This document shows positions 1 to 64,000 of a stretch of DNA of 64,000 bases, piece after piece. Below the pieces are notes generated by a model. It was given only the letters and a program-made list of their open reading frames with translations. It had not been told where the DNA came from and did no database searches. The number at the start of each line of letters is the position of its first letter. Positions within the stretch are counted from its first letter, which is position 1. This DNA comes from Monocercomonoides exilis PA203. Its lineage: Eukaryota; Protista; Preaxostyla. A program made the translations under genes and the position numbers. The stretch lies in the NCBI GenBank assembly GCA_001643675.2, contig LSRY02000003.1, forward strand, positions 806,001 to 870,000, written 5' to 3'.

Positions 1-3000
1 AGTTTGACGTTGAATTTATATGATGTGCTGAGTGAGCTGCTTTCGAGAGAGCTGGAGCTGCTACGTGTGGCAGATGGCTGAATCACATTTGATTCATCTG
101 AATCTGACACGAGTGAAATGAGTGGAAGAAGCAGAAGTGACACCGATAAGAATGAATATGGCTAGGAAGTGGATGATGATGATGAGGAGGAGAAAGAAGA
201 AGAAGACGTGGAGTTAGACAGGATTCTCAGTGCAAAGATATTTTTGACAAGAACACGGGCCAGCAGGCAGACACCGGAAAAGAGCAGATCTGTTTTTGAA
301 TGAAACGCCTCGTTCACATTCAACTCTGCAAAAATGAGAGAAAACAGCTCAGTCGAAACAACATTCAAAGCAGCTGAGATGAAAGAGAGACAGAAGAAGG
401 AGGCAGTTACGAAGTTGAAGGAGAACACACTGAAACTGAAACATTGAAGGATCATTCCGACAATCAAGCCGGCTGACATTCTGCTACCGACTTATCTTGT
501 TCAGGAAGAGGAAAGAAGGGAAAAGACACCAAAAAGAAAGATGTGGCCGAGAGGGAAAGGGAAGAACGTGTATTATTTGAAGTGGAATGAAGAGAGGAGA
601 GAGAAAATGAACGGAGCAGGTTCTGCATACACCGAAGAAGCAAAAGAAGATAGTGAAGACGAAGACAATGACGATAGCGATGATAGTTTCGTTAGCGATG
701 AAGAAGATTATTTCGATATATCACGATCTGCTGACACATCAAATGCCGATGAGACAGACAAGACGATAGAAAGAGAAGAAGACTCATACACACGCCCTGC
801 CCTGCGCTTCCCTCACAAACAGCCAAAGATGTTTTCATCGACATCCCAAAAGAGCAACCAGAAGAAGTCCCGTGTTTTTTTCTCACCCACTCCTACCATT
901 GCCAGCGGAGAGCTCAGTCCAATTCATCTGCAGTTCACCTTTCCTTCAGCCAAGCCCACGAAGGAAAACGAAGAAAAATAAGACGAGAACGTAATTGGCT
1001 CAGACGGATGCAGAGAAGCCAGGCAGAACCCGCACAGAAGACGCAGCAATCACAGTTTGGCTGCTGTTTCAGTGTCACGAATTCATCCTGTCTTGTCTGA
1101 TATCAGAGCAGCACTCGGCAGATCAACGCAGACATGCCTCAGAACAGCTGCGGCGAACGGGTTTGCCACGGCTTGTTTATTAGCGAGTTTGCCTAGCCAG
1201 ACAGGTTACGCTAATATTAATTCCAATGGAGGAGGATGTAATGATGGAAGAGGGGATGACTTTGGGATTATCATTCTGTTTGGGAGGAAAGGCAGACTGA
1301 AGACAGGGCTGGAGACGCTGTTTGTGCGGTCGATGCAGAAGATAAGGCAAAAAGAAGGTGCTGCTTTGCTCCACTCACTCGGAAAGGCGCTGTACCATTT
1401 TTTTGACCACCTCAAGTTGCCGCAGATTCTGAAGCCCATTACGATTCCATCATCTCATGCCGGGGCAACAGGGGGAATATTGGCGAATGATGCGAACCAG
1501 TTTCTGAATCTGCTGTGTGTGGCACGAGGCTGTTCAACTTGGGAGGAGAAGATGCTGTGAAAGATGCACAACTGGTGGAGAACATGAGAAAGGAGATTAG
1601 TTTGTGGAGAGGAGAAGGAAGCGCAGCTGTGGAAGGAGTGTACGAGGCGAGAGACACAGCTGAGCTGTTCTGCGAAGAGAGGTGAATCTACAGCAACGAG
1701 TTTGAAGTGCATAAAAAGATCAATAGAGATAATGGTAATGGCATCTCTTTAATTTCAATTGACAATGAAACATTGACAATCAATACGAATATTTACTGAC
1801 CCGCTTCTGTTTGCTTCGTCTGTCTTTATCAAAGACAAGTAAATATTGCCGTCTGCCTCAGAAAATGCAATTTTTGATACTCTACAGAAAACAGCATGCG
1901 TCCCATCCATCGGAGAAACTCTATTCGAACTGACAGATTCAAGACACACAAGGTTGCTCCGCTGCACATTGAACGAACACAGAAAAAAGAGAAACATTCG
2001 ATTCTGCCTTCTTCTTTCAAGTTTTCATGGGTGCTTATTGTCAATGCGTTCCATCTCATGCTTTCTCATCCACTCACTTCTATCGTCCGCACTCTGCTTT
2101 CAAAGCTGCTTTCAGCATCTTTCACTTCATCTTTCGTGTTCTCCATCCCTTCTCTATTCACCTCCTGTGTCACTTCTATTTCCATTTCTCAGTCCATGTC
2201 ATCCTCCAGCACAACACCTACCATCATCTCATTCTCCACGCAGTCACTCATCCCTTCTGCCGCCTCGTCCAATCGACTGCTGCTTCGTCTGCTGGCAACG
2301 CGCGCTGCACTCACTGCTGTTGTCACCACTGCTTACCGGCTGATGGTAAAGAAGGACTTGCTCCATAAAATATCAACCATATTCGAGACACATCCTGCCC
2401 AGACACCTTCTTCTTCTCCTTCGATGTTCATTTCTGCCTCTCTCATCCAGCGATTGGAGGTTGTTGGAGCTGCAATATCACAACAATCCACACCATCTGC
2501 TTTATCTTCTTCTGCTGTTCAGCAAACATCTGAGCCTCAGTCTACTTCATTGGTATCGAATGTTGCAACAAACGCACAGGAACAAAGTGGATCTTCAAAC
2601 GCTGCTGCTGATGGAGCTAATACAACTTCTGTTTGCAGTGAGATGAATGCTTCAGGAGCAGCAAGTGGAAGAAGAGGAGAACTTCCCTGTCAGATGAAGA
2701 TTGGCCAATTCTCAGCTATTCTTCAGCATCAGCTTCAGACAAGCGTAACCTCCTCTCAATTTCCTCTCTCTTCTCTTTCGACATCTCCTTCTCCTTCTCC
2801 ATCTTCTCCGTCATTCACATCAAAAAATTCTCCATCCACAGTTTCCATCCCTTTTCCTTCGACTCATTATTTTCCACTTCAGCATTGTCAACGAACATCT
2901 CCTTCTTTTTCTTTTCTCCCAGCCATCTGGAACAATTCCTAAGAATTTGATGATGCGAAGTCAACTTTCTCGAATTTTTTCTCATTTGTTTTAGGATGCT

Positions 3001-5252
3001 CTTTCATCTTCACCTACAACTGTCCTCCTTGCTCTGTTTATTTCACAGCAACAATCTGATTCAAAGTTATCATCATCATCATCTTCTTCTTCTTCTGCTT
3101 TCTTCCTCATATTCCTCTTCTTCTTCTTCTTCTTCTTCTTCCTCTTCCTCTTCTTCCTTTTTCTCCTTTTCTTCTTTCTTATTTTCAACTTCTTTATCTT
3201 TTTCATCTTCTAAATTTTTTTCTTCCTCTTCTCATCAACAGCCACTAATTCCACAAACTGAATTATTTTTGATTGACTGTGCTGACAGAACAGCAAATCG
3301 AATAATCCTTGCTGAAGACAAAGGAGAAAAAGATTTATTTCATTATAAACAACTCTGAAAGTGAACGGATGTGATGGAAGGAGAATGAGGGAATAGAAGA
3401 AATGTGTTCAAGATAAGTCAAAACCGAAAAAACAAAAAAAAAACTGGATGCTCCTTTGTCTAACTGTTCTTCAACTGTTGCTGAGAGCCAAAGAAAGAGA
3501 AAAATTGAGAGAGAAAGGGACATATTTTGAAGAAGAGTCGAAGAAAAACAGTTTTGATTTTCGAAATTTATTGCTTAAAGAACTAATGATATCGTTGCAA
3601 TTGGGGAGGATGGAAGCAATAATGGAGGGAGGGGAGAGAAAGAGTGAATGAGTGAGAGTGAGAGTCAAAGATGAAGAAGATTCTAATTATAATAACGCAA
3701 ACACATAAGAACAAGAATCTTAGTGAAGAACGTTGAACAAGAAGCATTATTCATTTCAATTTGAACAGTTTCAAGAAAAGTTGATTAAAAAAAACAAGAA
3801 TTTTTATCTTTTGTTGCATAATCCTCATACCAATCTTCATCACGACCAATTGAATGCGAGGAAGCTGAATGTTGAGGTGTCCAAATGCCTGGCTATTTTG
3901 TGATTTCTTTTTCTTCTACTCCAGATAAACATTTGCTGTAACGTGTTCAAATGCAACTCACGTCACTATCATAGCAGAACCTCCTTTGATTATCACCAAT
4001 CATCTTCTTCCTCTTCTTCCTCTTCCTCATTCTTATCAATTTCTTTTTCGACTTTTTTTTAATTTTTCTTCTCCATCGACTTTTTCTGATATTTGGGCTT
4101 CTTCTTCACGTTCATTTCTAACTTCTTCATAATAACAAAAAACATCATTTTTCACTTTTTCAGAATCATTGCTCGCTTCATTCGATCGGATTTCTTCATT
4201 TTTTGCATATGGTTAAGATATTTTTTTGAATAAAGATGGCATTTTGAAGAAAAAAAAACTTGTTGAAGATAATAAGATGATTGTTAAGTGAATGAAGAGA
4301 ATCAAAATAAACAGAAAGATAAATTTATTAAAGACAGAATATTATGAATGGAAATCGGATAGGAAAAAAATTGAAGAGATTTCAAAAGAAAAAAGTGTAA
4401 AATAAAAAAGATGAAAAGTTTGAAGAGAAAACGATGATGAACCAGAACAGAGTTCGACAACAAAGCAAAAAGCAGTTCGTTGAATATCTGAATCATTCTA
4501 TCAGTTACTACATTCATTGCAGCCTTTAAGCACAAATACGAAGAGCGAGGAAGGGAGCTGATAGTCAGTGCTCCGTTGAACTCATCCGTTGTAGAAAATC
4601 CACTTATAAAAGCACGGGAACGTGCAGTCTCCTTTCCAAAGCGATGCAATGTTGAGTACTACGGTGCATGAGCAGATGAGGTTGCTGTGTATGGAGTGGT
4701 TATTCTGCATAGCGCTGTTATTGTTAATGAGTTGAAAGATGAAGACGTGAACACAACTTCAAAGCTTGCCAAGAGAGATTGCAGTGAAGATGGAACGCAT
4801 CATACTAAAGGAGCTTAATGACTGATTCAACAAAGAAAGATGAGAATGACAACGCTGAAACCAACAATGTCGAGATCTGTTGCAATGAGATGCTTTGGGG
4901 AGCAGCTGGAGCAATTGTCAAACACGAGCAGAGGCTAGAAAAACGGATAGCAGAGGTGTTGATGCATGGGAGAAAGAGGAATGAAGCGAGGAGAGCATTG
5001 AGAGGGATGAAGTTTAAGAGAATAAACAAGAAAAAGGGAGAAAAGAGTCTTAAGGGAAAAGCTAGAGATATGCTGAGAGGGCAGAAGACGAAAGAGTGGG
5101 TGGATGAGAAGGAGGAGTGGAAGGAGAAGTGGCAGTGGGTGGGGATGCAGGTGTCGAGAAAGGTGACAACAGTAGAGCATCTGAGGAGGAAGACATCCAG
5201 ATATATTAAAAAGACGATGAAGAGGATGGAAGACAGAGAGAGAAAAAGATGA
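1..5252 (+). pseudogene. Mosaic of decayed, low-complexity coding-like fragments (Ser-rich, Glu/Lys-rich); no recognisable domain
   Basis: Short ORFs (541-981, 1896-2942, 4818-5252) have coding-like purine/GNN bias but frequent stops and frame changes. No motif recognised. Confidence 0.3.
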
Positions 5253-5441
5253 AAAAGTGCAAGTAAAGATTTTCGTTTGATGGAAGCTTTTTTTGTGCAA
5301 AAAATGAAAATTCACAAATTGTATTGTTCAATTTTTAAAATAGTGATATTTTTTTATTTTCATCTGTCACTTCTTTTGACAAATAAATCCATAAGAGTTC
5401 TTTTTTGAATTATTTGTTTTTAAATCGTAATAATCAACAAA

Positions 5442-5763
5442 GGCAAGTTCCAAATATATGGACCTCGGATTTTTCTGATTTCTTTTGAATAAAACGATAG
5501 ATAATATGATGTTAATTAACAGAAAATTACTTTCATTTGTCGAAAATTAGATTTAATGAACTTCACAACAGAAAATTTGACCTGTCCCATATTTTTATTT
5601 TAATTATGCAGTAAACAAAAATTTGCTGGTAAGTGGGATGCACTGAGAAAATGTTTTTGAATCTTATTTGATCTTATTAAATGCATCATTTTCATTAACT
5701 GAGTGAACGTTGATTTTTTTTTCCTTAAAAATAGTCGTTATTTTCTCGTGAGAATTTCATTTG
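5442..5763 (+). repeat. Left 322-bp terminal inverted repeat
   Basis: Reverse complement of 7471-7792; identical on manual comparison. Confidence 0.95.
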
Positions 5764-6599
5764 CATGTTTCCTTAACAGATATTTTATAAAACTTAAATA
5801 ATAATCAAATAAGGCAATTGAATGACCATGAATATAAAATTATTAATCTAACATATTTTGTTGGTTTGATGCTCTTCTTAAATCTCTCAATTTTTTCTTG
5901 CAATGAAAACAAATCATTTGATTCCTTTTGAACATTTCGAAGAGCTTTTATTTTTTTAAAAGCTTTGATTACAAAAAAATATGATTTGAAGAGCGAATAT
6001 TGAAAATATTAATTGAATAATTAAATTAAAAATAAAATTCAATTATTGAATTTTGCACATATTTCATTCGACAGTTTTGCAACAAAAGAATTACACTTTT
6101 TTAATTGAACATTCCTTTCAACAAAATATTTCAATAGTGTCAGGTCAAAAAAAATAGAATCTCATAGAGAAAAAATTTGATAACCACAACATTAAAAATT
6201 GACTTTTTTTCAAACCTCAACATAAAAACTCATTCGTAGCCACTTTATCTGCTCTTTCCCGTTGCCACCTCGGAAACATCTCCATCATTTCCATATCAAA
6301 ATCCTTAACATCCTATTTGCAATAATAACAAGAAATGTCTCACAAATCTGACAATTAATGTTTTCACTTTCATCGTCGAGCAACAAGCACAATTATTTCA
6401 ATAATCAGATGCTTCCATCTTTGTTTCTTCACCTCTTCAACGAGTTTTTCTTTCCATATCCTTCAATTCTGTTTTTAAAAGCCTTAATGTTCCTTCAGCT
6501 ATAACATTAATAAGAAATTGTCCTTAAAAAAACTATGGTGATCTGTTTGAAAAACTCCTTTCATTAGTCCAATTTTCTCAAAATATCTTTTCCTCCTCA

Positions 6600-7285
6600 A
6601 CCATTTCTTTTCATCGTCCAATTCTCACATCCATCCAACGTATCTTTTCCACCTTTGTATCTATATTGAATTCAATGTTCTTTTCCCACAGTTCTTCAAA
6701 CAGGAGTGTGAGCATCATCATCATTGTGGCTCCTCAGAACTCAACCACTCTATTCCTCTCTCGCCCGATCCGCCAAGCATCTGACACCTCGGTTTCTGCC
6801 TTTCCTTGCTACAGCATACTAATATCCTCAAACTCCATCTCATGATCCGCCATTCTTTTTTCATTCTCTATCAGCCTGCATTCCACCTTGCGCGACTAAC
6901 GCTTAAGTCCATAGCCAACGATCGAGTTTGGCTGCTCCACATTTGCACACTTCCATTAAACATCCCTGTTTCTCCTTTCCAGAAAACTCATTTCAATTGT
7001 GTCTTTCGGGTAAGCAAAAATCAGATCAAGAAGATTCATTGGTTATTTCAATTGTTTACACCGGCGAACCCTGTTGATCTCATTCTGCGGTGCATTTCCA
7101 TGCTTGTCAAAGCTTATCTGGAAGTGGGTCTGATTGATCTGCCTCCACAGATTGTCGCGCACCACAAGCGCATTCAAGACAATCAACTCTGTGTTTACAT
7201 CAAGCATTTAAACACAACCAGGATCATCTGCTTTCATGACATTTTTGCTGTTCCAATCCATTTCCAACGTGATCTTGTAAATTTT
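6600..7285 (-). pseudogene. Decayed cargo reading frame inside the long-TIR element
   Basis: A minus-strand frame (...MDWNSKNVMKADDPGCV*MLDVNTELIVLNALVVRDNLWRQIN...) runs ~200 codons without frameshift but with several stops. It is exactly antisense to ORF 6806-7303. Confidence 0.4.
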
Positions 7286-7470
7286 TCATCACTTTTTCTA
7301 TAAGAAGCGTCAGATGCATGTGATTAAATAAATGTTGAAATACAGTATTATATGAAATGAAAAATCGAAAACGAAACATATATTGAATCATTTCTCAACA
7401 AATATATTACAAAATGAGTGTCAAAATGACATCAAACATGTTTTCGAATGGAATACGTTTGTAACACGCA

Positions 7471-7792
7471 CAAATGAAATTCTCACGAGAAAATAACGAC
7501 TATTTTTAAGGAAAAAAAAATCAACGTTCACTCAGTTAATGAAAATGATGCATTTAATAAGATCAAATAAGATTCAAAAACATTTTCTCAGTGCATCCCA
7601 CTTACCAGCAAATTTTTGTTTACTGCATAATTAAAATAAAAATATGGGACAGGTCAAATTTTCTGTTGTGAAGTTCATTAAATCTAATTTTCGACAAATG
7701 AAAGTAATTTTCTGTTAATTAACATCATATTATCTATCGTTTTATTCAAAAGAAATCAGAAAAATCCGAGGTCCATATATTTGGAACTTGCC
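7471..7792 (-). repeat. Right 322-bp terminal inverted repeat
   Basis: Reverse complement of 5442-5763. Confidence 0.95.
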
Positions 7793-8244
7793 TCTACAAA
7801 CTGTAATTATCTTGTTAAATATCTTGCATAACTATCATATTTGTGTTTTTGTATTTTTGTTAATTGTTTGTTTTCAACCAATATTTTATGATCTTCTATT
7901 TCAATTTTTAAATTTCTTTGTAATAACATCATAAAACTAATTTCTACATAAAAAATTGATTGATTACGTATTGTTATTAAAATTCTTATGTTTTAGAAAC
8001 CAGTGAACATATGTTTTGTTCTATTTATTGAATTCTCGATATCTTCGTATATTTTTTAATAATTTTTAGAAAATAAGTAACAAAAACGATTGGAAACAAA
8101 TTAAAAACAACAAATAATTAATAATTATAATATATTAAACTATATTTTCATGCAAATTTAAAAAAAAATTTTCAAATAAACCGAACCCTTAATTAAAAAT
8201 AATTATGATCAAACTTCGTAATTTTTTATGATATCAAAAAAAAA

Positions 8245-9530
8245 CACCCATATTGAAAAGTCTTCTTTTTTAAGAAGCTTCTCTAATGTGAGCAAGTCGT
8301 CCATATTGAAGTGAGTATGCTTTTAAGCAGCATTCAGGGAGCGACAGTTAAAGACTTGGAGGTATTTTCCGTTCTTCTAAAAAATGAAGAACAGGTTGCT
8401 GAGGTATTTGACTACCGATTTTTTTTTTGCTCCCTGAGAATTCTGGCTTGAATTCCTTCCTTTACCCAGCGCGCGCATTCTTCTCGCTCTATTTCTGTGC
8501 CGATGAATCCTTTTCCTGCAGCAACTTCTTTTTCTAGTTTTTCTCTTTTATGCTTCCTCATATAACCAGCTTAATTTTTATGGAAATTATTCATTTCACT
8601 CGCATGTCTATCCATGCCTGGTGGAAGAATATCATTCTTCCTCTAATGACACCCTCTGGTTTTCCTACTGGGAGGGCTTCCTCCCGACAAAGCGTTTTCT
8701 GAACTTGCTTGTGCTCTTGTTTCTTCTTCGATTCCATCCGCTTCCGCGCCATTTGTTGGGTTTTGCAAAGTTCTCCCCCCGAAAAAACCGCCTTCTCTGC
8801 GAGATTCTCCCACGCGAACGGCCTCCGAAGCTGCTCCTGCATGTGGATATCGGCTGTGCTCGTTTAATAACTTCTTTTTGGTAATCTGGAAGCAAGGGAT
8901 CATCCATTTCCTTTCTTAATGCCTTTGCTTCAGCGAAAACCTGACGTCCTGCCACTCTCGTTATTCTGCTTTCCTGTAATGCTGCCGTTACCAGAGTGAG
9001 TGCATCTTCGATTGGTATCTTCGCTTCTACGTGTGCTGCTTCTCTCGCCAATAGAAGGGCATCAATGGCAGGGCAGAGCTTCTTTTCAATTCGCTCCCCT
9101 GCTTGATCCAGGGCATCCGATGCCCACTTTGCTGGAAACTCGGGTTTGCGAATTGACGAAGGGATGAACGGAGCAAGTGGAATGGAATTATAGAATTCGA
9201 TCGTTTCTGCTACATCTCTCTTGTCGATTGGAACGTCAAAATTTAATGAGATAAAACGCTACCAAAGAAATCTGCAGCCTTCCTTTCCAGGATAACTTGT
9301 ATTTTTTCTTCTTGGAAACTGTCATTTTTTTCACCTTTTGATTGTGAAGATGACTGCTGAATCGATGCAAACGGTTCAAGCTGAGTAATTTTGTGTACAA
9401 AAACTCGGTGTAAAAAGAAGATTTTCTTGGGATGAAGCAGAAGCACTGGAGGTGAATGAAATGATGGAAAAATTGCCCACTGGTCGAATTATCTGAATGA
9501 CAGATATTTCTTTTGAAATGTGTCCCATTG
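8245..9530 (-). mobile_element. Truncated DIRS-like (tyrosine-recombinase) retrotransposon: gag-like ORF overlapping the N-terminal part of RT
   Basis: A gag-like ORF with an Arg/Gly-rich end (8665-9240) overlaps a second frame, IRGRMIFFHQAW (cf. DIRS VGGRL..F...W). This is followed by YLSNLFFIF*KNGKYLQVFNCRSLNAA*KHTHFNMDDLLTLEKLL, matching the DIRS RT start (S.lF.v.K..G..R.v.D.R.LN......F.M). It breaks off before the first catalytic Asp. Confidence 0.7.
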
Positions 9531-9860
9531 TGCTTTGCGAATTCAAAAAATAATATAAAGAAAAAAATTTTCCAGTCACTTCATAAAATCAGTTAAATCA
9601 AATAAAAAAAAAGCTGAAGATAAATTGCTTGTTGAGAATTCATGAAGTTTTGTAATTTAATATCAATTTTTCATCATTTGTGATCTTTTTTTGATCAATT
9701 TATATTAAGTGATTTTTGAATCAATCAATAAATCAATCAAAAAAAAAGTTATTTTAGGAACTTGATCATGCCAAATTAAAAAGAAGATTATTTAATAACA
9801 ATAAGAGTTGTTATAAATTAACTTCCATATGTATTATCACAGTTATCAAGAATTGCTATA

Positions 9861-10101
9861 TGTCAAAATTTTTTTGAAAAGTTCCATTTGTTGAATTTTC
9901 AAATAAATAAAAAATTTCATATTTCTTTCAAATTTCTGTTTTCACTCACGAAACCACACCCATACGGATAAAATTACTTTGACAAGGATTTATTTCAATG
10001 AAAGCAAAATTTGGTGAGTGGAAACAGAAATTTGATAGAAATATGAAATTTTTTATTTTTTGAAAATTAAACAAATGGAACTTTACAAAAAAATTTTGAC
10101 A
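9861..10101. mobile_element. ~240-bp MITE with TGTCAAAA...TTTTGACA termini (copy 1)
   Basis: ~90-bp imperfect inverted arms. A homologous copy lies at 33632-33876. Confidence 0.8.
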
Positions 10102-10347
10102 TATCGTTATTTGAAACCATTTTTGACAAATTGTCAAAAACTTTTCCGTCATTTTGTAAGAGTTTCAATTTTCTGTATTCATCTCACACAGGTCTGCTAT
10201 CGAGATAGGGCGAACAATTTTGAAGAATATTATTTTCCATTTTTTTGAACAGCTTTGCACAAAAATACCGCAAAATTTAAATTGAAAAACTTACAAAAAT
10301 CCAAATATATATAAATTTCATCACATAACAATCTAATACAATCAAAC

Positions 10348-11840
10348 GGTATAAGGGTACAATATGGTCATATGAGATTTTCCATTTTTTTATCACAAAG
10401 GCAATTCTCATTAATTACACTGTTGTTGTGTGGTGTTTTTTTTCAACGGAAATTGTTTGTAACAATAATATAATTTTTGAAAAATCTCTGTTTTTCATAT
10501 ATTTATGGGTTTGATCGAAACAAAAAAATGGAACTTGTTCCTATTCATTTTGGAACAGAAAGTATTTCTGAACAAAATAAGGTGTTCTATAATGAATATT
10601 CAACGTGGACTTGGTTTCTCACTCATATTCTGGAAAATAAAGTCCCTATATGCCCAAAACATCGAATCCAAAAGAATTGTTATAAGACAGTATCAAACAA
10701 CAGATTTTGGAAGTGCCCAAAATGCACAGAAAAAACATCAGTCTACAACAATACTATTTTTGAAAATATGAAGACTCCATTAGGAACAACATTCTTAATT
10801 TGTTTGTACTACTGGCTAAAAATTCCAATTACAACGATTTCAACTATTCTTGGCGTTGGTAAAAAGACAGTGGGATTTTGGGGGAGCGTCATTCGTGTGT
10901 GCTGTTCAAAATTATGGAATTCTACACAGAGAGTTGTTGGTGGAGAAGAAAATGTAGTTGAAATCGATGAGGAGATATGGAGAAAGCGAAAATATGGAAG
11001 AGGGAGAAAGAAGGATCAGATATGGATTTTTGGCGGCGTTGAAAGGCTCGAAGGCGGAGGAGCAGGATCTCGCTTTATGACCATTGTGCCGAATAGAAAA
11101 AAAATCACATTGATCCCAATAATCCAAAAATACATTCTGCCGAAAACAATGATCATTTCAGACGAATGGAGAGCGTATTCATGTTTGGAATCGATTGGAT
11201 ACGGGCATCAAACCGTCTGTCATAAGAAAGAATATGTGAACAAAGAGACTCATACATGCACAAATACGATTGAAGGCCTATGGTCACATTTAAGAGCGTC
11301 ATTTCCACGTTTTGGAACTAGAAAAAAATTTATTTCTGATCATATCGCAATGTATTTAGTGAAATCCTCGATGAAGTTGAGCTTTTTGGAACTAATGAAG
11401 CATGTTTCAAAATATAAACCAGAAAAAGAAATAGAAGAAATGGAAAATGAAGAAGAAGAAGAAGAAGATGATGATGATGATGAAATTGACGAAGATGTGC
11501 CTTTTATTGAAGATATATTGGGAAATGATGAGAATGAGACTGATAAAAAAATGGAAGAAGATGATTCAGATGGTGCTGGCGATGGAGATAGTGCTTCGGA
11601 ATATTCTCCATAATGAAAAATATATTTTTTTTTCCATTAAATTTTTAGAAAATATAATTTTTCATTTTAATATATTTCATCTTCCCAATAAAAATTATAG
11701 AAAATTTATTTTTTGTATTTATGTTCATAAATAAGTTTCCGTTCAGAACAAACAACACGCTCATGCTTTGTTTGATATTTCTGATGCTTCTATACCAAAA
11801 AATATCAAAAACTCACATGACCATATTGTTCCTTTATGCC
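10348..11840 (+). mobile_element. Complete Merlin (IS1595/ISXO2-like) DNA transposon
   Basis: ~33-bp TIRs: ggtataagggtacaatatggtcatatgag versus right-end reverse complement ggcataaaggaacaatatggtcatgtgag. Perfect 8-bp TSD AATCAAAC at 10340-10347 and 11841-11848. Confidence 0.93.
10528..11613 (+). CDS. Merlin/ISXO2-like DDE transposase, apparently intact
   Basis: Zn ribbon (CPKH...CPKC), HTH, VEIDE, KYGRG, WIFGGVER, IISDEWRAY, HQTVCH, TNTIEGLWSHLR and an acidic tail. First ATG at 10528. Confidence 0.93.
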   Translation: MELVPIHFGTESISEQNKVFYNEYSTWTWFLTHILENKVPICPKHRIQKNCYKTVSNNRFWKCPKCTEKTSVYNNTIFENMKTPLGTTFLICLYYWLKIPITTISTILGVGKKTVGFWGSVIRVCCSKLWNSTQRVVGGEENVVEIDEEIWRKRKYGRGRKKDQIWIFGGVERLEGGGAGSRFMTIVPNRKKITLIPIIQKYILPKTMIISDEWRAYSCLESIGYGHQTVCHKKEYVNKETHTCTNTIEGLWSHLRASFPRFGTRKKFISDHIAMYLVKSSMKLSFLELMKHVSKYKPEKEIEEMENEEEEEEDDDDDEIDEDVPFIEDILGNDENETDKKMEEDDSDGAGDGDSASEYSP

Positions 11841-12840
11841 AATCAAACAATTTTTAAAAACACAATTTTCAATTCCACCTTCAAATTCATCTTCATAAAA
11901 ACTATCTTTGTTCAAATTTTGAGATATTACTTTAAAATCTAAAATCCAACCTATATTTTTGATAAGAAATAATTAATTGAAAATGAATAAATATTGAAAA
12001 ATTCATTTAATTAATAATTTCTTTTGAACAGTTTTCATATATATAAATGAATATGAATAAATTAAAAATTTTGACAAAAAGTGTTATTTTGAAATTCTTT
12101 TACAGTTAAAACTTTAATCATGAAAATTGTCAAATTCTATTAAAAAAATAATTTTTTCATTTTTGCGATCAAATAAGAAAAAATAAAAATTTTAATAATT
12201 AATATTATTTAAATAGTTCGAAAATGCTAACTGCTTTTATAAAAATTTATCTATTAATTGATTGAAATATATATCTAGAATTTAAATTTGGTTTAATATA
12301 AAATATATGTAAGGAGTTTATATGTTAATAAGTGTAACTGACAAATATAATCATATCATGTTTAAAATTTTGATCAAGTGATTTTAAAATTTTAAATGGA
12401 TTTGAACAAATTGAATGTTTTTCAGAATTTTCAAATGTAGATTAGAAATACAAGAAAACCAAAATTTGTATTGACTTATAATTTCAACTGTGTTTTCAAC
12501 TATTTTAGTAATTATTAAATTTTAAATTACTTTTTGTTATTTAAATAGTTATTATTTGCGGAAATATATATTATTAAATAGCATTTTGTTATTGTTTCTG
12601 ATGTAAAATATGAATATTTTTGTTTACAGAAAGTGATATTTTAAAAAATGAATTTGAAATAAATAAAAGTTTATAAAAAAACTTTACAAGATTTGAATGA
12701 GAATAAAAGATGAAGATTAAAAATGTTTTTTATGAAATTTGAAAATACGGAACATAAAAAAAAATTATTTATTTGTTTATGATTTAAAAATTTATGTGTT
12801 AAAAATGATATTTTTGGAAAACAAGTCACATAATTTTATT

Positions 12841-13199
12841 CAGACATTGCACAAAATACCGGACAAGATCGATTTCACAATAACTGCAAGAGGAATAATT
12901 CAGTTAATTTTCCTCAAAATATATCTCATCAATGCAAACTCAATTGATACACAAAACTTTCAAAATAGCTTCATTTGTGCTCAGAAAAAATTATTATTGA
13001 AATCTCGGAGTAATAAGATTATGAGTTTCTCCGAGATTTTTCAAATAGTTTTTTTCTGAGCACAAATAAAGCTATTTTGAAAGTTTTGTGTATCAATTGA
13101 GTTTGCATTGATGAGATATATTTTGAGGAAATTTGTCAGAATTATTCTTCTTGCAGTTATCGAGAAATCGATCTTGTCCGGTATTTTATGAGATATCTG
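12841..13199. mobile_element. Foldback MITE (~170-bp arms, ~17-bp spacer), CAGA...TCTG termini, Tc1/mariner-like
   Basis: Near-complete palindrome, e.g. aaaataccggacaagatcgatttc / gaaatcgatcttgtccggtatttt. The right end is followed by TA; the left end is preceded by TT. Confidence 0.75.
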
Positions 13200-13201
13200 T
13201 A

Positions 13202-13439
13202 TCTCAATTTTTTTAAAGGTTCCTGAAGTTATATTTTCAGGCCAAATTGAAGTTGACTATTTATATAGAATTTTCAATTCAATTCACAAAATTAACCAGA
13301 ATGAAAACAAATGCTTGACAATGCTATTATTTTTATGTTAGTGAAATTTAATTAATTGAAATGAAAATTTCATATAAGTGTTCATTTTCATTTTCACCAA
13401 AAAATAAAACAAATGGAACTTTTCATAAAAATAAAGACA
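13202..13439. mobile_element. Old degenerate copy of the 240-bp TGTCA MITE
   Basis: The ends tctcaattttttttaaaggttcc and aaacaaatggaacttttcataaaaataaagaca resemble the ends of 9861-10101, and the length is similar. Confidence 0.45.
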
Positions 13440-13643
13440 TCAAAATCTTGTAATTTTGGAAAATTATTTTTTAAACATCAAAATCACCTTTTGGATTTTT
13501 TTTACCAAATCCTCAAATCTTAAACATTGAAAGAAAATATTTTTTTATTTTAGGAATGGAAAAAATTTTTAAGAAAAAAAAATATTTTTTAAAATTCATT
13601 TATATAACAAAATGATAATGTGTCAAAAATTCAAATAATTTTA

Positions 13644-15313
13644 GTCGGGGAGTTAACCCGCTCAGGGTAGTAAACCCGCTCAGAAAAAGTGGAAAAAAAT
13701 GGGAATAAGATCACAAAGCTGAAGTTGAAGAAAAAAACTCAAGTTGCAAGATTGGCAGCATCCAGCGAAGCCAGGCTGTTGCATGATTCACACGAAAAGG
13801 GATTGTACATTCACCTTGTTTGCGGTCTTTCGAAATCTGCCATTGAAGAAGGGGGAGTGATTTCTCGACATTCGTTAAAAAGGGCTGAAAAAGCACAAAA
13901 CTGTGGAAGACCAAAAGGAAAACCTGGAAAGCTGTTAATTTTTTCGAAATCAGATGAACTGAGAATTGTTACAAAGATAGAGGTGGATGCAGAAAAGGGG
14001 ATTTATCATTCAAAGAAACAAATTGCAGAAATTGTGTGTTTGGAAAAGAATAATTTATGATCATTTAATTATTTATAATTCCCAGGCAAATGAAATAAGA
14101 ATGGAAAAGAGAAGCGATGGAGATGATATAATATGTGTTGATAAACACTGGCCAAATAGATTTTTATCGAGATATCCTGATCTAAAGCTGAAGCGTCCAA
14201 CACCTCTTCCAATTCATCGAGCTCTTCAAACATCAAAAGAAACAATTGCTCCATTCTTTGTCATGGTCACAAAATTTTTTGAAACGACCGAGGTCATTCC
14301 TCAGTTGTTTTTCAACTTGGATGAAACTTCTATGATTTTTTCTGAAAATCATTCATCAATTATTATCCCATCGACGTCCACAACTCCATCAATAATTCCT
14401 GAGCCATCTCTCCCAATGTTAACAAGCATAGTGTTTTTAACAAGCGCTGACGGGGTCAGGTATTTGGCTCCCATTATTATTCCATATTTAAATCTTCCTG
14501 AAGAATACAGAGAAGCCACGACTGAAACCGAGGTTTTTATCCCCAGCTCAAATGGTCATCTCTCTTCGAGCGGATTTGTAGAAGTTTTCCAAAAAGCTAT
14601 TTTGCCTAGGATGTTAAAAAAACGAACAGCGATCGGAAAAGCAGAGAAACATATCATTTAGATCATGGACGGAGGAACGGGCCATTTTTCACCAGAAGTT
14701 TTGAAGATATGCAAAGATAATTTAATTGATTTAATTCAACTTCCCTCACATACCACTCATCTTATTCAACCAAATGATCAGTACATTTTCGCGAATATGA
14801 AGAAAAATTTCAGCAAAGCAACGAATTGTGGAACATCAGCTTGTGCAAAAGATAGAAGAAAACTATTTGTTGAAGCTTTAAAGGATACATTTGCAATGGG
14901 AACTTTTCCGTCGACTATTCGAGCGAGTTGGAAAATCACAGGGTGGAATCCGTTCAACCCAGAGATTGTTTTGAGCATCATCACAGACAAACCCCCAGAA
15001 TGAAGCGAATCTATCAAAACATCTACCAAATGCATTGTAAATTCGAGATCTGGAAGAATTTTTTCTAGCTCTGATGATTTCTTCGAATTAACAAAATAAA
15101 ATAATGAACTGGATATTTAACACATTCGCATAGAAGTGTTCAGATTTTTACTCTGTTCCTATAGTATTTCATGATATTTTTTTGTAATAAGACTTTATTG
15201 ATTGCCTTTTTTGTTTTTTCTTTATTTTTTTTCACAAACAAATCAAAAAATGTTAAAAATATAAACTGATCAGGTGAGCAAGTTTACTCCCCTGAGCAGG
15301 TTAATTCCCCGAC
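13644..15313 (+). mobile_element. pogo/Fot1-like (DD35D) DNA transposon
   Basis: ~39-bp TIRs GTCGGGGAGTTAACCCGCTCAGGG... / ...CCCCTGAGCAGGTTAATTCCCCGAC, with TA on both sides. Confidence 0.92.
13689..15099 (+). pseudogene. pogo-family DDE_1 transposase with one intron (14034-14085) and two nonsense codons
   Basis: GRP and CENP-B-type HTH (HWPNRFLSRYPDL), FNLDET, MDGGTGH, PSHTTHLIQPND (DD35D). The GT-AG intron joins ...KKQIAEI|ANEIR... in frame. TAG at 14659 and TGA at 15001. Confidence 0.88.
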
Positions 15314-15314
15314 T

Positions 15315-17665
15315 AGAACTTGATTGATTTGATTGCATCAAGTGGCATTAGATCGGTCAACATACAATAAGATCGATCTAATGCCATTAAAATGCAGTCA
15401 AATTGGATGTGACTCAGTCACATCCGATCATTTCCATTCTGGGTTTCATGATCACTTTAAAAATATGTTTTTTGTGGGTCATTTCACTTGCTTGTTTCTC
15501 TTTTTTTCACAAAATGTCACAATCAACTTTTTTTTAGACATATTAGAGAGAGTGGAAAAGAGAAATACTATCACTGCACCAGTGCACATCGCTCCTTCAC
15601 CTGCAAAAAAAATCCCTCATCGAATCTGCTTGCAAATATATGAAAGTTGATAAAACTCATGCATTTTTCCGACTAACTGGATTTGCTCGCTTTGAATTTG
15701 ATTTGCTTTATCAGTTATTAAGCAAAGAAATCCCTCTTCATCGGGGAAAAGAAAAAACAATTGAAAAATTTGAGGATCAACTCTTTCTTCTTTTGAATTT
15801 TTTGCATCTTGGATTAACATCCTTCACTCATTTTCTCGTTTCCTCTTTTTATGGAACACAAAATTCAACAATTGAATTGCTTCATAGCATTGTTCAAAAT
15901 ATAAAAGTCAATCTGATCGATTTGTTTATCACATTTCGACCAGACAGATTAGATGATATGAGAGATGTGGGTGTTGTGGTTGACTGCACAGTTCTTCCAA
16001 TCAACAGACCAGCTGGAAGCTTGCAGTTTGGAACAAAATTCTACAGCGGGAAGCATCATATCTACTGCGTAAAGGCTGAAGTTGGTGTAAACCCGCGCAC
16101 CGGAACAGCCAGCACTGTCAGTTCCATTCACACCGGCTCAACACACGACTTTTCTATCTTCAAGGAGCATTTCCCACAATTTAAGGCGTAGCTTGGAGGG
16201 TCAAAAGTACTCGCAGACTCGGCATACATCGGGGCGAGGGCTGATTTGGATGCATATATTACGAAACCTGTTGGAACTCCTCAGCTAGCATCGCGGCGAG
16301 TCATAGTCGAGCGTTATTTAGGTCGTTTGAAGACTCTCTTCGCTGTCTTTCGCCACAATTGGCCATTTCAGGTCGAAAAGATTGCTGACTATTTCATTGT
16401 TACATGCGCATTGACAAACTTCCACATCCTTCACAACCCATTAACTGGACTTGACTGCGAAGCCAATCAGAGGTTCATCAATGAACTATACCTAATTACA
16501 ACAAGAAAAACAGAAGCAAGGAGACTTGTCAACGATAGATATCGGGCTAAACTTAAGGATAGACTCAACCCAGAGGCCTCTCCAACTTCTAGAATTACAG
16601 TTCTGCTTGCAGAAGAAGCTGGCGAGAATTTTTATTTCATACCCATATTATTCTTTATAACGTTTAATTTCTTCTTTTTCATATTTCAATAACCATAACT
16701 ATCTTTTTCAGGTGATTCTGATGACCAACAAACCCAAAATAGTGAAAAAGAAGAAAAAGAAGAAGAAAAAGAAGAAGAAAAAGAAGAAAAGGAAAAGAAA
16801 AAGAAAATTTCTATTGAAGAAAAAGAAAAAAGAAATGAATATATTATGTTGAATAGTGAAAATGATGAAATAGAAGATGAAAGAAATAATGTTGTTGGCA
16901 CATGGTTCATTCCGAACCAATGGAAAAGTCTTCGCCTTCTTCAACAATCTTCTTCTTCAACTTTTCCTTCTTCTTCATGTTCATCATTTGATGAAAAAAG
17001 AAAAAGAGTAAGTGAATCTCCTTCACAATCACTTCAAGCCAATAAAAAATGAGTTTTTTCATAATTTTTTTATATAAACATTCACCTTCATCACCTTTTT
17101 TGATAATCACAATACACTTTTGATGTTTTAGATAATATTTGTTTTTGTTGTTATTAAACATTCTAAAAAATATATGAAATTTTGATAAAAAATAGTTTTT
17201 AACTCTTTAAAGCTTAAAAAAAAATGAAAATATGAAATGAATGAAAATGAACATTAAAACAAACACGTATATGCAAATATTTAAAAATACATTCAAATAA
17301 GCTATTACTGTTGTTTTTTTTGTGAAAAATTTGGTAATCCTTACAAAAAATGCGTAAAAACTTGTTACAAATACATAGTATGAAAAACAGATAAAAGTGT
17401 AAAAACTAATCAAAAATGGCTTTTATAATATCTATTAAACACACATACCAAATATTGAAACACAACTAAAAACATTGGTGAAGAAATCAACAAAACAAAA
17501 AAAGTTAGGATCACAACACTCAAAACAAATTTAATTGATAATTCCGAAGCTGAAAACATGTGAGATTGATGAAATTCGATTAAAATTAGTTAAATTCGAT
17601 AAACCAGACATAAATCGATCTGACTGAGTCAAATTTTAGCGACTCAGTCAAATCAATCAAGTTCT
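15315..17665 (+). mobile_element. PHIS-supergroup (PIF/Harbinger-ISL2EU-like) DNA transposon, element 1
   Basis: TIRs AGAACTTGATTGATTTGA.../...TCAAATCAATCAAGTTCT. 3-bp TSD ACT at 15312-15314 and 17666-17668. Confidence 0.88.
15514..17052 (+). pseudogene. DDE_Tnp_4 (IS5/Harbinger-like) transposase, 2 exons, disrupted
   Basis: FFRLTGF HTH, VVDCT, FYSGKHH, GSTHD, LADSAYIG, RVIVERYLGRLK. Homopolymer frameshifts near the 5' end and TAG at 16189. A GC-AG intron at 16622-16711 restores frame into an exon ending ...WFIPNQWKS...ANKK*. Confidence 0.85.
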
Positions 17666-17671
17666 ACTATT

Positions 17672-20012
17672 AGAACTAAAACGAAATTATTTAGTAATGC
17701 GGTATTAGCTTCGACTAAGACCAAAAAGTGGTTCATAATACCAAAAAGATCGACTCAAAACCGATTTGATTAAGTCATGACCAATTTAACAAATTCTGGG
17801 TTTGTGATCTTTCTTCAGATATTTTCAAAAATATGGGTTTGATCAATTTTTTTGTTGTTGAAAAATTTTTTGATGTTACAATCTCCACTTTTGGATGTTT
17901 TGGAATGTGTTGAAAGAAGAAACGCAATACCTGAACATTTTGAATCAACGAAAAGAAAAGAAAACCTATCACTTATCGAATGTGCATACAAAGATGTGAA
18001 GGACCCATCTCGTGCATTCTTTCGACTCACGGGCTTTGTGCGATCAGAATTTGACATGTTACTAAGACTGCTTCCAGATGATTCACTTCCTCATCGGGGA
18101 AAGGCAAAAGCAATTAACACACTGGAAGAGCAATTATTTTTGCTTTTGAATGTTCTCCATCACGGCTCTTGCACCCTCACAAACATACTTGCATCAAAAA
18201 AACTTCACTCTCAAAGTGCGACTGTAAGACTGCTTCATTCCATTGTGTCTCGGCTTCGAGCGCCTTTGGCCGATCTTTTTCTGTCTTTCCGCAAAGACAG
18301 AATAGAGAGCATGAAGGATGTTGGAATAGTGCTTGATTGCACTGTGATTCCGACTAACCGACCAGGGGGTCGATTGGAATATGGAAAAAAGTTCTTTAGT
18401 GGAAAACACCATATTTACTGTGTCAAGGCAGAAGTGGGTGTTAACCCAAAGGTTGGCAGAGCAAGCACCATTAGCGCTATTTACTCAGGCTCCACGCATG
18501 ACTATGTTATATTCAAAGAGCATTATCCGTTGTTTGAATCGAAACTGGAGGGATCCAAAATTCAAGTTGATTCTGCATATATTGGTGCCAGACCAGACCT
18601 TGACGTTATCATAACAAAGCCCGTTGGCACACAGGAGCTTGCTTCCCATCGTGTAATAGTTGAAAGGTTCTTTGGAAGGATGAAAACACTCTTCTCCATC
18701 TTTCGCAAACCATGGATATTCGAAACTGATCGAATAGCTGACTATTTCAATGTGGCTTGCTGCCTAACTAATTTTCATATTCTTCATAATCCACTCACTG
18801 CGATTGACTCACAAGCAAATTCAAGATTTTTGGATGGAATGATAAGCGATTATCTTCGAAAACAGGAAGCAAAGAGCCTCGCAAATGAAAGATACCTTGC
18901 CAGATTAAGAAATAAACTTAATCCAAAAGATTCATTAACTCCCACAATTACGTCTTTAACTGCAGAATCAACAAGTTTTTTGAACACTTAAATACCCATA
19001 TTGCATTTATTTTCTGATTTATTGACTTTATTTTCCTTCTCGTTACCCACATTTAAGTTTTATTTTATTTTAGATAGCTCAGATGAGACATACGCAATGT
19101 CAAAAGCCAAAGAAAGAAGAGAAAATGAACAAGAGAAAGTAATGATCCAAAGAGAGCAGCAGACATCAGATTTGCTGAGTAGGGGAAGGGACGAGCACAA
19201 CATTCAGCCTCAAAATACTGATAATTCTTTGTCATGGTTTATCCCAAATCAATGGAAATCTGTAAGCACACTTTTTCCTCCTTCATCACAACAGTTTCCT
19301 TCAATTCCATCATCTTCCTCATCCGCTTCGTCATCTTCAACACAAAATTCAACCAGAAAACCTAATCAAACACAACTTCAGTTTTTACTGAATTGTCAAC
19401 ATTAGAACTGTTTTAATTATTATTTTTCCTCTATTGTTCAGACACCTCAAAAAATAATATAACAATGAACAGTTTTGAAAATTTTCATTTTTTTCTTGTT
19501 AAAAATAAAAAAACAATAAATTTCGTCATTGAAAAAACTCTTGTTTTGTTGTTTTCATAAAAAAGCTTAACAAACAATATTGAAATGTAAATTTATTTGT
19601 GAAAAACAAAAAAATCGCAATTAACAATAAATGGAAAGCTTCAGAGTTATATGGGGAAAACATATTCACTCCGTTTTTAAATTATAAAACTCTCACATCA
19701 TAAAAAAACGAAAACATTAGAGATAAAAATGTCACAGAATCAGAGTGAAAGATGATAATCTAACACTTCATAAATGTGTCGCTAACATATTATAATTACT
19801 GATTCCAGCGTTTCAAAACTTTGATCGTTGTATTTCATAAGAAATAATAAAGATATGAAAAATTATGATCAGATAAAAAACATATAAAGAATTTTCTAAA
19901 GATCAAAAAAAATAGACATTAAACCGTTTTGATTGAGTCGAAACGGAAATAATTGATTAAATACGAATTTGCAATAACAATACGAATTGACCAGATAAAT
20001 TCAGAAAAGTTC
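17672..20012 (+). mobile_element. PHIS-supergroup DNA transposon, element 2 (sister family)
   Basis: Left end AGAACTAAAACGAAATTAT. Right end ATAAATTCAGAAAAGTTC is an imperfect TIR lacking the terminal T. ATT on both sides (17669-17671, 20013-20015). Confidence 0.8.
17873..19405 (+). CDS. Intact DDE_Tnp_4 transposase, join(17873..18974,19074..19405), ~477 aa
   Basis: FFRLTGF, VLDCT, FFSGKHH, GSTHD, QVDSAYIG, HRVIVERFFGRMK. Phase-1 GT-AG intron at 18975-19073, the same position as in element 1. Exon 2 contains WFIPNQWKS. Confidence 0.88.
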
Positions 20013-20015
20013 ATT

Positions 20016-20984
20016 AGAACTTGATTGATTTGACTGCGTCAAGTGGCATTAGATCGGTCAACATCCAATAAGATCGATCTAATGCCATTGAGACGCAGTC
20101 AAATTGGATGTGACTCAGTCACATCCGATCATTTCCATTCTGGGTGTCATGATCAAAATATTTTTGTAAAAAAATTATAATTTAAATCAATAAATTGCGT
20201 TATATTTAATATCATTTTGATTGAATTTTAGAATTTTTCATTCTTAATAGTTTTTTATTCTTTAAGTTTTTTAAAATTATTGCAATTATTCTGAAAAACC
20301 TGGAAATTCTAATTATTTTTATTTGAGAATAATTACTGGTGATAAATTATAATGTTACAAGAAATTTTCATTTCATTTTTCAATATTTAGAACTTGTTTC
20401 ATTTGTTTTTAACATATCTCAATAATTTTCAGAAAAATGAAAAAACACAAAAAAGAATTAATGAAATCACATTTTCTTTTTGTTTTTTATTCGATATGCA
20501 AAAATATCGAAAAACGATTGAGTTTGAAACACACAACATTGAAGAAAATAAAAAATGAGAAATTTATATAATTATGTTGAAAATTTTCAAAAAAAATGAA
20601 TATGAAAATGTAAAAAATGTATTATATTTACAGTTTCATCTCGATTTGAGTTGAAAAAGTTCGTTGCAGAGTCGCAATGATAAATAAATCAAGTTTTCAA
20701 ATTGCTGAATTAAACAAAGAAAACAACATAAAATCAAACGAATATCAAAAAAATGTATTTTATACAATAATATATTGAAAATTCAACGTTAATGAACTTG
20801 AAATAATAAAAATATTAACAAAACAAAAAAATGCTTGATCACATGTTGTGATCATAAAAATCACAATTTCGCCCTTGGCGAGATTGAGGGAAATTCGATA
20901 AAAATTAGCAAAATTCGATAGACAAGATAAAAATCGATTTGACTGAGTCAAATTTTCGCGACTCGGTCAAATCAATCAAGTTCT
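20016..20984 (+). mobile_element. Non-autonomous derivative of the PHIS element 1 family (element 3)
   Basis: The first ~140 bp are nearly identical to 15315-15453. The 3' end matches ~17600-17665. TSD ATT at 20013-20015 and 20985-20987. AT-rich non-coding interior. Confidence 0.88.
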
Positions 20985-20993
20985 ATTTCATTA

Positions 20994-21077
20994 GCAAGGA
21001 TGGCCGAGTGGTCCAAGGCGGTGGATTTAAGCTCCCCTATCCGTATGGATGCGTGGGTTCGAACCCCACTCCTTGCA
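20994..21077 (+). tRNA. tRNA-Leu (anticodon TAA)
   Basis: Acceptor stem GCAAGGA/TCCTTGC plus discriminator A. A-box TGGCCGAGTGG. Anticodon loop TTTAAGC (TAA at 21028-21030). Long variable arm. T arm GTGGG-TTCGAAC-CCCAC. One T:C mismatch in the anticodon stem. Confidence 0.93.
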
Positions 21078-21084
21078 TTTTTTT
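21078..21084 (+). terminator. RNA polymerase III oligo(T) terminator
   Basis: T7 directly after the tRNA discriminator base. Confidence 0.8.
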
Positions 21085-21227
21085 CACCTATAACAAAATT
21101 TTTTTTGAAGTATTTAAAGAATTATTTTTTTTTTTTTTTGAATAATCAATTCAAAGCTGTTTGTATTGTCTTTTTCTAAACCTCTGCGTCACCCCTGAAA
21201 ACAAAATATATCGTCAGTCACTTCGTC

Positions 21228-21268
<41 letters not shown>

Positions 21269-22835
21269 GTTATAAAATTGATTGATTGAGTGGCATTATG
21301 ACATAAAAATGATTCGTGTTATTATTCTCAAAATATTCAAAGAAATTATCTCTTGCATGACACATATAAAATATATCAAATATCATCGTTTGACTTTCGA
21401 AAGAATAACACAATAAATAATGTCAAATTTCGAAAGAGATTTATTGAAATGATTATTTCATCAAATATAGATTCATGCAATATGTGTATATTTCCCGGAT
21501 TCCAAATAGAACAATAACTGCTTTTGGAAGATTCACTTTGTTGAAAAGCATGGCGAAATCGTTCGTTATCCCCAAAAAGATTTATTGCAATCAACACAAG
21601 TTATGGGATTGGAATTCTTCATAACTATCCATTTACAAACACGTCATCGTTCAGTAACGACATTTTGAATCGTCATTTTCTTCTTTCAAGCCAGTTCCTG
21701 CAAACTGCATAACAGAATAATTGCCTTTTTGTTCTGCTTTAATTTTAAAGGATATTTGAGAGAATATGTGGAAGAAGAGTTTAAATCAACAACACTGAGA
21801 TTGTTTGAGAATTGGAGAAGAAGAAAAGAGAAGAGGAGGAAGAAGAGGAGGAAGAAGGGAAAGAAAGTGAAAAGCTATCTTAAACATACACCTGAGCAGC
21901 CTGAGCATCAACTAAGCTCTGAAAATATTTCTCCGAACCGATGAGCGGAGATACTTCGAGAAGAAATGAAGAGCAACTTGATCAATGGAAAGCTAGAGAG
22001 CTGGTGGGGGAGAATAAGCTGCAACAAAAGAAAGAGGTCGGATGGTATATTTGAACGAATTTTTTGAGGAAAGTTGAAATGGTTCAGTTCAATGCTCTGC
22101 TGGACAAGTTTTGTGTGATTGTTGATCGGACTGTGATGTGGAAGCAGCTGAAGAGTATAGCAAAAGAAGAGAACGCACAGAGAATCTCAGCAAAGAAAAA
22201 CTCCGACGCAAAAGAGACACCGATGAAGCTGAAGGCTTTACTGCGCGAGCTGGATAGTTCTTTGGCAATTGAATTGGAGCAGATTCTGTCACTTGAGCGG
22301 AAGAACAGGAGAGCAAGGACGTCCAGTGAAGGCGCGCGTTCTGTCAGCAGCAGTTAGGTGAATCTGTTGCACACTCAGTTATGGTGATAAGACAGGGAAG
22401 GAAAATTGTTGCAAATGTTGTGTAGCTGTTAAGGGGAATCGAGAGAAGGGGGATCAACAGAGAAAGAGAAAAAGTTTGGCGGAGAGTGAGAGGGAGAGTC
22501 TGAAGGAGAGTTTTTATGTGGAAGATGGAAGAAGATATACAAATGGCTAATGCAAAATCATGAATCGGCCACAGCAGCAACAGCTAAAGCGGTAATGGCA
22601 GCGCTCACGGAAGAAGTTGATGAATTTGAGTGGTTTGCGACGATGGGATGGAGGAGAAAGATGAAAAGGAGAACGAGGAACAAACTGAGGATATGGAGGA
22701 GCATGCGAGGGGCATGTGGAGAGGGATGCAATGTGGATGTTACGATGGTGGAAGAGAGCCAATGCAAGGGACGATTGTTGGTTACTCACTGATCATTGCA
22801 AATATCAGTGAGTAATCTGAGTTTGTATTTCGGCC

Positions 22836-25800
22836 TAGGCCTTTGCGACAGACCGACATTTTTTTCACAGCTCGACAAGTCAGCCGACAAGACAATCCTC
22901 TATTTTTATATTTTTTGATAAACGAAAAAACAACAAATCCAGATTAAGTTTTTTCATTTTTATTCAATCATTTTTTATGTTTATTTATTTATTTTTTTTT
23001 TTTATTTTTATAAGACTCCAATAAACAAATATTTTAATAATTGATATTGAAAGATTTCAATGGGTTATCGACAGATCTTTGTCGAGATCAGTCGAACGAC
23101 AAAGATCAGTCGGTCGAAAAGATCTATCTGTCGAATGGATATGATTTTTTTGAAAACATTTCTTTTTTTTCAGAAATTGACTTTCATTGCAATTTTGTTA
23201 AAAATGACATTTATAACTTGAAATATTTTTTTGTTCTTTTAAGAAATTGAGTGTTTGTTTGTCTGATATAATTTATATGCCGTCCAAAACCACATTTTTG
23301 CAAAACATTTCATCTTCTTTCCGATATTTTTGTAATAAATGATATAAATAAAAAACAGTTTTTGATTGCATTCCATAATAATCACATATTTTTTGTTTTG
23401 TGAACAAACATCAAATTTGTTGTCAAAAAGGGGGAACATGCACTTAAGGTTTAACATAAATCATTGTTTTTATTATTGAATTCGACAATTAAAGATAGAA
23501 ATTTGACAGATTTGTTATATCCACTAATGACGATTTTTCATTATTAGTGAAGATTTGCACATCGTAATTCAAATTGCACAACGGAAAGTATCTCATTCAA
23601 ATGAAAATAGAAAGAAGCTTCGAAAATTTGGAGATTTTCTAATTCGATTATGACGCTGGAAATAAGAAAAAGAAAAAGAAACTGCTCACGATTTTGAAGA
23701 AGAAAGCTGAATTAATATTGAAAACAAAAGGAAAAAATGAAGAAAAACAATTTGTTAGGTAATTATTTATGTTCATTTTTTTACTGTTTTAATTGTTGAT
23801 TTATTTCCTGTGCTTCCATATCTAAAAATCTCTTTCACTTCAGCTTTTTCCAACATCTCCTCTTTTCCTCTTTCCAATCCGACTTCTTCTCCTTCATCTT
23901 CTCTTTAAGCTTTTTTCTCTTCCTTCTCCTTCTCCTTCTTTTTCTTATTTCTCCTCCAACACCTCCATCACATCCAAGAACGTCACCTTGTTCTGCCACA
24001 ATTTCTGGTCTTTATAGCAGCTACAGCAGCAAAATGTGCTCCTTCAAATTCAAAACTACCTCCTAAACATGCAATTGATTCATCAATCACAGAAGCAACA
24101 ACAACAGCTCCATCATGAAATACAAACCTCTTCCTGAAGCATTTTCCTTAAATAGTACCACTCCCGGGATAAACATGCAATCACATCCTTCTGCAGTTTC
24201 TTCCACATAAACACTAAATCTATCAATGTCATCTGCATAACATTCACAATATGCACATAAAATTGTGAGCCTACCTCTTTTCAGTCCATTGTCAAATTAC
24301 AAAAAGACTTTTCCATTGAGCGATAGAAATTCACAAGTGATAAAACAAAAATCTTTTATTTATAATTCTCAGCTACATCAGTGGCCAAACAATAGACAAC
24401 AGCACCAAAAGCAACTGATTGCAAATAAGACGCTACACGACAAAACTCACAAACTCCTCCTCAGATGACTTCACCTCAAAACAGCAGTATTTTTGTATCC
24501 TCAGCTTCTTCAGCTTCTGCCTCTTCGCTTTCTCAAGCTTTATCGCACGTCACAACTATTTCAATTGCTGTAACGTATTTCACTCCACACGATGTACTTA
24601 TATCTTTACCAACGTCTTCGATTTCACCTTCAGCTGATCCAGTTAACATCGATTCGAGGAATCTTCGGATGAAGGACACAGTTGCCATTGAGTGGAAAGT
24701 GGTGTCGAAGTGGCTGCGAGACCTGTGGAAGTGGGCGGCCCAGAATGTGCTGAAAGGATTGAGGAAGAAGCGGGAGAGCTGGAACTGGTAGCACATCAAC
24801 AAGAAGAGGAAGGGCGACAGGCTGCGCAACACAAATGAGAGTGTGCGGTATTTGCGTGCGATGGACCAGGATGCACAGGACGAGGACATGAGAGACAGAG
24901 CAAAAAAATCCTTTGTTGAGATTCAAAATTTCGCAATGAACGAACACTTCGAAAGGTACAAGAGGAATCTGGAGAGCGAGAGGAATAATTTTAAAATGGG
25001 AAGGGCTGGAGATGAAGCTTTGCTCACAAAACTGATTGAAGAAGACGACAACAAGAAGAAAAAAGGAAAAATAGAATCGAAAGAAGAACAAGCAGAAGAC
25101 TCCAAAGACGAATAAGAGGCAAAAAATGACAGATTGTGGCAGAGCTCAGCAGGGCGATCGAATAAAAAAGTTCAGATTGCTGAGAGAGAAAGGAAGATTC
25201 GGATACAGCGAGAGAAAGAGCAGGAGAGGCAGAGAGAAGCAGAAATGATGTTGAAGAAGAAGCATCAGGAGATTAAAGAGCGATGTGTGCAGAGAAGGTT
25301 GGATTTGAAAAGAGATGAAAAAGAAAAAAGAGAGATTAAGAAGATTCTGAGGGATGTGAAGAATAGAATTTCAGAACAAGAAAAGAAAAAACTGAAGAAG
25401 CAGGAGAAGATACTTGCTAAGAAGCGGAAGAAGGAGGAGGCCGAGCAGAGCCTAATTCAATTTGAACAGAAAGAAGCAGAAGCGGAAAGGCTGAAGGACG
25501 AGAAGAAGTATGATAAGATTCGCATCAAGCTGAAGAAAGAGGCAGCGGAGAAGGAGAAAAAGGGGCAGCAACGACTGCTGAACAAGAAGCAGCTGGATGC
25601 GCTGGGGATAAGGGTGGCATCGCTGAAGATGATTGCAAAGATTGATGCAGAAAACTAGTTTGTGTTCGTGCAGTTCTTTTATGTGCTGGCGGATGTGCAG
25701 AATATAGTGGAAGGCGAAATGCGGGGGAGAAGGAGAGAGAAGGAGATAGAAATTGAGAGAAAGGGGAAGAGAAAGAGAAAGAGAACTGATATAAAGAGAG

Positions 25801-26835
25801 AAGAAAAATAAAGAAAATCCAGAAAGTTCTATGAAGATTTTTCAAAGAGTGAATTTTTAGAAACAACTGCTGTTCTTCAATCTCATTTTGATTTTCAGTT
25901 AACTCTTCATTGGATAGCAGTTCCTTCTGTTTCATACGATGTTACTATTCTTCATTCCATCAATGACAACACCCAACAAACAGCAAGATCACCAAATAAT
26001 CAGCCAATAAAGTCGATCTCTCAATCTCCAGCACCTGCACCTCATCGATCATCATTAATTCCAACTTCGTTTCAACATCCTCGATTTTCTGTGTCCATTT
26101 TGCCTTCTTCTCAGTCATCGCTTCCATCAAATTCCGCTATTTATACACAATATAATCAGCTTTCCTTACTCGCTCCTCCTCCTCCTTCTTCTTCTTTACA
26201 TAAAAGTTATATTTAACGAATCAATTTTTACTTCAGCTCATCAACTTTCATTTGAATTTGTCATGAGCGAATGATATTTTAATGAAAGCAACAGGCTGCA
26301 GTCAATTGGAAGTGTCAATTATGGATCATTTAGAGATGCACAAATAATAAAACATACTATTGAAAATGAAAACAAGCAACATTACTACTATTTTCTTTAT
26401 TAATTATTATTCTTCAATCAAAACTGAAGCTGAATATTTTCATAAATCAAACTGTCGTCTTGGTATTTCAATTTTTTTTTGAAGGGTTTGATTGCAACGT
26501 TTGATTGAAACAGTTTAATCTTCCAAAGTTTAATAATTAGTTTTGTCTTTTATAATTCTTGTTAGCTTTTTCCTTTCATAATTGAAGTTTCATAAAATAG
26601 TATTTTCAAAACGTGTTAAATATATTTTTTCATTCATGCAAAAATGTATTTTTATCGAATTTTCAAGTCAGAAAAAAATACAGTAACATGCAGAATATTT
26701 TTGAAAAATTGAATACAAAAAGAATTTATAATCTTTTCTAAAAAAATATAAATATTTTAAAAAAAAACTCCTCGACATTGGTTTTGTCTTTCGACCGACA
26801 TGCATCGATTTATTTTTCCTTGTCGCAAAGGCCTA
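22836..26835. mobile_element. Non-autonomous hAT-like element nested in the Mutator-like element
   Basis: Perfect 15-bp TIR TAGGCCTTTGCGACA/TGTCGCAAAGGCCTA. Degenerate 8-bp TSD tttcggcc/tttttgcc. Many subterminal CGAC/GTCG motifs. Confidence 0.7.
24465..25658 (+). pseudogene. Decayed coiled-coil Lys/Glu-rich gene fragment carried within the hAT-like element
   Basis: Consecutive same-frame ORFs 24465-24791, 24843-25115 and 25134-25658 are separated by single stop codons. Confidence 0.45.
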
Positions 26836-29800
26836 TTTTTGCCAATATGAAACATGGGGAATATGTGGATAGTAGGCTCCACACACCGCAAGCAACATCA
26901 GCAGCAATATAATCCTTTCTCTTCTCAGAAACAAGCACAAGCACAAGCACCAACGTGAATGCAGCAGTCACAAAGGTTACCCCATGCATGCCGTTGAGCA
27001 TTGACAAACCCTGGGTTCTTCACACACGAAGATGGAGTTGATAACCATTACTTAATTTCATCATCCTCCTCTTCTATTTTTTCTTCTTCTTTCTCTTATT
27101 CTTTTGCCATCTTTCTCTTCTCTTCTTCTTCTTCTTCTTCTGTTTTATCCTCCACATCACCTCTTTTCTATGTACACTCTTCTCTTTCTCAATCCACTTC
27201 ACAACAACCAACACGAAACACTTCACATCTTTCTTCCTCTTCCTCTTCCTCTTCACCTTACTCCTCTAATAATTCAACAACAACAACAACAAACTTACAA
27301 CCTGCCACTTCAACTCCTTCTTTGATACCTCACCTTCCTCCTTCCTCCTCCTCTTCCTCTTCCTCTTCCGCTTCCGCTTCGTCATCATCATCTTCTTCTT
27401 CAAATTCTTCTTCTTCTTCTTCTTCTTCAACTTCTACTTCTTCAAACGATAATAATGCTCTTCGAATACTCCATTTTCTTCTCCTTTTTAAAATAGAATG
27501 ATCGAACAACAAAAAGCCCTTTAAACGCTAATTTGCTTCTTCAACACACGCATTACAATTTTTCCTTCTCTCTGCATTTCTTTCTATGGAAACACCACCG
27601 CCTCCCGCTTCGCATACATCGCTCTCCTCCACTTCTTCTGCCTCTCCTTCTCAAACACTCCACTCACACTCCAATCTGTCCTTTCCTTCTTCTCTCTTTC
27701 GTCCACACCGTCTGTAAAAGTGGCTTCTCGAACATCCGAAAGCAGATTCCAGCCATCTTTCAGCTGAGTGCTGAAAATATGGAAGCGTTTATAATCATTT
27801 TTCATTGTTTTGTGCTTCTAAAGATAATTCTACATCTAGCGCTTGTCGAAATAGAGAAGAGAACAATGCACATGCTTTTGGAAGCAGCACAAGCTCGTTT
27901 GATGACCTCACCTTGTTGAATTCTGCAGGAACGTCGTACACAATTTTGGAGATTGCGCTGCTTGAATGCGAAAAAATACAAAATGCCCATCTGGAGAGAA
28001 ATAATTAGAACAGGAGAAGAGATAGGTGGAATTATGATTATTGACTGAAGAAACGAAAATCATTTTCATATTGAAAAAATATGAGATGTCGCATTATAAA
28101 TTCGCATGTTTGTTTTAAGCAAGAAATGAAAATGATCTGAAAAAAGATTCTTTCACAATATCACAATTCTAGCAAACAGTTCTTTACTCAATTGATTAGC
28201 TCTGACGTTTTTCCCCAACTGCTTTGCAATCTCTTGAAAATAATCGATTTCTTAAAAATTCGCTGAACAGAAATTGGATTGGACTATTTAAAAATGTTGA
28301 GAATATGTTGAAGATATCACTTTCTCTGAAAATATTGCGTAAGGATTATTTGAAACGTCATCAATCATGCATTTATCCATTTCTTTTTTTCAAAAGTTGA
28401 AAATACGACAACAAACAAAATTTAATAAGCTCCTTTTTTCTTGACCGAACAAGTTTAATCAAGGTACTCTGATGTGGTAAATCAGTCGAAAGTATTAATA
28501 GTTGAACACTGTATTGAATATTCTGCGAAATGCATTATTTTCAATACTTAAACATTAAAATAGACTCCGTTCACTGGCTGAAAAGAACTCGTGCAATTCG
28601 CATCGTCATCATCGGCATGTCCCTCCTTCGCTTCACAAATATTGTTATTTGCGACCTGCACAATTATTATTATTCTCCAATGAATTCCTTCGTATTTGAT
28701 GTTCATTTTTTCATGATAATGAATATCTTCTTTGAAACAAAACGATTTTTCAAAATTAATACTTTCTTGTAAGACAAATATCTTTTCACAATTGCTTACA
28801 GCTTTGAGCATTTCATTCAATTTTCAGAACATGAATGAATTGAAATTTCCACGATTTTCTTATCAATGCTCAAAATATCTTCATTTATCGAATCCGAGAA
28901 ACAAATATTTTGTTTTGCAATAAGAATTGACAAGTAACTTGACAGTGACGAAAGTAACAAATTTTTGGAAAGTGACAAAAGATCTGAAAAAGTGACGATC
29001 AAAAAAAACATTAACTAACTTGATCAAAATTCTTATCCAAAATTTAAAATTGATATCTAAGTTTGGAAAAAAAACTATTTTATTCAAATTTAAATAAATA
29101 TTTTTAGAAAAGACAACAAAATTTAATTTTCTGTATGGACAAGCCAGCAGAAAAAATAGAACTTTTAATTAAATCAAACAGTAACAAAGTAATTATCAAT
29201 TCGTTAGTCACTAAAGAAAAAAATGTTCGTCACTGGCAGGGTGACGAGGAGGTTTACCTTTTTCTAAAGGGAAATTTGTTATTATTTATTTGAACTTCAA
29301 AATGAGTTTAAACATGTGTTACAAATTTAAAAATTTTTGCCGCGTCCGTCAGGAATTAAAAATCCACGTCATTATTGGTATTTGAATAAAAATATTATTT
29401 TCTCTGATTTTTGGAATTTTTGTTATATATATCAAATTATATTTATATATTCATTATATTCTATTTTTCGAACTTTTCTTTTTTTTTATAAATTAATAAA
29501 AAATTACTTCCCTGCAGAATACTGACTCCATTAACAGTCACTGACTTCACTGATTTCGCTGACGGTCCGATAATCAATTCATTTCAAATATGATTTTTTG
29601 TCAATATCCTTTATTGAGAAATGCATTTTCATACTTCGCTTATTTGAATATATATTTAACAATATTTGCATTTGCAATTATTTGTTCCAATAATTGAGGT
29701 TCTGACGTGAACATTATTACTCAGTCCGTAAGGAAACCAATTTTGTCTGTCAATAGTCACAAAGTGACACATGTTTAAATGTAATTATTCAAATAATAAT

Positions 29801-29925
29801 AAGTTTTTTCGAAAAAAATATTATTATTCTTAAATCAATTTGTTATCGTCCAAAAACTATCAATTTTCGAAGAAAAAGATGACTTTGACATACATCGCAT
29901 AATTGTTTGAATTGATTGACTATTT

Positions 29926-31404
29926 GGCATATGCACACTTAACAGCGATTTCTAATCCTTGCATAATTCGCTTGTTTATTGTTTGTAAACATCATTTGTG
30001 ATGTTTTGAACAAACAAAAACATGAGGAAGTTCGTTAAAACAGAATTTTAATTTTTCAAATATTATGAAAATTGGTCAAAATTTTTTCAAAAAATAAGAA
30101 AAAATCAGTAATTGAAAATCAAAATTAAATAAAAAAGTTTACATTTATGACTTTTCTGAACACTCAGAGGCAGATAAACCATCGCCTAGGTCAATATTGT
30201 CTGTTTCACTTGTTTCACTGTCATTAGAAATAAGTAAATCATCTTTGTCAAGTATTTCTTCCTAATTTTCTTCTGTTTCTTCATCTTCATCAGCTTCTTC
30301 TGTTTGTTTTTCTTCATTAAAAAACTTTTTTTTGATACTAATTCTTCAAATCTCACAACCTTTCTCTCATTAATCATCCAAAAAGCAAGTTGATCAGCTA
30401 CATATTTTTCTCGAATGCCATGGGGAGGAAAAAATCTTCTCATATGGTTCCACAATCCTTCGATTGAATTTGTGCATGAGTGAGTTTCTTTATCATGAAA
30501 TTTTCTCTAATGGCACACCGTTAGATGATTGTATCCTTGACAAGAAAGAGATAAATATGCGTTCCAATCATCTGACATTATTGTTGAATGCTGTTGATTG
30601 TGCTTTTGAATGATAGGAATTGATGTCGAAGCAGATCAGTCTGGTTCAATCATGATATAAAAATTCCTTGTTTCATCCATTTTTATAATTCTTTCGCTCC
30701 ACTGCACCATAGATCTACATATGTTTCTTTCTTTTTCCTCTTTGATATTATCTTCTCCTTAAAACACATTCATCTATTTCAACAATAATGTTTTCGCCTC
30801 CAAGAAAAGTTTCATTCTGATTTATAATGTCCATTGCGCAAAACCTCACAATAGATGACCATTATGCAACAGAGTTCCTATGTATCCCCAACATTTCCGA
30901 GCAAAATTTCACACTTTCACTATTCCATATCAACGTGATAATTATCTAAATTACATTTATTGGTATCCTGCTTCGATAAAATGAGGTATTCTTGCATTCC
31001 GATTACCTATTGCTGCATTTTCTGCAAACACAAATCATCCTTCCACAGTAACGCCGTAAATCCATTTCAATTCTGTTCATTCTGCATTTTGGCTTGTTTT
31101 TGATGATTTTCTTAAATATCCATTTTTCAGATTTCTCTGAATTGAGAAACTATCAAAATAATTTATTTGCAGTTCTTCCTGGTATAGCAAGTGAATTGTC
31201 TGAATCAGACACTTTTTCCATGAAATTTTTGATTTTTCAATGATCAAAAATCCCATAAATATGTGAAAACGATAGATTTTAAAAATCAAAAAATTATGGT
31301 TTCCACACATATTTTGTTCATGATAAAAACACTAAATAACTAACTTCATATTTATAAACTGTTTTTTCATTAATTTGAAAATTGCTGTTAAGTGTGCATT
31401 TGCC
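29926..31404 (-). mobile_element. Degenerate Merlin (IS1595-like) transposon
   Basis: 26-bp TIRs ggcatatgcacacttaacagcgattt versus ggcaaatgcacacttaacagcaattt (reverse complement). TSD not preserved. Confidence 0.85.
30145..31221 (-). pseudogene. Merlin transposase pseudogene
   Basis: GGENIIVEIDECVLRRR*YQRG, TIMSDDWNAY, CTNSIEGLWNHMRR; stops and frameshifts. Confidence 0.88.
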
Positions 31405-32283
31405 GTGAAAGTTTCATATATAAAAAAATAACACATTAAAAGAAATTAAATTATTGCAAATGCAAACTTCATTTATGATACACTAAGTATTGCATTATAA
31501 AATACAACAATCAAGTTTCAATTCTTCCGCCTTCGCACAAAAAATTGAAAAGAAAAAATAAATACATAATTATAGGATTAATCAGAAAATTATGTCGAAG
31601 AAATTATTATTCAAGAATCAAAAAACTGCTCTCCACGAAAGTGTAACCTTTTTTTGCTTATTATCACTGTGCTTTTGTTGTTCAAAATATCGTTAAATTG
31701 AAAGACGTATTATTTTGTACTTGTGCCAGATTTCAATGTTCATCATCCTCCTCCTCAAAAATCCATTATCACCCATTTTATTCATTCAAAAGGAAAAAAA
31801 TTCAAAAGCTGAAAAAACTTCAAAAGAATTCAACCGAAAAGCAAGAATAAGTGAATTGGAAGGGAGTTTTGAACAGCATGTCTGAAAAATGAATTAGGTT
31901 GGTGTTTTCATTGGCTCCTTTTTTTATTTGCACCTTTTTTTATTGGCACCTTTATTCATTTTCCTCGTTTTTGATATAATGTTATATAAGAAACAAAGAT
32001 TATTTGCACAAATAATTGTTTTTATCATCATTGGATGAACAGATGTGCGAATTTGATTTCAGGACAACAATTAAATTCGTTAGTGAAATTATCGTATGAA
32101 AAAAACACGACAAATTTTTTTTAAAAACAAATTGAATAAACAAAAATTTATTAAAGCAAATACTACCTATATCAAAACTTGAAATGTATATTGGCTACTA
32201 AAAATGGACTTTTTTTTGATCATTTCCCAAAAAATTGATTTGTTTTTTATGATCAAAAAAAAGCTGAAGAAGGAAAAAGAAAA

Positions 32284-33630
32284 ATGCAAGTAGAAATGGC
32301 GTCGATTGACTATCGCATTTATGAAAATAGACTCGAGAGAATGGCACGAATTCTAATTGACAGAAAAGCCAGGCTTGTGGATGCAACCAACTTCGGTGAA
32401 TTTACAAAAAAACACTCATCCATTCAGTGAATACTGTTTAAAGTGACAGGGATGTTGCCAAAGTGGGAAGACCGTCATTGCTTCGAAAGTTAAAAAAGGA
32501 AATTGTTACGGACGGAATTAAAATTGAAGCATAGTGTGGAACAAACCTGACAGTGAAGAAAACAAAAGAATTGGTTCGTAAAATATTTTTTTTCTATTTA
32601 TTTGTTTCTATTAAGATTGAAAATGCGATAGAAGATGAAGATTCAGAGATTTCAGTTGATGCTTCACCAAAAAAAGAAATTTCAAAATCCGCGGCTTATT
32701 CCTTCTTGCGAAATCAACCAGAATTGATATTACAAAAGCCTGAAATATTGGATTCAAAACGTCTAGCAGCATCTTGTCAAGACGTTTTGAAACCAAGGTA
32801 CGAAATGCTTGATGATTTGCATTCAAAGTTCAAATACCGAAGGGAGCTAATCTTTAATGTGGATGAAACATTACTGAGATTATCAGATAATTGCCAAAAA
32901 CTTGTTGCGACATCCTCGGAATCTCCTTCGGCCTATTGTTTAGCACCTTCGAGAGTTCGAAATGCGACGCTTGTGGCTGCTGTTGCCTCAGATGGTTTTT
33001 CTTTGCCAACAATTGTGCTTTGGCCAAGTTCAAATGTTCCTGAAGAGTTGACTCCTTTACAATCTCCTTCGCTTGATGTGTGGTGCAGTACGAACGGTTG
33101 GATGAACTTTTCTTTATTCGAACGATACTCTTTGCGTGTTCTTCTTCCAGAAATATTAGAAAGAAAGAAAAGGATGAAATTGACTGAAGAGAGATGTTTG
33201 CTTTTCGTTGATTCGCACAGCTCAAGTGTGAACACTAAACCTTGGAGAAAATTTATGGAATCGAATGAGGATGTCATCACATTTGTTCCTCACACAACAC
33301 ATATTTCACAACCTCTCGATAGAGGTGTTTTTGCTGTTCTTGAATCTGTTTCAAATTCATCAATAGAAATCCCTCAATCTTCAACAGCTTTTTCCAACAG
33401 AAAGGCTTTGGCAGACATCCTTCCTCAAGCTCTTCACTCTGCGTTTGCACCATCAGTAATTAAGAATGCATTTGATGCAAGCGGTGTTTTGTTAAGATCG
33501 TAAGAACAAGTTTAACGAAAATTGCCCAAACACTCTTCATTTCCTTTGCCCACTTATTCAAATCGTTTTGATTTTAACGGAAAACTGCTCACAAATGAGG
33601 ATTTCTTAGAAAAGTGGGAAAAAGATATAT
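32284..33630 (+). pseudogene. pogo-family DDE_1 transposase pseudogene with 42-nt intron (32574-32615)
   Basis: VGRP, IFNVDET, TNGWMN, FVDSHSS, PHTTHISQPLD (DD35D). Contains stops, and the 3' end is interrupted by a MITE. Confidence 0.85.
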
Positions 33631-33631
33631 T

Positions 33632-33876
33632 TGTCAAAATTTTATTGAAAAGTTCCTTATGTTTAATTTTCTAATAAAAAAATAAAAATTTCATTTTTCA
33701 ATCAAATTTCTGTTCTCTCTCATGAAACTTCACAAAAATGGAAAAATAAACATTATCAAGATTTTACATTCATGGCAGCGAAATTTTGTGAGCGAGAACA
33801 GAAATTTGATCGAAATATGAAATTTTTATTTTATTTGAAAATTAAACAAAAGGAACTTTTCAAAAAAATTTTGACA
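33632..33876. mobile_element. ~245-bp TGTCA MITE (copy 2) inserted in the pogo transposase 3' region
   Basis: TGTCAAAA...TTTTGACA termini, homologous to 9861-10101. Flanks are tatatt/tttatt. Confidence 0.8.
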
Positions 33877-34527
33877 TTTATTCGAACAAGTGCGAAATGT
33901 TCCGAAGCCGAAGAAGAAACAGAAAACATTGAAGATACTCTTCCATTAAAGTCAAAGAAGAAAAGAGTTTATCGAAGAATTTTGCATGATGATTTGGAAA
34001 ATATCGATGAAGAAAATTCTGCAGATCAAAGTTCATGAAAAAGAAAAATTCGAAGACTATTTGACCCAAGTTTTGTTTATTTTTGCTAATTGAGTCTGTA
34101 TTTTTTGAATTTTATCACTTCAAAAATTTGGTGCCAATAAAAAAATGGTGCCAATAAAAACACTAACCTACAACATTTGTATTAAATCAAAAAAAATTGT
34201 TCACAAAAACAGAAAAATTGGTCCAAATCAATGTTTCTAATAAAACAAAATATTTCATTCGTTGCTTTTGTTTGAATATAAACAATCTATTGTTAATTGC
34301 TCTTTATTATTTTGTGTTTAACAAAATTTTTCATAAAATATTTGATTCAATCATATTAAGAACACTGATAATCACAAACATTATAAAAATAATGAAAATT
34401 CGAATAAAACATAAAGTGCCCAATGCCAAATATATAAATTTATACATAAAAGCAACAATATCACAAAATAAAACTCAAAGACTCAAAATAATCCACAAAT
34501 ATATTAAATAGAAGATTTTATTCTTGA

Positions 34528-35394
34528 TCAACTTCTCGTCGAAGAAGTGAGTCCTTTCGAATAACCTTTTGAAGCAGCAAGCAATCCTTCAAATCTACAA
34601 CAAAGCCAATTGAGAACAACATTCGAATCACTTCCTCGTTGTGCACGATGGATCGCATTAATTTTTACCTCAAGCTTTCGCTGCATAGTCCTTGTCATCA
34701 TTCCACTTCCATTCATCAAATTTAAAATCCGAGCGTTCCATACTCTTTCCTCCAAATTTGCTTTTCTACTTGTGATGCGTAATTGCGCATTCATAAGATG
34801 TGCAGCTTCTGTAATTTCTTTTGCACTAAATGCAGGAGCATCACGCGTCTCCAAAGATCTTAACAACAACTCTGTGTCAACTCTATGAGAAGCGTGCTTC
34901 CCGAAAACATCAACACCTCTTCGCTTGGCAATGGCTCTGTATCTTCGTTGAGCATAGGCATCTCGGAGATCTTTTGCTTTTAATAGTTTTTCCACACAAA
35001 TGAAAACTTCTTCATGTTTTGAATTCAATTCCGGAGCAATCGTTTTTGTAATAATACTTGAATTTTTATCCCCCACAATGCCAGAAGGTTCACATTTACT
35101 CGAGTAATAAACAGACTGTTGTGAATTTCTTGAAGAAGGAAATAATTTTTGTGAAATTGGACTTTTATCAATGGAGCTCGAAGTTCTCTCAAACGAAATA
35201 AGAGGCTTAGAAAAAGAAGATGTGAAGATATTGTGCATCGTTTTTTGTGGAATTAGCTCATCTTTTGTAGCAATACTTCTCCAAGAACTTCCATATTTTC
35301 TTTTGAGCATTCTTGCTTGACGAGTTCTTCCATCGAGACATGTATACATTTCTATCGAATTATCCCTTTCCAAATCATCGGAATGCTGTGACAT
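34528..35394 (-). CDS. Hypothetical 288-aa basic protein, possibly with an HNH-like motif
   Basis: Intact single-exon ATG-initiated ORF of normal complexity. The motif HASHRVD...MNAQLRITSRKAN is only suggestive. Confidence 0.65.
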   Translation of the reverse strand: MSQHSDDLERDNSIEMYTCLDGRTRQARMLKRKYGSSWRSIATKDELIPQKTMHNIFTSSFSKPLISFERTSSSIDKSPISQKLFPSSRNSQQSVYYSSKCEPSGIVGDKNSSIITKTIAPELNSKHEEVFICVEKLLKAKDLRDAYAQRRYRAIAKRRGVDVFGKHASHRVDTELLLRSLETRDAPAFSAKEITEAAHLMNAQLRITSRKANLEERVWNARILNLMNGSGMMTRTMQRKLEVKINAIHRAQRGSDSNVVLNWLCCRFEGLLAASKGYSKGLTSSTRS

Positions 35395-35949
35395 TCACCT
35401 TTAAAGATATATTAACAAACTTAATAATTTTTATAACCTTAATAAATTCTTTCAAATAAATTTTTATTATCGAAATGAAAATGCTTTCACATATTTTTTT
35501 TATAAAAACGCTTTCTCACAATATTATTCCCACTTTATTTTCACCTTCAAAGTGTAACTATTTCAATTTCTGTGAATTATGAACACGAAGTTTTTCGACA
35601 AAATAATAAAAATATATCAATTTGAAAGATATCCACGTTAATGCTATGATAAAATTCGTTGAACATAAAAATATGTCCTAGCTATTTTCTTTGCAAAAAT
35701 TCTCATTGAATTTTTCAAATTAATCTTTTCAAAAAAATATTTAATTTTTTATCAAGAAAAGCAGACTTATGGAGTTAAGTTACTTGTGCAATTGCAAATG
35801 TTCATTAAATTTCATCTTTATCTCTAAAACAAAACAAATGATAGAAACATATTAATCCTCTCTCCGATCATTTGAATAGAATCAAAAAAATTTTTTTGCT
35901 TTTTTTTTTTTTGTTTGTTGTTTGTCTGTTGTAAGTTTGTTTCAATTAT

Positions 35950-37486
35950 CTACTTTTGTAACCAAGTCGCAAAATAAACCAACTTTCCAGTTGATCCAAT
36001 TGGTCTTGGTTCTTCAATATCAGCATGCTCCATCTTCCCACAAATTATCCATTCTCCTTCTTTATGAAACACTTCTCTTGCAACCTTGTCGAAATTAAGC
36101 ATTGCTATTCCAACATCATTCGCAGTACGTTTTCCTCCGACTCCAAAGAAGTGCACAGCATACGGCTCTTCAACTGCATCTTTTCTATCAGAAGACGAGG
36201 CAGAAGAAGCAGAAGGCAGCAGAGAGGATTTGCTTGTCACGAAGCATCGCATCGGCTGAGCATTCAGAGCACTTGGCGCCCAACGAGCAGCATCCAGGCA
36301 TTGGCCAATAAATGACGCTATACCATCAATATGATCATTTTAAATATGAATATAATCATATAAAGCAAATAGAAAATAATAACAAAAGTTTGTAAAATTA
36401 ATTCAAATTAGTTGAAAAATTCGCTCATTCAAATATTAAAACAGTAAAATTTCAATTTTTTTGAAAATATAATGAAAAATCTTTTCTCTTTCAATAATTT
36501 AAATAAATCTTGATGAAAACCAAACATTTCCTTTCAGCTTCACTGAAAGACGAATCTTGCGCATTTTTATCCAATCCTTTTGTGAAAAACACATCAAAAG
36601 GCTTTCTCAAAGAAGAGCCTGAAATTGCTGAAACCAAGCGTGAAGTCATAGTTACCTGAATACAACATATATTTCCATATTGGAAAGCATGAAATAAAAT
36701 AAAATAAAAAGTAAGAAAAGAAAAAAAAATGATAAAGGTCCTTCGATTTTCACACACTTCATCCTTAACATGACCAACAGGAGAGACCATATACAATTTT
36801 TCGCCTTTCTTTAGGTTCAAAAGAGGTTCGAAAGTCTTTGCACTAAATGTTCCTACGATTTGAAAAAAAATCATCAAAATGTTGAAAAAGGAAATGTCAA
36901 ATAATAATTAAACATTTCCAATCGTTTACATTCATCAAAAATAATAATAATAATCAGAATCACAGTAATTGCAAAAGACGATAGAAATAAAATAAAACAT
37001 AAATACCACCCATCCAACATGTTCCGAGTCCAAGTTGAGTGCAATAGAGTATAATTCTTTGGAAAATTATTCCATGGTCCAAATCGTTTGTTTTTTCATT
37101 AATCACTGTGCACAAGAAATATCGTGCTCCCGATATCATTCCATATGTTCCAAGCTGACCATTAACAGCTTCTTCTTTTGAGATTAATGAGACTCTCATT
37201 GAAGTTCCAAATGGGCCAGTTAAATTTTCGGGTTTTAATAAAAAGGCTTTAATTGAATCCTTTTCCTCTGGAGATAAATCTTTAGTCGTATCATAATTAC
37301 GAATACTTTTTCTGCTCAAGCATAACTCATAAGCATTCAGTTTGTCAAGACCAGTTGAAGGATTCGGTCGATTTCTTTTTGTGTATTTCCTTCTATTTAC
37401 AAGTGACGAAATCAAAAACTGCCCAACCGTAATATGAAAATTTGATTAAGATGAATGGATTTATACCGCTGACATAGCAACGACAT
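35950..37486 (-). CDS. Nitroreductase-family protein (TM1586-like two-lobed type), 5 exons
   Basis: SRKSIRNY, LGTYGMISGA, LGLGTCWMGG, SPVGH, RKPF, ARWAPSALNAQP and DVGIAMLNF. Four GT-AG introns (37466-37393, 37006-36853, ~36757-36655, ~36526-36318) give a continuous frame. Confidence 0.88.
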
Positions 37487-39717
37487 AGCATATGAAAAAT
37501 CGGAATCCCTTTGAAATTTCCTAAAAAAGAAATTTTCAGAATTCAAAAAAGCAATATAAAACTTATACCTTTGTATAAAGCAAAAAGTATGTAACGCCAA
37601 ATGTTGCTAAAAATAGAATTGCGCTCATCAACTTTCTTTAAGGAGAAACAAAACAAATGATGATCCATACTTTTTTTTTGAAACAAAATTTTTCCGAGAA
37701 TTGTTTTATCTTTGGATGCCACGAGTTTATGTTGTTGAAGATGATGATGGTTGTTACACATTAATGATATCTTTGTAAATTTTCAACATTTTCTTTATTT
37801 TTTAAGAAGATATTCAGATGATAAAATCATCGTTCACTGGGTGCACTTGCCGGAAGCGAGAGGTGTTGTGGACAACATCAAGTTGTGGAACTGTTTTTAT
37901 AAAAAAGATTATTACAAAAGTATGATTTGTGCACTTAATTTGCAGATTATTTTATGATTTTTTCAAAAAATGATTAGGGAATATGGAGAATGTTTGTCCA
38001 TTTTTTATAAATAAAATATACTTACAATTATTGTTAAATAATATTACAGAGATTTTATTTTTATTTCATCGGGGTCTTCTTTCGAAGGTGGTTTGCAGTT
38101 GTTTAAAAAAAAAACAATGAATTAATTTTTTTATTCCTCGAATTTTGAAAGCAATTGGTATTGCTTCATCGGATTACACTCCTTCTCGATCAAGCTATCT
38201 TGGAAATGATTGGTCATCAGTCGATTATCATTCATGGTTTAATGCAAATCAAATATTTCAATTATTTTTTGATTTAACTGTTTTTGTTTTGAAGTGGCGA
38301 TTGCTATCATTCCAGAAGTACTTCGGGAAATAGATCTTGGCGTTCAGGGGATATTGTTGGAATTGAGGTTTACTGTTTTTATCTTTTCGTTTCTTTTTAA
38401 AAATATGAACTTGTTTGCTGAAATGCTTGAAAGATTGATATGGATTCCAGAAATGTATGAATATTCTTTTGATTTTATTATGAAACGATGTGGTTTTGAT
38501 ACGAATCAAAATTATTTTTTATATTTCCTTTTCTCTCTTATTTGCTATGGGAATGCAACTTTCTTTGCAGTTATACTTCTTTTTGAATGGTGTGATCCAA
38601 CAAGTAAGTTATTGTCACATACCAGAAAGCGTGAAAATAGGAGTCTGCACGAAATATGCAAACATGGGAATTAGAATAATGAGATTTCGGGAGTTGGATA
38701 AGGCTGAAAGAGAAAGCCATGCTTCAAGGGTTAAAATGGTCAATTGGGAACATAACGATTCAAGTTGGTAGAGATTAAAAATTAAAAAAGGAGGAAAATA
38801 AATAATGCATGCTTCATGTTTGTATGTAGCTGTAATTTCAATTACTTAGAAACTATTAGCTTTGAGAGAAAAGAAGGTGAAAATGCTCATGAAAATTTTT
38901 TTAAAAGGTTACATTTGTTGTTTAATATCGCTTTGTACGATATTGGATGAAAAATTAAAATCATTACAAAGTTGTAGTGTTCTGAATATTGTTTCAATCA
39001 ATGCATTTTTTGATGTTCTCAACAATTAACATTTGAGATGAGTTGTGATTAGAGAGAGCTTAAGCTTTGAAATCATTTCACACAGGACCATTTTTTGAAC
39101 ATTTGTTTCTTTCCACAAGAAATTAATTTTGTTATTTTATAAAATATATTTGCTTCATATGTTTTTGCTAAATTTAATTTTCGGGATGAATTGCGGAATG
39201 TTTTGATGAACAGATGATAAAACATTGATAAAGGAATAGAAAAACAAAAAGAAATGTAATTTATTAGAATTCATATGGATAGAAGAAAAAATGAATCAGA
39301 TTACTGGAGAAAAATCAAAATGAATTTTTTTCGATTAAATAGTCAATGAATTTTTTTTTTTTTTTGTTGAAAATATCTCATGACAAAAATTCGAAATTTT
39401 ATTTTTATTTCATTTGATAGATATCCTTCGCTATTCCTTTTAAAATTTTATAATCAAATATGAATATTTCAACTCATAACAAAGTTTGCAATGAAATGAA
39501 AAATATTCATCGATCTTGCACCTTAATTCATTATTTTTATTCGCCAGTGATTTTTTAACTGTCTTGCAGACTTTTAATAAAGAAACTGGCCTAAATATAT
39601 ATATTCACAGATATAAATGTCTTCACATAGAATTCCTTTACAAGTATATTTTGCAATAACACTTTTTATTGACATTTAAATTTAAAATTTTCTTGTATTC
39701 AATTCGCTTAAAACTAG

Positions 39718-42700
39718 AAATCTTTAAAATCAAATGCTTCCGAAGAACAATCAGAAAAGATTGAAGACCCAGAGATAAACAGTGTGAAAAATGAGAACTA
39801 TTTATTTTTTTGACTTTTCAAATTCATTTTAATTTCTTCAGACCTTTTGCAGCATTCAGGAGTTCGACTTGTTGAAGAGTTGAAAGCTTTGGACCTTAAA
39901 CAGAGAAGGGAACAAATTAAAATTAAAAAATGGCAAAATAGGCAAGAAGAGCTTGAACGGGAACTTGTTTGAATGAATTTATCAAAAAAAGAAAAATTGT
40001 AATGTTTTAATAAAATATTTTTAATATTAGGAACAAAGACGGCAACTTCGCCTTCAAAAAGAAGAGGAGAAAAGAAGAATCAAAGAAATTTCGCAAGCAT
40101 TACAAGAGCGTGATGCTGAATTGAGAAGGAAATCTTCTGTTCCTCGCAAATCTCGCTCACTCTTTGAACCACAACGCCAGAGAGAAAGGCGTTCCACTTC
40201 ACGACCATCCGTTGAACGCTTATCTACAGCTACACTTTTAGCAAAGATGAATGAAAAAAACTTTCATGATTTTGTTCTCATCTCTGAAGCCAAGCAAAAA
40301 GCGATGAAGGAGAAAGAAAGAAATGAAAGAGATAGAGAAAACTCAAAAAGTGATAATAGCGAATGGGAAGGAGAGGCAGAAGCCAAAGCCGAATTGAGAG
40401 AATCGCATGAATTGGACTTTAACGAAGACACTTCACCAATCTCTTCTTGTGCATCTCCACATTTGCCTGATTCTGAACCAGCCGAGCAAAATGATGTTCA
40501 GAGCAATCAAAGAGGCATCAGAGACAGAGCAAAAGATGGAGCTGCTCGTCATTCCATTGCATTTTCTGCGAGTGCTTTATACAACCGCACATCTTCTTCT
40601 GCTTCTTCTTCTTCATTCAATTCTTCTTCAATGTCTTTTGCGACTCATTCACAACTGCGCAGCTATTCTCCTTCTCTTGTTGATAATCTTCCTCTTTTCA
40701 AGCCTTTGCTGTTCAAACAATTGGAGGAGCAAAGGAAAAAAACAAAGCAAGCTGAAAAATCGAAAAGAGAAGAGCTTATGCTTGATTCGAAGGAAGAGAA
40801 AGAAAGAGCGAAATCCAATGAAAGAAGAAGCAAAAGCAGACCTTCTTCTTCTTTGCGAGCATCAAAAACATCAACACGAACATTAGCTTCTTCATCTTCA
40901 TCTTCTTCATCACCTTCCTCTTCCTCTTCCTCTTCTTCTTCTTCTTCTTCTTCAGCCACATCCAACTCTCCATCTCTATTTTCTATGCTCCACACGAATG
41001 TCGCGATGATAACGAGAATACAAGAAGGGCAGAAGAAGAGGAGGGAGATCGAAGAGAAGGAAAAGAGGGAGAAAGAGCTGCAGCCGAACACAGCAGAGTG
41101 GCGGGAGAAGATGCGAAGCAAAGCAGCAGAGAACGGAAGAGGAAGAAGTTCAAGCAGAAGTGTAAGCAGAGAAAATGGAGGAAAAGGAGGAAGAGAAGGA
41201 GGAGGAAGAGGAAGAGGAGAAAGAGGGGTTTCTTCTTCTCTTCTGGCTGTTCCTGACACTTTCTACTCGTCTGCAAAGAACTTGGAAGTTTTGAGGGCAA
41301 GTTTGTCTCCCAACAGAAGAGCAGCGTCTGCCAGCAGCAAACAACAAAGTGAGAAGGAGAAAGAGAAACCAGCTTTTCGTCCTTCGTCTTATTTTGCTTC
41401 GATTCCAAAACTATATCGAAAGAATGATTCTAATTCTTCTTCTTCTTCTTCCTCCTCCTCCCCTTCTTCTTCTTCTTCTTCCTCTTCCTCCTCCTCTTCT
41501 TCTTCAATGAAAGCAACATCCCGTGCTAATTCAAGTGTTTCACACACAAATCAGAAGAGGCCGTCTTCATCGATGACACGAAGAACACGCACTTCATCAA
41601 ACACTCCAAATACACCACAACACTCTGATTCATCTGCTTCTCCTTCTTCTTCTTCTCCTTCTTCTGCTGTTGCTGATGTTACTGATGCTTCTTCTCCTCT
41701 TCCAATTTCTTCTTCTTCAGATGAATCGCAATCACAAACACTTGAGTCAGTGCCAAATGAGAAAGAAGAAGAGAAAGAAATTGCAAAAGAAGAAGAAAGA
41801 GAAAGAGAAGAAGGAAAAGAAGAAGAAGAGAAAAAGGAAGGGCAAACAGAAGCAAATCAGCCAGAGGAAGAAACGAAAGATGATGAAGAGAAAAGCAATG
41901 AAAGGGAAGAAAAGAAAGAAGAAATCAAAGAGAAAGAAGATGAAATGAAAGCTGAGAAAGAGGAAAAAGAAGGAGAAGAAAAAGAAGACGACACGAAGGA
42001 TGAGAAAGAGGAAAAAGGAGAAATGAACGACAAAAAAGAAAAAGAAGAAATAAAAGAAGAAGAGAAAGAAGAGGTGAGAAAGGAAGAGGAAGAAGAAGAA
42101 GAAGAAGAAAAATATGAAAGGGAAAAGATAAACAATGAAGAAGTGAGAGAAGAAGAAGCAGAAGAAGAAGTGAAAGAAGAGAAAATTGAAGAGGAAGCGG
42201 AGAAAGTGGAGCAAGAGGTGAATGGCAACAAAGAAAAAGAAGAAGAAAAAGAAGAAACAAAAAAAGAAGCATTAAAAGAAGGGGAAAATGAGAAAGAGGT
42301 TGAAGAGGAAAAAGAAGAAAAGAAAATTGAAAATGAAGAAGAACATGAAGAGAAGGAAGAAAAGAAAGAAGGAGAAGAAGATGAAAAGAAAGAAATTGAA
42401 GAAATTGAAGAAACAAAAGAAGAGAAAGAAGAGAAAGAGATTTCTGAAGAGAAGGGAGAAGAGAAAGAAGAAGCGGAAAAAGAGGAAAAAGAGGAAATTA
42501 AAACTTTGGATGAACAGATTCTGCAACCAGAAGAAAAGAATGAAGAAACAGAAAAGGAGAAAGAAGCAGCAGAAGAGGGAAAAGAGATTGAAAAGAAAGA
42601 GAAGGAAGAAGAAGAAAAGGAAGAACCAGAAGAAGAAGCAGAAAAAAATGATGAGAAAATTGAGAAACCGGAAAATAAAGAAGTTGATGAAGAAAAGGAA

Positions 42701-43537
42701 AAAGCCAAAGAAGAAGAGAAAGAAGAGAAAGAGGTTGAAAAGAAAGAAGAAAAGGAAGAGAAAACAGATGAAAAAGAAGGAGAAGTTCAAAAAATTGAAG
42801 AAGAAGAAAAAGAAGAAGAAAGAAAAGTTGATTCAGAAATGAAAACAGGTTTATCTGAAGAAGAAGAAGCAAAAGAATTGAAGGTCGAAGGAAATGAACA
42901 AGAAAACGAACAAGTTGAAACAAGTGAAACAGAAAATGATGAAAAAGAAGAGAAGAAATTAGAAAAGTTGGATGAAGCAGCAGAAGAGAAAAATGAAGAG
43001 AAAGAAGAGAAAGAAGAAGAGAAAGAGAAAGAGAAAGAGAAAGAGGAGAAAGAGAAAGAGGAGAAAGAGAAAGAGAAAGAGAAAGAAGTTGAAGAGACTT
43101 CAAAAGAACAGATTCAACAATCAGAAGAAAAGAACGAAGAAGAGAAACAGGATGAAACAAAAGAAGAGAAAGAAGAGAAAGAGGATAGAAAAATGGTAGA
43201 AGAAATGAAGCAAGATATCAAAGAAGGCAAAGAAGAAGAAAATGAAAAAGTTGATGAGAAGAAGAAAGAAGAGGAAATTCTAAATGAAAAGAAAGAAGAA
43301 GGAGGAGAAGGAGAAGAAGAAAAAGGAGAAGGAGAAGAAGAAATTGAGTCATTGGCTGAAAAGGAGGATGACGCATCAGAAGATGAAGAAGGTGATGAAG
43401 AAGAAAATGAGAAAAATGAGAAAAATGAAGGGAAAAGCAAAAATCAAAATAAAAAACCGAATCCTCAACAGAATTCGAATCAAAACAAAGGGAAAAAGCC
43501 GAAGAAACCGAAGAATAAAAGAAAAAAGAGAAGATAA
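39718..43537 (+). CDS. Large Ser-rich and Glu/Lys-rich low-complexity coiled-coil protein; 5' exons incompletely defined
   Basis: 1138-codon terminal ORF, extended upstream by in-frame spliced exons (~39718-39781, 39842-39966, 40031 onward). Basic C-terminus. Confidence 0.75.
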
Positions 43538-44538
43538 ACAGAAAGAAAGATTTTTGATTGAGAGAGATTTCTGAACAAATTTCTTTTTTTGTTGTGATCA
43601 CTTTCATTTTTTTTTTTTTTTTATTTTTTCATTATGGAATCTTCATTTCTTTTTTTATTCATATTCGAAAACTGATCGTATTTCATTTCAAATAAAGCAA
43701 GTTCTCAAACACCTTTTTAAATTAGCTCAGCCTAATTTATGTATATTTTCCCTGATATTTGTGCTTGTTGTGTATCTCAATTTCTTCATTTATTTTCCAA
43801 TTTGCCAACTTTCTCCTTCGTTTATCTTCCTTTTTTCAATACAACCGAAGCAATTCACCTGAATGAAATTATCATTCACTTCATAATCTCTTATTGTGAT
43901 GAGGGCAAAATCAGACTTTGATAAAAAAAAGATTCAATCAAAGCCACCTTTGATCAGATCCATTGTTAAAAAAAGAAAATTTAATATCATTTTTTTATAT
44001 TCACTTTGTGAAAAAACAGTATTTTTTTTTCATGTTTAAAGAAAGAATTCAAAACTTAATTTCCGTTTGAGTTCGGAAAGTTTCAATAAATTCTGATCTT
44101 ATCAAGATGGAATGATTTCTTTATTTTCTTTTGTTTCATTTTTTCTTTTATTTGATCTATGCAAAATTACGAAAAATCCTTATTTTGAACTGTTCAAAAT
44201 AAAAAGCAACGCAGAAATGATTCATCAACAGTTTATAATTTAACGATTATCATTCATTCAAAATAAATGAGTTATTTGATTTGTATGAGAAATAATTTTA
44301 TTATAAAAAGAATAATTTGGCTTCGGTTGATGTTACAATAAGTTTTTCTGTATTAATACACAATCGATATGACTTTTTTTTCATAATTCACATTATCCTT
44401 CTCATTCGCCGAACAAAATTGATGTTTTTTTTTGAATCAAAACATTTTTTTTTGAAAGATCAAAATAATATGGGGCGCAGGAATTTTTTATTTCTCCATT
44501 TTTCCACATCTTCAATAATTGCGATCCACTTCCCCAAC

Positions 44539-47500
44539 ATGAGAGCTGCATTCAATATTTTAGCATTCTTGTTGCTAGTTTCTAACTGCTATTATGGAGA
44601 AGGCATTGCAGAAAGGCAATTTCAACAAAAATGGAACGAGGAGATGCAGGAAGGCAAGATCAGCATTGAAAATGGAAAAAGAGATAACAAAAATTATTTT
44701 GGCAATTCATTGAAGAAAGTAATAAAATCAGCTGACAATCACATTTGCAGTGTTCAAACGAGTCTAAATATCTTCAATTCATCATTGTGTGTGGCCCATC
44801 TCAACATCATCCCTCTCACTGGTTGTCCACTCCTCACGGTCCAACACCACTCATCTGCCACCATCTGCTCCTCCACTTGCCAAGTCAACCAAGCAGCAAA
44901 ATCTCCACTTTTCATCTCTGCCCATGCCTCCCTCGCCCTCACAAACTTCTCCCTCACCACCCACCAACCTGCCATCCTCTCCTTCCCCCTCTTCTCCACC
45001 CCAAACAATCTCCTCCCACATGCCCACTCCCCAATCCCTGCCTCCTTCTCCATCTCCCACTCCTCATTCTCCTCTTTCGTCTCCCTCATCCAGCCCTTCC
45101 TTTTTTCTCCTGCTTCCCTCTCTTCCCCTTCCCCTTCTCCATCTCCATCCCTTTCCCCTTCTCCTTCATCTTTCTCATCCTCATCCTCATCCTCTTCTTT
45201 TTCTTCCCCTTCCCCTTCTTCTTCTATTTCCTCTTTCTCTTCTCCTTCCCCTCTCCATGTCCATCACCAATCCCATCCCCACCTCCAAATCCACCTCAGT
45301 CTCCATCTCTCAAACACCCTCTTCTCCAACATCTCCTCTCCCCAATCCCCTCGATCTCTTCCATCCCTTCCCTCCCACTCACTCAATTCATTCACCTCAA
45401 CCACTTCCACTTCTACCAACACCAACACCAACGCCAATTCAACCCCCTCCTTCTCCCTTCACTCATCTCTTTCCATCCACTCAACCATCTTCCTCCACAC
45501 CCACAACCCCATCGATGGTGCCATCCTCCCCGACCTCAACAGCCCATCCACCTCTCTCTCTGCCTTCAATGCCTCTTTCCTCCACCAAACTCGTTCTTCA
45601 TCAAATGCTGCTGAGGTGCATGTTGGAACAGAATCTCAAAGAGTGAAACCTGGAAGACTTACTTCATTCGATCAAAACAGTCATCGCTTTGAATGGTGTG
45701 AATGGAACGATTCAAATGGTGGATCTTCTGCAGGAGGTGCACTTTGTGTTTCTTGTACAAATGCAAATCTCACAATCACTTCCTGCTCATTTAACAATTG
45801 CTACTGCACAGGAAATGGTCATAGCGGAGCGTTATATTGTGAATTGTTGTTAAATGTGAACATCGCAAAATCCAATTTCACAAGCTGTTCAGCTGCTCAT
45901 GGAGGAGCAGTTCACGCAAGGAATCCACAATCAAATTCTGTTTGGACGTTCTCAGATAACAGAGTCGAAAGTTGTAAAATAACAGATTGGTGCGGAACTG
46001 GTTGGTACTTTTCCCTCTATAGCATGCCCTCAGATGCTCAATTCCTGTTTTCCAAATGCAAGTGCATTGCAAATTCTGGAAAAGATTCTGCTGGTTCTCT
46101 GACATTTTCATATCCTCCAAGCAATAAGCCAAGTCAATTTATTGTAAATGATTGCCAGTTTATAAACAACAAATTGACTGCCTCTGCCAATTATGGAGGC
46201 GCTGCCATTTACTGTTATGCAACATATAACTGGATGAGCGGAAATAAATTCATCACATTCTGTTTCTTCGATGGAAATACAGCAACTAATGGAAGAGGAA
46301 ATGATGTGTTCTTCAGTGGCAATGCCATTACTCAATCTCCATTCGAGAATTGTGGTTCAACAACCCCAACAAAAAGAGTGTGGAACAATGGACAAGCAGA
46401 TAGCGATGTGTACAATGGCTGGCTTCCAATCATCAATCAGAACAAAATCGTTTCTAACAGCGGAACTGATGCTGATGCCTGTGGCAGACCCCAACAGACC
46501 CCATGCGCCACCATCGAGTATGCCCTCAACGGATTCATTTCCCTCCTCCAAGATGCCTCTCTCACCCTCCTCACCTCAATTTTTGTTCCCATTCAAACAC
46601 TAACCTTCAGCGCGGTTGACACCATAATCACTGGAAATGGCACAACTGCCACCACCATCGCCTCCAGTGGCATTCCCCAGCCATCAAACTCAAATTTACA
46701 ATCAACATCTTCTTCTTCTTCTTCATTTTCATCTGCATCTTCTTCACCAAATCCATCTGCCTCGTCTGCCCTCTTCCAACAGACCCAGGGCTCCCTCACA
46801 GTCTCTGCCCTCGCCATCGCCCACAACTCCACAAACCAAATCACCCCCATCCTCTTCCACCTCTCCGGTAACTCCCCTTCCCTCAACCTCAACACAACCA
46901 CCATCACCGGAACAACCTCCATAACAATAAAAACTCCCCTCTTCTTCCTCACTGCTGGCTCCCTCGCCCTCAACCACACAGCAATCACCCAACTCGCCCT
47001 CAACAGCCAAAGCATCTTCCACCTCACCTCCCTCACAAATCCCCTCACCCTCAACTCCTCCAACATCACCCACATCACCTCCACAGCCACCCCCACCAGC
47101 TGTGTCCTCTCCTCTGCCACCTCCCCTGCCCTCTCCCTCTCCCTCGCCAACTGCACCATCACCAACATCAACTCAGAACAGTTGAGCCAACAAACTGCCA
47201 CCAATGGCGGGTGCATCTCATTCGCCTCATCTGCCCCTGCCAATTCGTTTTCAGTGAGTGACACAGCCTTCTCCACCTGCTCTGTGAGCGAGGATACAAG
47301 TTCTGGAGGAAGAGGCGGCGCTCTCATGATCGAGTACAACCATGGCTCACAAGTGACATCCACAACCATTTCCATCACCGATATCGTGTTTTCAGCCAAC
47401 AAGGCCTGTGTCGGAAGAGATATGTATTTTGTGTGCGAATCATTTGTCGCTTCTGTGAAAGAGCCCTTGTTCGCCTTCATGGGAAACATCACTCAGAAAG

Positions 47501-50500
47501 ACAACTCGATTGCTGGACATGATAGAACAGAGGCATTTGGCGATTGGGACGTTGATTTGTTCATATTTTTTGACGGTTTCTTTGATGATACAATATATGT
47601 TGATGGAACATCTGGAGTGGAGAGGGCATATTGTGGACTGGAGAAGGCGCCATGTTACAACGTAAACTACGGAATCGGGCATTTGAAGAGAACACAGAAC
47701 ACAAAACAGGAGATTATTGTTATTTCAAATACGTTGATGGCGGGGTTTGTGGATGTGGGTGGAATATGCATGAAGGCAAAAACTGAGACAATTGTGGAGA
47801 TAGAATGCCAAAGAGAAGCGAGTGGATCTGACGAATGTATTCTGAAATCAGAATCACTGACAGAAATACAGTTCATTGGGATTGTTGTTCCATCGAGTTT
47901 CAGCAGAACAATCTCAGCAGTGATTGAATCGAGCACTCAAAATGGGGAGTTGCACATGAAGAACTGTAAGACGAGTGTTATTGGAGGGAAGCAAAACACG
48001 ATTGGATTTATCTTGATCAAATCGACAGGGAAGATGGTTGAACTCAACTCAGTCACGATATCAGATGTGAAATCAACAGTCTCGCTATTTTCATTTTCAC
48101 TTTCATCAGCTAATGTGAATGAACATGAATACAAAGTGAAACTGTTTAATTGCACATTGAAAGAATTGGAGATTGATGGAGGTGAAGAGGCAGCCGTGAT
48201 TGGAGGGAATGTGGAAGTTGGGATGATGATAAATGGAAGCAGATTTGACGGGGCATTGTCGGAGAAGAGTGAAGAAGGAGGAGCACTGAAAATAGCGTTG
48301 AGTGCAGAAGGATATATTACAATTCAAGAGAGTTCATTTACTGAATGTATTTGTGAGAATATGAGTGAGGGAGGAAAAGGAGGAGGGATATATCTGGATT
48401 GCAGTTCAAATGAAGAAGGATTTCAGCTTTCATCGATATCGTTTTCGGGGTGCTCAGCAACGATAGGGAAGAATATGTTTGTGAAGAGTGGGAATCTGGT
48501 GAACAGTGTGAATACGGAGCGTTTTGCATTTGATTGCTCAGGATATTCTAATGATGGAAATGCATTTGTTGGAGAAGATGAGATTTACGGGGAATTGGAT
48601 CTGCGAGTGTTTCTTGTTTCTTTGAAGTGGATGGTCGTGTCTGTATCGACTGGTGGACATGACACATTGGGATGTGGAAGTGAAAAATTCCCATGTGAAT
48701 CTATGAAAAGTGGAATTGACCACATTGACAGAAGTGGGACAGAAGGAGAAAGGAAAGTGAAAGTGAGGGATGAAGGGACAATTGAAGATATATTTTCTTT
48801 CACAGATGCACTTGTGATTGATGGATGTGCGAATGAGGGAGATGAAACCGAACACAGGCCTATTCATTTTGAAGGGACAATCAAAGGGGATTCTGCAACA
48901 ACTATTATTTCATCAACTGCCTCACTCAGCTTGTTATCTTTAAAATTGCAGATTCGAAGTCAATTTGTACCAAGCATGAATTCACTGATCTCATCGAGTG
49001 GAGTCCTTCAACTTGTAAACTGTTTATTTGAGATTCAATCATCAACAGATATTGTTCAATATTCATTGATATCCACAACCACTGGAAGTTGCACACTGAA
49101 AGGATGCAGTTTGGCGGATTATTCATTTGTCATATCTCCATTTGTGATGGCTTCTTCTGTTTTGTTTGAAAACAGCAACTTTTCAAATATTGCAAATACT
49201 GGAAGTGGAGAAGGAGGTGTTGCAAGAGTGACATTAAAAAATGATGAAAAACTGGAAATCAAATCAACAAATGCATCATCTTGTTCACTTTCATCAAGAA
49301 ATGGAAAAGGAGGATTCTTGTATTTGGATTGTCAAAATTGTTTGGATGAAAAGCCATTTCTCTTTGATGTTGGTGTCACTTTTGAAAATAACAATGCAGC
49401 CACAGGGAAGAATGTGTTCATTTTGGGAAAGGATTTTAATGCTTCTGTGACAAATGAGTCATTTGCCTTCGATTATTCATCAATGATAAATGATGACAAT
49501 TTGTTTGTTGGAAGTGATAACAATCAAGAAAAGGATTTGTTCATGTTTTTGATACCATTCAGCTCATTTGAGATATTTATCTCATCAGAAGGATTTGATG
49601 TTGCACGTTGTGGAAGTGAAGAAGAGCCATGCTTCACAATGTGGAAAGGGATGAAAAATGTGAAAGAAGGAAATGAAAAGAAAACAATTCAAATATCAGG
49701 ATCAACAATTATTCAAGATTCATTCAACATGTCCAATTATCAGATCAAAAAGAGTGTAAAGATGGGAGAAGAAGATACAAAAGCAATGTTGAATTTTGAA
49801 AAGGCAATTGGAAGTCAACTGGAATATATCATGGTGAATGATGTTCATCTTGAATTGGCAAATATCAAACTGCAACTGTCATCTGGGTTTGGCAACTCAG
49901 CCAAAACGATTATTTCAAACAAAGATGGAGATCTGGTGATAAGTGAATGTTCCTTCTATTCAGAAGCAGGAGTGAACAATGGATTTGATTGTGTGTTTGT
50001 GGATGCGATTGAGGGAAGTGTGGAAGTGAACGATTTGTCAATTGAATCATGCAATGTTGGAAACAGTATATTTGGCATTCATGATGCTGGAGTTTCTTGC
50101 CATTTGATGAATGTTCGAGTGGAATTGTTGAATGAAAGTGGAGGTTGCATTTTATCGATCAAGAAATCTGAACAAGGATTGAAGATAAATGAAGGAGTAA
50201 ATGAAGATGGTGCAACTATTGAGATTGGCAATTCATCATTTTCGGGAGTGAAGAGAATTGGAAATGGAGCAAGCATTTTGGAATCAAAGTGTGAGAATAA
50301 GATTTGTTTGGTTGTGAAGGAGAGCAACATTACAGAAGACAAATCAGAAAAAAGTGAAAAAGGAGGTGCAATATACTTCACATTGGGATCGTCTGGTTCA
50401 ATGAAGATGATTGACTCAACAATCACTAATTGCAATTGCAGTATTAGTGAAGGGAAAGGAGGAGGGGTGTATCTGGCAACAGATGAAAGAGGAGAATTGA

Positions 50501-53500
50501 ATTTTTCATTTGTGGGTATGAAATTCAGTGCAAACACAGCAAAAGTGGGGAATGATATTTTCATTGAATGCTTCAACATCACATCGCAGATCGATGAAAC
50601 CCAATTTCAATTTGATCTTCGAGAAGGGAAATACAATCGCAGTAATGCAATATTTGGAAGAGATGAGTGTGATAACAAAGATGATACAGACCTGATTGGA
50701 TTTGTGACGATCCATCAGAGTGACACGATCATTGTGAGCAGTGTGAATGGAACGAATGAGAGACAATGCGGAACAAACATACTTCCTTGTTATTCAATTA
50801 ATCATGGGCTGGTGCATCTGACATCTGAATATGTGAGTCTATTGTATGTTGACGCTGAGAGTGTAATTGAAGAAGAGATAAATCTGGAGGAAATGAGTTT
50901 GAGCTCGAAAAGCAGAGGTTTGTGTGAAGTTGAAGTGAAAACAGGAATTGAAAAGACAAGAGAGACTTTGATAACAACAACAGGAACTGTGTCATTGTTG
51001 AGAGTGAATTTTGTATTTGATTCAATTTTCATCTCTTCACATGAATCACTGATATTGCCAGAAGGAGGAATTCTTGAAATTATGAATTGTTCATTCACCT
51101 CAAAACAATCAGCAGAAGAAGGAAATGAATATGCAAGCATTCCATTTCGTATTTTTAATATGGAAAAAGGAGAATTGCAACTTGATGGATGCACAATATC
51201 AAATCTTATTCTTCATGAATCTGCATTATTTCTCTCATCACCACTTTCATCAGTAATCGATTCATTAACGATTTGCCATTCGACAATTTCAAAATCTCTG
51301 GTAGATATTAATGAGTGCGGGCAATTGAAAATTGATAGACTGCTTGCTGAAAATATCACAGTTGATGGAAATGAAGAATCATTGATATATTGCCTGTCAA
51401 TGAAAAAGACAATTCAATTGGCAAATTGCACAATGGGTGAAGTCAGTTCAAAGACCACAAAAGGAAAATTGATGAAAGTGGAGAATTGCACAGATGTGAT
51501 AATGGACAGCTGCATTTTCGATGGGAGTTCAAAGGAAAGAAACGAGAAGAGTTTGAATGCAGAAGAAGAGATGTGCAGATGGGATGGATCTCTTGTGGAT
51601 GCTGTGAAGAGTTCTGTGATGATGAAAGATACAACAATAGCAAATTCACCAGATGGTGGAATAACAATGAGTGGAGGGGAAATGGTTGTCAAAGAAGGAA
51701 GATTTGAGAACAATGATCCCTCAATTGAAGGATATCCATCATTGAGAAGAAATATCATCTGTTCAGATTCAGGAACATCGAAAGCGGTGAGTTTGAAAGG
51801 AGGAGATGGATTGGAGAGAAACGCATCACTTTGAATGTTGAATGATGGGTGCTCTTTTGAAGGAATTGTTTCTGAGAGAGATTCATCACTTTTCATTCCT
51901 GTGTTGGAGAGTGTGGAAGCAAAAGAAGAGACAGATAGAATGAAGCTGACATTCAAAGGAATGCTTCTTGTTCCATGCAATCTGTCATTCTCAGTTGTGA
52001 AGAGGAAGGGAGAAGAGAAAGAGATTGAACATTATGATTTTGATTCAAATGGGTTTTTGTCAGAAAGAAAAGTTGAAGGAAGTGTGGCAAAAGATCTGAT
52101 CAATGGTTGTGGAAATGAAATAGAAATGAGTGTGCACATTTTGTTTGGGAATGCTGAATCTCCTTCATCAACAAATTCATTCATTCTGAAAAATGCAACT
52201 GAATCCGATGGAGACGGAAACATTGTGAAAGGAGACAACAGTTCAAGTTCATTGTGGATAATAATAACACTAACAATTATTCTTTTCGTTGTTCTTATTG
52301 TTGTCGTTGTTCTCGCTATTCGATGGAGGAAAGTGAAGGAAAGAAATGAGGAGTTGCAAGAGATTGTGAATGACAACATCAGAAAGGATCCGAAGGCATT
52401 TGAGATGGTGACGATGGAGATGTCGCCTGAGGAGCAGTGGAGAAGAGCAGAGAGGGAGGCAGAGAAGAAGAATGAGGAGAGGACAAAGAAGAGAGAATAT
52501 GAGAAAAGTTTGAAACACTCGGAGTCTTCAGAACATTTATTGAGTGAGAGTGGATCAACTGAATACATTTTTGGAAAAGATTCTGATAAAAATGGAGAAT
52601 GGGATTTGGAGAAGGAAGAAGAAACACGAAAGCGAACTTCATCACCATCCATCTCATCAGCAGATACAGAAACCGCATTTGTTCGAGGGGAGGATTTGTT
52701 TCCCACAACTTCATCGATGTCGAATCTGGTGGATGCAATGGCATGTTCATCGCCTTATGAAAAGTTGATTGTGGATCTGAGAGATTCGTTGTTCATGTTG
52801 CTTCATGGGAGGAATGAGAAGAAAGATCTGGCGATTGGCACTCTGAAGGAGAGGGAGATGACAGGAGTGCAGATGCTGTTCTGGGTGGCGAATGGAGCTT
52901 TGCACTCGCTTGAAGATGAGGAAGACGAACTTCCCTCTTTGCGAGAGCTGAGTCCGCACATTGTGCTGTTCTCGGAGCACATGGTGATCTGCATTGCGCT
53001 CCACTCCGACTGCTCCTCGTCATCTGATGATTCGGATTCATCCTCAATCTCATCAACCACCATTGTGACATCTGCAAGTGAGGAGGATGATGATGATGAT
53101 GAAAGAGATTCTCTGCCCTCATCAGCGTTTGAGGATGATGAAGACAAGTGGAAGGAGTGTTTGAGGTGGAAGGCGCCAGAGCTGGTGATGAACAGGAAGA
53201 TGGGAGCAACGGAGAAGTCAGTGGCATTCTCCATCGGGATGATGCTGTGGGAGTGTGTGACACTCGAGATCCCGTTTGGAGAATACGAAGGGGAAGTGGC
53301 AGGGCAAAAGATTGCTGATGGAGAGAAGCCGGATGAGAGGGGGATTGAAGAGAGTGGATTGAAGAATATGGTGAATGCGTGTCTGTCAGCAGAGCCATCG
53401 AAAAGACCGACACTCACTGAAGTGAAGAAAGAGCTGGTTGGGCTGTTTCCTTCTGGGACATTTGTTGTGACGATGACAGATGCAATCATTCTTGAGGAAA

Positions 53501-53598
53501 GCAGTGAAGAGCAGGATGAAGGCAGAGAGAGCAAGGAGTGTGAAAAGGAAGGGGAAATGGAAGTGAATGAGATGAAAGGCATGTTTAACAAAGGATGA
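44539..53598 (+). CDS. Giant cell-surface receptor-like protein: signal peptide, PMP-like beta-helix repeats, TM helix, TKL-like pseudokinase; one in-frame TGA at 51832
   Basis: MRAAFNILAFLLLVS signal peptide. Repeated GGAI/GGGVY, FxxN and CG....PC motifs. TM segment LWIIITLTIILFVVLIVVVVLAIRW. Kinase C-lobe RWKAPE, FSIGMMLWE...PF and PSKRPT, without HRD or DFG. ORFs 44317-51834 and 51835-53598 are in the same frame. Confidence 0.85.
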
Positions 53599-54464
53599 GA
53601 GCTAAAAATAAAAGAAATGTGCTTCAAACATAAATATATAACTAGAAAGAGAGTAATTCCAATGTATTTGCCTCGATTTTTAATCAATTCTGAAATTCGC
53701 TTCGTTGAATTTTGAGATGAGTGAGAAAACAAGTCAAAGGTTTATGGCGATGGGATTTTTGAGATTTGAATTTTAAATGTTGGTTTGAGATGTTTTGTAT
53801 TGATGAGTTTTTAAAAGCATTTTTAAAAAAAAATTTAATATTCAAATTTGAACAAATCATATTCAAACATGAAAAAGGAATTGAGGAAATATTATTATTA
53901 TCCAACAAAGAAAAATGTTTCTTTTTTTAATGTTTTTCCAGATATGTTTACAAAAAGACATTTTTTTATTTTGTAAGAATAACATTCTATTTGAAGGTTG
54001 TTTTATTGCTTTCAAATTCTTCAACTTAAAATAAACATTTAAAACGTCAAATCGAAAGAAATGCCAGAGTGATATCCCTGTGAATTATTCAATAATTTCT
54101 TTTTGGAAGAATTCAAAAAAAAAGGAAGGAAAGAAGTTTTCAAGGAAACTATTTTCAAAAAAGATGAAATTCTTTTTTGTTCAAACAAGAAAAAAAAATG
54201 TATATTTATGGGAAAAAAAAAATAGAAAATATTCAATAAAGAATTGAGAAAAATACAACAAACAGAAACAGAAAATTCTCAAAATGGCTGTTTTGATTTC
54301 CAGCAACTTTCAAAAGAGAGGAAGGAAGAATGTGAATAACAGCCGAATCCAAATAAATGTCAAAAAAAAGTCAGCCGATTCTCCTCAATTTTTAAAAACA
54401 TTCTTTTCTTTCTTTTTTTTTTTATTTCCATTTTTTCAATTTTATTTTCTTTCCCTCCAGCCGC

Positions 54465-55292
54465 TCAACCACCCTTCTTTGCTTTTCTGCTACCTTGCTT
54501 CAGCATGTTCTTCTCGCCCTGCCGCCTCTCCTTCTCCCTTCCCTTGCGCCACTTCGTAAACCCCGGATCATTCACCGTGAATTGTTTTTCAATCACCCTC
54601 TCCAGCGATCGCTTGCTCGCTATACGTAAAGCGCTGCTGCTTCTAAAGTGATCGAACAGCATTGTCAGCCGCTACCGGATGATGATGTGGTCCTTCTTGT
54701 GCACCTCGATGTTTGGATATCCTTCAAACTCTATCTCCTTCACCTCCTCCTTAAACACCCTGTGGCCCAGCTTTATTAGCTCCTCCATTTCTCTCTCACT
54801 CGCCTTTCTCTCCTCTCCATTGCCTCCTATCTCATATTCTCTCTGCAACTGCACTGCGTGCAGCGGAGTAGCCTGTCTCATTGATTGCATGCTCTGCATC
54901 GGCTGAGCCTGAAGTTGAACCAGAAGTTGATGTTGCTGCTGTCGTTGTAAGGCATCAAACGATAAAAAATGAGATATCTTGATGAAACTGACACCTTGGT
55001 GCGAGTTGCCAGCAATCGAAGAGGAACGAAAATGCTGATGATGCGACAGTTGCTGCGACCTTTTCGAATTGTTGCTGCTGCCCCAACTTTCATTGCTATT
55101 ATTAATGTTGTTATAGTTGTTGCTGTTGTTGCTTCCACAGCTGTTGAAGGATGTTCCATCGGAATTGTTATTTAAATTACAATTTTTCGGGATGTTATTA
55201 TTATTAATCCCAGAAGAAAAAGATGATGTTGTTGATGATGTTGATGAAGATGAAAACGATGCTGTTGTGATTGCCACCAGCTTCTGTGTCAT
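54465..55292 (-). pseudogene. Decayed unidentified gene fragment (Ser/Asn/Gln-rich)
   Basis: Same-frame ORFs 54672-55292 and 54465-54662 are split by one stop codon. Confidence 0.35.
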
Positions 55293-56718
55293 CTGCTGTA
55301 GTTGTTGTATTTGCAGCTACAGTTGCTGGATCTGTTGTGAGTGCAGCTGGAGAGAGGCAGAGATCGAAGAGGAGAAAGAAGAGGAAGAAGAAGAAGAGGG
55401 AGGAGGAAGAGAAGGAAATCTTGAAAAAAAGGAAAAGGGGCAAGAATATGAAGAGGAAGAAGGCTTATCATAACCATTAATCGACCAGTTGACCGCTCTG
55501 TTAATCGACGTAGCAATCAGTGAAAGAACTGAAGATGATGAAGAAGAAAAATTTAACTTTCAATCCAGAAGGCGAGTCAAAAGTGGAAGAGTCCGATTTC
55601 TGTGTTAATGAAAATAAGAAGCACTTCTTTCTGGTTGAAAACGAATGCAAGCCAGCCATCCAATGGAAGAAAAAATTACAAAACAGAAATATATCGGAAA
55701 TTGAAAAATGAAAAAAAATGGCAAACTTATTATGAAACGCAATATGTGAATTTGAGGCAATTGTGTTACACCTTTTCAAACAACAAATTCTCAAATACGA
55801 AGAAGGCCTTCTTTCCATCAGCTAAGTCAAAAAACAATCGTAAATGAAGAGATCGAAGGAGAAGGAGAAGAAGAAGAAACCATTAAATCATCAAAAATGC
55901 TGAGTGAAATGGATTGTCTAGGAATGACACTCGACATAAAAAATACTGTTGGTCGGAATGGAAAAAATGATTTAAAAAATACATAAAAATTAGTTTTGCA
56001 TTGATTATAAAAAATTCTTAAAAAGAACATACCTGTCATCTCTTTCGCAAATGCAGAAGATTGTTCAATCACTGATGCTGTCAATCTCCTTTTCCATTGT
56101 TTCCCAGTGCTCCTTTCTCCGTCATCCTTTTTGCCACATAAGCATCCTGCTTTCAATGTTGCCATCAATTTTTTTCCTGAAAAAAATATCTCCGAATTCT
56201 ATTCTTTCCAAGAGCCTTTCAATTGTTGGAATTTTTCTTTTCGCTCTCATCCAAATGCTTTGAAATTGAATTTATTTTCATCCCCTCTCCCAACTGAATA
56301 CAAAAAATTTGCAATTCACATCTGCTGATTTTCTCTCGGCATAGCTCTCTTCTTATGATCTCCTCAGAAAAACAAAAAATTGGTTACAAATTGAATTTTT
56401 CAGATTCTTGCACTCTGAGAAGGCCACAGATGGAAACATTTTCAAAATGAACAAGAATAATAAAAAATGCAAACATCAAACTTTTCATACATTATTTTGG
56501 AAAATGAATTTCCTTCAAAGATGCTTTTCATAAAAATCATCTCGCCCAATTCCATCATCAATTCCCCATCTTTGCTGTCTCGTGAAACCATTCAAAATAA
56601 TATCGCCTATTCCACGAGATAGGTTTACTAGCCAACTCTCATCTTGCAAAATATCTATTCATTTTCAAAGATTATTAATCGATCAAAGTAACCATAACAG
56701 CAAATAAAGAAAAACAGT

Positions 56719-56763
<45 letters not shown>

Positions 56764-56935
56764 CAAAAAGATGAAGTGAATCTGTGAAAGCAAAACAAAG
56801 CCTGGGTGACTGACTGACTATTAAACGCAAATATATGATATTTGACTGATGCAAAAGAAAAGAATCACGTTATCTCAAAATGTGATTATTTCTATTGAAT
56901 AATTTCACATTTGAATGGCAACAATTTTCCATTTA

Positions 56936-58487
56936 CACTAACAATCAAAAATAACTGATTGACTTTCAAAAATCAAAAATATGAACCAACAGTTATGAAA
57001 GGGAAAAATCACGTTCAATTATTGTTATTATCAAACATGTTTATGCTTTGAAATTGAGATTATTTTTTTTTTCTTTTCAAAAACAATAAAAAAAAACGAT
57101 TTTCCTAAAAATAGAAAAAAAATTTGTAAAAATTTTATAATCCGGATGTTCAAAAAAAAAGTTTAATTTCAAGAATTAATTCCAATAACATAATCAAAAT
57201 ATGTTAATAGTTGATTGATCCTCCTTCATTCAATATAACTGTTTTTAGGCGTTTGTACATCGAGTGAACAAGTTCATAAATAATATCCATTTCAATTTCA
57301 TTCCAGGCATCCAAAATTGATTGTTTCAGCTCATTCGCATCTTTCTTTGGTTTTCCATCTTTGAAAACTATCCTAGATAATATGCTCCACACATTTTCGA
57401 TGATATTTAATTCTGGAGAATAAGGGTGCCATTCCACTCTGGTGATCGAAAAATTTCTGATAACATTTTGCATTTTAATTGATCGATGAATAGGTGAATT
57501 ATCGTGGATAAATCTCCCATTATTTTTGAACCGCTTGCGTGCAAAAGGAATAAATGAAAACTTCATAGTACAACAATATTCCTCAGAATTCATTGTTTCA
57601 CTAACAAAAACGATAGGTGATTTGAAATTATTACCCACTGCGGCCCATATATTTATTTTTTCATGTTTATTCTGACTTTGATGGTCGAAAATTTCCTCAT
57701 TATCTTTTTAAATCCATTCCATTCTTGTATTATCTGGTCCAAAAAATTTGAATTTTTTTCATCAGCAAAGATCGTTAGTTCCAATAATTCATCATCTCTT
57801 AAATGTTTTTCAGCAAATTCGTTTCTCTTCTCACAAGCATTCTTTGATAGGTAAGGTTTGATTTTTCTCTTTGTATATTTTCTATTTATTAAGCTCAATA
57901 GTCGATGAGCAGCGGAATTGCTGAAATTCACTCCAAGATAATCGGTCAAATCTCTGGCTCTTTGAATATTCGTATACTTCGATTCTTTTTTTACTTTCCC
58001 CAACAAAACAGGCGTAAGAATAAGTGGTCTTCCAAGTTCACGTCTGGCCAGCCGTTTTGATTGCATATAGTTTGCTTTTAAATATTTTATTTGCAGTATT
58101 GACTGAAATATTCAATAAACGAGCAATTTCGTTTCTTCCTTTTCATTGATCGCGCAGTAAATGTATTTTCTTTTGAATCGAACCTTTAGTAATTCTTGTC
58201 ATTTTGTTTTGTTTGTGTATTATTTCTTTTTTTATATTAATGCTTTTATCGTTCGCAAATTAACTTTTTTTCCCGGATCACATTTTTTTTTGAAAAATTT
58301 CCAGTCATATATGAAAACAAACATTTTTTTAAAATTTTTCAATCTTTTTTTAAAAACAAAGCAGATAAATCAAAAATATCATCATTTTATGTTCAGATCG
58401 ATAGATTGTTATTGCAGACTTTTTCTTTAATCATAAAAAAAAATAAAGAAGCATTATCAGGATCACATAATTCTGATGAAAAATGTG
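56936..58487 (-). mobile_element. Tc1-like transposon (boundaries tentative)
   Basis: TA|CAC...GTG|TA ends with weak inverted similarity (atcaaaaataactgat versus atcagaattatgtgat) around a Tc1 transposase. Confidence 0.55.
57204..58202 (-). pseudogene. Tc1 DD34E transposase pseudogene
   Basis: EIARLLNIS HTH, LGRP, IFADEK, FIHDNSPIH and WHPYSPELNIIENVW (34 residues between D and E). Contains stops and frameshifts. Confidence 0.9.
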
Positions 58488-58561
58488 TATATATATTACA
58501 TTAAAATAAACAAATATTGAAAAAAAAGTATTTTAACGAAAATTTAAAACTTAACCAATTA

Positions 58562-61500
58562 TAGGGAACTGACGGCACTGACGGAGATGGATTATTTTGA
58601 TCAAAAAATGTCAATGATGTCAGTGACAGGCAGCGCCTTGGAAGAAAACACCATGGGTGAAGAACGAATTTCACTTGAAGAAGGATTGAAAAATAGCCTT
58701 TCAAATATTTTCATCGTTTGATATTCTTTTTCAAATCACTTTGAAAGTTGAATTTTTTTTCTGAAGGAAAATGCTTTCGAAAAAAAGATGGAAGAGTTGA
58801 AAAAAGCTCGTTGTCAATAAGTAAAACTCGAAAAATGTGATAACTCATAATTTGGTACAAGTTTTGTTTTGTGTTTTACCAATTTTTAATCATTTTTTTA
58901 TTTCATTTAATCTGAGTGTTTAAGTATCCCAAAAAAATGACGAATATTTATCAAAAACATCCTTTGAAATTGTGAATCACAATTTATGGATTTCTTACTA
59001 AAAAGTTGACGAACATGGAACTGCAAAGAATGATTGTCACAGGTATTACATGTGCCCAAATTCAAAAGACGGTTTTCCTTGTGGTGTATCAGGAAGAAAA
59101 TCATATCCAAATATCATCAAACATAATTGTCAATTACTAAAACATCAGCAAATATCAACATTATTAAAGCAGCGACAACAACTTGCAATTCACAGCGAAA
59201 TGGAAAAATCAAATTATGAAAAAGCAACAATCACAAGTGAGCTTGAAGATCTATTTGTCAAAATGATTTGCAAATGCAACGCTTCATTTTTATCAGCATC
59301 GTCAGATGAAATGAACACATTTTTATATGCATTAATGCGAATCAATCAAGAAAATTCATCTTTATCACAAACTTCGATTTTCCCATATCTAACAAGAAAA
59401 AAAGTTTCTCAGATGGTTTTGAAAAGTGAAACAGCAAATAAGCTTGAAAGAATCAAATCGATCGCAAATAAAAGCTTTTGAATTTTACTGGACGGTGGAT
59501 CAGCTGGAAATGTTTCGTATACTGTTGTTTCTGTTGCTTCTCTTTCATTACAGTCATCTACATTTTTCTGGGGCCTATATCCTTGTTGTTATTCAACTGA
59601 TGAATACTCTAATATTCTGAAAAATATCATCTCAGAATTCCAGTCGTTTGATGTGACAATAAGAAGTTTTTGTGCAGACGGGTTTTCTGCGCAAAAAAAG
59701 GCAATAGAAAAATTATCAAACGCTCATTCTGAAGAAAGCACATTCGTGGAACATCATTTTGTTACTAAACATGTAACATCTATTGTTGCAGCCATTTTAC
59801 AAATCTTGTCATAAGTTCATGTTTCAGCAAAGTGCCTTTTCTTCTTGAATCAAAAAGAAAATATTGCAATTTGCTTAATTAGCCCATACCAAATCCATCA
59901 GACTTTTATTGAAAAAAACTGCTCCTTCGTTCATTGTCACAAGGTGGTACAGTTTGTTCAATTTATGTTCCTTTATTCGAAAAAAGCGCCAAATTATTGA
60001 GAAAGAAAAATGGATTTCAAAAGAAGACATAATTGACATCATAAAAGCTGAACTTGTTCTTCTTCCTTTGGCTAAGTTTCATCTTCATTTGGAATGCAAC
60101 AAAACAAAACTTTGTCACGTTTTCCCGTTTATACAACGAATTATTGGAATTTTCATTGGAATGACAAGGCATCCATTATTTTCTGAAGAGAAATGGAATG
60201 ATGCAATTTCTAATTTTCTTATCCAAACACATAATTATTTTTTTATAGGCTCTCGAGGTGAATTCATTTCTTTATCGTTCGCTGTGACTCCAATTGGCAT
60301 GGAATTGTACAGAACACAACAGTTTTCTTCTAATCTCATCAATTATTCTGGATTTTTCGATAGATTTTCTTCAGCTATTCAATCAACAAATAAAGATCAA
60401 AAGAAAATCAGGTCATTCACGAACTTTCATTGATAACTCATTCTTTGGACAATTCTGCTGATTCGTTGTTGCGGTGTCATTATTCAACATTTTTTGTTAT
60501 GTCTGAACCTTTGGAAATTCTAGAGGATAAATCAATTTTGTGTTGTGAAGCGCAAATTCATTCCATTTAAAAATTTGAGTGATGACAAATATTCAAATAA
60601 AATGGGGTTTGTAACTGTCTCGAATTAATTCTTAAAACAAACAACAAAAGATTCAAACAAAAACGAACGATTGTTATCTGATGAATTCGAACAAATTATA
60701 AATGATTTGAATAATTTCACAGAAGCAAAGGATTCTCCTGAAGGGGTTCAGGAAGTCCAAAAGTTAGATACAGTATTAGAGAATGAATCGGAAGACAAGT
60801 TCGGTTTGCAAGAGGCTGAAGACGAAGCAGTGAACGATTTGTTTGAATTATTTTCCCACAGCAACCATCAACTTTCGGAAGTTCGACAATTAAGATCTTC
60901 TCACTTTTCTTCTTATTCATCGTATTCATCTTCATCTCCATATCACTCTTCTTCTTCGGATAATTACACAATGATTGATGAAGCAATTTCAACTGATACT
61001 CAAACAAAGAAAGAACGAAAACAGAACTCAAAGGACATGGATGAAGACACAGAATGGCATGAATGCATGAATGAAGATGATCATGATGATATATCTGACA
61101 GCAGCAACATTGAAAATGATAAAGATGATGTGGAAATTCTTTTTTGGACAAAAAAGAAATCAATAATTGTGGCATAATTGTGTATAAAAGAGAGAGAATC
61201 AAATCAGATGATTGAAAGCATGATATTGACGGATTGGTTTCCTCGATTGTCATCGGCGTTAATTAAATACTGCAATAAGACCATTGGAAATTTAGACAGA
61301 AAAATAATAGAAGGCTGCGGTATGTTATTTCAACGATTCATGAAAAGCAGCTCATCCGAAGTCGTTGAGGAAGATGCAGAAATATTTTATAACGCTTTTT
61401 CTTCATATGGAGATCTGCAAACCGTCTTTTCTGGGCTTTGTCTTGCGCTTATAACTTCACCTTGCAGCGAAGCTTGCTGCGAAAGAGCCATTTCAAAAAT

Positions 61501-61600
61501 AAAAAACATTATTGGAAAAAAGAGATATACTTTAAGCATGCATTCGTTAGAAGCACTTCTACAAGTTTGTTTTTTTTTTTTTGCAATCAAATTTTTCTAG
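58562..61600 (+). mobile_element. hAT transposon (left end plus transposase pseudogene); right TIR not found
   Basis: Left end TAGGGAACTGACGGCACTGACGG with repeated CTGAC motifs, upstream of the hAT transposase remnants. Confidence 0.65.
59008..61600 (+). pseudogene. hAT transposase pseudogene
   Basis: BED-like Zn finger (MCP...PCG...IKHNC), ILLDGGS, FCADG, VTRWYS and dimerization-domain SEACCERAISKIKNIIGKKRYTL. Stops, frameshifts and an acidic insert. Confidence 0.85.
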
Positions 61601-62173
61601 TATTCATATTCGCAAAATTTGTTTGTCTGATAGGAATGATGAAAATAAAGTTTATTTTTCTTTCGATTTTTTTTTAAACAATAAGAACATAGAACATTCA
61701 TTCTCGCCTGGCTTTTGAATAACTTTACTGTGAAGAGGTTAAATGTCAGAATATCGATTATTATTTGGAAATATGCAAGAATGTTTTATTTTTTCACCGA
61801 CTATTTTCACTTCTTGCTTTATAGACCTTCGTTCTTTGAAATCTTTATTCATTTCTTTTTCTTTCATTAAACAAACAGGTCATTGATTGCAATAACTTTA
61901 TTCGATTGAAAATTTTTTGAAAAAGCAAATAAAAAAAGTTCTTATTTATCCAAAACAATCATTTTAGCTAAGGCTTCTCAAGGGACGTTGATTATTTTCA
62001 GCTTTGGATGGCATTCTTTGAATCTGCTAAACAGTCAAAGCATTGATTCAATAGATTCAATCTTTTCCAATCATTATCTGCATATTTGTCTATCTTCTCT
62101 TTTCCTTTATCTTCATACAACTTATCATAAGCTGTTTTTTTTGATCAGCTTTGGCTTTGTGTTTTCCTTGCAA

Positions 62174-63551
62174 ATGCAGAAAATATACGATGATTTAACT
62201 GATTTGAGGGATGAGCCTTTCCATTTGTCAAAAAAATTATCCATTGCTCCTGAGATCTGTTCGACAGAAGCATCCGCTATTGCCTCTTTCGACACATTTG
62301 TTGCTGAGATCGATGATAATTAGAGAAGATTAAAGATTGTTCCATCAAGAGGCGGCTGAAGTGAATGAAAATCACAAGAAGTCGAAACTGAGGGAGCAAC
62401 AGACGCTTCGAATAATATGTTGTGGTGGTGACGGATCGGGGCGTTGTTTTTGTGTACGATATGATGCTTTTGGCAATGCTTTCTGTTCCGCTGGTGGAAC
62501 CGCTTCCGTCGCTTTCAGTGTCGGTGGACACGAAGTCGGGGAGCAAGCGGATCTTTGCAGCGGCAGATGTGAATGCTTTCCCGTCGATCTACGATCTGTT
62601 TGACCCGTCGCTGCAAATATGGCGATCGCAACAGTCGAGGCGTGTGGAGGTGAAGCTGGACGAGGAAGTGATGGGGCGAGGGGTTGCAGTGTGTGAAGTC
62701 GGGGAGATTGTGGAGAAGGTGCTAGAGGCAGCGGGGCTGAGGATGGAGGATGTGGTTGTGTCTCCAGCAACGATTGCGCTGGCTGTGCTGGAGGAGCGCG
62801 AAGAGGAGGAGGCAAAGATGGAGGGAGAGGGGAAGGTGATTGCAATGAGGAGAAAGGCTGGTGTCCGACAGTGCACAGAGAGTTTGCGGAGAGAATCAAA
62901 GAGAACATGAGGAAGCTGGAAGAAGTGACGGTGCCGCTGGTTGTGGAGGCGCTTGGTCTGGCTTGGCTGAGGTTTGTGAAGGCAGAGGCTGAGGTGGAAA
63001 AGTTGCATTCAGTGGAATCAGAAGTGTGCAGTTCTTCTCCGTCTGATGGCATTCAACAGGAGATTTCAAAAGCAATAGAAGCAGCAGATGGGTCTTTGTG
63101 CATAACTTCAGATGGAAGAGATAATAATGTATAAAAATATGATGAACAGATAGAAATGTCAATGAATGAATTAGGGATGAATGAGGAGTCAAGGAGAAAG
63201 GGTGGTTCTATTGATTTGGAGAAGGAAGAGGAAGAGGAAGAGGAGAAGTGAGAAGAAGAAGAAGAGGGACAGACACTTGACGAGGAATTGCCACATTTGA
63301 AGTTTTTGAGGCTGATTGACGAGAGTGCATATGTGAAATGGTAGGACGATCTTGTGATGATGACCGTGATGTGGCAGCTGGTGGATCTGTGTGACGGGCA
63401 GGAGCTGATTGTGATGAAGCCAGTTGTGGAAAGGATGATACAGCCGGATGGGACGATGAGCATCAAGTTCATTGGGGAGAGGCTGTTTGTGAGGAGAGAG
63501 AAGAGAAGAGAACGGTGTGGAGGTGTGTATTTGGCATCGGATGGGGCATAG
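62174..63551 (+). pseudogene. Decayed unidentified host gene fragment
   Basis: GC-richer, GNN-biased frames (62422-62910, 62871-63134, 63354-63551) broken by stops and shifts. Confidence 0.4.
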
Positions 63552-64000
63552 CTGCTTTAAAAAAACAGATCCAGTAAAAAGCGATGAAATAAAAAAAAAA
63601 AGAAGACGGAAACCAAAGAAAGAATGAGATGAATGAACAAGCAACAAAGAAATGTTCTGCAAAAAGGAATCAAATGTTTTTGCAAAATGAAAATATTAAC
63701 TGATTAGACAAAGTGAAAAACACATATGAATTTCATTATTTTTTTTTATATCTTTATTTGAAAAATAATAATAATTACTCAAGTTGTGCTTATCAAAATA
63801 AATACAAATATTTTGATATTTATCTTCAATTACCAGTTTTTATCTCATTTTCGAATTTTTTCTCCATTATTTATTTAATATGACAAATATAAGAATGTTA
63901 TTGTATTATTCCAAAAGAAATCCTTTCAAGACATTAAAGACTTTCATTTCCAAATTGATAATGTGGAATTGAAAATAGTTGATTTGGTAGTAATGAAAAT

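Follow-up and report, generated by a model that had tools for sequence, protein, structure and literature searches.

DNA transposons that appear to target the start of tRNA genes in Monocercomonoides exilis

A transposon stack upstream of tRNA-Leu(TAA)

The window analysed here is a stretch of 64,000 nucleotides from the 82.3-Mb assembly of Monocercomonoides exilis, a protist without a mitochondrion. It contains a tRNA-Leu(TAA) gene preceded, head-to-tail, by a pogo element, two Harbinger elements (el1 and el2) and a non-autonomous Harbinger element (el3). The features, including terminal inverted repeats (TIRs) and target site duplications (TSDs), are as follows.

13642..13643, no strand: left TSD of pogo, TA, with the matching right TA at 15314-15315
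13644..15313, + strand: pogo/Tc5-like transposon, decayed, with in-frame stops and a DDE_1 domain
about 13644-13682 and 15275-15313: pogo TIRs, a 44-nt inverted repeat, 86% matched
15312-15314 and 17666-17668: TSDs of el1, ACT
15315..17665, + strand: Harbinger el1, autonomous type but now broken by stops, with DDE_Tnp_4 on two ORF pieces and a TIR pair
16903..16929, + strand: el1 tail motif WFIPNQWKS, in putative exon 2
17669-17671 and 20013-20015: TSDs of el2, ATT
17672..20012, + strand: Harbinger el2, transposase apparently intact
17873-18988: el2 exon 1, an open frame of 372 aa with DDE_Tnp_4 (E=4e-21)
about 19067-19405: open frame of putative el2 exon 2, exon limits approximate
19235..19261, + strand: el2 tail motif WFIPNQWKS, in putative exon 2
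near the stop at 19403-19405: el2 C-terminal motif LQFLL
20013-20015 and 20985-20987: TSDs of el3, ATT
20016..20984, + strand: el3, non-autonomous Harbinger of 969 bp, with direct repeats and an inverted repeat
20985..20993, + strand: 9-nt spacer (ATTTCATTA) from the end of el3 to tRNA +1
20994..21077, + strand: tRNA-Leu(TAA), intact (ARAGORN; Rfam RF00005, 51.5 bits)
21078-21084: T-run terminator of the tRNA gene

An earlier note on this DNA had described the four abutting elements, their coordinates and their end 9 bp before tRNA +1, all of which were confirmed by domains, repeats and tRNA calls. Stepwise deletion of each element with one TSD copy restored ...caaaaattcaaataattt-TA-tttcatta-GCAAGG, a normal tRNA upstream region, and reproduced the empty site and TSD positions that had been claimed: the pogo TA maps to -10/-9, the ACT of el1 to -12 to -10, and the ATT of el2 and el3 to -9 to -7. 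The spacer ATTTCATTA is the leftover of the original -9 to -1 region. el1 was inserted after pogo, since its left ACT takes in the last two pogo bases. Contigs from public short-read runs, probably of the source sample, spanned the el3-tRNA junction (20897-21036) with no base differences and the pogo-el1 junction (15200-15421) with no base differences and one gap. The empty-site alleles sought in reads were absent from the short contigs of one sample.

el1 and el2 belong to the PIF/Harbinger (PHIS) group, as indicated by DDE_Tnp_4 (PF13359), 3-bp TSDs and short TIRs. The profile was matched over its full length (1-158) in el2 and by two pieces of el1 (2e-8 and 2e-6), and relatives are annotated at NCBI as 'putative DDE superfamily endonuclease'; the exon 2 pieces had no Pfam match. 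Outside the two transposase exons, el2 contains no second (Myb/SANT-like) ORF of 60 aa or more. Some PIF/Harbinger members are likewise without this ORF; therefore, its absence leaves the assignment standing. For pogo, DDE_1 (PF03184) was found at 2e-7 in the window copy and at 6e-13, 4e-11 and 3e-8 in intact copies, together with a weak HTH_Tnp_Tc5 match (20.4 and 21.1 bits; cut-off 22.2).

No further copies of the four elements were found elsewhere in the 64-kb window. In the genome, a 96%-identical relative of the window pogo lies at locus C61, and el3 has at least 45 matches; its ends are 95% and 90% identical to those of el1, indicating that it was derived from el1. A relative of el2 directly adjoins tRNA-Thr(AGT) at locus C1; its identity to el2 is 98.5% in the first 1,497 nt and 96% in the final 860.

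Insertions counted from transposons and from tRNA genes

At least 110 Harbinger transposase copies are present in the genome. The Harbinger TIR, as seen in the window, is 18-26 nt long and starts with AGAACTTGATTG. Most copies are flanked by matching triplets (ACT, ATT or AAT; i.e., A-N-T), and some TSDs around stacked copies are mismatched. Neighbours less than 6 kb apart lay on the same strand in 28 cases and on opposite strands in 3. We chose 12 Harbinger stacks or singletons blind, and 10 of them had a tRNA gene in the same orientation just past the 3' end, eight exactly at the element end. For the 75-82 Mb of M. exilis, about 153 tRNA genes are reported (PMC6759080); therefore, a tRNA in a given orientation would be expected in only about 0.3% of random 3.2-kb stretches, and the association is far beyond chance. 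That is, the random placement relative to tRNA genes that would have spoken against targeting was not seen. Across 17 independent Harbinger-tRNA junctions, which involve more than 12 different anticodons, the gap was 5-12 nt (mode 9) and the 3' end always faced the tRNA.

The tRNA side gave a similar picture. Sixty genes were picked by Rfam score alone from 63 scored candidates, themselves part of all candidates, and 120 nt upstream of each was fetched. A transposon end lay 5-12 nt from +1 in 15 of the 60 (11 of 55 when non-redundant). All approaches combined gave 26 distinct occupied tRNA genes with an element end at this distance. Every insertion was upstream of +1, and the tRNA genes beside insertions scored 51-71 bits, like intact genes. 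Transposon-free tRNA genes show a conserved A-run at -21 to -16 and a T/C-rich tract at -14 to -7, and an insertion parts this A-run from its gene. At about six independent loci of 5S and U6 genes, a small sample of genes also transcribed by Pol III, no insertions were found.

Most pogo copies lie in stacks upstream of tRNAs. Two of four blind-chosen pogo loci were clean single insertions with TA duplications and natural upstream sequence on the far side, at -8/-7 of tRNA-Pro (C47) and -7/-6 of tRNA-Val (C15). As in the window, TA was present on both sides. Including five further tRNA-adjacent ends, the pogo TA fell within -10 to -5 of tRNA genes, and both orientations occurred.

A third, unclassified, TA-flanked family, absent from the earlier account, shares the slot at -12 to -3.

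Position-specific targeting upstream of tRNA genes, as first proposed from the window, is thus supported from both the transposon and the tRNA side, and we regard targeting of tRNA starts by these transposons as nearly certain. The proposal needed further adjustment. The slot of -12 to -7 is true of this stack, whereas genome-wide it is about -12 to -3. Insertion in the tRNA orientation holds strictly for Harbinger (17/17) but not for pogo. Finally, one Harbinger subfamily, whose C-terminal tail is altered, lacks the association with tRNAs.

Most copies adjoin another element, 3-6 nt apart, which raises the alternative that there is no tRNA recognition, and that elements home to each other's ends or tRNAs are carried or duplicated along as passengers. 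Consistent with this, a pogo end followed by a Harbinger 5' end (..CCCCGACT, then AGAAC) recurs at six loci, and tRNA-plus-stack units with identical flanks have been duplicated (L050/51, L057/58, L043/44 and L086/87). However, ACT recurs at the pogo end because it is the sole A-N-T triplet in the slot once pogo is present, and the 26 occupied tRNA genes represent many anticodons and differ in leader sequence. Single insertions beside tRNAs (pogo at C47 and C15, Harbinger at L011) refute both pure end-targeting and tRNA carry-along, since their far side is natural DNA and the tRNA lies outside their duplications. We give this alternative practically no credence.

We therefore return to targeting of the tRNA start itself, under which every new insertion would go between the tRNA gene and the earlier element, displacing older elements upstream into head-to-tail stacks parted only by 3-bp (A-N-T) or TA duplications. 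Stack junctions rebuild plausible original distances: one at L091, where a single ACT is common to two elements, rebuilds to 10 nt from the tRNA, and the L098 stack to 7 nt. Successive gene-proximal insertion is a highly probable origin of the stacks, and tRNA-start targeting would account for part of the repeat islands of M. exilis.

Candidate determinants of targeting

We propose that three kinds of cut-and-paste transposon integrate in an approximately 10-bp slot lying 3-12 nt before the mature tRNA 5' end, within which the Pol III start is expected. One is a large PIF/Harbinger family that has a single gene and gives rise to non-autonomous derivatives, the second is pogo/Tc5-like, and the third is the unclassified TA-flanked family. 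tRNA identity would be immaterial. Harbinger would integrate in a single orientation, its 3' end towards the tRNA: the catalytic core may confer the local A-N-T preference, and the disordered C-terminal tail may tether the complex to an asymmetric component of Pol III pre-initiation (TFIIIB, TFIIIC or Pol III). pogo would arrive there by a route of its own, with its orientation left uncontrolled. We consider this explanation as a whole, including stacking and the tail tether, to be likely.

The tether is suggested by a motif correlation. All tRNA-associated Harbinger subfamilies carry W-x-[IL]-P-x-Q-W-K-S and a C-terminal PLQxLL, kept within low-complexity sequence at 48-100% protein identity; the former was retained in 10 of 10 tRNA-associated subfamily copies examined. 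A divergent subfamily has SWHLPMQWDS and a poly-Ser tail with no PLQxLL; it makes proper AAT/AAT duplications, yet a tRNA was found at none of its three copies, which are not independent, as the correlation rests on this single divergent lineage. Overall, 10 of 10 copies with the motif and 0 of 4 without it were at tRNAs. From these comparisons of protein sequence, a tail-mediated protein tether for Harbinger is about an even proposition.

Alternatively, the Harbinger transposase might read a TIR-like DNA motif (an A-run plus TTCT-like pyrimidines), naturally present about 10-21 nt before tRNA genes as well as at the 3' ends of resident elements, and integrate just downstream with no Pol III protein. 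The A-run and T/C-rich tract of transposon-free tRNA genes fit this idea, and Harbinger 3' ends are typically GAAAAxxTCT, resembling that natural arrangement; such a mechanism would also account for why the orientation is strict and why stacked elements use exactly the same 3-nt target again. However, no consistent TIR-like sequence lies beside the target at the first-insertion sites L011, L014, L004, L003 and L019, and the end of el1 and el3 (..CAATCAAGTTCT) is without an A-run, yet is the commonest end beside tRNAs. Conversely, very similar ends (..GAAAAAGGTCT) occur in the non-targeted subfamily, whose copies are not at tRNAs, and pogo and the third family occupy the same slot with unrelated ends. 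We consider direct reading of DNA unlikely.

The shared slot also bears on a structural alternative, in which a melted, TFIIIB-bent, nucleosome-free start site attracts DDE transposases generally, without tethers, helped by the selective removal of insertions elsewhere. Three unrelated families in one window of -12 to -3 and the lack of orientation preference in pogo are in its favor. However, tRNA genes are ignored by a close Harbinger subfamily whose catalytic domain is the same and whose duplications are likewise A-N-T, and strict Harbinger orientation (17/17) demands asymmetric recognition. Moreover, selection alone cannot yield precision on the scale of single nucleotides, because the genome is 46% repeats and offers many other tolerant sites (PMC8767320). 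Structure as the general cause is thus still less likely than direct reading of DNA; a site property such as melted or bent DNA may contribute, because the slot is also used by pogo and the third family, which lack the Harbinger motifs.

With the tether again taken as the working explanation, a more specific form is that a short, portable tail module made up of the two motifs docks Harbinger on the Pol III pre-initiation complex for oriented integration, and that homing by pogo and the third family evolved independently. This is a possibility that we hold tentatively, judging from sequence. If true, this would be the first case of DNA transposons being targeted with start-site precision through a protein tether, and it would offer a natural template for steering DNA integration to safe genomic sites. 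The targeting determinant is directly testable, because targeted and non-targeted Harbinger subfamilies differ in a short tail.

Significance and comparison with known systems

Targeting of tRNA flanks is a textbook case of mobile elements finding safe genomic sites. To our knowledge, only the retrotransposons of yeast and Dictyostelium have had this strategy worked out. Among DNA transposons, Dada elements alone are known as specialists of small RNA genes, and they insert inside these genes. In the literature searched there is no prior description of such targeting by these DNA transposons, in agreement with the novelty suggested earlier. The present data suggest that DDE cut-and-paste transposons can evolve a tRNA strategy with Ty3-like precision, three times in one protist. 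They also raise the question of tRNA gene activity once the conserved upstream A-run sits kilobases away, and a small transferable targeting module of a DNA transposase would be of interest for engineering site-directed integration.

Canonical PIF/Harbinger elements share with those of M. exilis DDE_Tnp_4, short TIRs, a 3-bp TSD and abundant non-autonomous derivatives. Their usual TSD is T-W-A and they have a second, Myb-like gene, whereas the M. exilis elements have an A-N-T TSD, no second ORF in 2.3 kb and an extra tail exon with two motifs; we know of no tRNA-start targeting or fixed orientation in the group. The pogo/Tc5 branch of Tc1/mariner likewise shares DDE_1, the TA duplication and TIRs, and its Tc5-type helix-turn-helix has a weak match here, just under the cut-off. 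Known pogo elements use TA sites broadly, whereas M. exilis pogo uses TA at -10 to -5 of tRNA genes and has most copies in tRNA-upstream stacks.

Judged by where insertions lie, the closest match in precision and position is Ty3, an LTR retrotransposon of S. cerevisiae that integrates a few nucleotides from the Pol III start of any tRNA gene via the initiation complex. Ty3 uses an integrase on a cDNA copy, whereas the M. exilis elements are DNA transposons of the cut-and-paste type. Their transposases are DDE_Tnp_4 or DDE_1 and their duplications 3 bp or TA; Harbinger is strictly oriented, and long head-to-tail stacks form. Dada transposons, whose specialised targets are multicopy genes for small RNAs, tRNAs among them (PMC3706591, PMC8869645), have their own transposase superfamily and insert within the RNA gene at a specific sequence; the Harbinger and pogo insertions of M. 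exilis lie upstream, leave the gene intact and do not depend on tRNA sequence.

Retrotransposon targeting to Pol III-transcribed genes has been reviewed (PMC5911963). The tRNA-targeting retrotransposons of Dictyostelium (TRE5-A, DGLT-A and relatives) are a case of convergent evolution (PMC6101501); TRE5-A uses a window about 50 bp upstream of tRNA genes (PMC9012585), and yeast Ty1 a 1-kb upstream window (PMC3545840). As in M. exilis, several unrelated families of one genome converge on tRNA gene flanks. However, those are retrotransposons that insert tens to hundreds of bp away, whereas in M. exilis three families of DNA transposons share one slot 3-12 nt from the gene.

The stack upstream of tRNA-Leu(TAA)

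We read positions 13400-21300 of the window with repeat, ORF and Pfam tools. The earlier note had described four DNA transposons stacked before a tRNA-Leu gene; these readings and the rebuilt empty site confirmed the following anatomy:

13644-15313: pogo element with 44-nt TIRs and a DDE_1 domain, with in-frame stops; duplication TA/TA
15315-17665: Harbinger element 1, DDE_Tnp_4 domain interrupted by stops; duplication ACT/ACT
17672-20012: Harbinger element 2, 372-aa exon 1 without interruption, DDE_Tnp_4 (E=4e-21); duplication ATT/ATT
20016-20984: element 3, non-autonomous (969 bp), its two ends matching those of element 1 at 95% and 90% identity; duplication ATT/ATT
20994-21077: tRNA-Leu(TAA), nine nt after the end of element 3, with a T-run directly 3'

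Deletion of each element with one duplication copy gave the empty site ...caaaaattcaaataattt-TA-tttcatta-GCAAGG, which looks like an ordinary stretch upstream of a tRNA. The left ACT of element 1 uses the last two bases of pogo, indicating that element 1 was inserted later than pogo. Junctions between element 3 and the tRNA and between pogo and element 1 were confirmed in public reads (four runs from a single sample, short contigs), among which no empty-site allele appeared. No further copies of the four elements were found elsewhere in the 64 kb. A copy of element 2 on contig C1, with identities of 98.5% (first 1,497 nt) and 96% (last 860 nt), directly adjoins tRNA-Thr(AGT), which is consistent with recent mobility.

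Downstream of tRNA-Leu, at a distance of 45-190 nt (window 21122-21268), are two long T-runs (~17 and ~60 nt), and 22 nt at 21275-21296 are 77% like a Harbinger 5' end, with no element body after them. Farther on, a 2,505-aa open frame occupies 44317-51834 (+). Its segment 44784-45108 is 85% identical to L103:581-906, a stretch of another contig that precedes a tRNA gene by 0.6 kb, which suggests that the frame belongs to a repeated coding family.

Transposon ends and tRNA genes across the genome

The genome searched was the Nanopore assembly of strain PA203 (82,301,135 bp, 101 contigs; PMC8767320). All relatives of the transposase carried the species name Monocercomonoides exilis. In the assembly paper, DNA transposons make up 4.5% and unclassified repeats 35%, and tRNA is not mentioned (PMC8767320); the earlier genome paper predicts 153 tRNA genes and does not mention transposons (PMC6759080). 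Rfam's tRNA model gave scores for 63 of 3,339 candidates, which were ranked purely by score, and for 60 of these we took the 120 nt preceding the gene. Since the scored tRNAs were 63 of 3,339 candidates, any transposon-tRNA association drawn from coordinates only is a lower bound. Segmental duplicates with identical flanks were counted once (L050/51, L057/58, L043/44, L086/87, L004-6).

The earlier note had proposed position-specific targeting upstream of tRNA genes, and this proposal was supported from both the tRNA and the transposon side. When the upstream regions were inspected, a transposon end lay 5-12 nt from the gene start (+1) in 15 of 60 tRNA genes, or in 11 of 55 with duplicated loci removed. 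The 15 ends comprised the 3' end of elements 1 and 3 (five genes), ends of other Harbinger subfamilies (three), a pogo end followed by TA (four) and, at three genes of two different tRNA species, the end ..CCCGGGTATTTGACACGC, followed by TA, of a third, unclassified family.

From the Harbinger side, element 3 had at least 45 matches in the genome. Among 30 fetched loci, six tRNAs were found, all past the 3' end of the element and oriented as the element is; in four cases the distance was 7-9 nt. Nearly all remaining copies ran, 3-6 nt on, into the 5' end of an element from a different Harbinger subfamily or from the third family. A search with the transposase of element 2 returned at least 110 copies (255 candidates), with identities from 48% to 100% and with stop-free frames in many. 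Neighbors less than 6 kb apart lay on the same rather than the opposite strand by 28:3, in clusters such as ten minus-strand copies at C62:192-236 kb and six at C22:115-133 kb. We then picked 12 stacks or singletons blind to tRNA positions and fetched 3.2 kb past the 3'-most transposase. A tRNA was present in 10 of the 12 flanks, compared with ~0.3% per flank expected by chance (~150-200 tRNA genes in 82 Mb), and all 10 were oriented as the transposase. Eight stood exactly at the expected element end. The other two came after one extra element; at L091 this was a non-autonomous Harbinger and at L098 a pogo. The tRNAs were Pro-AGG, Thr-AGT, Ser-AGA, Val-AAC, Asn-GTT, Leu-AAG, Gly-TCC, Leu-CAA, Ala-TGC and one containing an intron.

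For pogo, 17 of 30 matches lay within 5 kb of a scored Harbinger transposase. Four loci chosen without a known Harbinger nearby were inspected:

C47: lone insertion, TA at -8/-7 of tRNA-Pro(TGG)
C15: lone insertion, TA at -7/-6 of tRNA-Val(CAC), native upstream sequence with an A-run on the far side
C41: pogo pair adjoining an unrecognized tRNA-like sequence
C61: pogo within a stack

The stacked elements had been described as sharing the tRNA's orientation; across the genome, Harbinger kept to it, and pogo was mixed (approximately three same, four opposite). Third-family elements (L043/L044 at C21:1279470 and C26:8111; L056/L103 at C7:831898-; L003:2470-2520; L120:250-295) occurred within stacks and also at two different tRNA species, where they stood 6-8 nt ahead of the gene. 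Their ends are TA-flanked, reading TA then G[CT]GTGT[CA]AA.A.CCGGG, and carry a subterminal repeat arranged in tandem; a search of 2.5 kb gave neither a Pfam domain nor a second end.

Such associations would also arise if the elements homed purely to each other's ends, or if tRNAs were carried along as passengers. Both explanations are contradicted by clean single insertions, such as the lone pogo copies on C47 and C15, by duplications that leave the tRNA outside, and by the many tRNA species and leader sequences affected. Targeting of tRNA genes, rather than mere following of transposon ends, is thus supported.

Three tRNA-like sequences also stood 6-8 nt after transposon ends, each with a GGTTCGA motif resembling the B box and ending in a T-run terminator:

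L004:2483-2562 (also L005, L006)
L014:1410-1494 (-)
L115:231-320

They received no ARAGORN or Rfam call and folded no better than shuffles, and were left out of the occupied-tRNA counts; decay of former tRNA genes may account for them, or they may belong to a type of Pol III gene not known so far.

Geometry of the insertion slot

Across 17 independent Harbinger-tRNA junctions, the element ended 5-12 nt from +1 (mode 9), which places the 3-bp target within -12 to -3. The duplications were chiefly ACT, AAT or ATT. Pogo TA targets ranged from -10/-9 to -6/-5, and those of the third family were at -10/-9 and -8/-7. Transposon-free tRNA genes (44 once redundant ones were set aside) show a common upstream pattern, in which an A-run occupies -21..-16 (66-84% A), T/C-rich sequence spans -14..-7, and CAA fills -3..-1. 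By comparison with this pattern, the insertions sit between the A-run and the gene, near the likely Pol III start site, as placed by analogy with other eukaryotes.

Neighboring stacked elements often have one triplet in common (e.g., ..GTTCT-ACT-AGAAC..), as predicted if successive insertions enter one gene-proximal target. The junction of a pogo end with a Harbinger 5' end recurs at six loci, which can be explained simply: with pogo present, ACT (AC of pogo plus T of the TA) is the sole A-N-T triplet in the slot.

An insertion displaces the tRNA A-run by kilobases. Many Harbinger 3' ends (GAAAAxxTCT) would supply a new A-run at ~-19..-14, which may serve as a promoter substitute. The same ends resemble the native A-run plus pyrimidines and would fit targeting by recognition of a DNA motif, an explanation we consider unlikely. 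That DDE enzymes are drawn generally to distorted start-site DNA appears more improbable still.

Neither the 5S genes (five dispersed copies and the arrays) nor the one U6 gene had transposon ends upstream; these are approximately six independent loci, too few to decide tRNA specificity. These genes (L104-L112) carry a TATAAAAGG box ~30 nt upstream (near -30) in place of the tRNA-type A-run. The 5S arrays are tandem and mutually inverted, with ~1.3-1.45 kb units and low-complexity spacers of purine/pyrimidine skew:

G000:C15:1360580-1391038 (+): 5S rRNA array
G000:C15:1409441-1435538 (-): 5S rRNA array

The Harbinger tail and comparison with known systems

Exon 2 of the Harbinger transposase, searched separately from exon 1 as an unjoined sequence, encodes a charged, Ser-rich, low-complexity tail. 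Two motifs, W-x-[IL]-P-x-Q-W-K-S and, at the extreme C-terminus, [ST]-P-L-Q-x-L-L, were kept in every tRNA-associated subfamily examined. A variant subfamily has SWHLPMQWDS and a long poly-Ser extension without PLQxLL. It is represented by three copies (C11, C25, C2) that lie in AT-rich non-tRNA DNA, with no tRNA at either end; their termini are normal, with two perfect AAT/AAT duplications. The A-N-T preference thus tracks the catalytic core and tRNA homing the tail. Copies with the tail motif were at a tRNA in 10 of 10 cases versus 0 of 4 without it, the variant being one lineage, so that the link between motif and homing is a correlation, not proof.

The tail would tether the transposition complex to the Pol III initiation complex by way of an asymmetric component of the latter, a proposal for Harbinger to which we assign roughly even probability. 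The genome has two intron-split TBP paralogues, one of which could be dedicated to Pol III:

C16:255227-255916 (-): TBP paralogue
C27:727746-728472 (+): TBP paralogue

Intact pogo copies have DDE_1 and a borderline Tc5 helix-turn-helix. The tails of pogo have a different conserved ending, ..PPEWA..G-x-[FY]-G-x-[IV]-Y-x-[AS]-S-D..LF; no peptide motif common to the pogo and Harbinger tails was found.

The interpretation of the stack as a cut-and-paste system targeted to the tRNA start is supported. We found no description of Harbinger or pogo targeting tRNA upstream regions in a full-text literature search covering a minority of subscription journals, or in the two genome papers. The nearest precedents, Ty3, Ty1, TRE5-A and DGLT-A (PMC5911963, PMC3545840, PMC9012585, PMC6101501), are retrotransposons, whereas the M. 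exilis elements are DNA transposons. Dada, whose insertions fall within small RNA genes (PMC3706591, PMC8869645), comes closest among DNA transposons, whereas the M. exilis elements insert upstream.

Follow-up and report, generated by a model that had tools for sequence, protein, structure and literature searches.

Within the window analysed here, a 64,000-nucleotide stretch of Monocercomonoides exilis DNA, a stack of four transposable elements lies at a tRNA gene, and two of these elements encode the same nine-residue peptide, WFIPNQWKS, in the second exon of their transposase genes. The first-pass annotation of this DNA proposed that the peptide (hereafter the W motif) tethers the transposase to TFIIIB, TFIIIC or Pol III. 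Retrotransposons are well known to reach Pol III genes by tethered "safe-haven" integration, and the means by which a cut-and-paste DNA transposase might reach such sites are, to our knowledge, not known. The question raised by this locus is whether the W motif sets the target of these elements and, if it does not, which part of the transposase is the better candidate.

The element stack and the spliced transposase tail

The stack and its parts, in order along the window, are as follows.

13689..15100 (+), pogo-like (DDE_1) transposase, decayed, the stack member farthest from the tRNA gene, with a different C-terminal motif of its own
15314..17666 (+), element A, a dead autonomous PIF/Harbinger-type copy (DDE_Tnp_4) of the WFIPNQWKSL subfamily, with terminal inverted repeats (TIRs) TAGAACTTGATTGATTTGA and its inverse
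16622..16711 (+), intron of element A, 90 nt, phase 1, with in-frame stops inside
16712..17052 (+), exon 2 of element A, the tail, 112 aa and stop
16903..16929 (+), W motif of copy A, WFIPNQWKS by translation
17017..17049 (+), C-terminal motif of element A, decayed to SPSQSLQANKK (SPLQSLLANKK in intact sister copies)
17670..20014 (+), element B, an apparently intact autonomous copy with an open DDE exon; ends approximate to a few bases
17873..18974 (+), exon 1 of element B, N-terminal HTH region and DDE_Tnp_4 catalytic domain (PF13359, E 4e-21)
18975..19073 (+), intron of element B, 99 nt, phase 1, donor A/GTTTTT, acceptor TTTTAG/
19074..19405 (+), exon 2 of element B, the tail, 109 aa and stop
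19085..19195 (+), charged K/E/R-rich spacer of element B, probably a single long helix by homology to that of public model P0007; limits approximate
19235..19261 (+), W motif of copy B, WFIPNQWKS by translation
19364..19402 (+), C-terminal LxxLL-like motif of element B, NQTQLQFLLNCQH (NQTPLQFLL in the copy on contig C1)
20015..20985 (+), element C, non-autonomous, 971 bp, with A-type ends, the stack member nearest the tRNA gene
20994..21077 (+), tRNA-Leu(UAA) gene, 8 nt beyond the end of element C

Element A is inactivated by an in-frame TAG at about 16189, which breaks its DDE_Tnp_4 domain into two ORF pieces, by N-terminal stops, and by a splice donor that reads GCGAGA where sister copies have GCGTGA. 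Element B has a near-twin (98% identical) on contig C1 that abuts tRNA-Thr. The ATG of its exon 1 is the start of public model P0001, and its unspliced ORF ends at an in-frame TAA inside the intron. Both domain content and element ends place the family in the PIF/Harbinger superfamily (PHIS): PF13359 was matched at full length in copy B and in part in both copy A pieces, TIRs are present in the window, and 3-bp target site duplications flank three L043-type copies. No second ORF for a Myb/SANT-like protein, with either a family match or a sensible size, was found in the 2.35-kb elements. Some PHIS groups likewise carry a single ORF, so the missing second ORF is compatible with membership of the superfamily.

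That the tail is spliced to the DDE exon, as first annotated, agreed with the comparison of subfamilies: exon 2 appears to belong to the transposase, since a phase-1 intron occupies the same position and the frame is restored in every subfamily. Intron lengths were 90, 92, 93, 97-99 and 102-105 nt. Donors read GTTTAT or GCTTAT, similar to the host consensus GTTTG of the TBP genes, and several subfamilies use GC instead of GT. A concern that the GTTTAT donors were non-consensus was dropped because the host TBP introns use GTTTG. Among public gene models, P0006 and P0007 have exactly these junctions, P0001 and P0008 are unspliced, and P0010, P0012 and P0013 splice the W motif out. The two exons were searched separately, and P0006 and P0007 were the only spliced proteins used. 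This gene structure shows a W motif predicted to be translated in frame with the transposase.

Spread, selection and structure of the W motif

The 27-nt stretches at 16903-16929 and 19235-19261 both translate to WFIPNQWKS, and they differ by the five synonymous codon changes described in the first-pass annotation (ttc/ttt, att/atc, ccg/cca, aac/aat and agt/tct). The peptide had been called invariant, which holds between the two subfamilies in the window but not across the family, where W1, P4, Q6 and W7 alone are invariant, S9 is nearly so in the family alignment, and WFIPNQWKS is one form of W-x-[ILV]-P-x-Q-W-[KRDE]-[SA]. At least 13 subfamilies of the single-ORF PIF/Harbinger (DDE_Tnp_4) transposons in M. 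exilis carry this motif. A genome search for WFIPNQW as a degenerate DNA pattern, suggested at first annotation, gave 12 matches against 0 for the reversed control. A relaxed pattern ending in K gave 61 matches against 0 and one ending in D/E gave 17 against 0. Because these patterns together had 78 matches against 0 in controls, a chance origin of the W motif is excluded. For 51 of the 61 K-type matches, a scored DDE match lay upstream on the same strand, 247-861 nt away.

Exon 2 had otherwise been described as unalignable, and this did not stand. The DDE exons of A and B are 58% identical and their tails 31% identical over 67 aa, with about half of the tail identities contributed by the motif, but further conserved parts were recognised. 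Exon 2 has an acidic beginning, contains a charged stretch whose length is conserved as well as an x-F-P-x mini-motif, and carries a conserved P-L-Q-x-L-L at its C-terminus. As judged from homology searches, the tail is lineage-specific. Close homologues were all from M. exilis, and P0014, the nearest relative outside the lineage, ends without a tail. A W motif profile run against 1.84 billion proteins returned only M. exilis and a translated junk repeat, and an ESM Atlas look-alike search with the tail as query gave no usable match.

Selection on the peptide, which the first reading had deduced from the codon differences, was confirmed by a pN/pS of 0.25 in the motif against 0.85-0.91 in its flanks, at saturated synonymous sites. 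In 12 subfamily representatives there was no nonsynonymous change at W1, P4, Q6 or W7 (pS ~0.9), and the motif was written with three Pro codons, two Gln codons and five Leu/Ile codons. The W motif is held by purifying selection in every subfamily, whether at tRNA genes or not. These data also bear on the reading in which the motif lies outside any protein, or exon 2 and the DDE exon are not joined by splicing, and the conservation reflects a DNA or RNA element or chance. The GC donors of several subfamilies and the public models that stop in the intron would fit such a reading. However, it is scarcely credible given that the amino acids are kept though synonymous sites are saturated, that the frame is restored over introns whose lengths are not multiples of three, that the donors match the host consensus, and that the motif patterns were missing from the controls.

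The W motif is thus nine residues long, with four invariant positions and unconserved flanks, in a disordered terminal tail. In 12 subfamilies it begins 51-65 aa from the start of exon 2. We modelled P0007 with AF2 from a 25-row alignment, in which the catalytic core was poor (mean pLDDT 52). The stretch homologous to the spacer was predicted as a helix at residues 227-262 (pLDDT 82-92), the W motif as disordered (pLDDT ~45), and the C-terminal motif as a helix at low confidence. In 11 subfamilies this last motif shows the L-x-x-L-L sequence pattern of NR-box-like motifs, which are short amphipathic helices that fit into a groove of a partner domain. The tail is built of modules. Its acidic beginning leads into a probable charged helix, about 40 residues long with its length conserved, and then into the W motif. 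The x-F-P-x mini-motif and a poly-Ser stretch come next, and most subfamilies add a basic patch and, at the end, a putative [ST]-[PV]-L-[QRE]-x-L-L helix.

Association of the tail motifs with tRNA genes

We sampled about 70 of the more than 250 copies. At 11 loci the element ended 3-9 nt upstream of the mature tRNA 5' end, and the distance from stop codon to tRNA was 613-627 nt. The genes used were those for tRNA-Leu, Thr, Ala, Arg, Asn, Phe, Tyr, Val and Gly, all intact with the elements upstream, and insertion showed a strong orientation bias with one site reused. A whole-genome RF00005 search scored 63 genes, too few for a tRNA map.

Four subfamilies that carry the W motif, forming two separate clades, had a tRNA gene beside none of their 19 copies. 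These copies had unique flanking DNA and 3-bp duplications (ATT/AAT); those at the three dispersed L043-type copies were ATT, AAT and ATT. An Rfam search of 20 loci without a tRNA gene found no other RNA gene. The motif therefore occurs in families not associated with tRNA genes, a result that the first-pass annotation had said would count against its proposal, and its role as the determinant of tRNA or Pol III targeting was not supported by the comparison. A tether to TFIIIB, TFIIIC or Pol III formed by the W motif alone, in the manner of the Ty1 and Ty5 integrase tails, would suit a short motif that is under selection and lies in a disordered C-terminal tail, and a lineage in which integration 3-9 nt upstream of tRNA genes is seen for most members. 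It is nevertheless very improbable in view of these 19 copies, and of the pogo-like elements that sit in the same stacks without such a motif. A peptide held in common with the pogo-like stack neighbours was considered and rejected; the pogo-like tails end in a different motif.

The C-terminal motif [ST]-[PV]-L-[QRE]-x-L-L behaved differently from the W motif. It was found in every tRNA-abutting subfamily, and no reading frame of the four non-tRNA subfamilies encoded it. Conversely, every subfamily that keeps it has tRNA-abutting copies, and a prediction made on this basis for the P0005-type subfamily came true. Its pN/pS was 0.29, against 0.86 just upstream. Since the W motif is also present in the non-tRNA relatives, the C-terminal motif is the better targeting candidate. 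In the tree, the two non-tRNA clades were nested separately among tRNA-linked ones (support 96/93 and 100/100); the correlation between tail and target draws on two independent evolutionary events, and the tree is rooted by an outgroup on a very long branch.

Three of the four non-tRNA subfamilies have D/E rather than K/R at position 8 of the W motif, and one of these has a longer spacer too, so changes in the W motif could be part of the reason for the different target. The K versus D/E difference was rejected as a targeting discriminator because L070-type copies, which have K, were found away from tRNA genes. We also weighed a bipartite tether, in which the Pol III machinery (TFIIIB, TFIIIC or Pol III) would be bound by the W motif and the C-terminal LxxLL-like helix jointly, neither being dispensable, while the clades without the helix would have lost targeting and kept an altered W motif for a residual or new interaction. 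The comparable purifying selection on the two motifs, their joint presence in all tRNA-linked subfamilies and the change at position 8 are consistent with this arrangement, and the conserved spacer length suggests that the geometry with respect to the active site is constrained. On the other side, the L070-type elements, with K at position 8 and a normal core, are away from tRNA genes, and the W, P, Q and W of the core have stayed invariant long after targeting was lost in two clades, which argues for a function independent of tRNA genes. We consider joint binding rather unlikely.

A candidate Pol III tether and its relation to known systems

Our preferred reading, to which we assign a probability of roughly 0.55, is that the W motif is a general docking short linear motif that does not set the target alone, and that the terminal LxxLL-like helix is the best candidate for a Pol III tether. 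The W motif would dock a partner needed by every member of the lineage. This partner could be another protomer, or a host factor that serves nuclear entry or the assembly of the transpososome. Such docking may compensate for the absent Myb-like second protein of canonical Harbingers, and by itself it would not determine where the element goes. The terminal helix would be the part that contacts the Pol III pre-initiation complex. A more elaborate version, which we offer tentatively, is a modular targeting arm with two docking peptides, kept at a fixed distance from the active site by a rigid charged helix. At tRNA starts the terminal basic LxxLL helix would engage the Pol III pre-initiation complex, the W motif would bind a second, general cofactor in place of the lost Myb-like partner, and loss of the LxxLL helix in two clades would have produced dispersed integrators. 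If this arm were real, the determinant would be identified and transferable.

These elements provide a natural experiment, in which sister subfamilies with a common catalytic core and W motif differ in a terminal peptide and in location at tRNA starts. Because the sisters differ in this one peptide and in tRNA location, the determinant can now be sought within a helix of about 10 residues and a motif of nine. The comparison also corrects the first reading of the locus: target choice does not follow the conserved peptide that catches the eye first. For a DDE transposase, a targeting peptide that is small and can be transferred would be of interest to developers of site-directed integration tools.

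The closest parallels for the tail are in retrotransposons. The targeting domain of Ty5 integrase binds Sir4, and the C-terminal region of Ty1 integrase binds the Pol III subunit AC40. The M. exilis transposases resemble these integrases in having a short motif in a disordered C-terminal tail with proposed tethering to a chromatin-bound host protein. They differ in being cut-and-paste DDE_Tnp_4 enzymes, whereas Ty1 and Ty5 are retrotransposons with proven partners. The expected association of motif with target fails for the W motif and holds for the C-terminal LxxLL-like motif. Ty3, an LTR retrotransposon, integrates at Pol III start sites via TFIIIB (Brf1/TBP), and we know of no defined short targeting peptide in it. 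Like Ty3, the M. exilis elements insert a few bases from the tRNA transcription start with strong orientation bias and reuse of one site, but their stacks are built by DNA transposons.

Among DNA transposons, Dada elements of another superfamily are associated with tRNA and other small-RNA genes (PMC3706591, PMC8869645) and insert inside the RNA genes at specific sequences (PMC3706591). The M. exilis elements, in contrast, carry DDE_Tnp_4 and lie upstream of intact tRNA genes, and so are not Dada elements. They have DDE_Tnp_4, TIRs and 3-bp target duplications in common with canonical PIF/Harbinger transposons such as Harbinger3_DR and Ping/Pong (PMC9392472). Canonical Harbingers depend on a Myb-like second protein to enter the nucleus and to bind the element ends (PMC9392472), and they have no long tail, whereas the M. 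exilis elements combine one ORF with a spliced tail of 100-225 aa, three conserved islands in it and, in most subfamilies, targeting to tRNA starts.

The transposon stack at tRNA-Leu(UAA)

The window belongs to the ONT genome assembly of Monocercomonoides exilis, an oxymonad (82,301,135 bases, 101 contigs; PMC8767320). A stack of DNA transposons occupies 13.6-21.1 kb of the window, and its near end lies 8 nt before the start of a tRNA-Leu(UAA) gene.

Members of the stack, from the far end to the tRNA gene
Farthest from the tRNA: decayed pogo-like (DDE_1) element
15314-17666: element A, second from the far end
about 17670-20014: element B, between A and C
20015-20985: element C, non-autonomous, 971 bp, A-type ends, tRNA-proximal
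20994-21077: tRNA-Leu(UAA) gene

The transposases of elements A and B, both of the DDE_Tnp_4 (PIF/Harbinger) type, are 58% identical. Element A is dead: besides stops in the N-terminal region, a TAG at about 16189 interrupts its reading frame. The transposase frame of element B is open.

The W motif and the splicing of its exon

Translation confirmed the peptide WFIPNQWKS in exon 2 of both elements (16903-16929 in A, 19235-19261 in B), with five synonymous codon differences between the two 27-nt sites. The first-pass annotation had called exon 2 otherwise unalignable. Outside the peptide the two tails (the exon 2 products) are only about 20% identical. The description is nevertheless only partly right, as further conserved tail elements exist beside the peptide. 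We term its general form, W-x-[ILV]-P-x-Q-W-[KRDE]-[SA], the W motif.

A degenerate DNA pattern for WFIPNQW gave 12 matches genome-wide, against 0 for the reversed control. The relaxed pattern W-x-x-P-x-Q-W-K, with T at the second base of the third codon, gave 61 matches and the same pattern with a D/E ending gave 17, each against 0 for the control; the latter include two unrelated sequences (L067, L068) and one decayed, unclassified copy (L069). Most K-type matches (51/61) lie 247-861 nt downstream of a same-strand scored DDE match, and the remainder adjoin copies unscored by the DDE search. The recurrence of the W motif is far from chance. Genome-wide, the transposase has at least 108 scored copies, 48-100% identical to that of B.

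Representatives of 12 subfamilies could be aligned without gaps around the W motif, with W1, P4, Q6 and W7 fixed, S9 nearly fixed, I/L/V/F at position 3, K/R or D/E at position 8, and positions 2 and 5 freely variable. At a synonymous distance of about 0.8, pN/pS was 0.25 over the nine motif codons versus 0.85-0.91 in the in-register flanks, and the four fixed positions showed no nonsynonymous change even though Pro is encoded by three different codons and Gln by both of its codons. This contrast indicates that the W motif is constrained at the protein level. In decayed copies the motif is eroded as well (P→Q, W→L, W→stop).

The evidence for splicing is comparative, with the two exons searched separately. 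Beyond the end of DDE homology, every subfamily has 90-105 nt of T-rich sequence (371 nt in a single copy that carries an insertion), with a phase-1 donor at a homologous codon (A/GTTTAT, G/GTTTGT or G/GCTTAT, the slash marking the junction) and a phase-1 acceptor (TTTTAG/ or TTCAG/) just before the acidic start of the tail. Many intron lengths are not divisible by three (92, 97, 98, 103, 104), which shifts the W motif by +1 or +2 with respect to the DDE frame, and the common junction restores the frame in each subfamily despite these differences. Together with the pN/pS contrast, this supports the earlier proposal that a spliced and translated peptide is under selection.

M. exilis introns are reported as canonical GT-AG with a mean of 124 nt (PMC6759080). 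Host TBP introns start GTTTG, GTTAT, GTGTG or GTATG, and the tail-intron donors are consistent with the host consensus; a GC donor is required in several subfamilies. In the public M. exilis gene models P0006 and P0007, both splice sites coincide exactly with those predicted, and P0002 shares the acceptor; P0001 and P0008 terminate inside the intron. In about ten copies (L024, L025, L029, L032, L034, L035, L043-L045, L052) the intron is open in frame over 90-102 nt with an F/I/L-rich reading, giving ORFs of 507-589 aa. The W-motif segment is spliced out of P0010, P0012 and P0013, public models of the P0005-type subfamily; among the genomic copies compared (L047-L051), L047 retains the motif in one open frame. 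The omission is either an annotation artefact from pseudogene stops or an alternative, motif-less isoform. An unspliced copy B message would reach a stop 5 codons into the intron, and intron retention could therefore give a tail-less transposase.

Tail architecture and association with tRNA genes

The tail opens at the acceptor with acidic residues (DSDD, SSDE) and continues through a stretch rich in K, E and R to the W motif, which D-N-S-x-x often precedes. An x-F-P-x-F/P mini-motif comes 10-15 residues further on, followed by poly-Ser. Most subfamilies have a basic patch and then an LxxLL-like motif at the extreme C-terminus, [ST]-[PV]-L-[QRE]-x-L-L-x(2-6)-stop. Twelve subfamilies place the W motif 51-65 aa from the exon start, and one places it at 88-92 aa. 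AF2 folds the core of P0007 poorly (mean pLDDT 52) but models the charged stretch as a single helix (residues 227-262, pLDDT 82-92). It leaves the W motif unstructured (pLDDT about 45) and gives the final nine residues as a low-confidence helix. Locus L016 (G000:C22:1125822-1129952, in the M. exilis genome) and P0002 are recombinant, with a DDE exon 88% identical to B-type and an L034-type tail (WCLPGQWKS...PLRLLL); tails appear to have been exchanged between subfamilies.

Copies of the A, B, L017, L024, L032/34, L041 and P0005 types have 3' ends 3-9 nt from a tRNA, with 613-627 nt between stop codon and tRNA in 3'-abutting copies. One L019 copy is inverted, with its 5' end against a tRNA, and L021 and L075 adjoin degenerate tRNA-like sequences. 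Other copies of these subfamilies adjoin further transposon ends and therefore lie inside stacks. With about 153 tRNA genes predicted for this genome, a figure from the earlier 74.7-Mb 454 assembly (PMC6759080), chance adjacency is negligible.

The tRNA-like sequences flanking L021 (206-289, - strand), L075 and L079 were not called by ARAGORN; that of L021 scored 16.9 bits against Rfam, below threshold, and that of L079, as in a Pol III gene, terminates in a run of T. These sequences may represent tRNA genes that are decayed or of unusual form. Facing copy pairs also occur a few kb apart in the genome. The pair at C37:336847 (+) and C37:339171 (-) brackets two divergent tRNA-Arg genes; that at C17:784658 (+) and C17:792642 (-) is an L070-type inverted duplication, with no tRNA seen within the fetched parts.

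W-motif-bearing subfamilies with no tRNA in fetched flanks
L043-type: WFLPDQWES, 9 copies
L070-type: WHLP[FS]QWKS, 5 copies
L039-type: WHLPMQWDS, 4 copies
L031: WHLPLQWDA, 1 copy

The first-pass annotation had proposed that the W motif may tether the transposase to TFIIIB, TFIIIC or Pol III, to be checked by correlating motif matches with tRNA adjacency. No such correlation was found: in these four subfamilies, 0/19 copies had a tRNA in the fetched flanks. Copies with definable ends lie in unique AT-rich DNA, three of the L043-type between clean 3-bp duplications (ATT, AAT, ATT). Because all four retain the W core, the motif is insufficient for tRNA targeting, and the targeting role is unsupported as proposed. 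Its persistence in clades that do not target tRNA genes suggests a W-motif function independent of those genes. Position 8 (K/R versus D/E) was rejected as a targeting discriminator, as the unlinked L070-type has K.

The terminal L-[QRE]-x-L-L is present in all tRNA-linked subfamilies and was not found in any reading frame of the four unlinked ones. For the P0005-type, whose long divergent tail ends TLEFLL/VLEYLL, a tRNA link was predicted before the flanks were seen. Of five 3' ends fetched, one lies at tRNA-Phe, one at a tRNA-like gene with a terminal T-run, and three adjoin termini of other stack-forming elements. A maximum-likelihood tree built on the DDE exon splits the unlinked subfamilies into two clades, L031+L039 (support 96/93) and L070+L043 (100/100), each nested among LxxLL-bearing, tRNA-linked lineages. 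If the root is as placed by a very distant outgroup, there were two independent co-losses of terminal motif and tRNA link. Across 11 subfamilies pN/pS was 0.29 in the terminal motif versus 0.86 just upstream, indicating that this motif is itself under selection. Our preferred reading, at a probability of roughly 0.55, is that the W motif serves the tail as a general docking site and that targeting is determined by the terminal LxxLL-like helix. The alternative of a bipartite tether, both motifs acting together, is compatible with their joint presence in tRNA-linked tails; with the W core also kept by the unlinked clades, we consider it less likely.

A different C-terminus is conserved in the pogo-like elements of the same stacks: LP-x-PPEWA followed by G-x-Φ-Y-x-SSDD-Φ-x-[DE]-Φ-Φ-stop (window 14980-15100; L002, L010, L024, L025). 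It lacks the W motif and closes with a hydrophobic Φ-x-x-Φ-Φ, only a weak parallel to LxxLL.

Host factors and comparison with known elements

A word-indexed search returned M. exilis proteins only, plus one 27%-identical protein, tail-less at its end. An exhaustive profile search with the W-motif region found only M. exilis apart from P0015 and P0016, rejected as translated tandem repeats (NCHAWYIPQQC) irrelevant to the motif, and an Atlas search found nothing. Homology thus gave no function. A Brf1 gene and two TBP paralogues were located in the genome (L054-L056 on contigs C16 and C27; L057/L058 on C36). The TBP paralogues share an intron layout, with donors mostly GTTTG; Brf1 has a very long low-complexity C-terminal half and an intron that apparently starts GTATGG.

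The motifs of the tail, and the way only one of them follows tRNA linkage, are what is new here. Canonical Harbingers depend on a Myb-like partner both for import of the transposase and for binding to the element ends (PMC9392472). In contrast, the M. exilis elements have no second ORF, and thus the tail may have taken over part of this role. Dada elements, known tRNA-associated DNA transposons of another superfamily, insert inside the genes (PMC3706591), whereas the M. exilis elements sit beside them.
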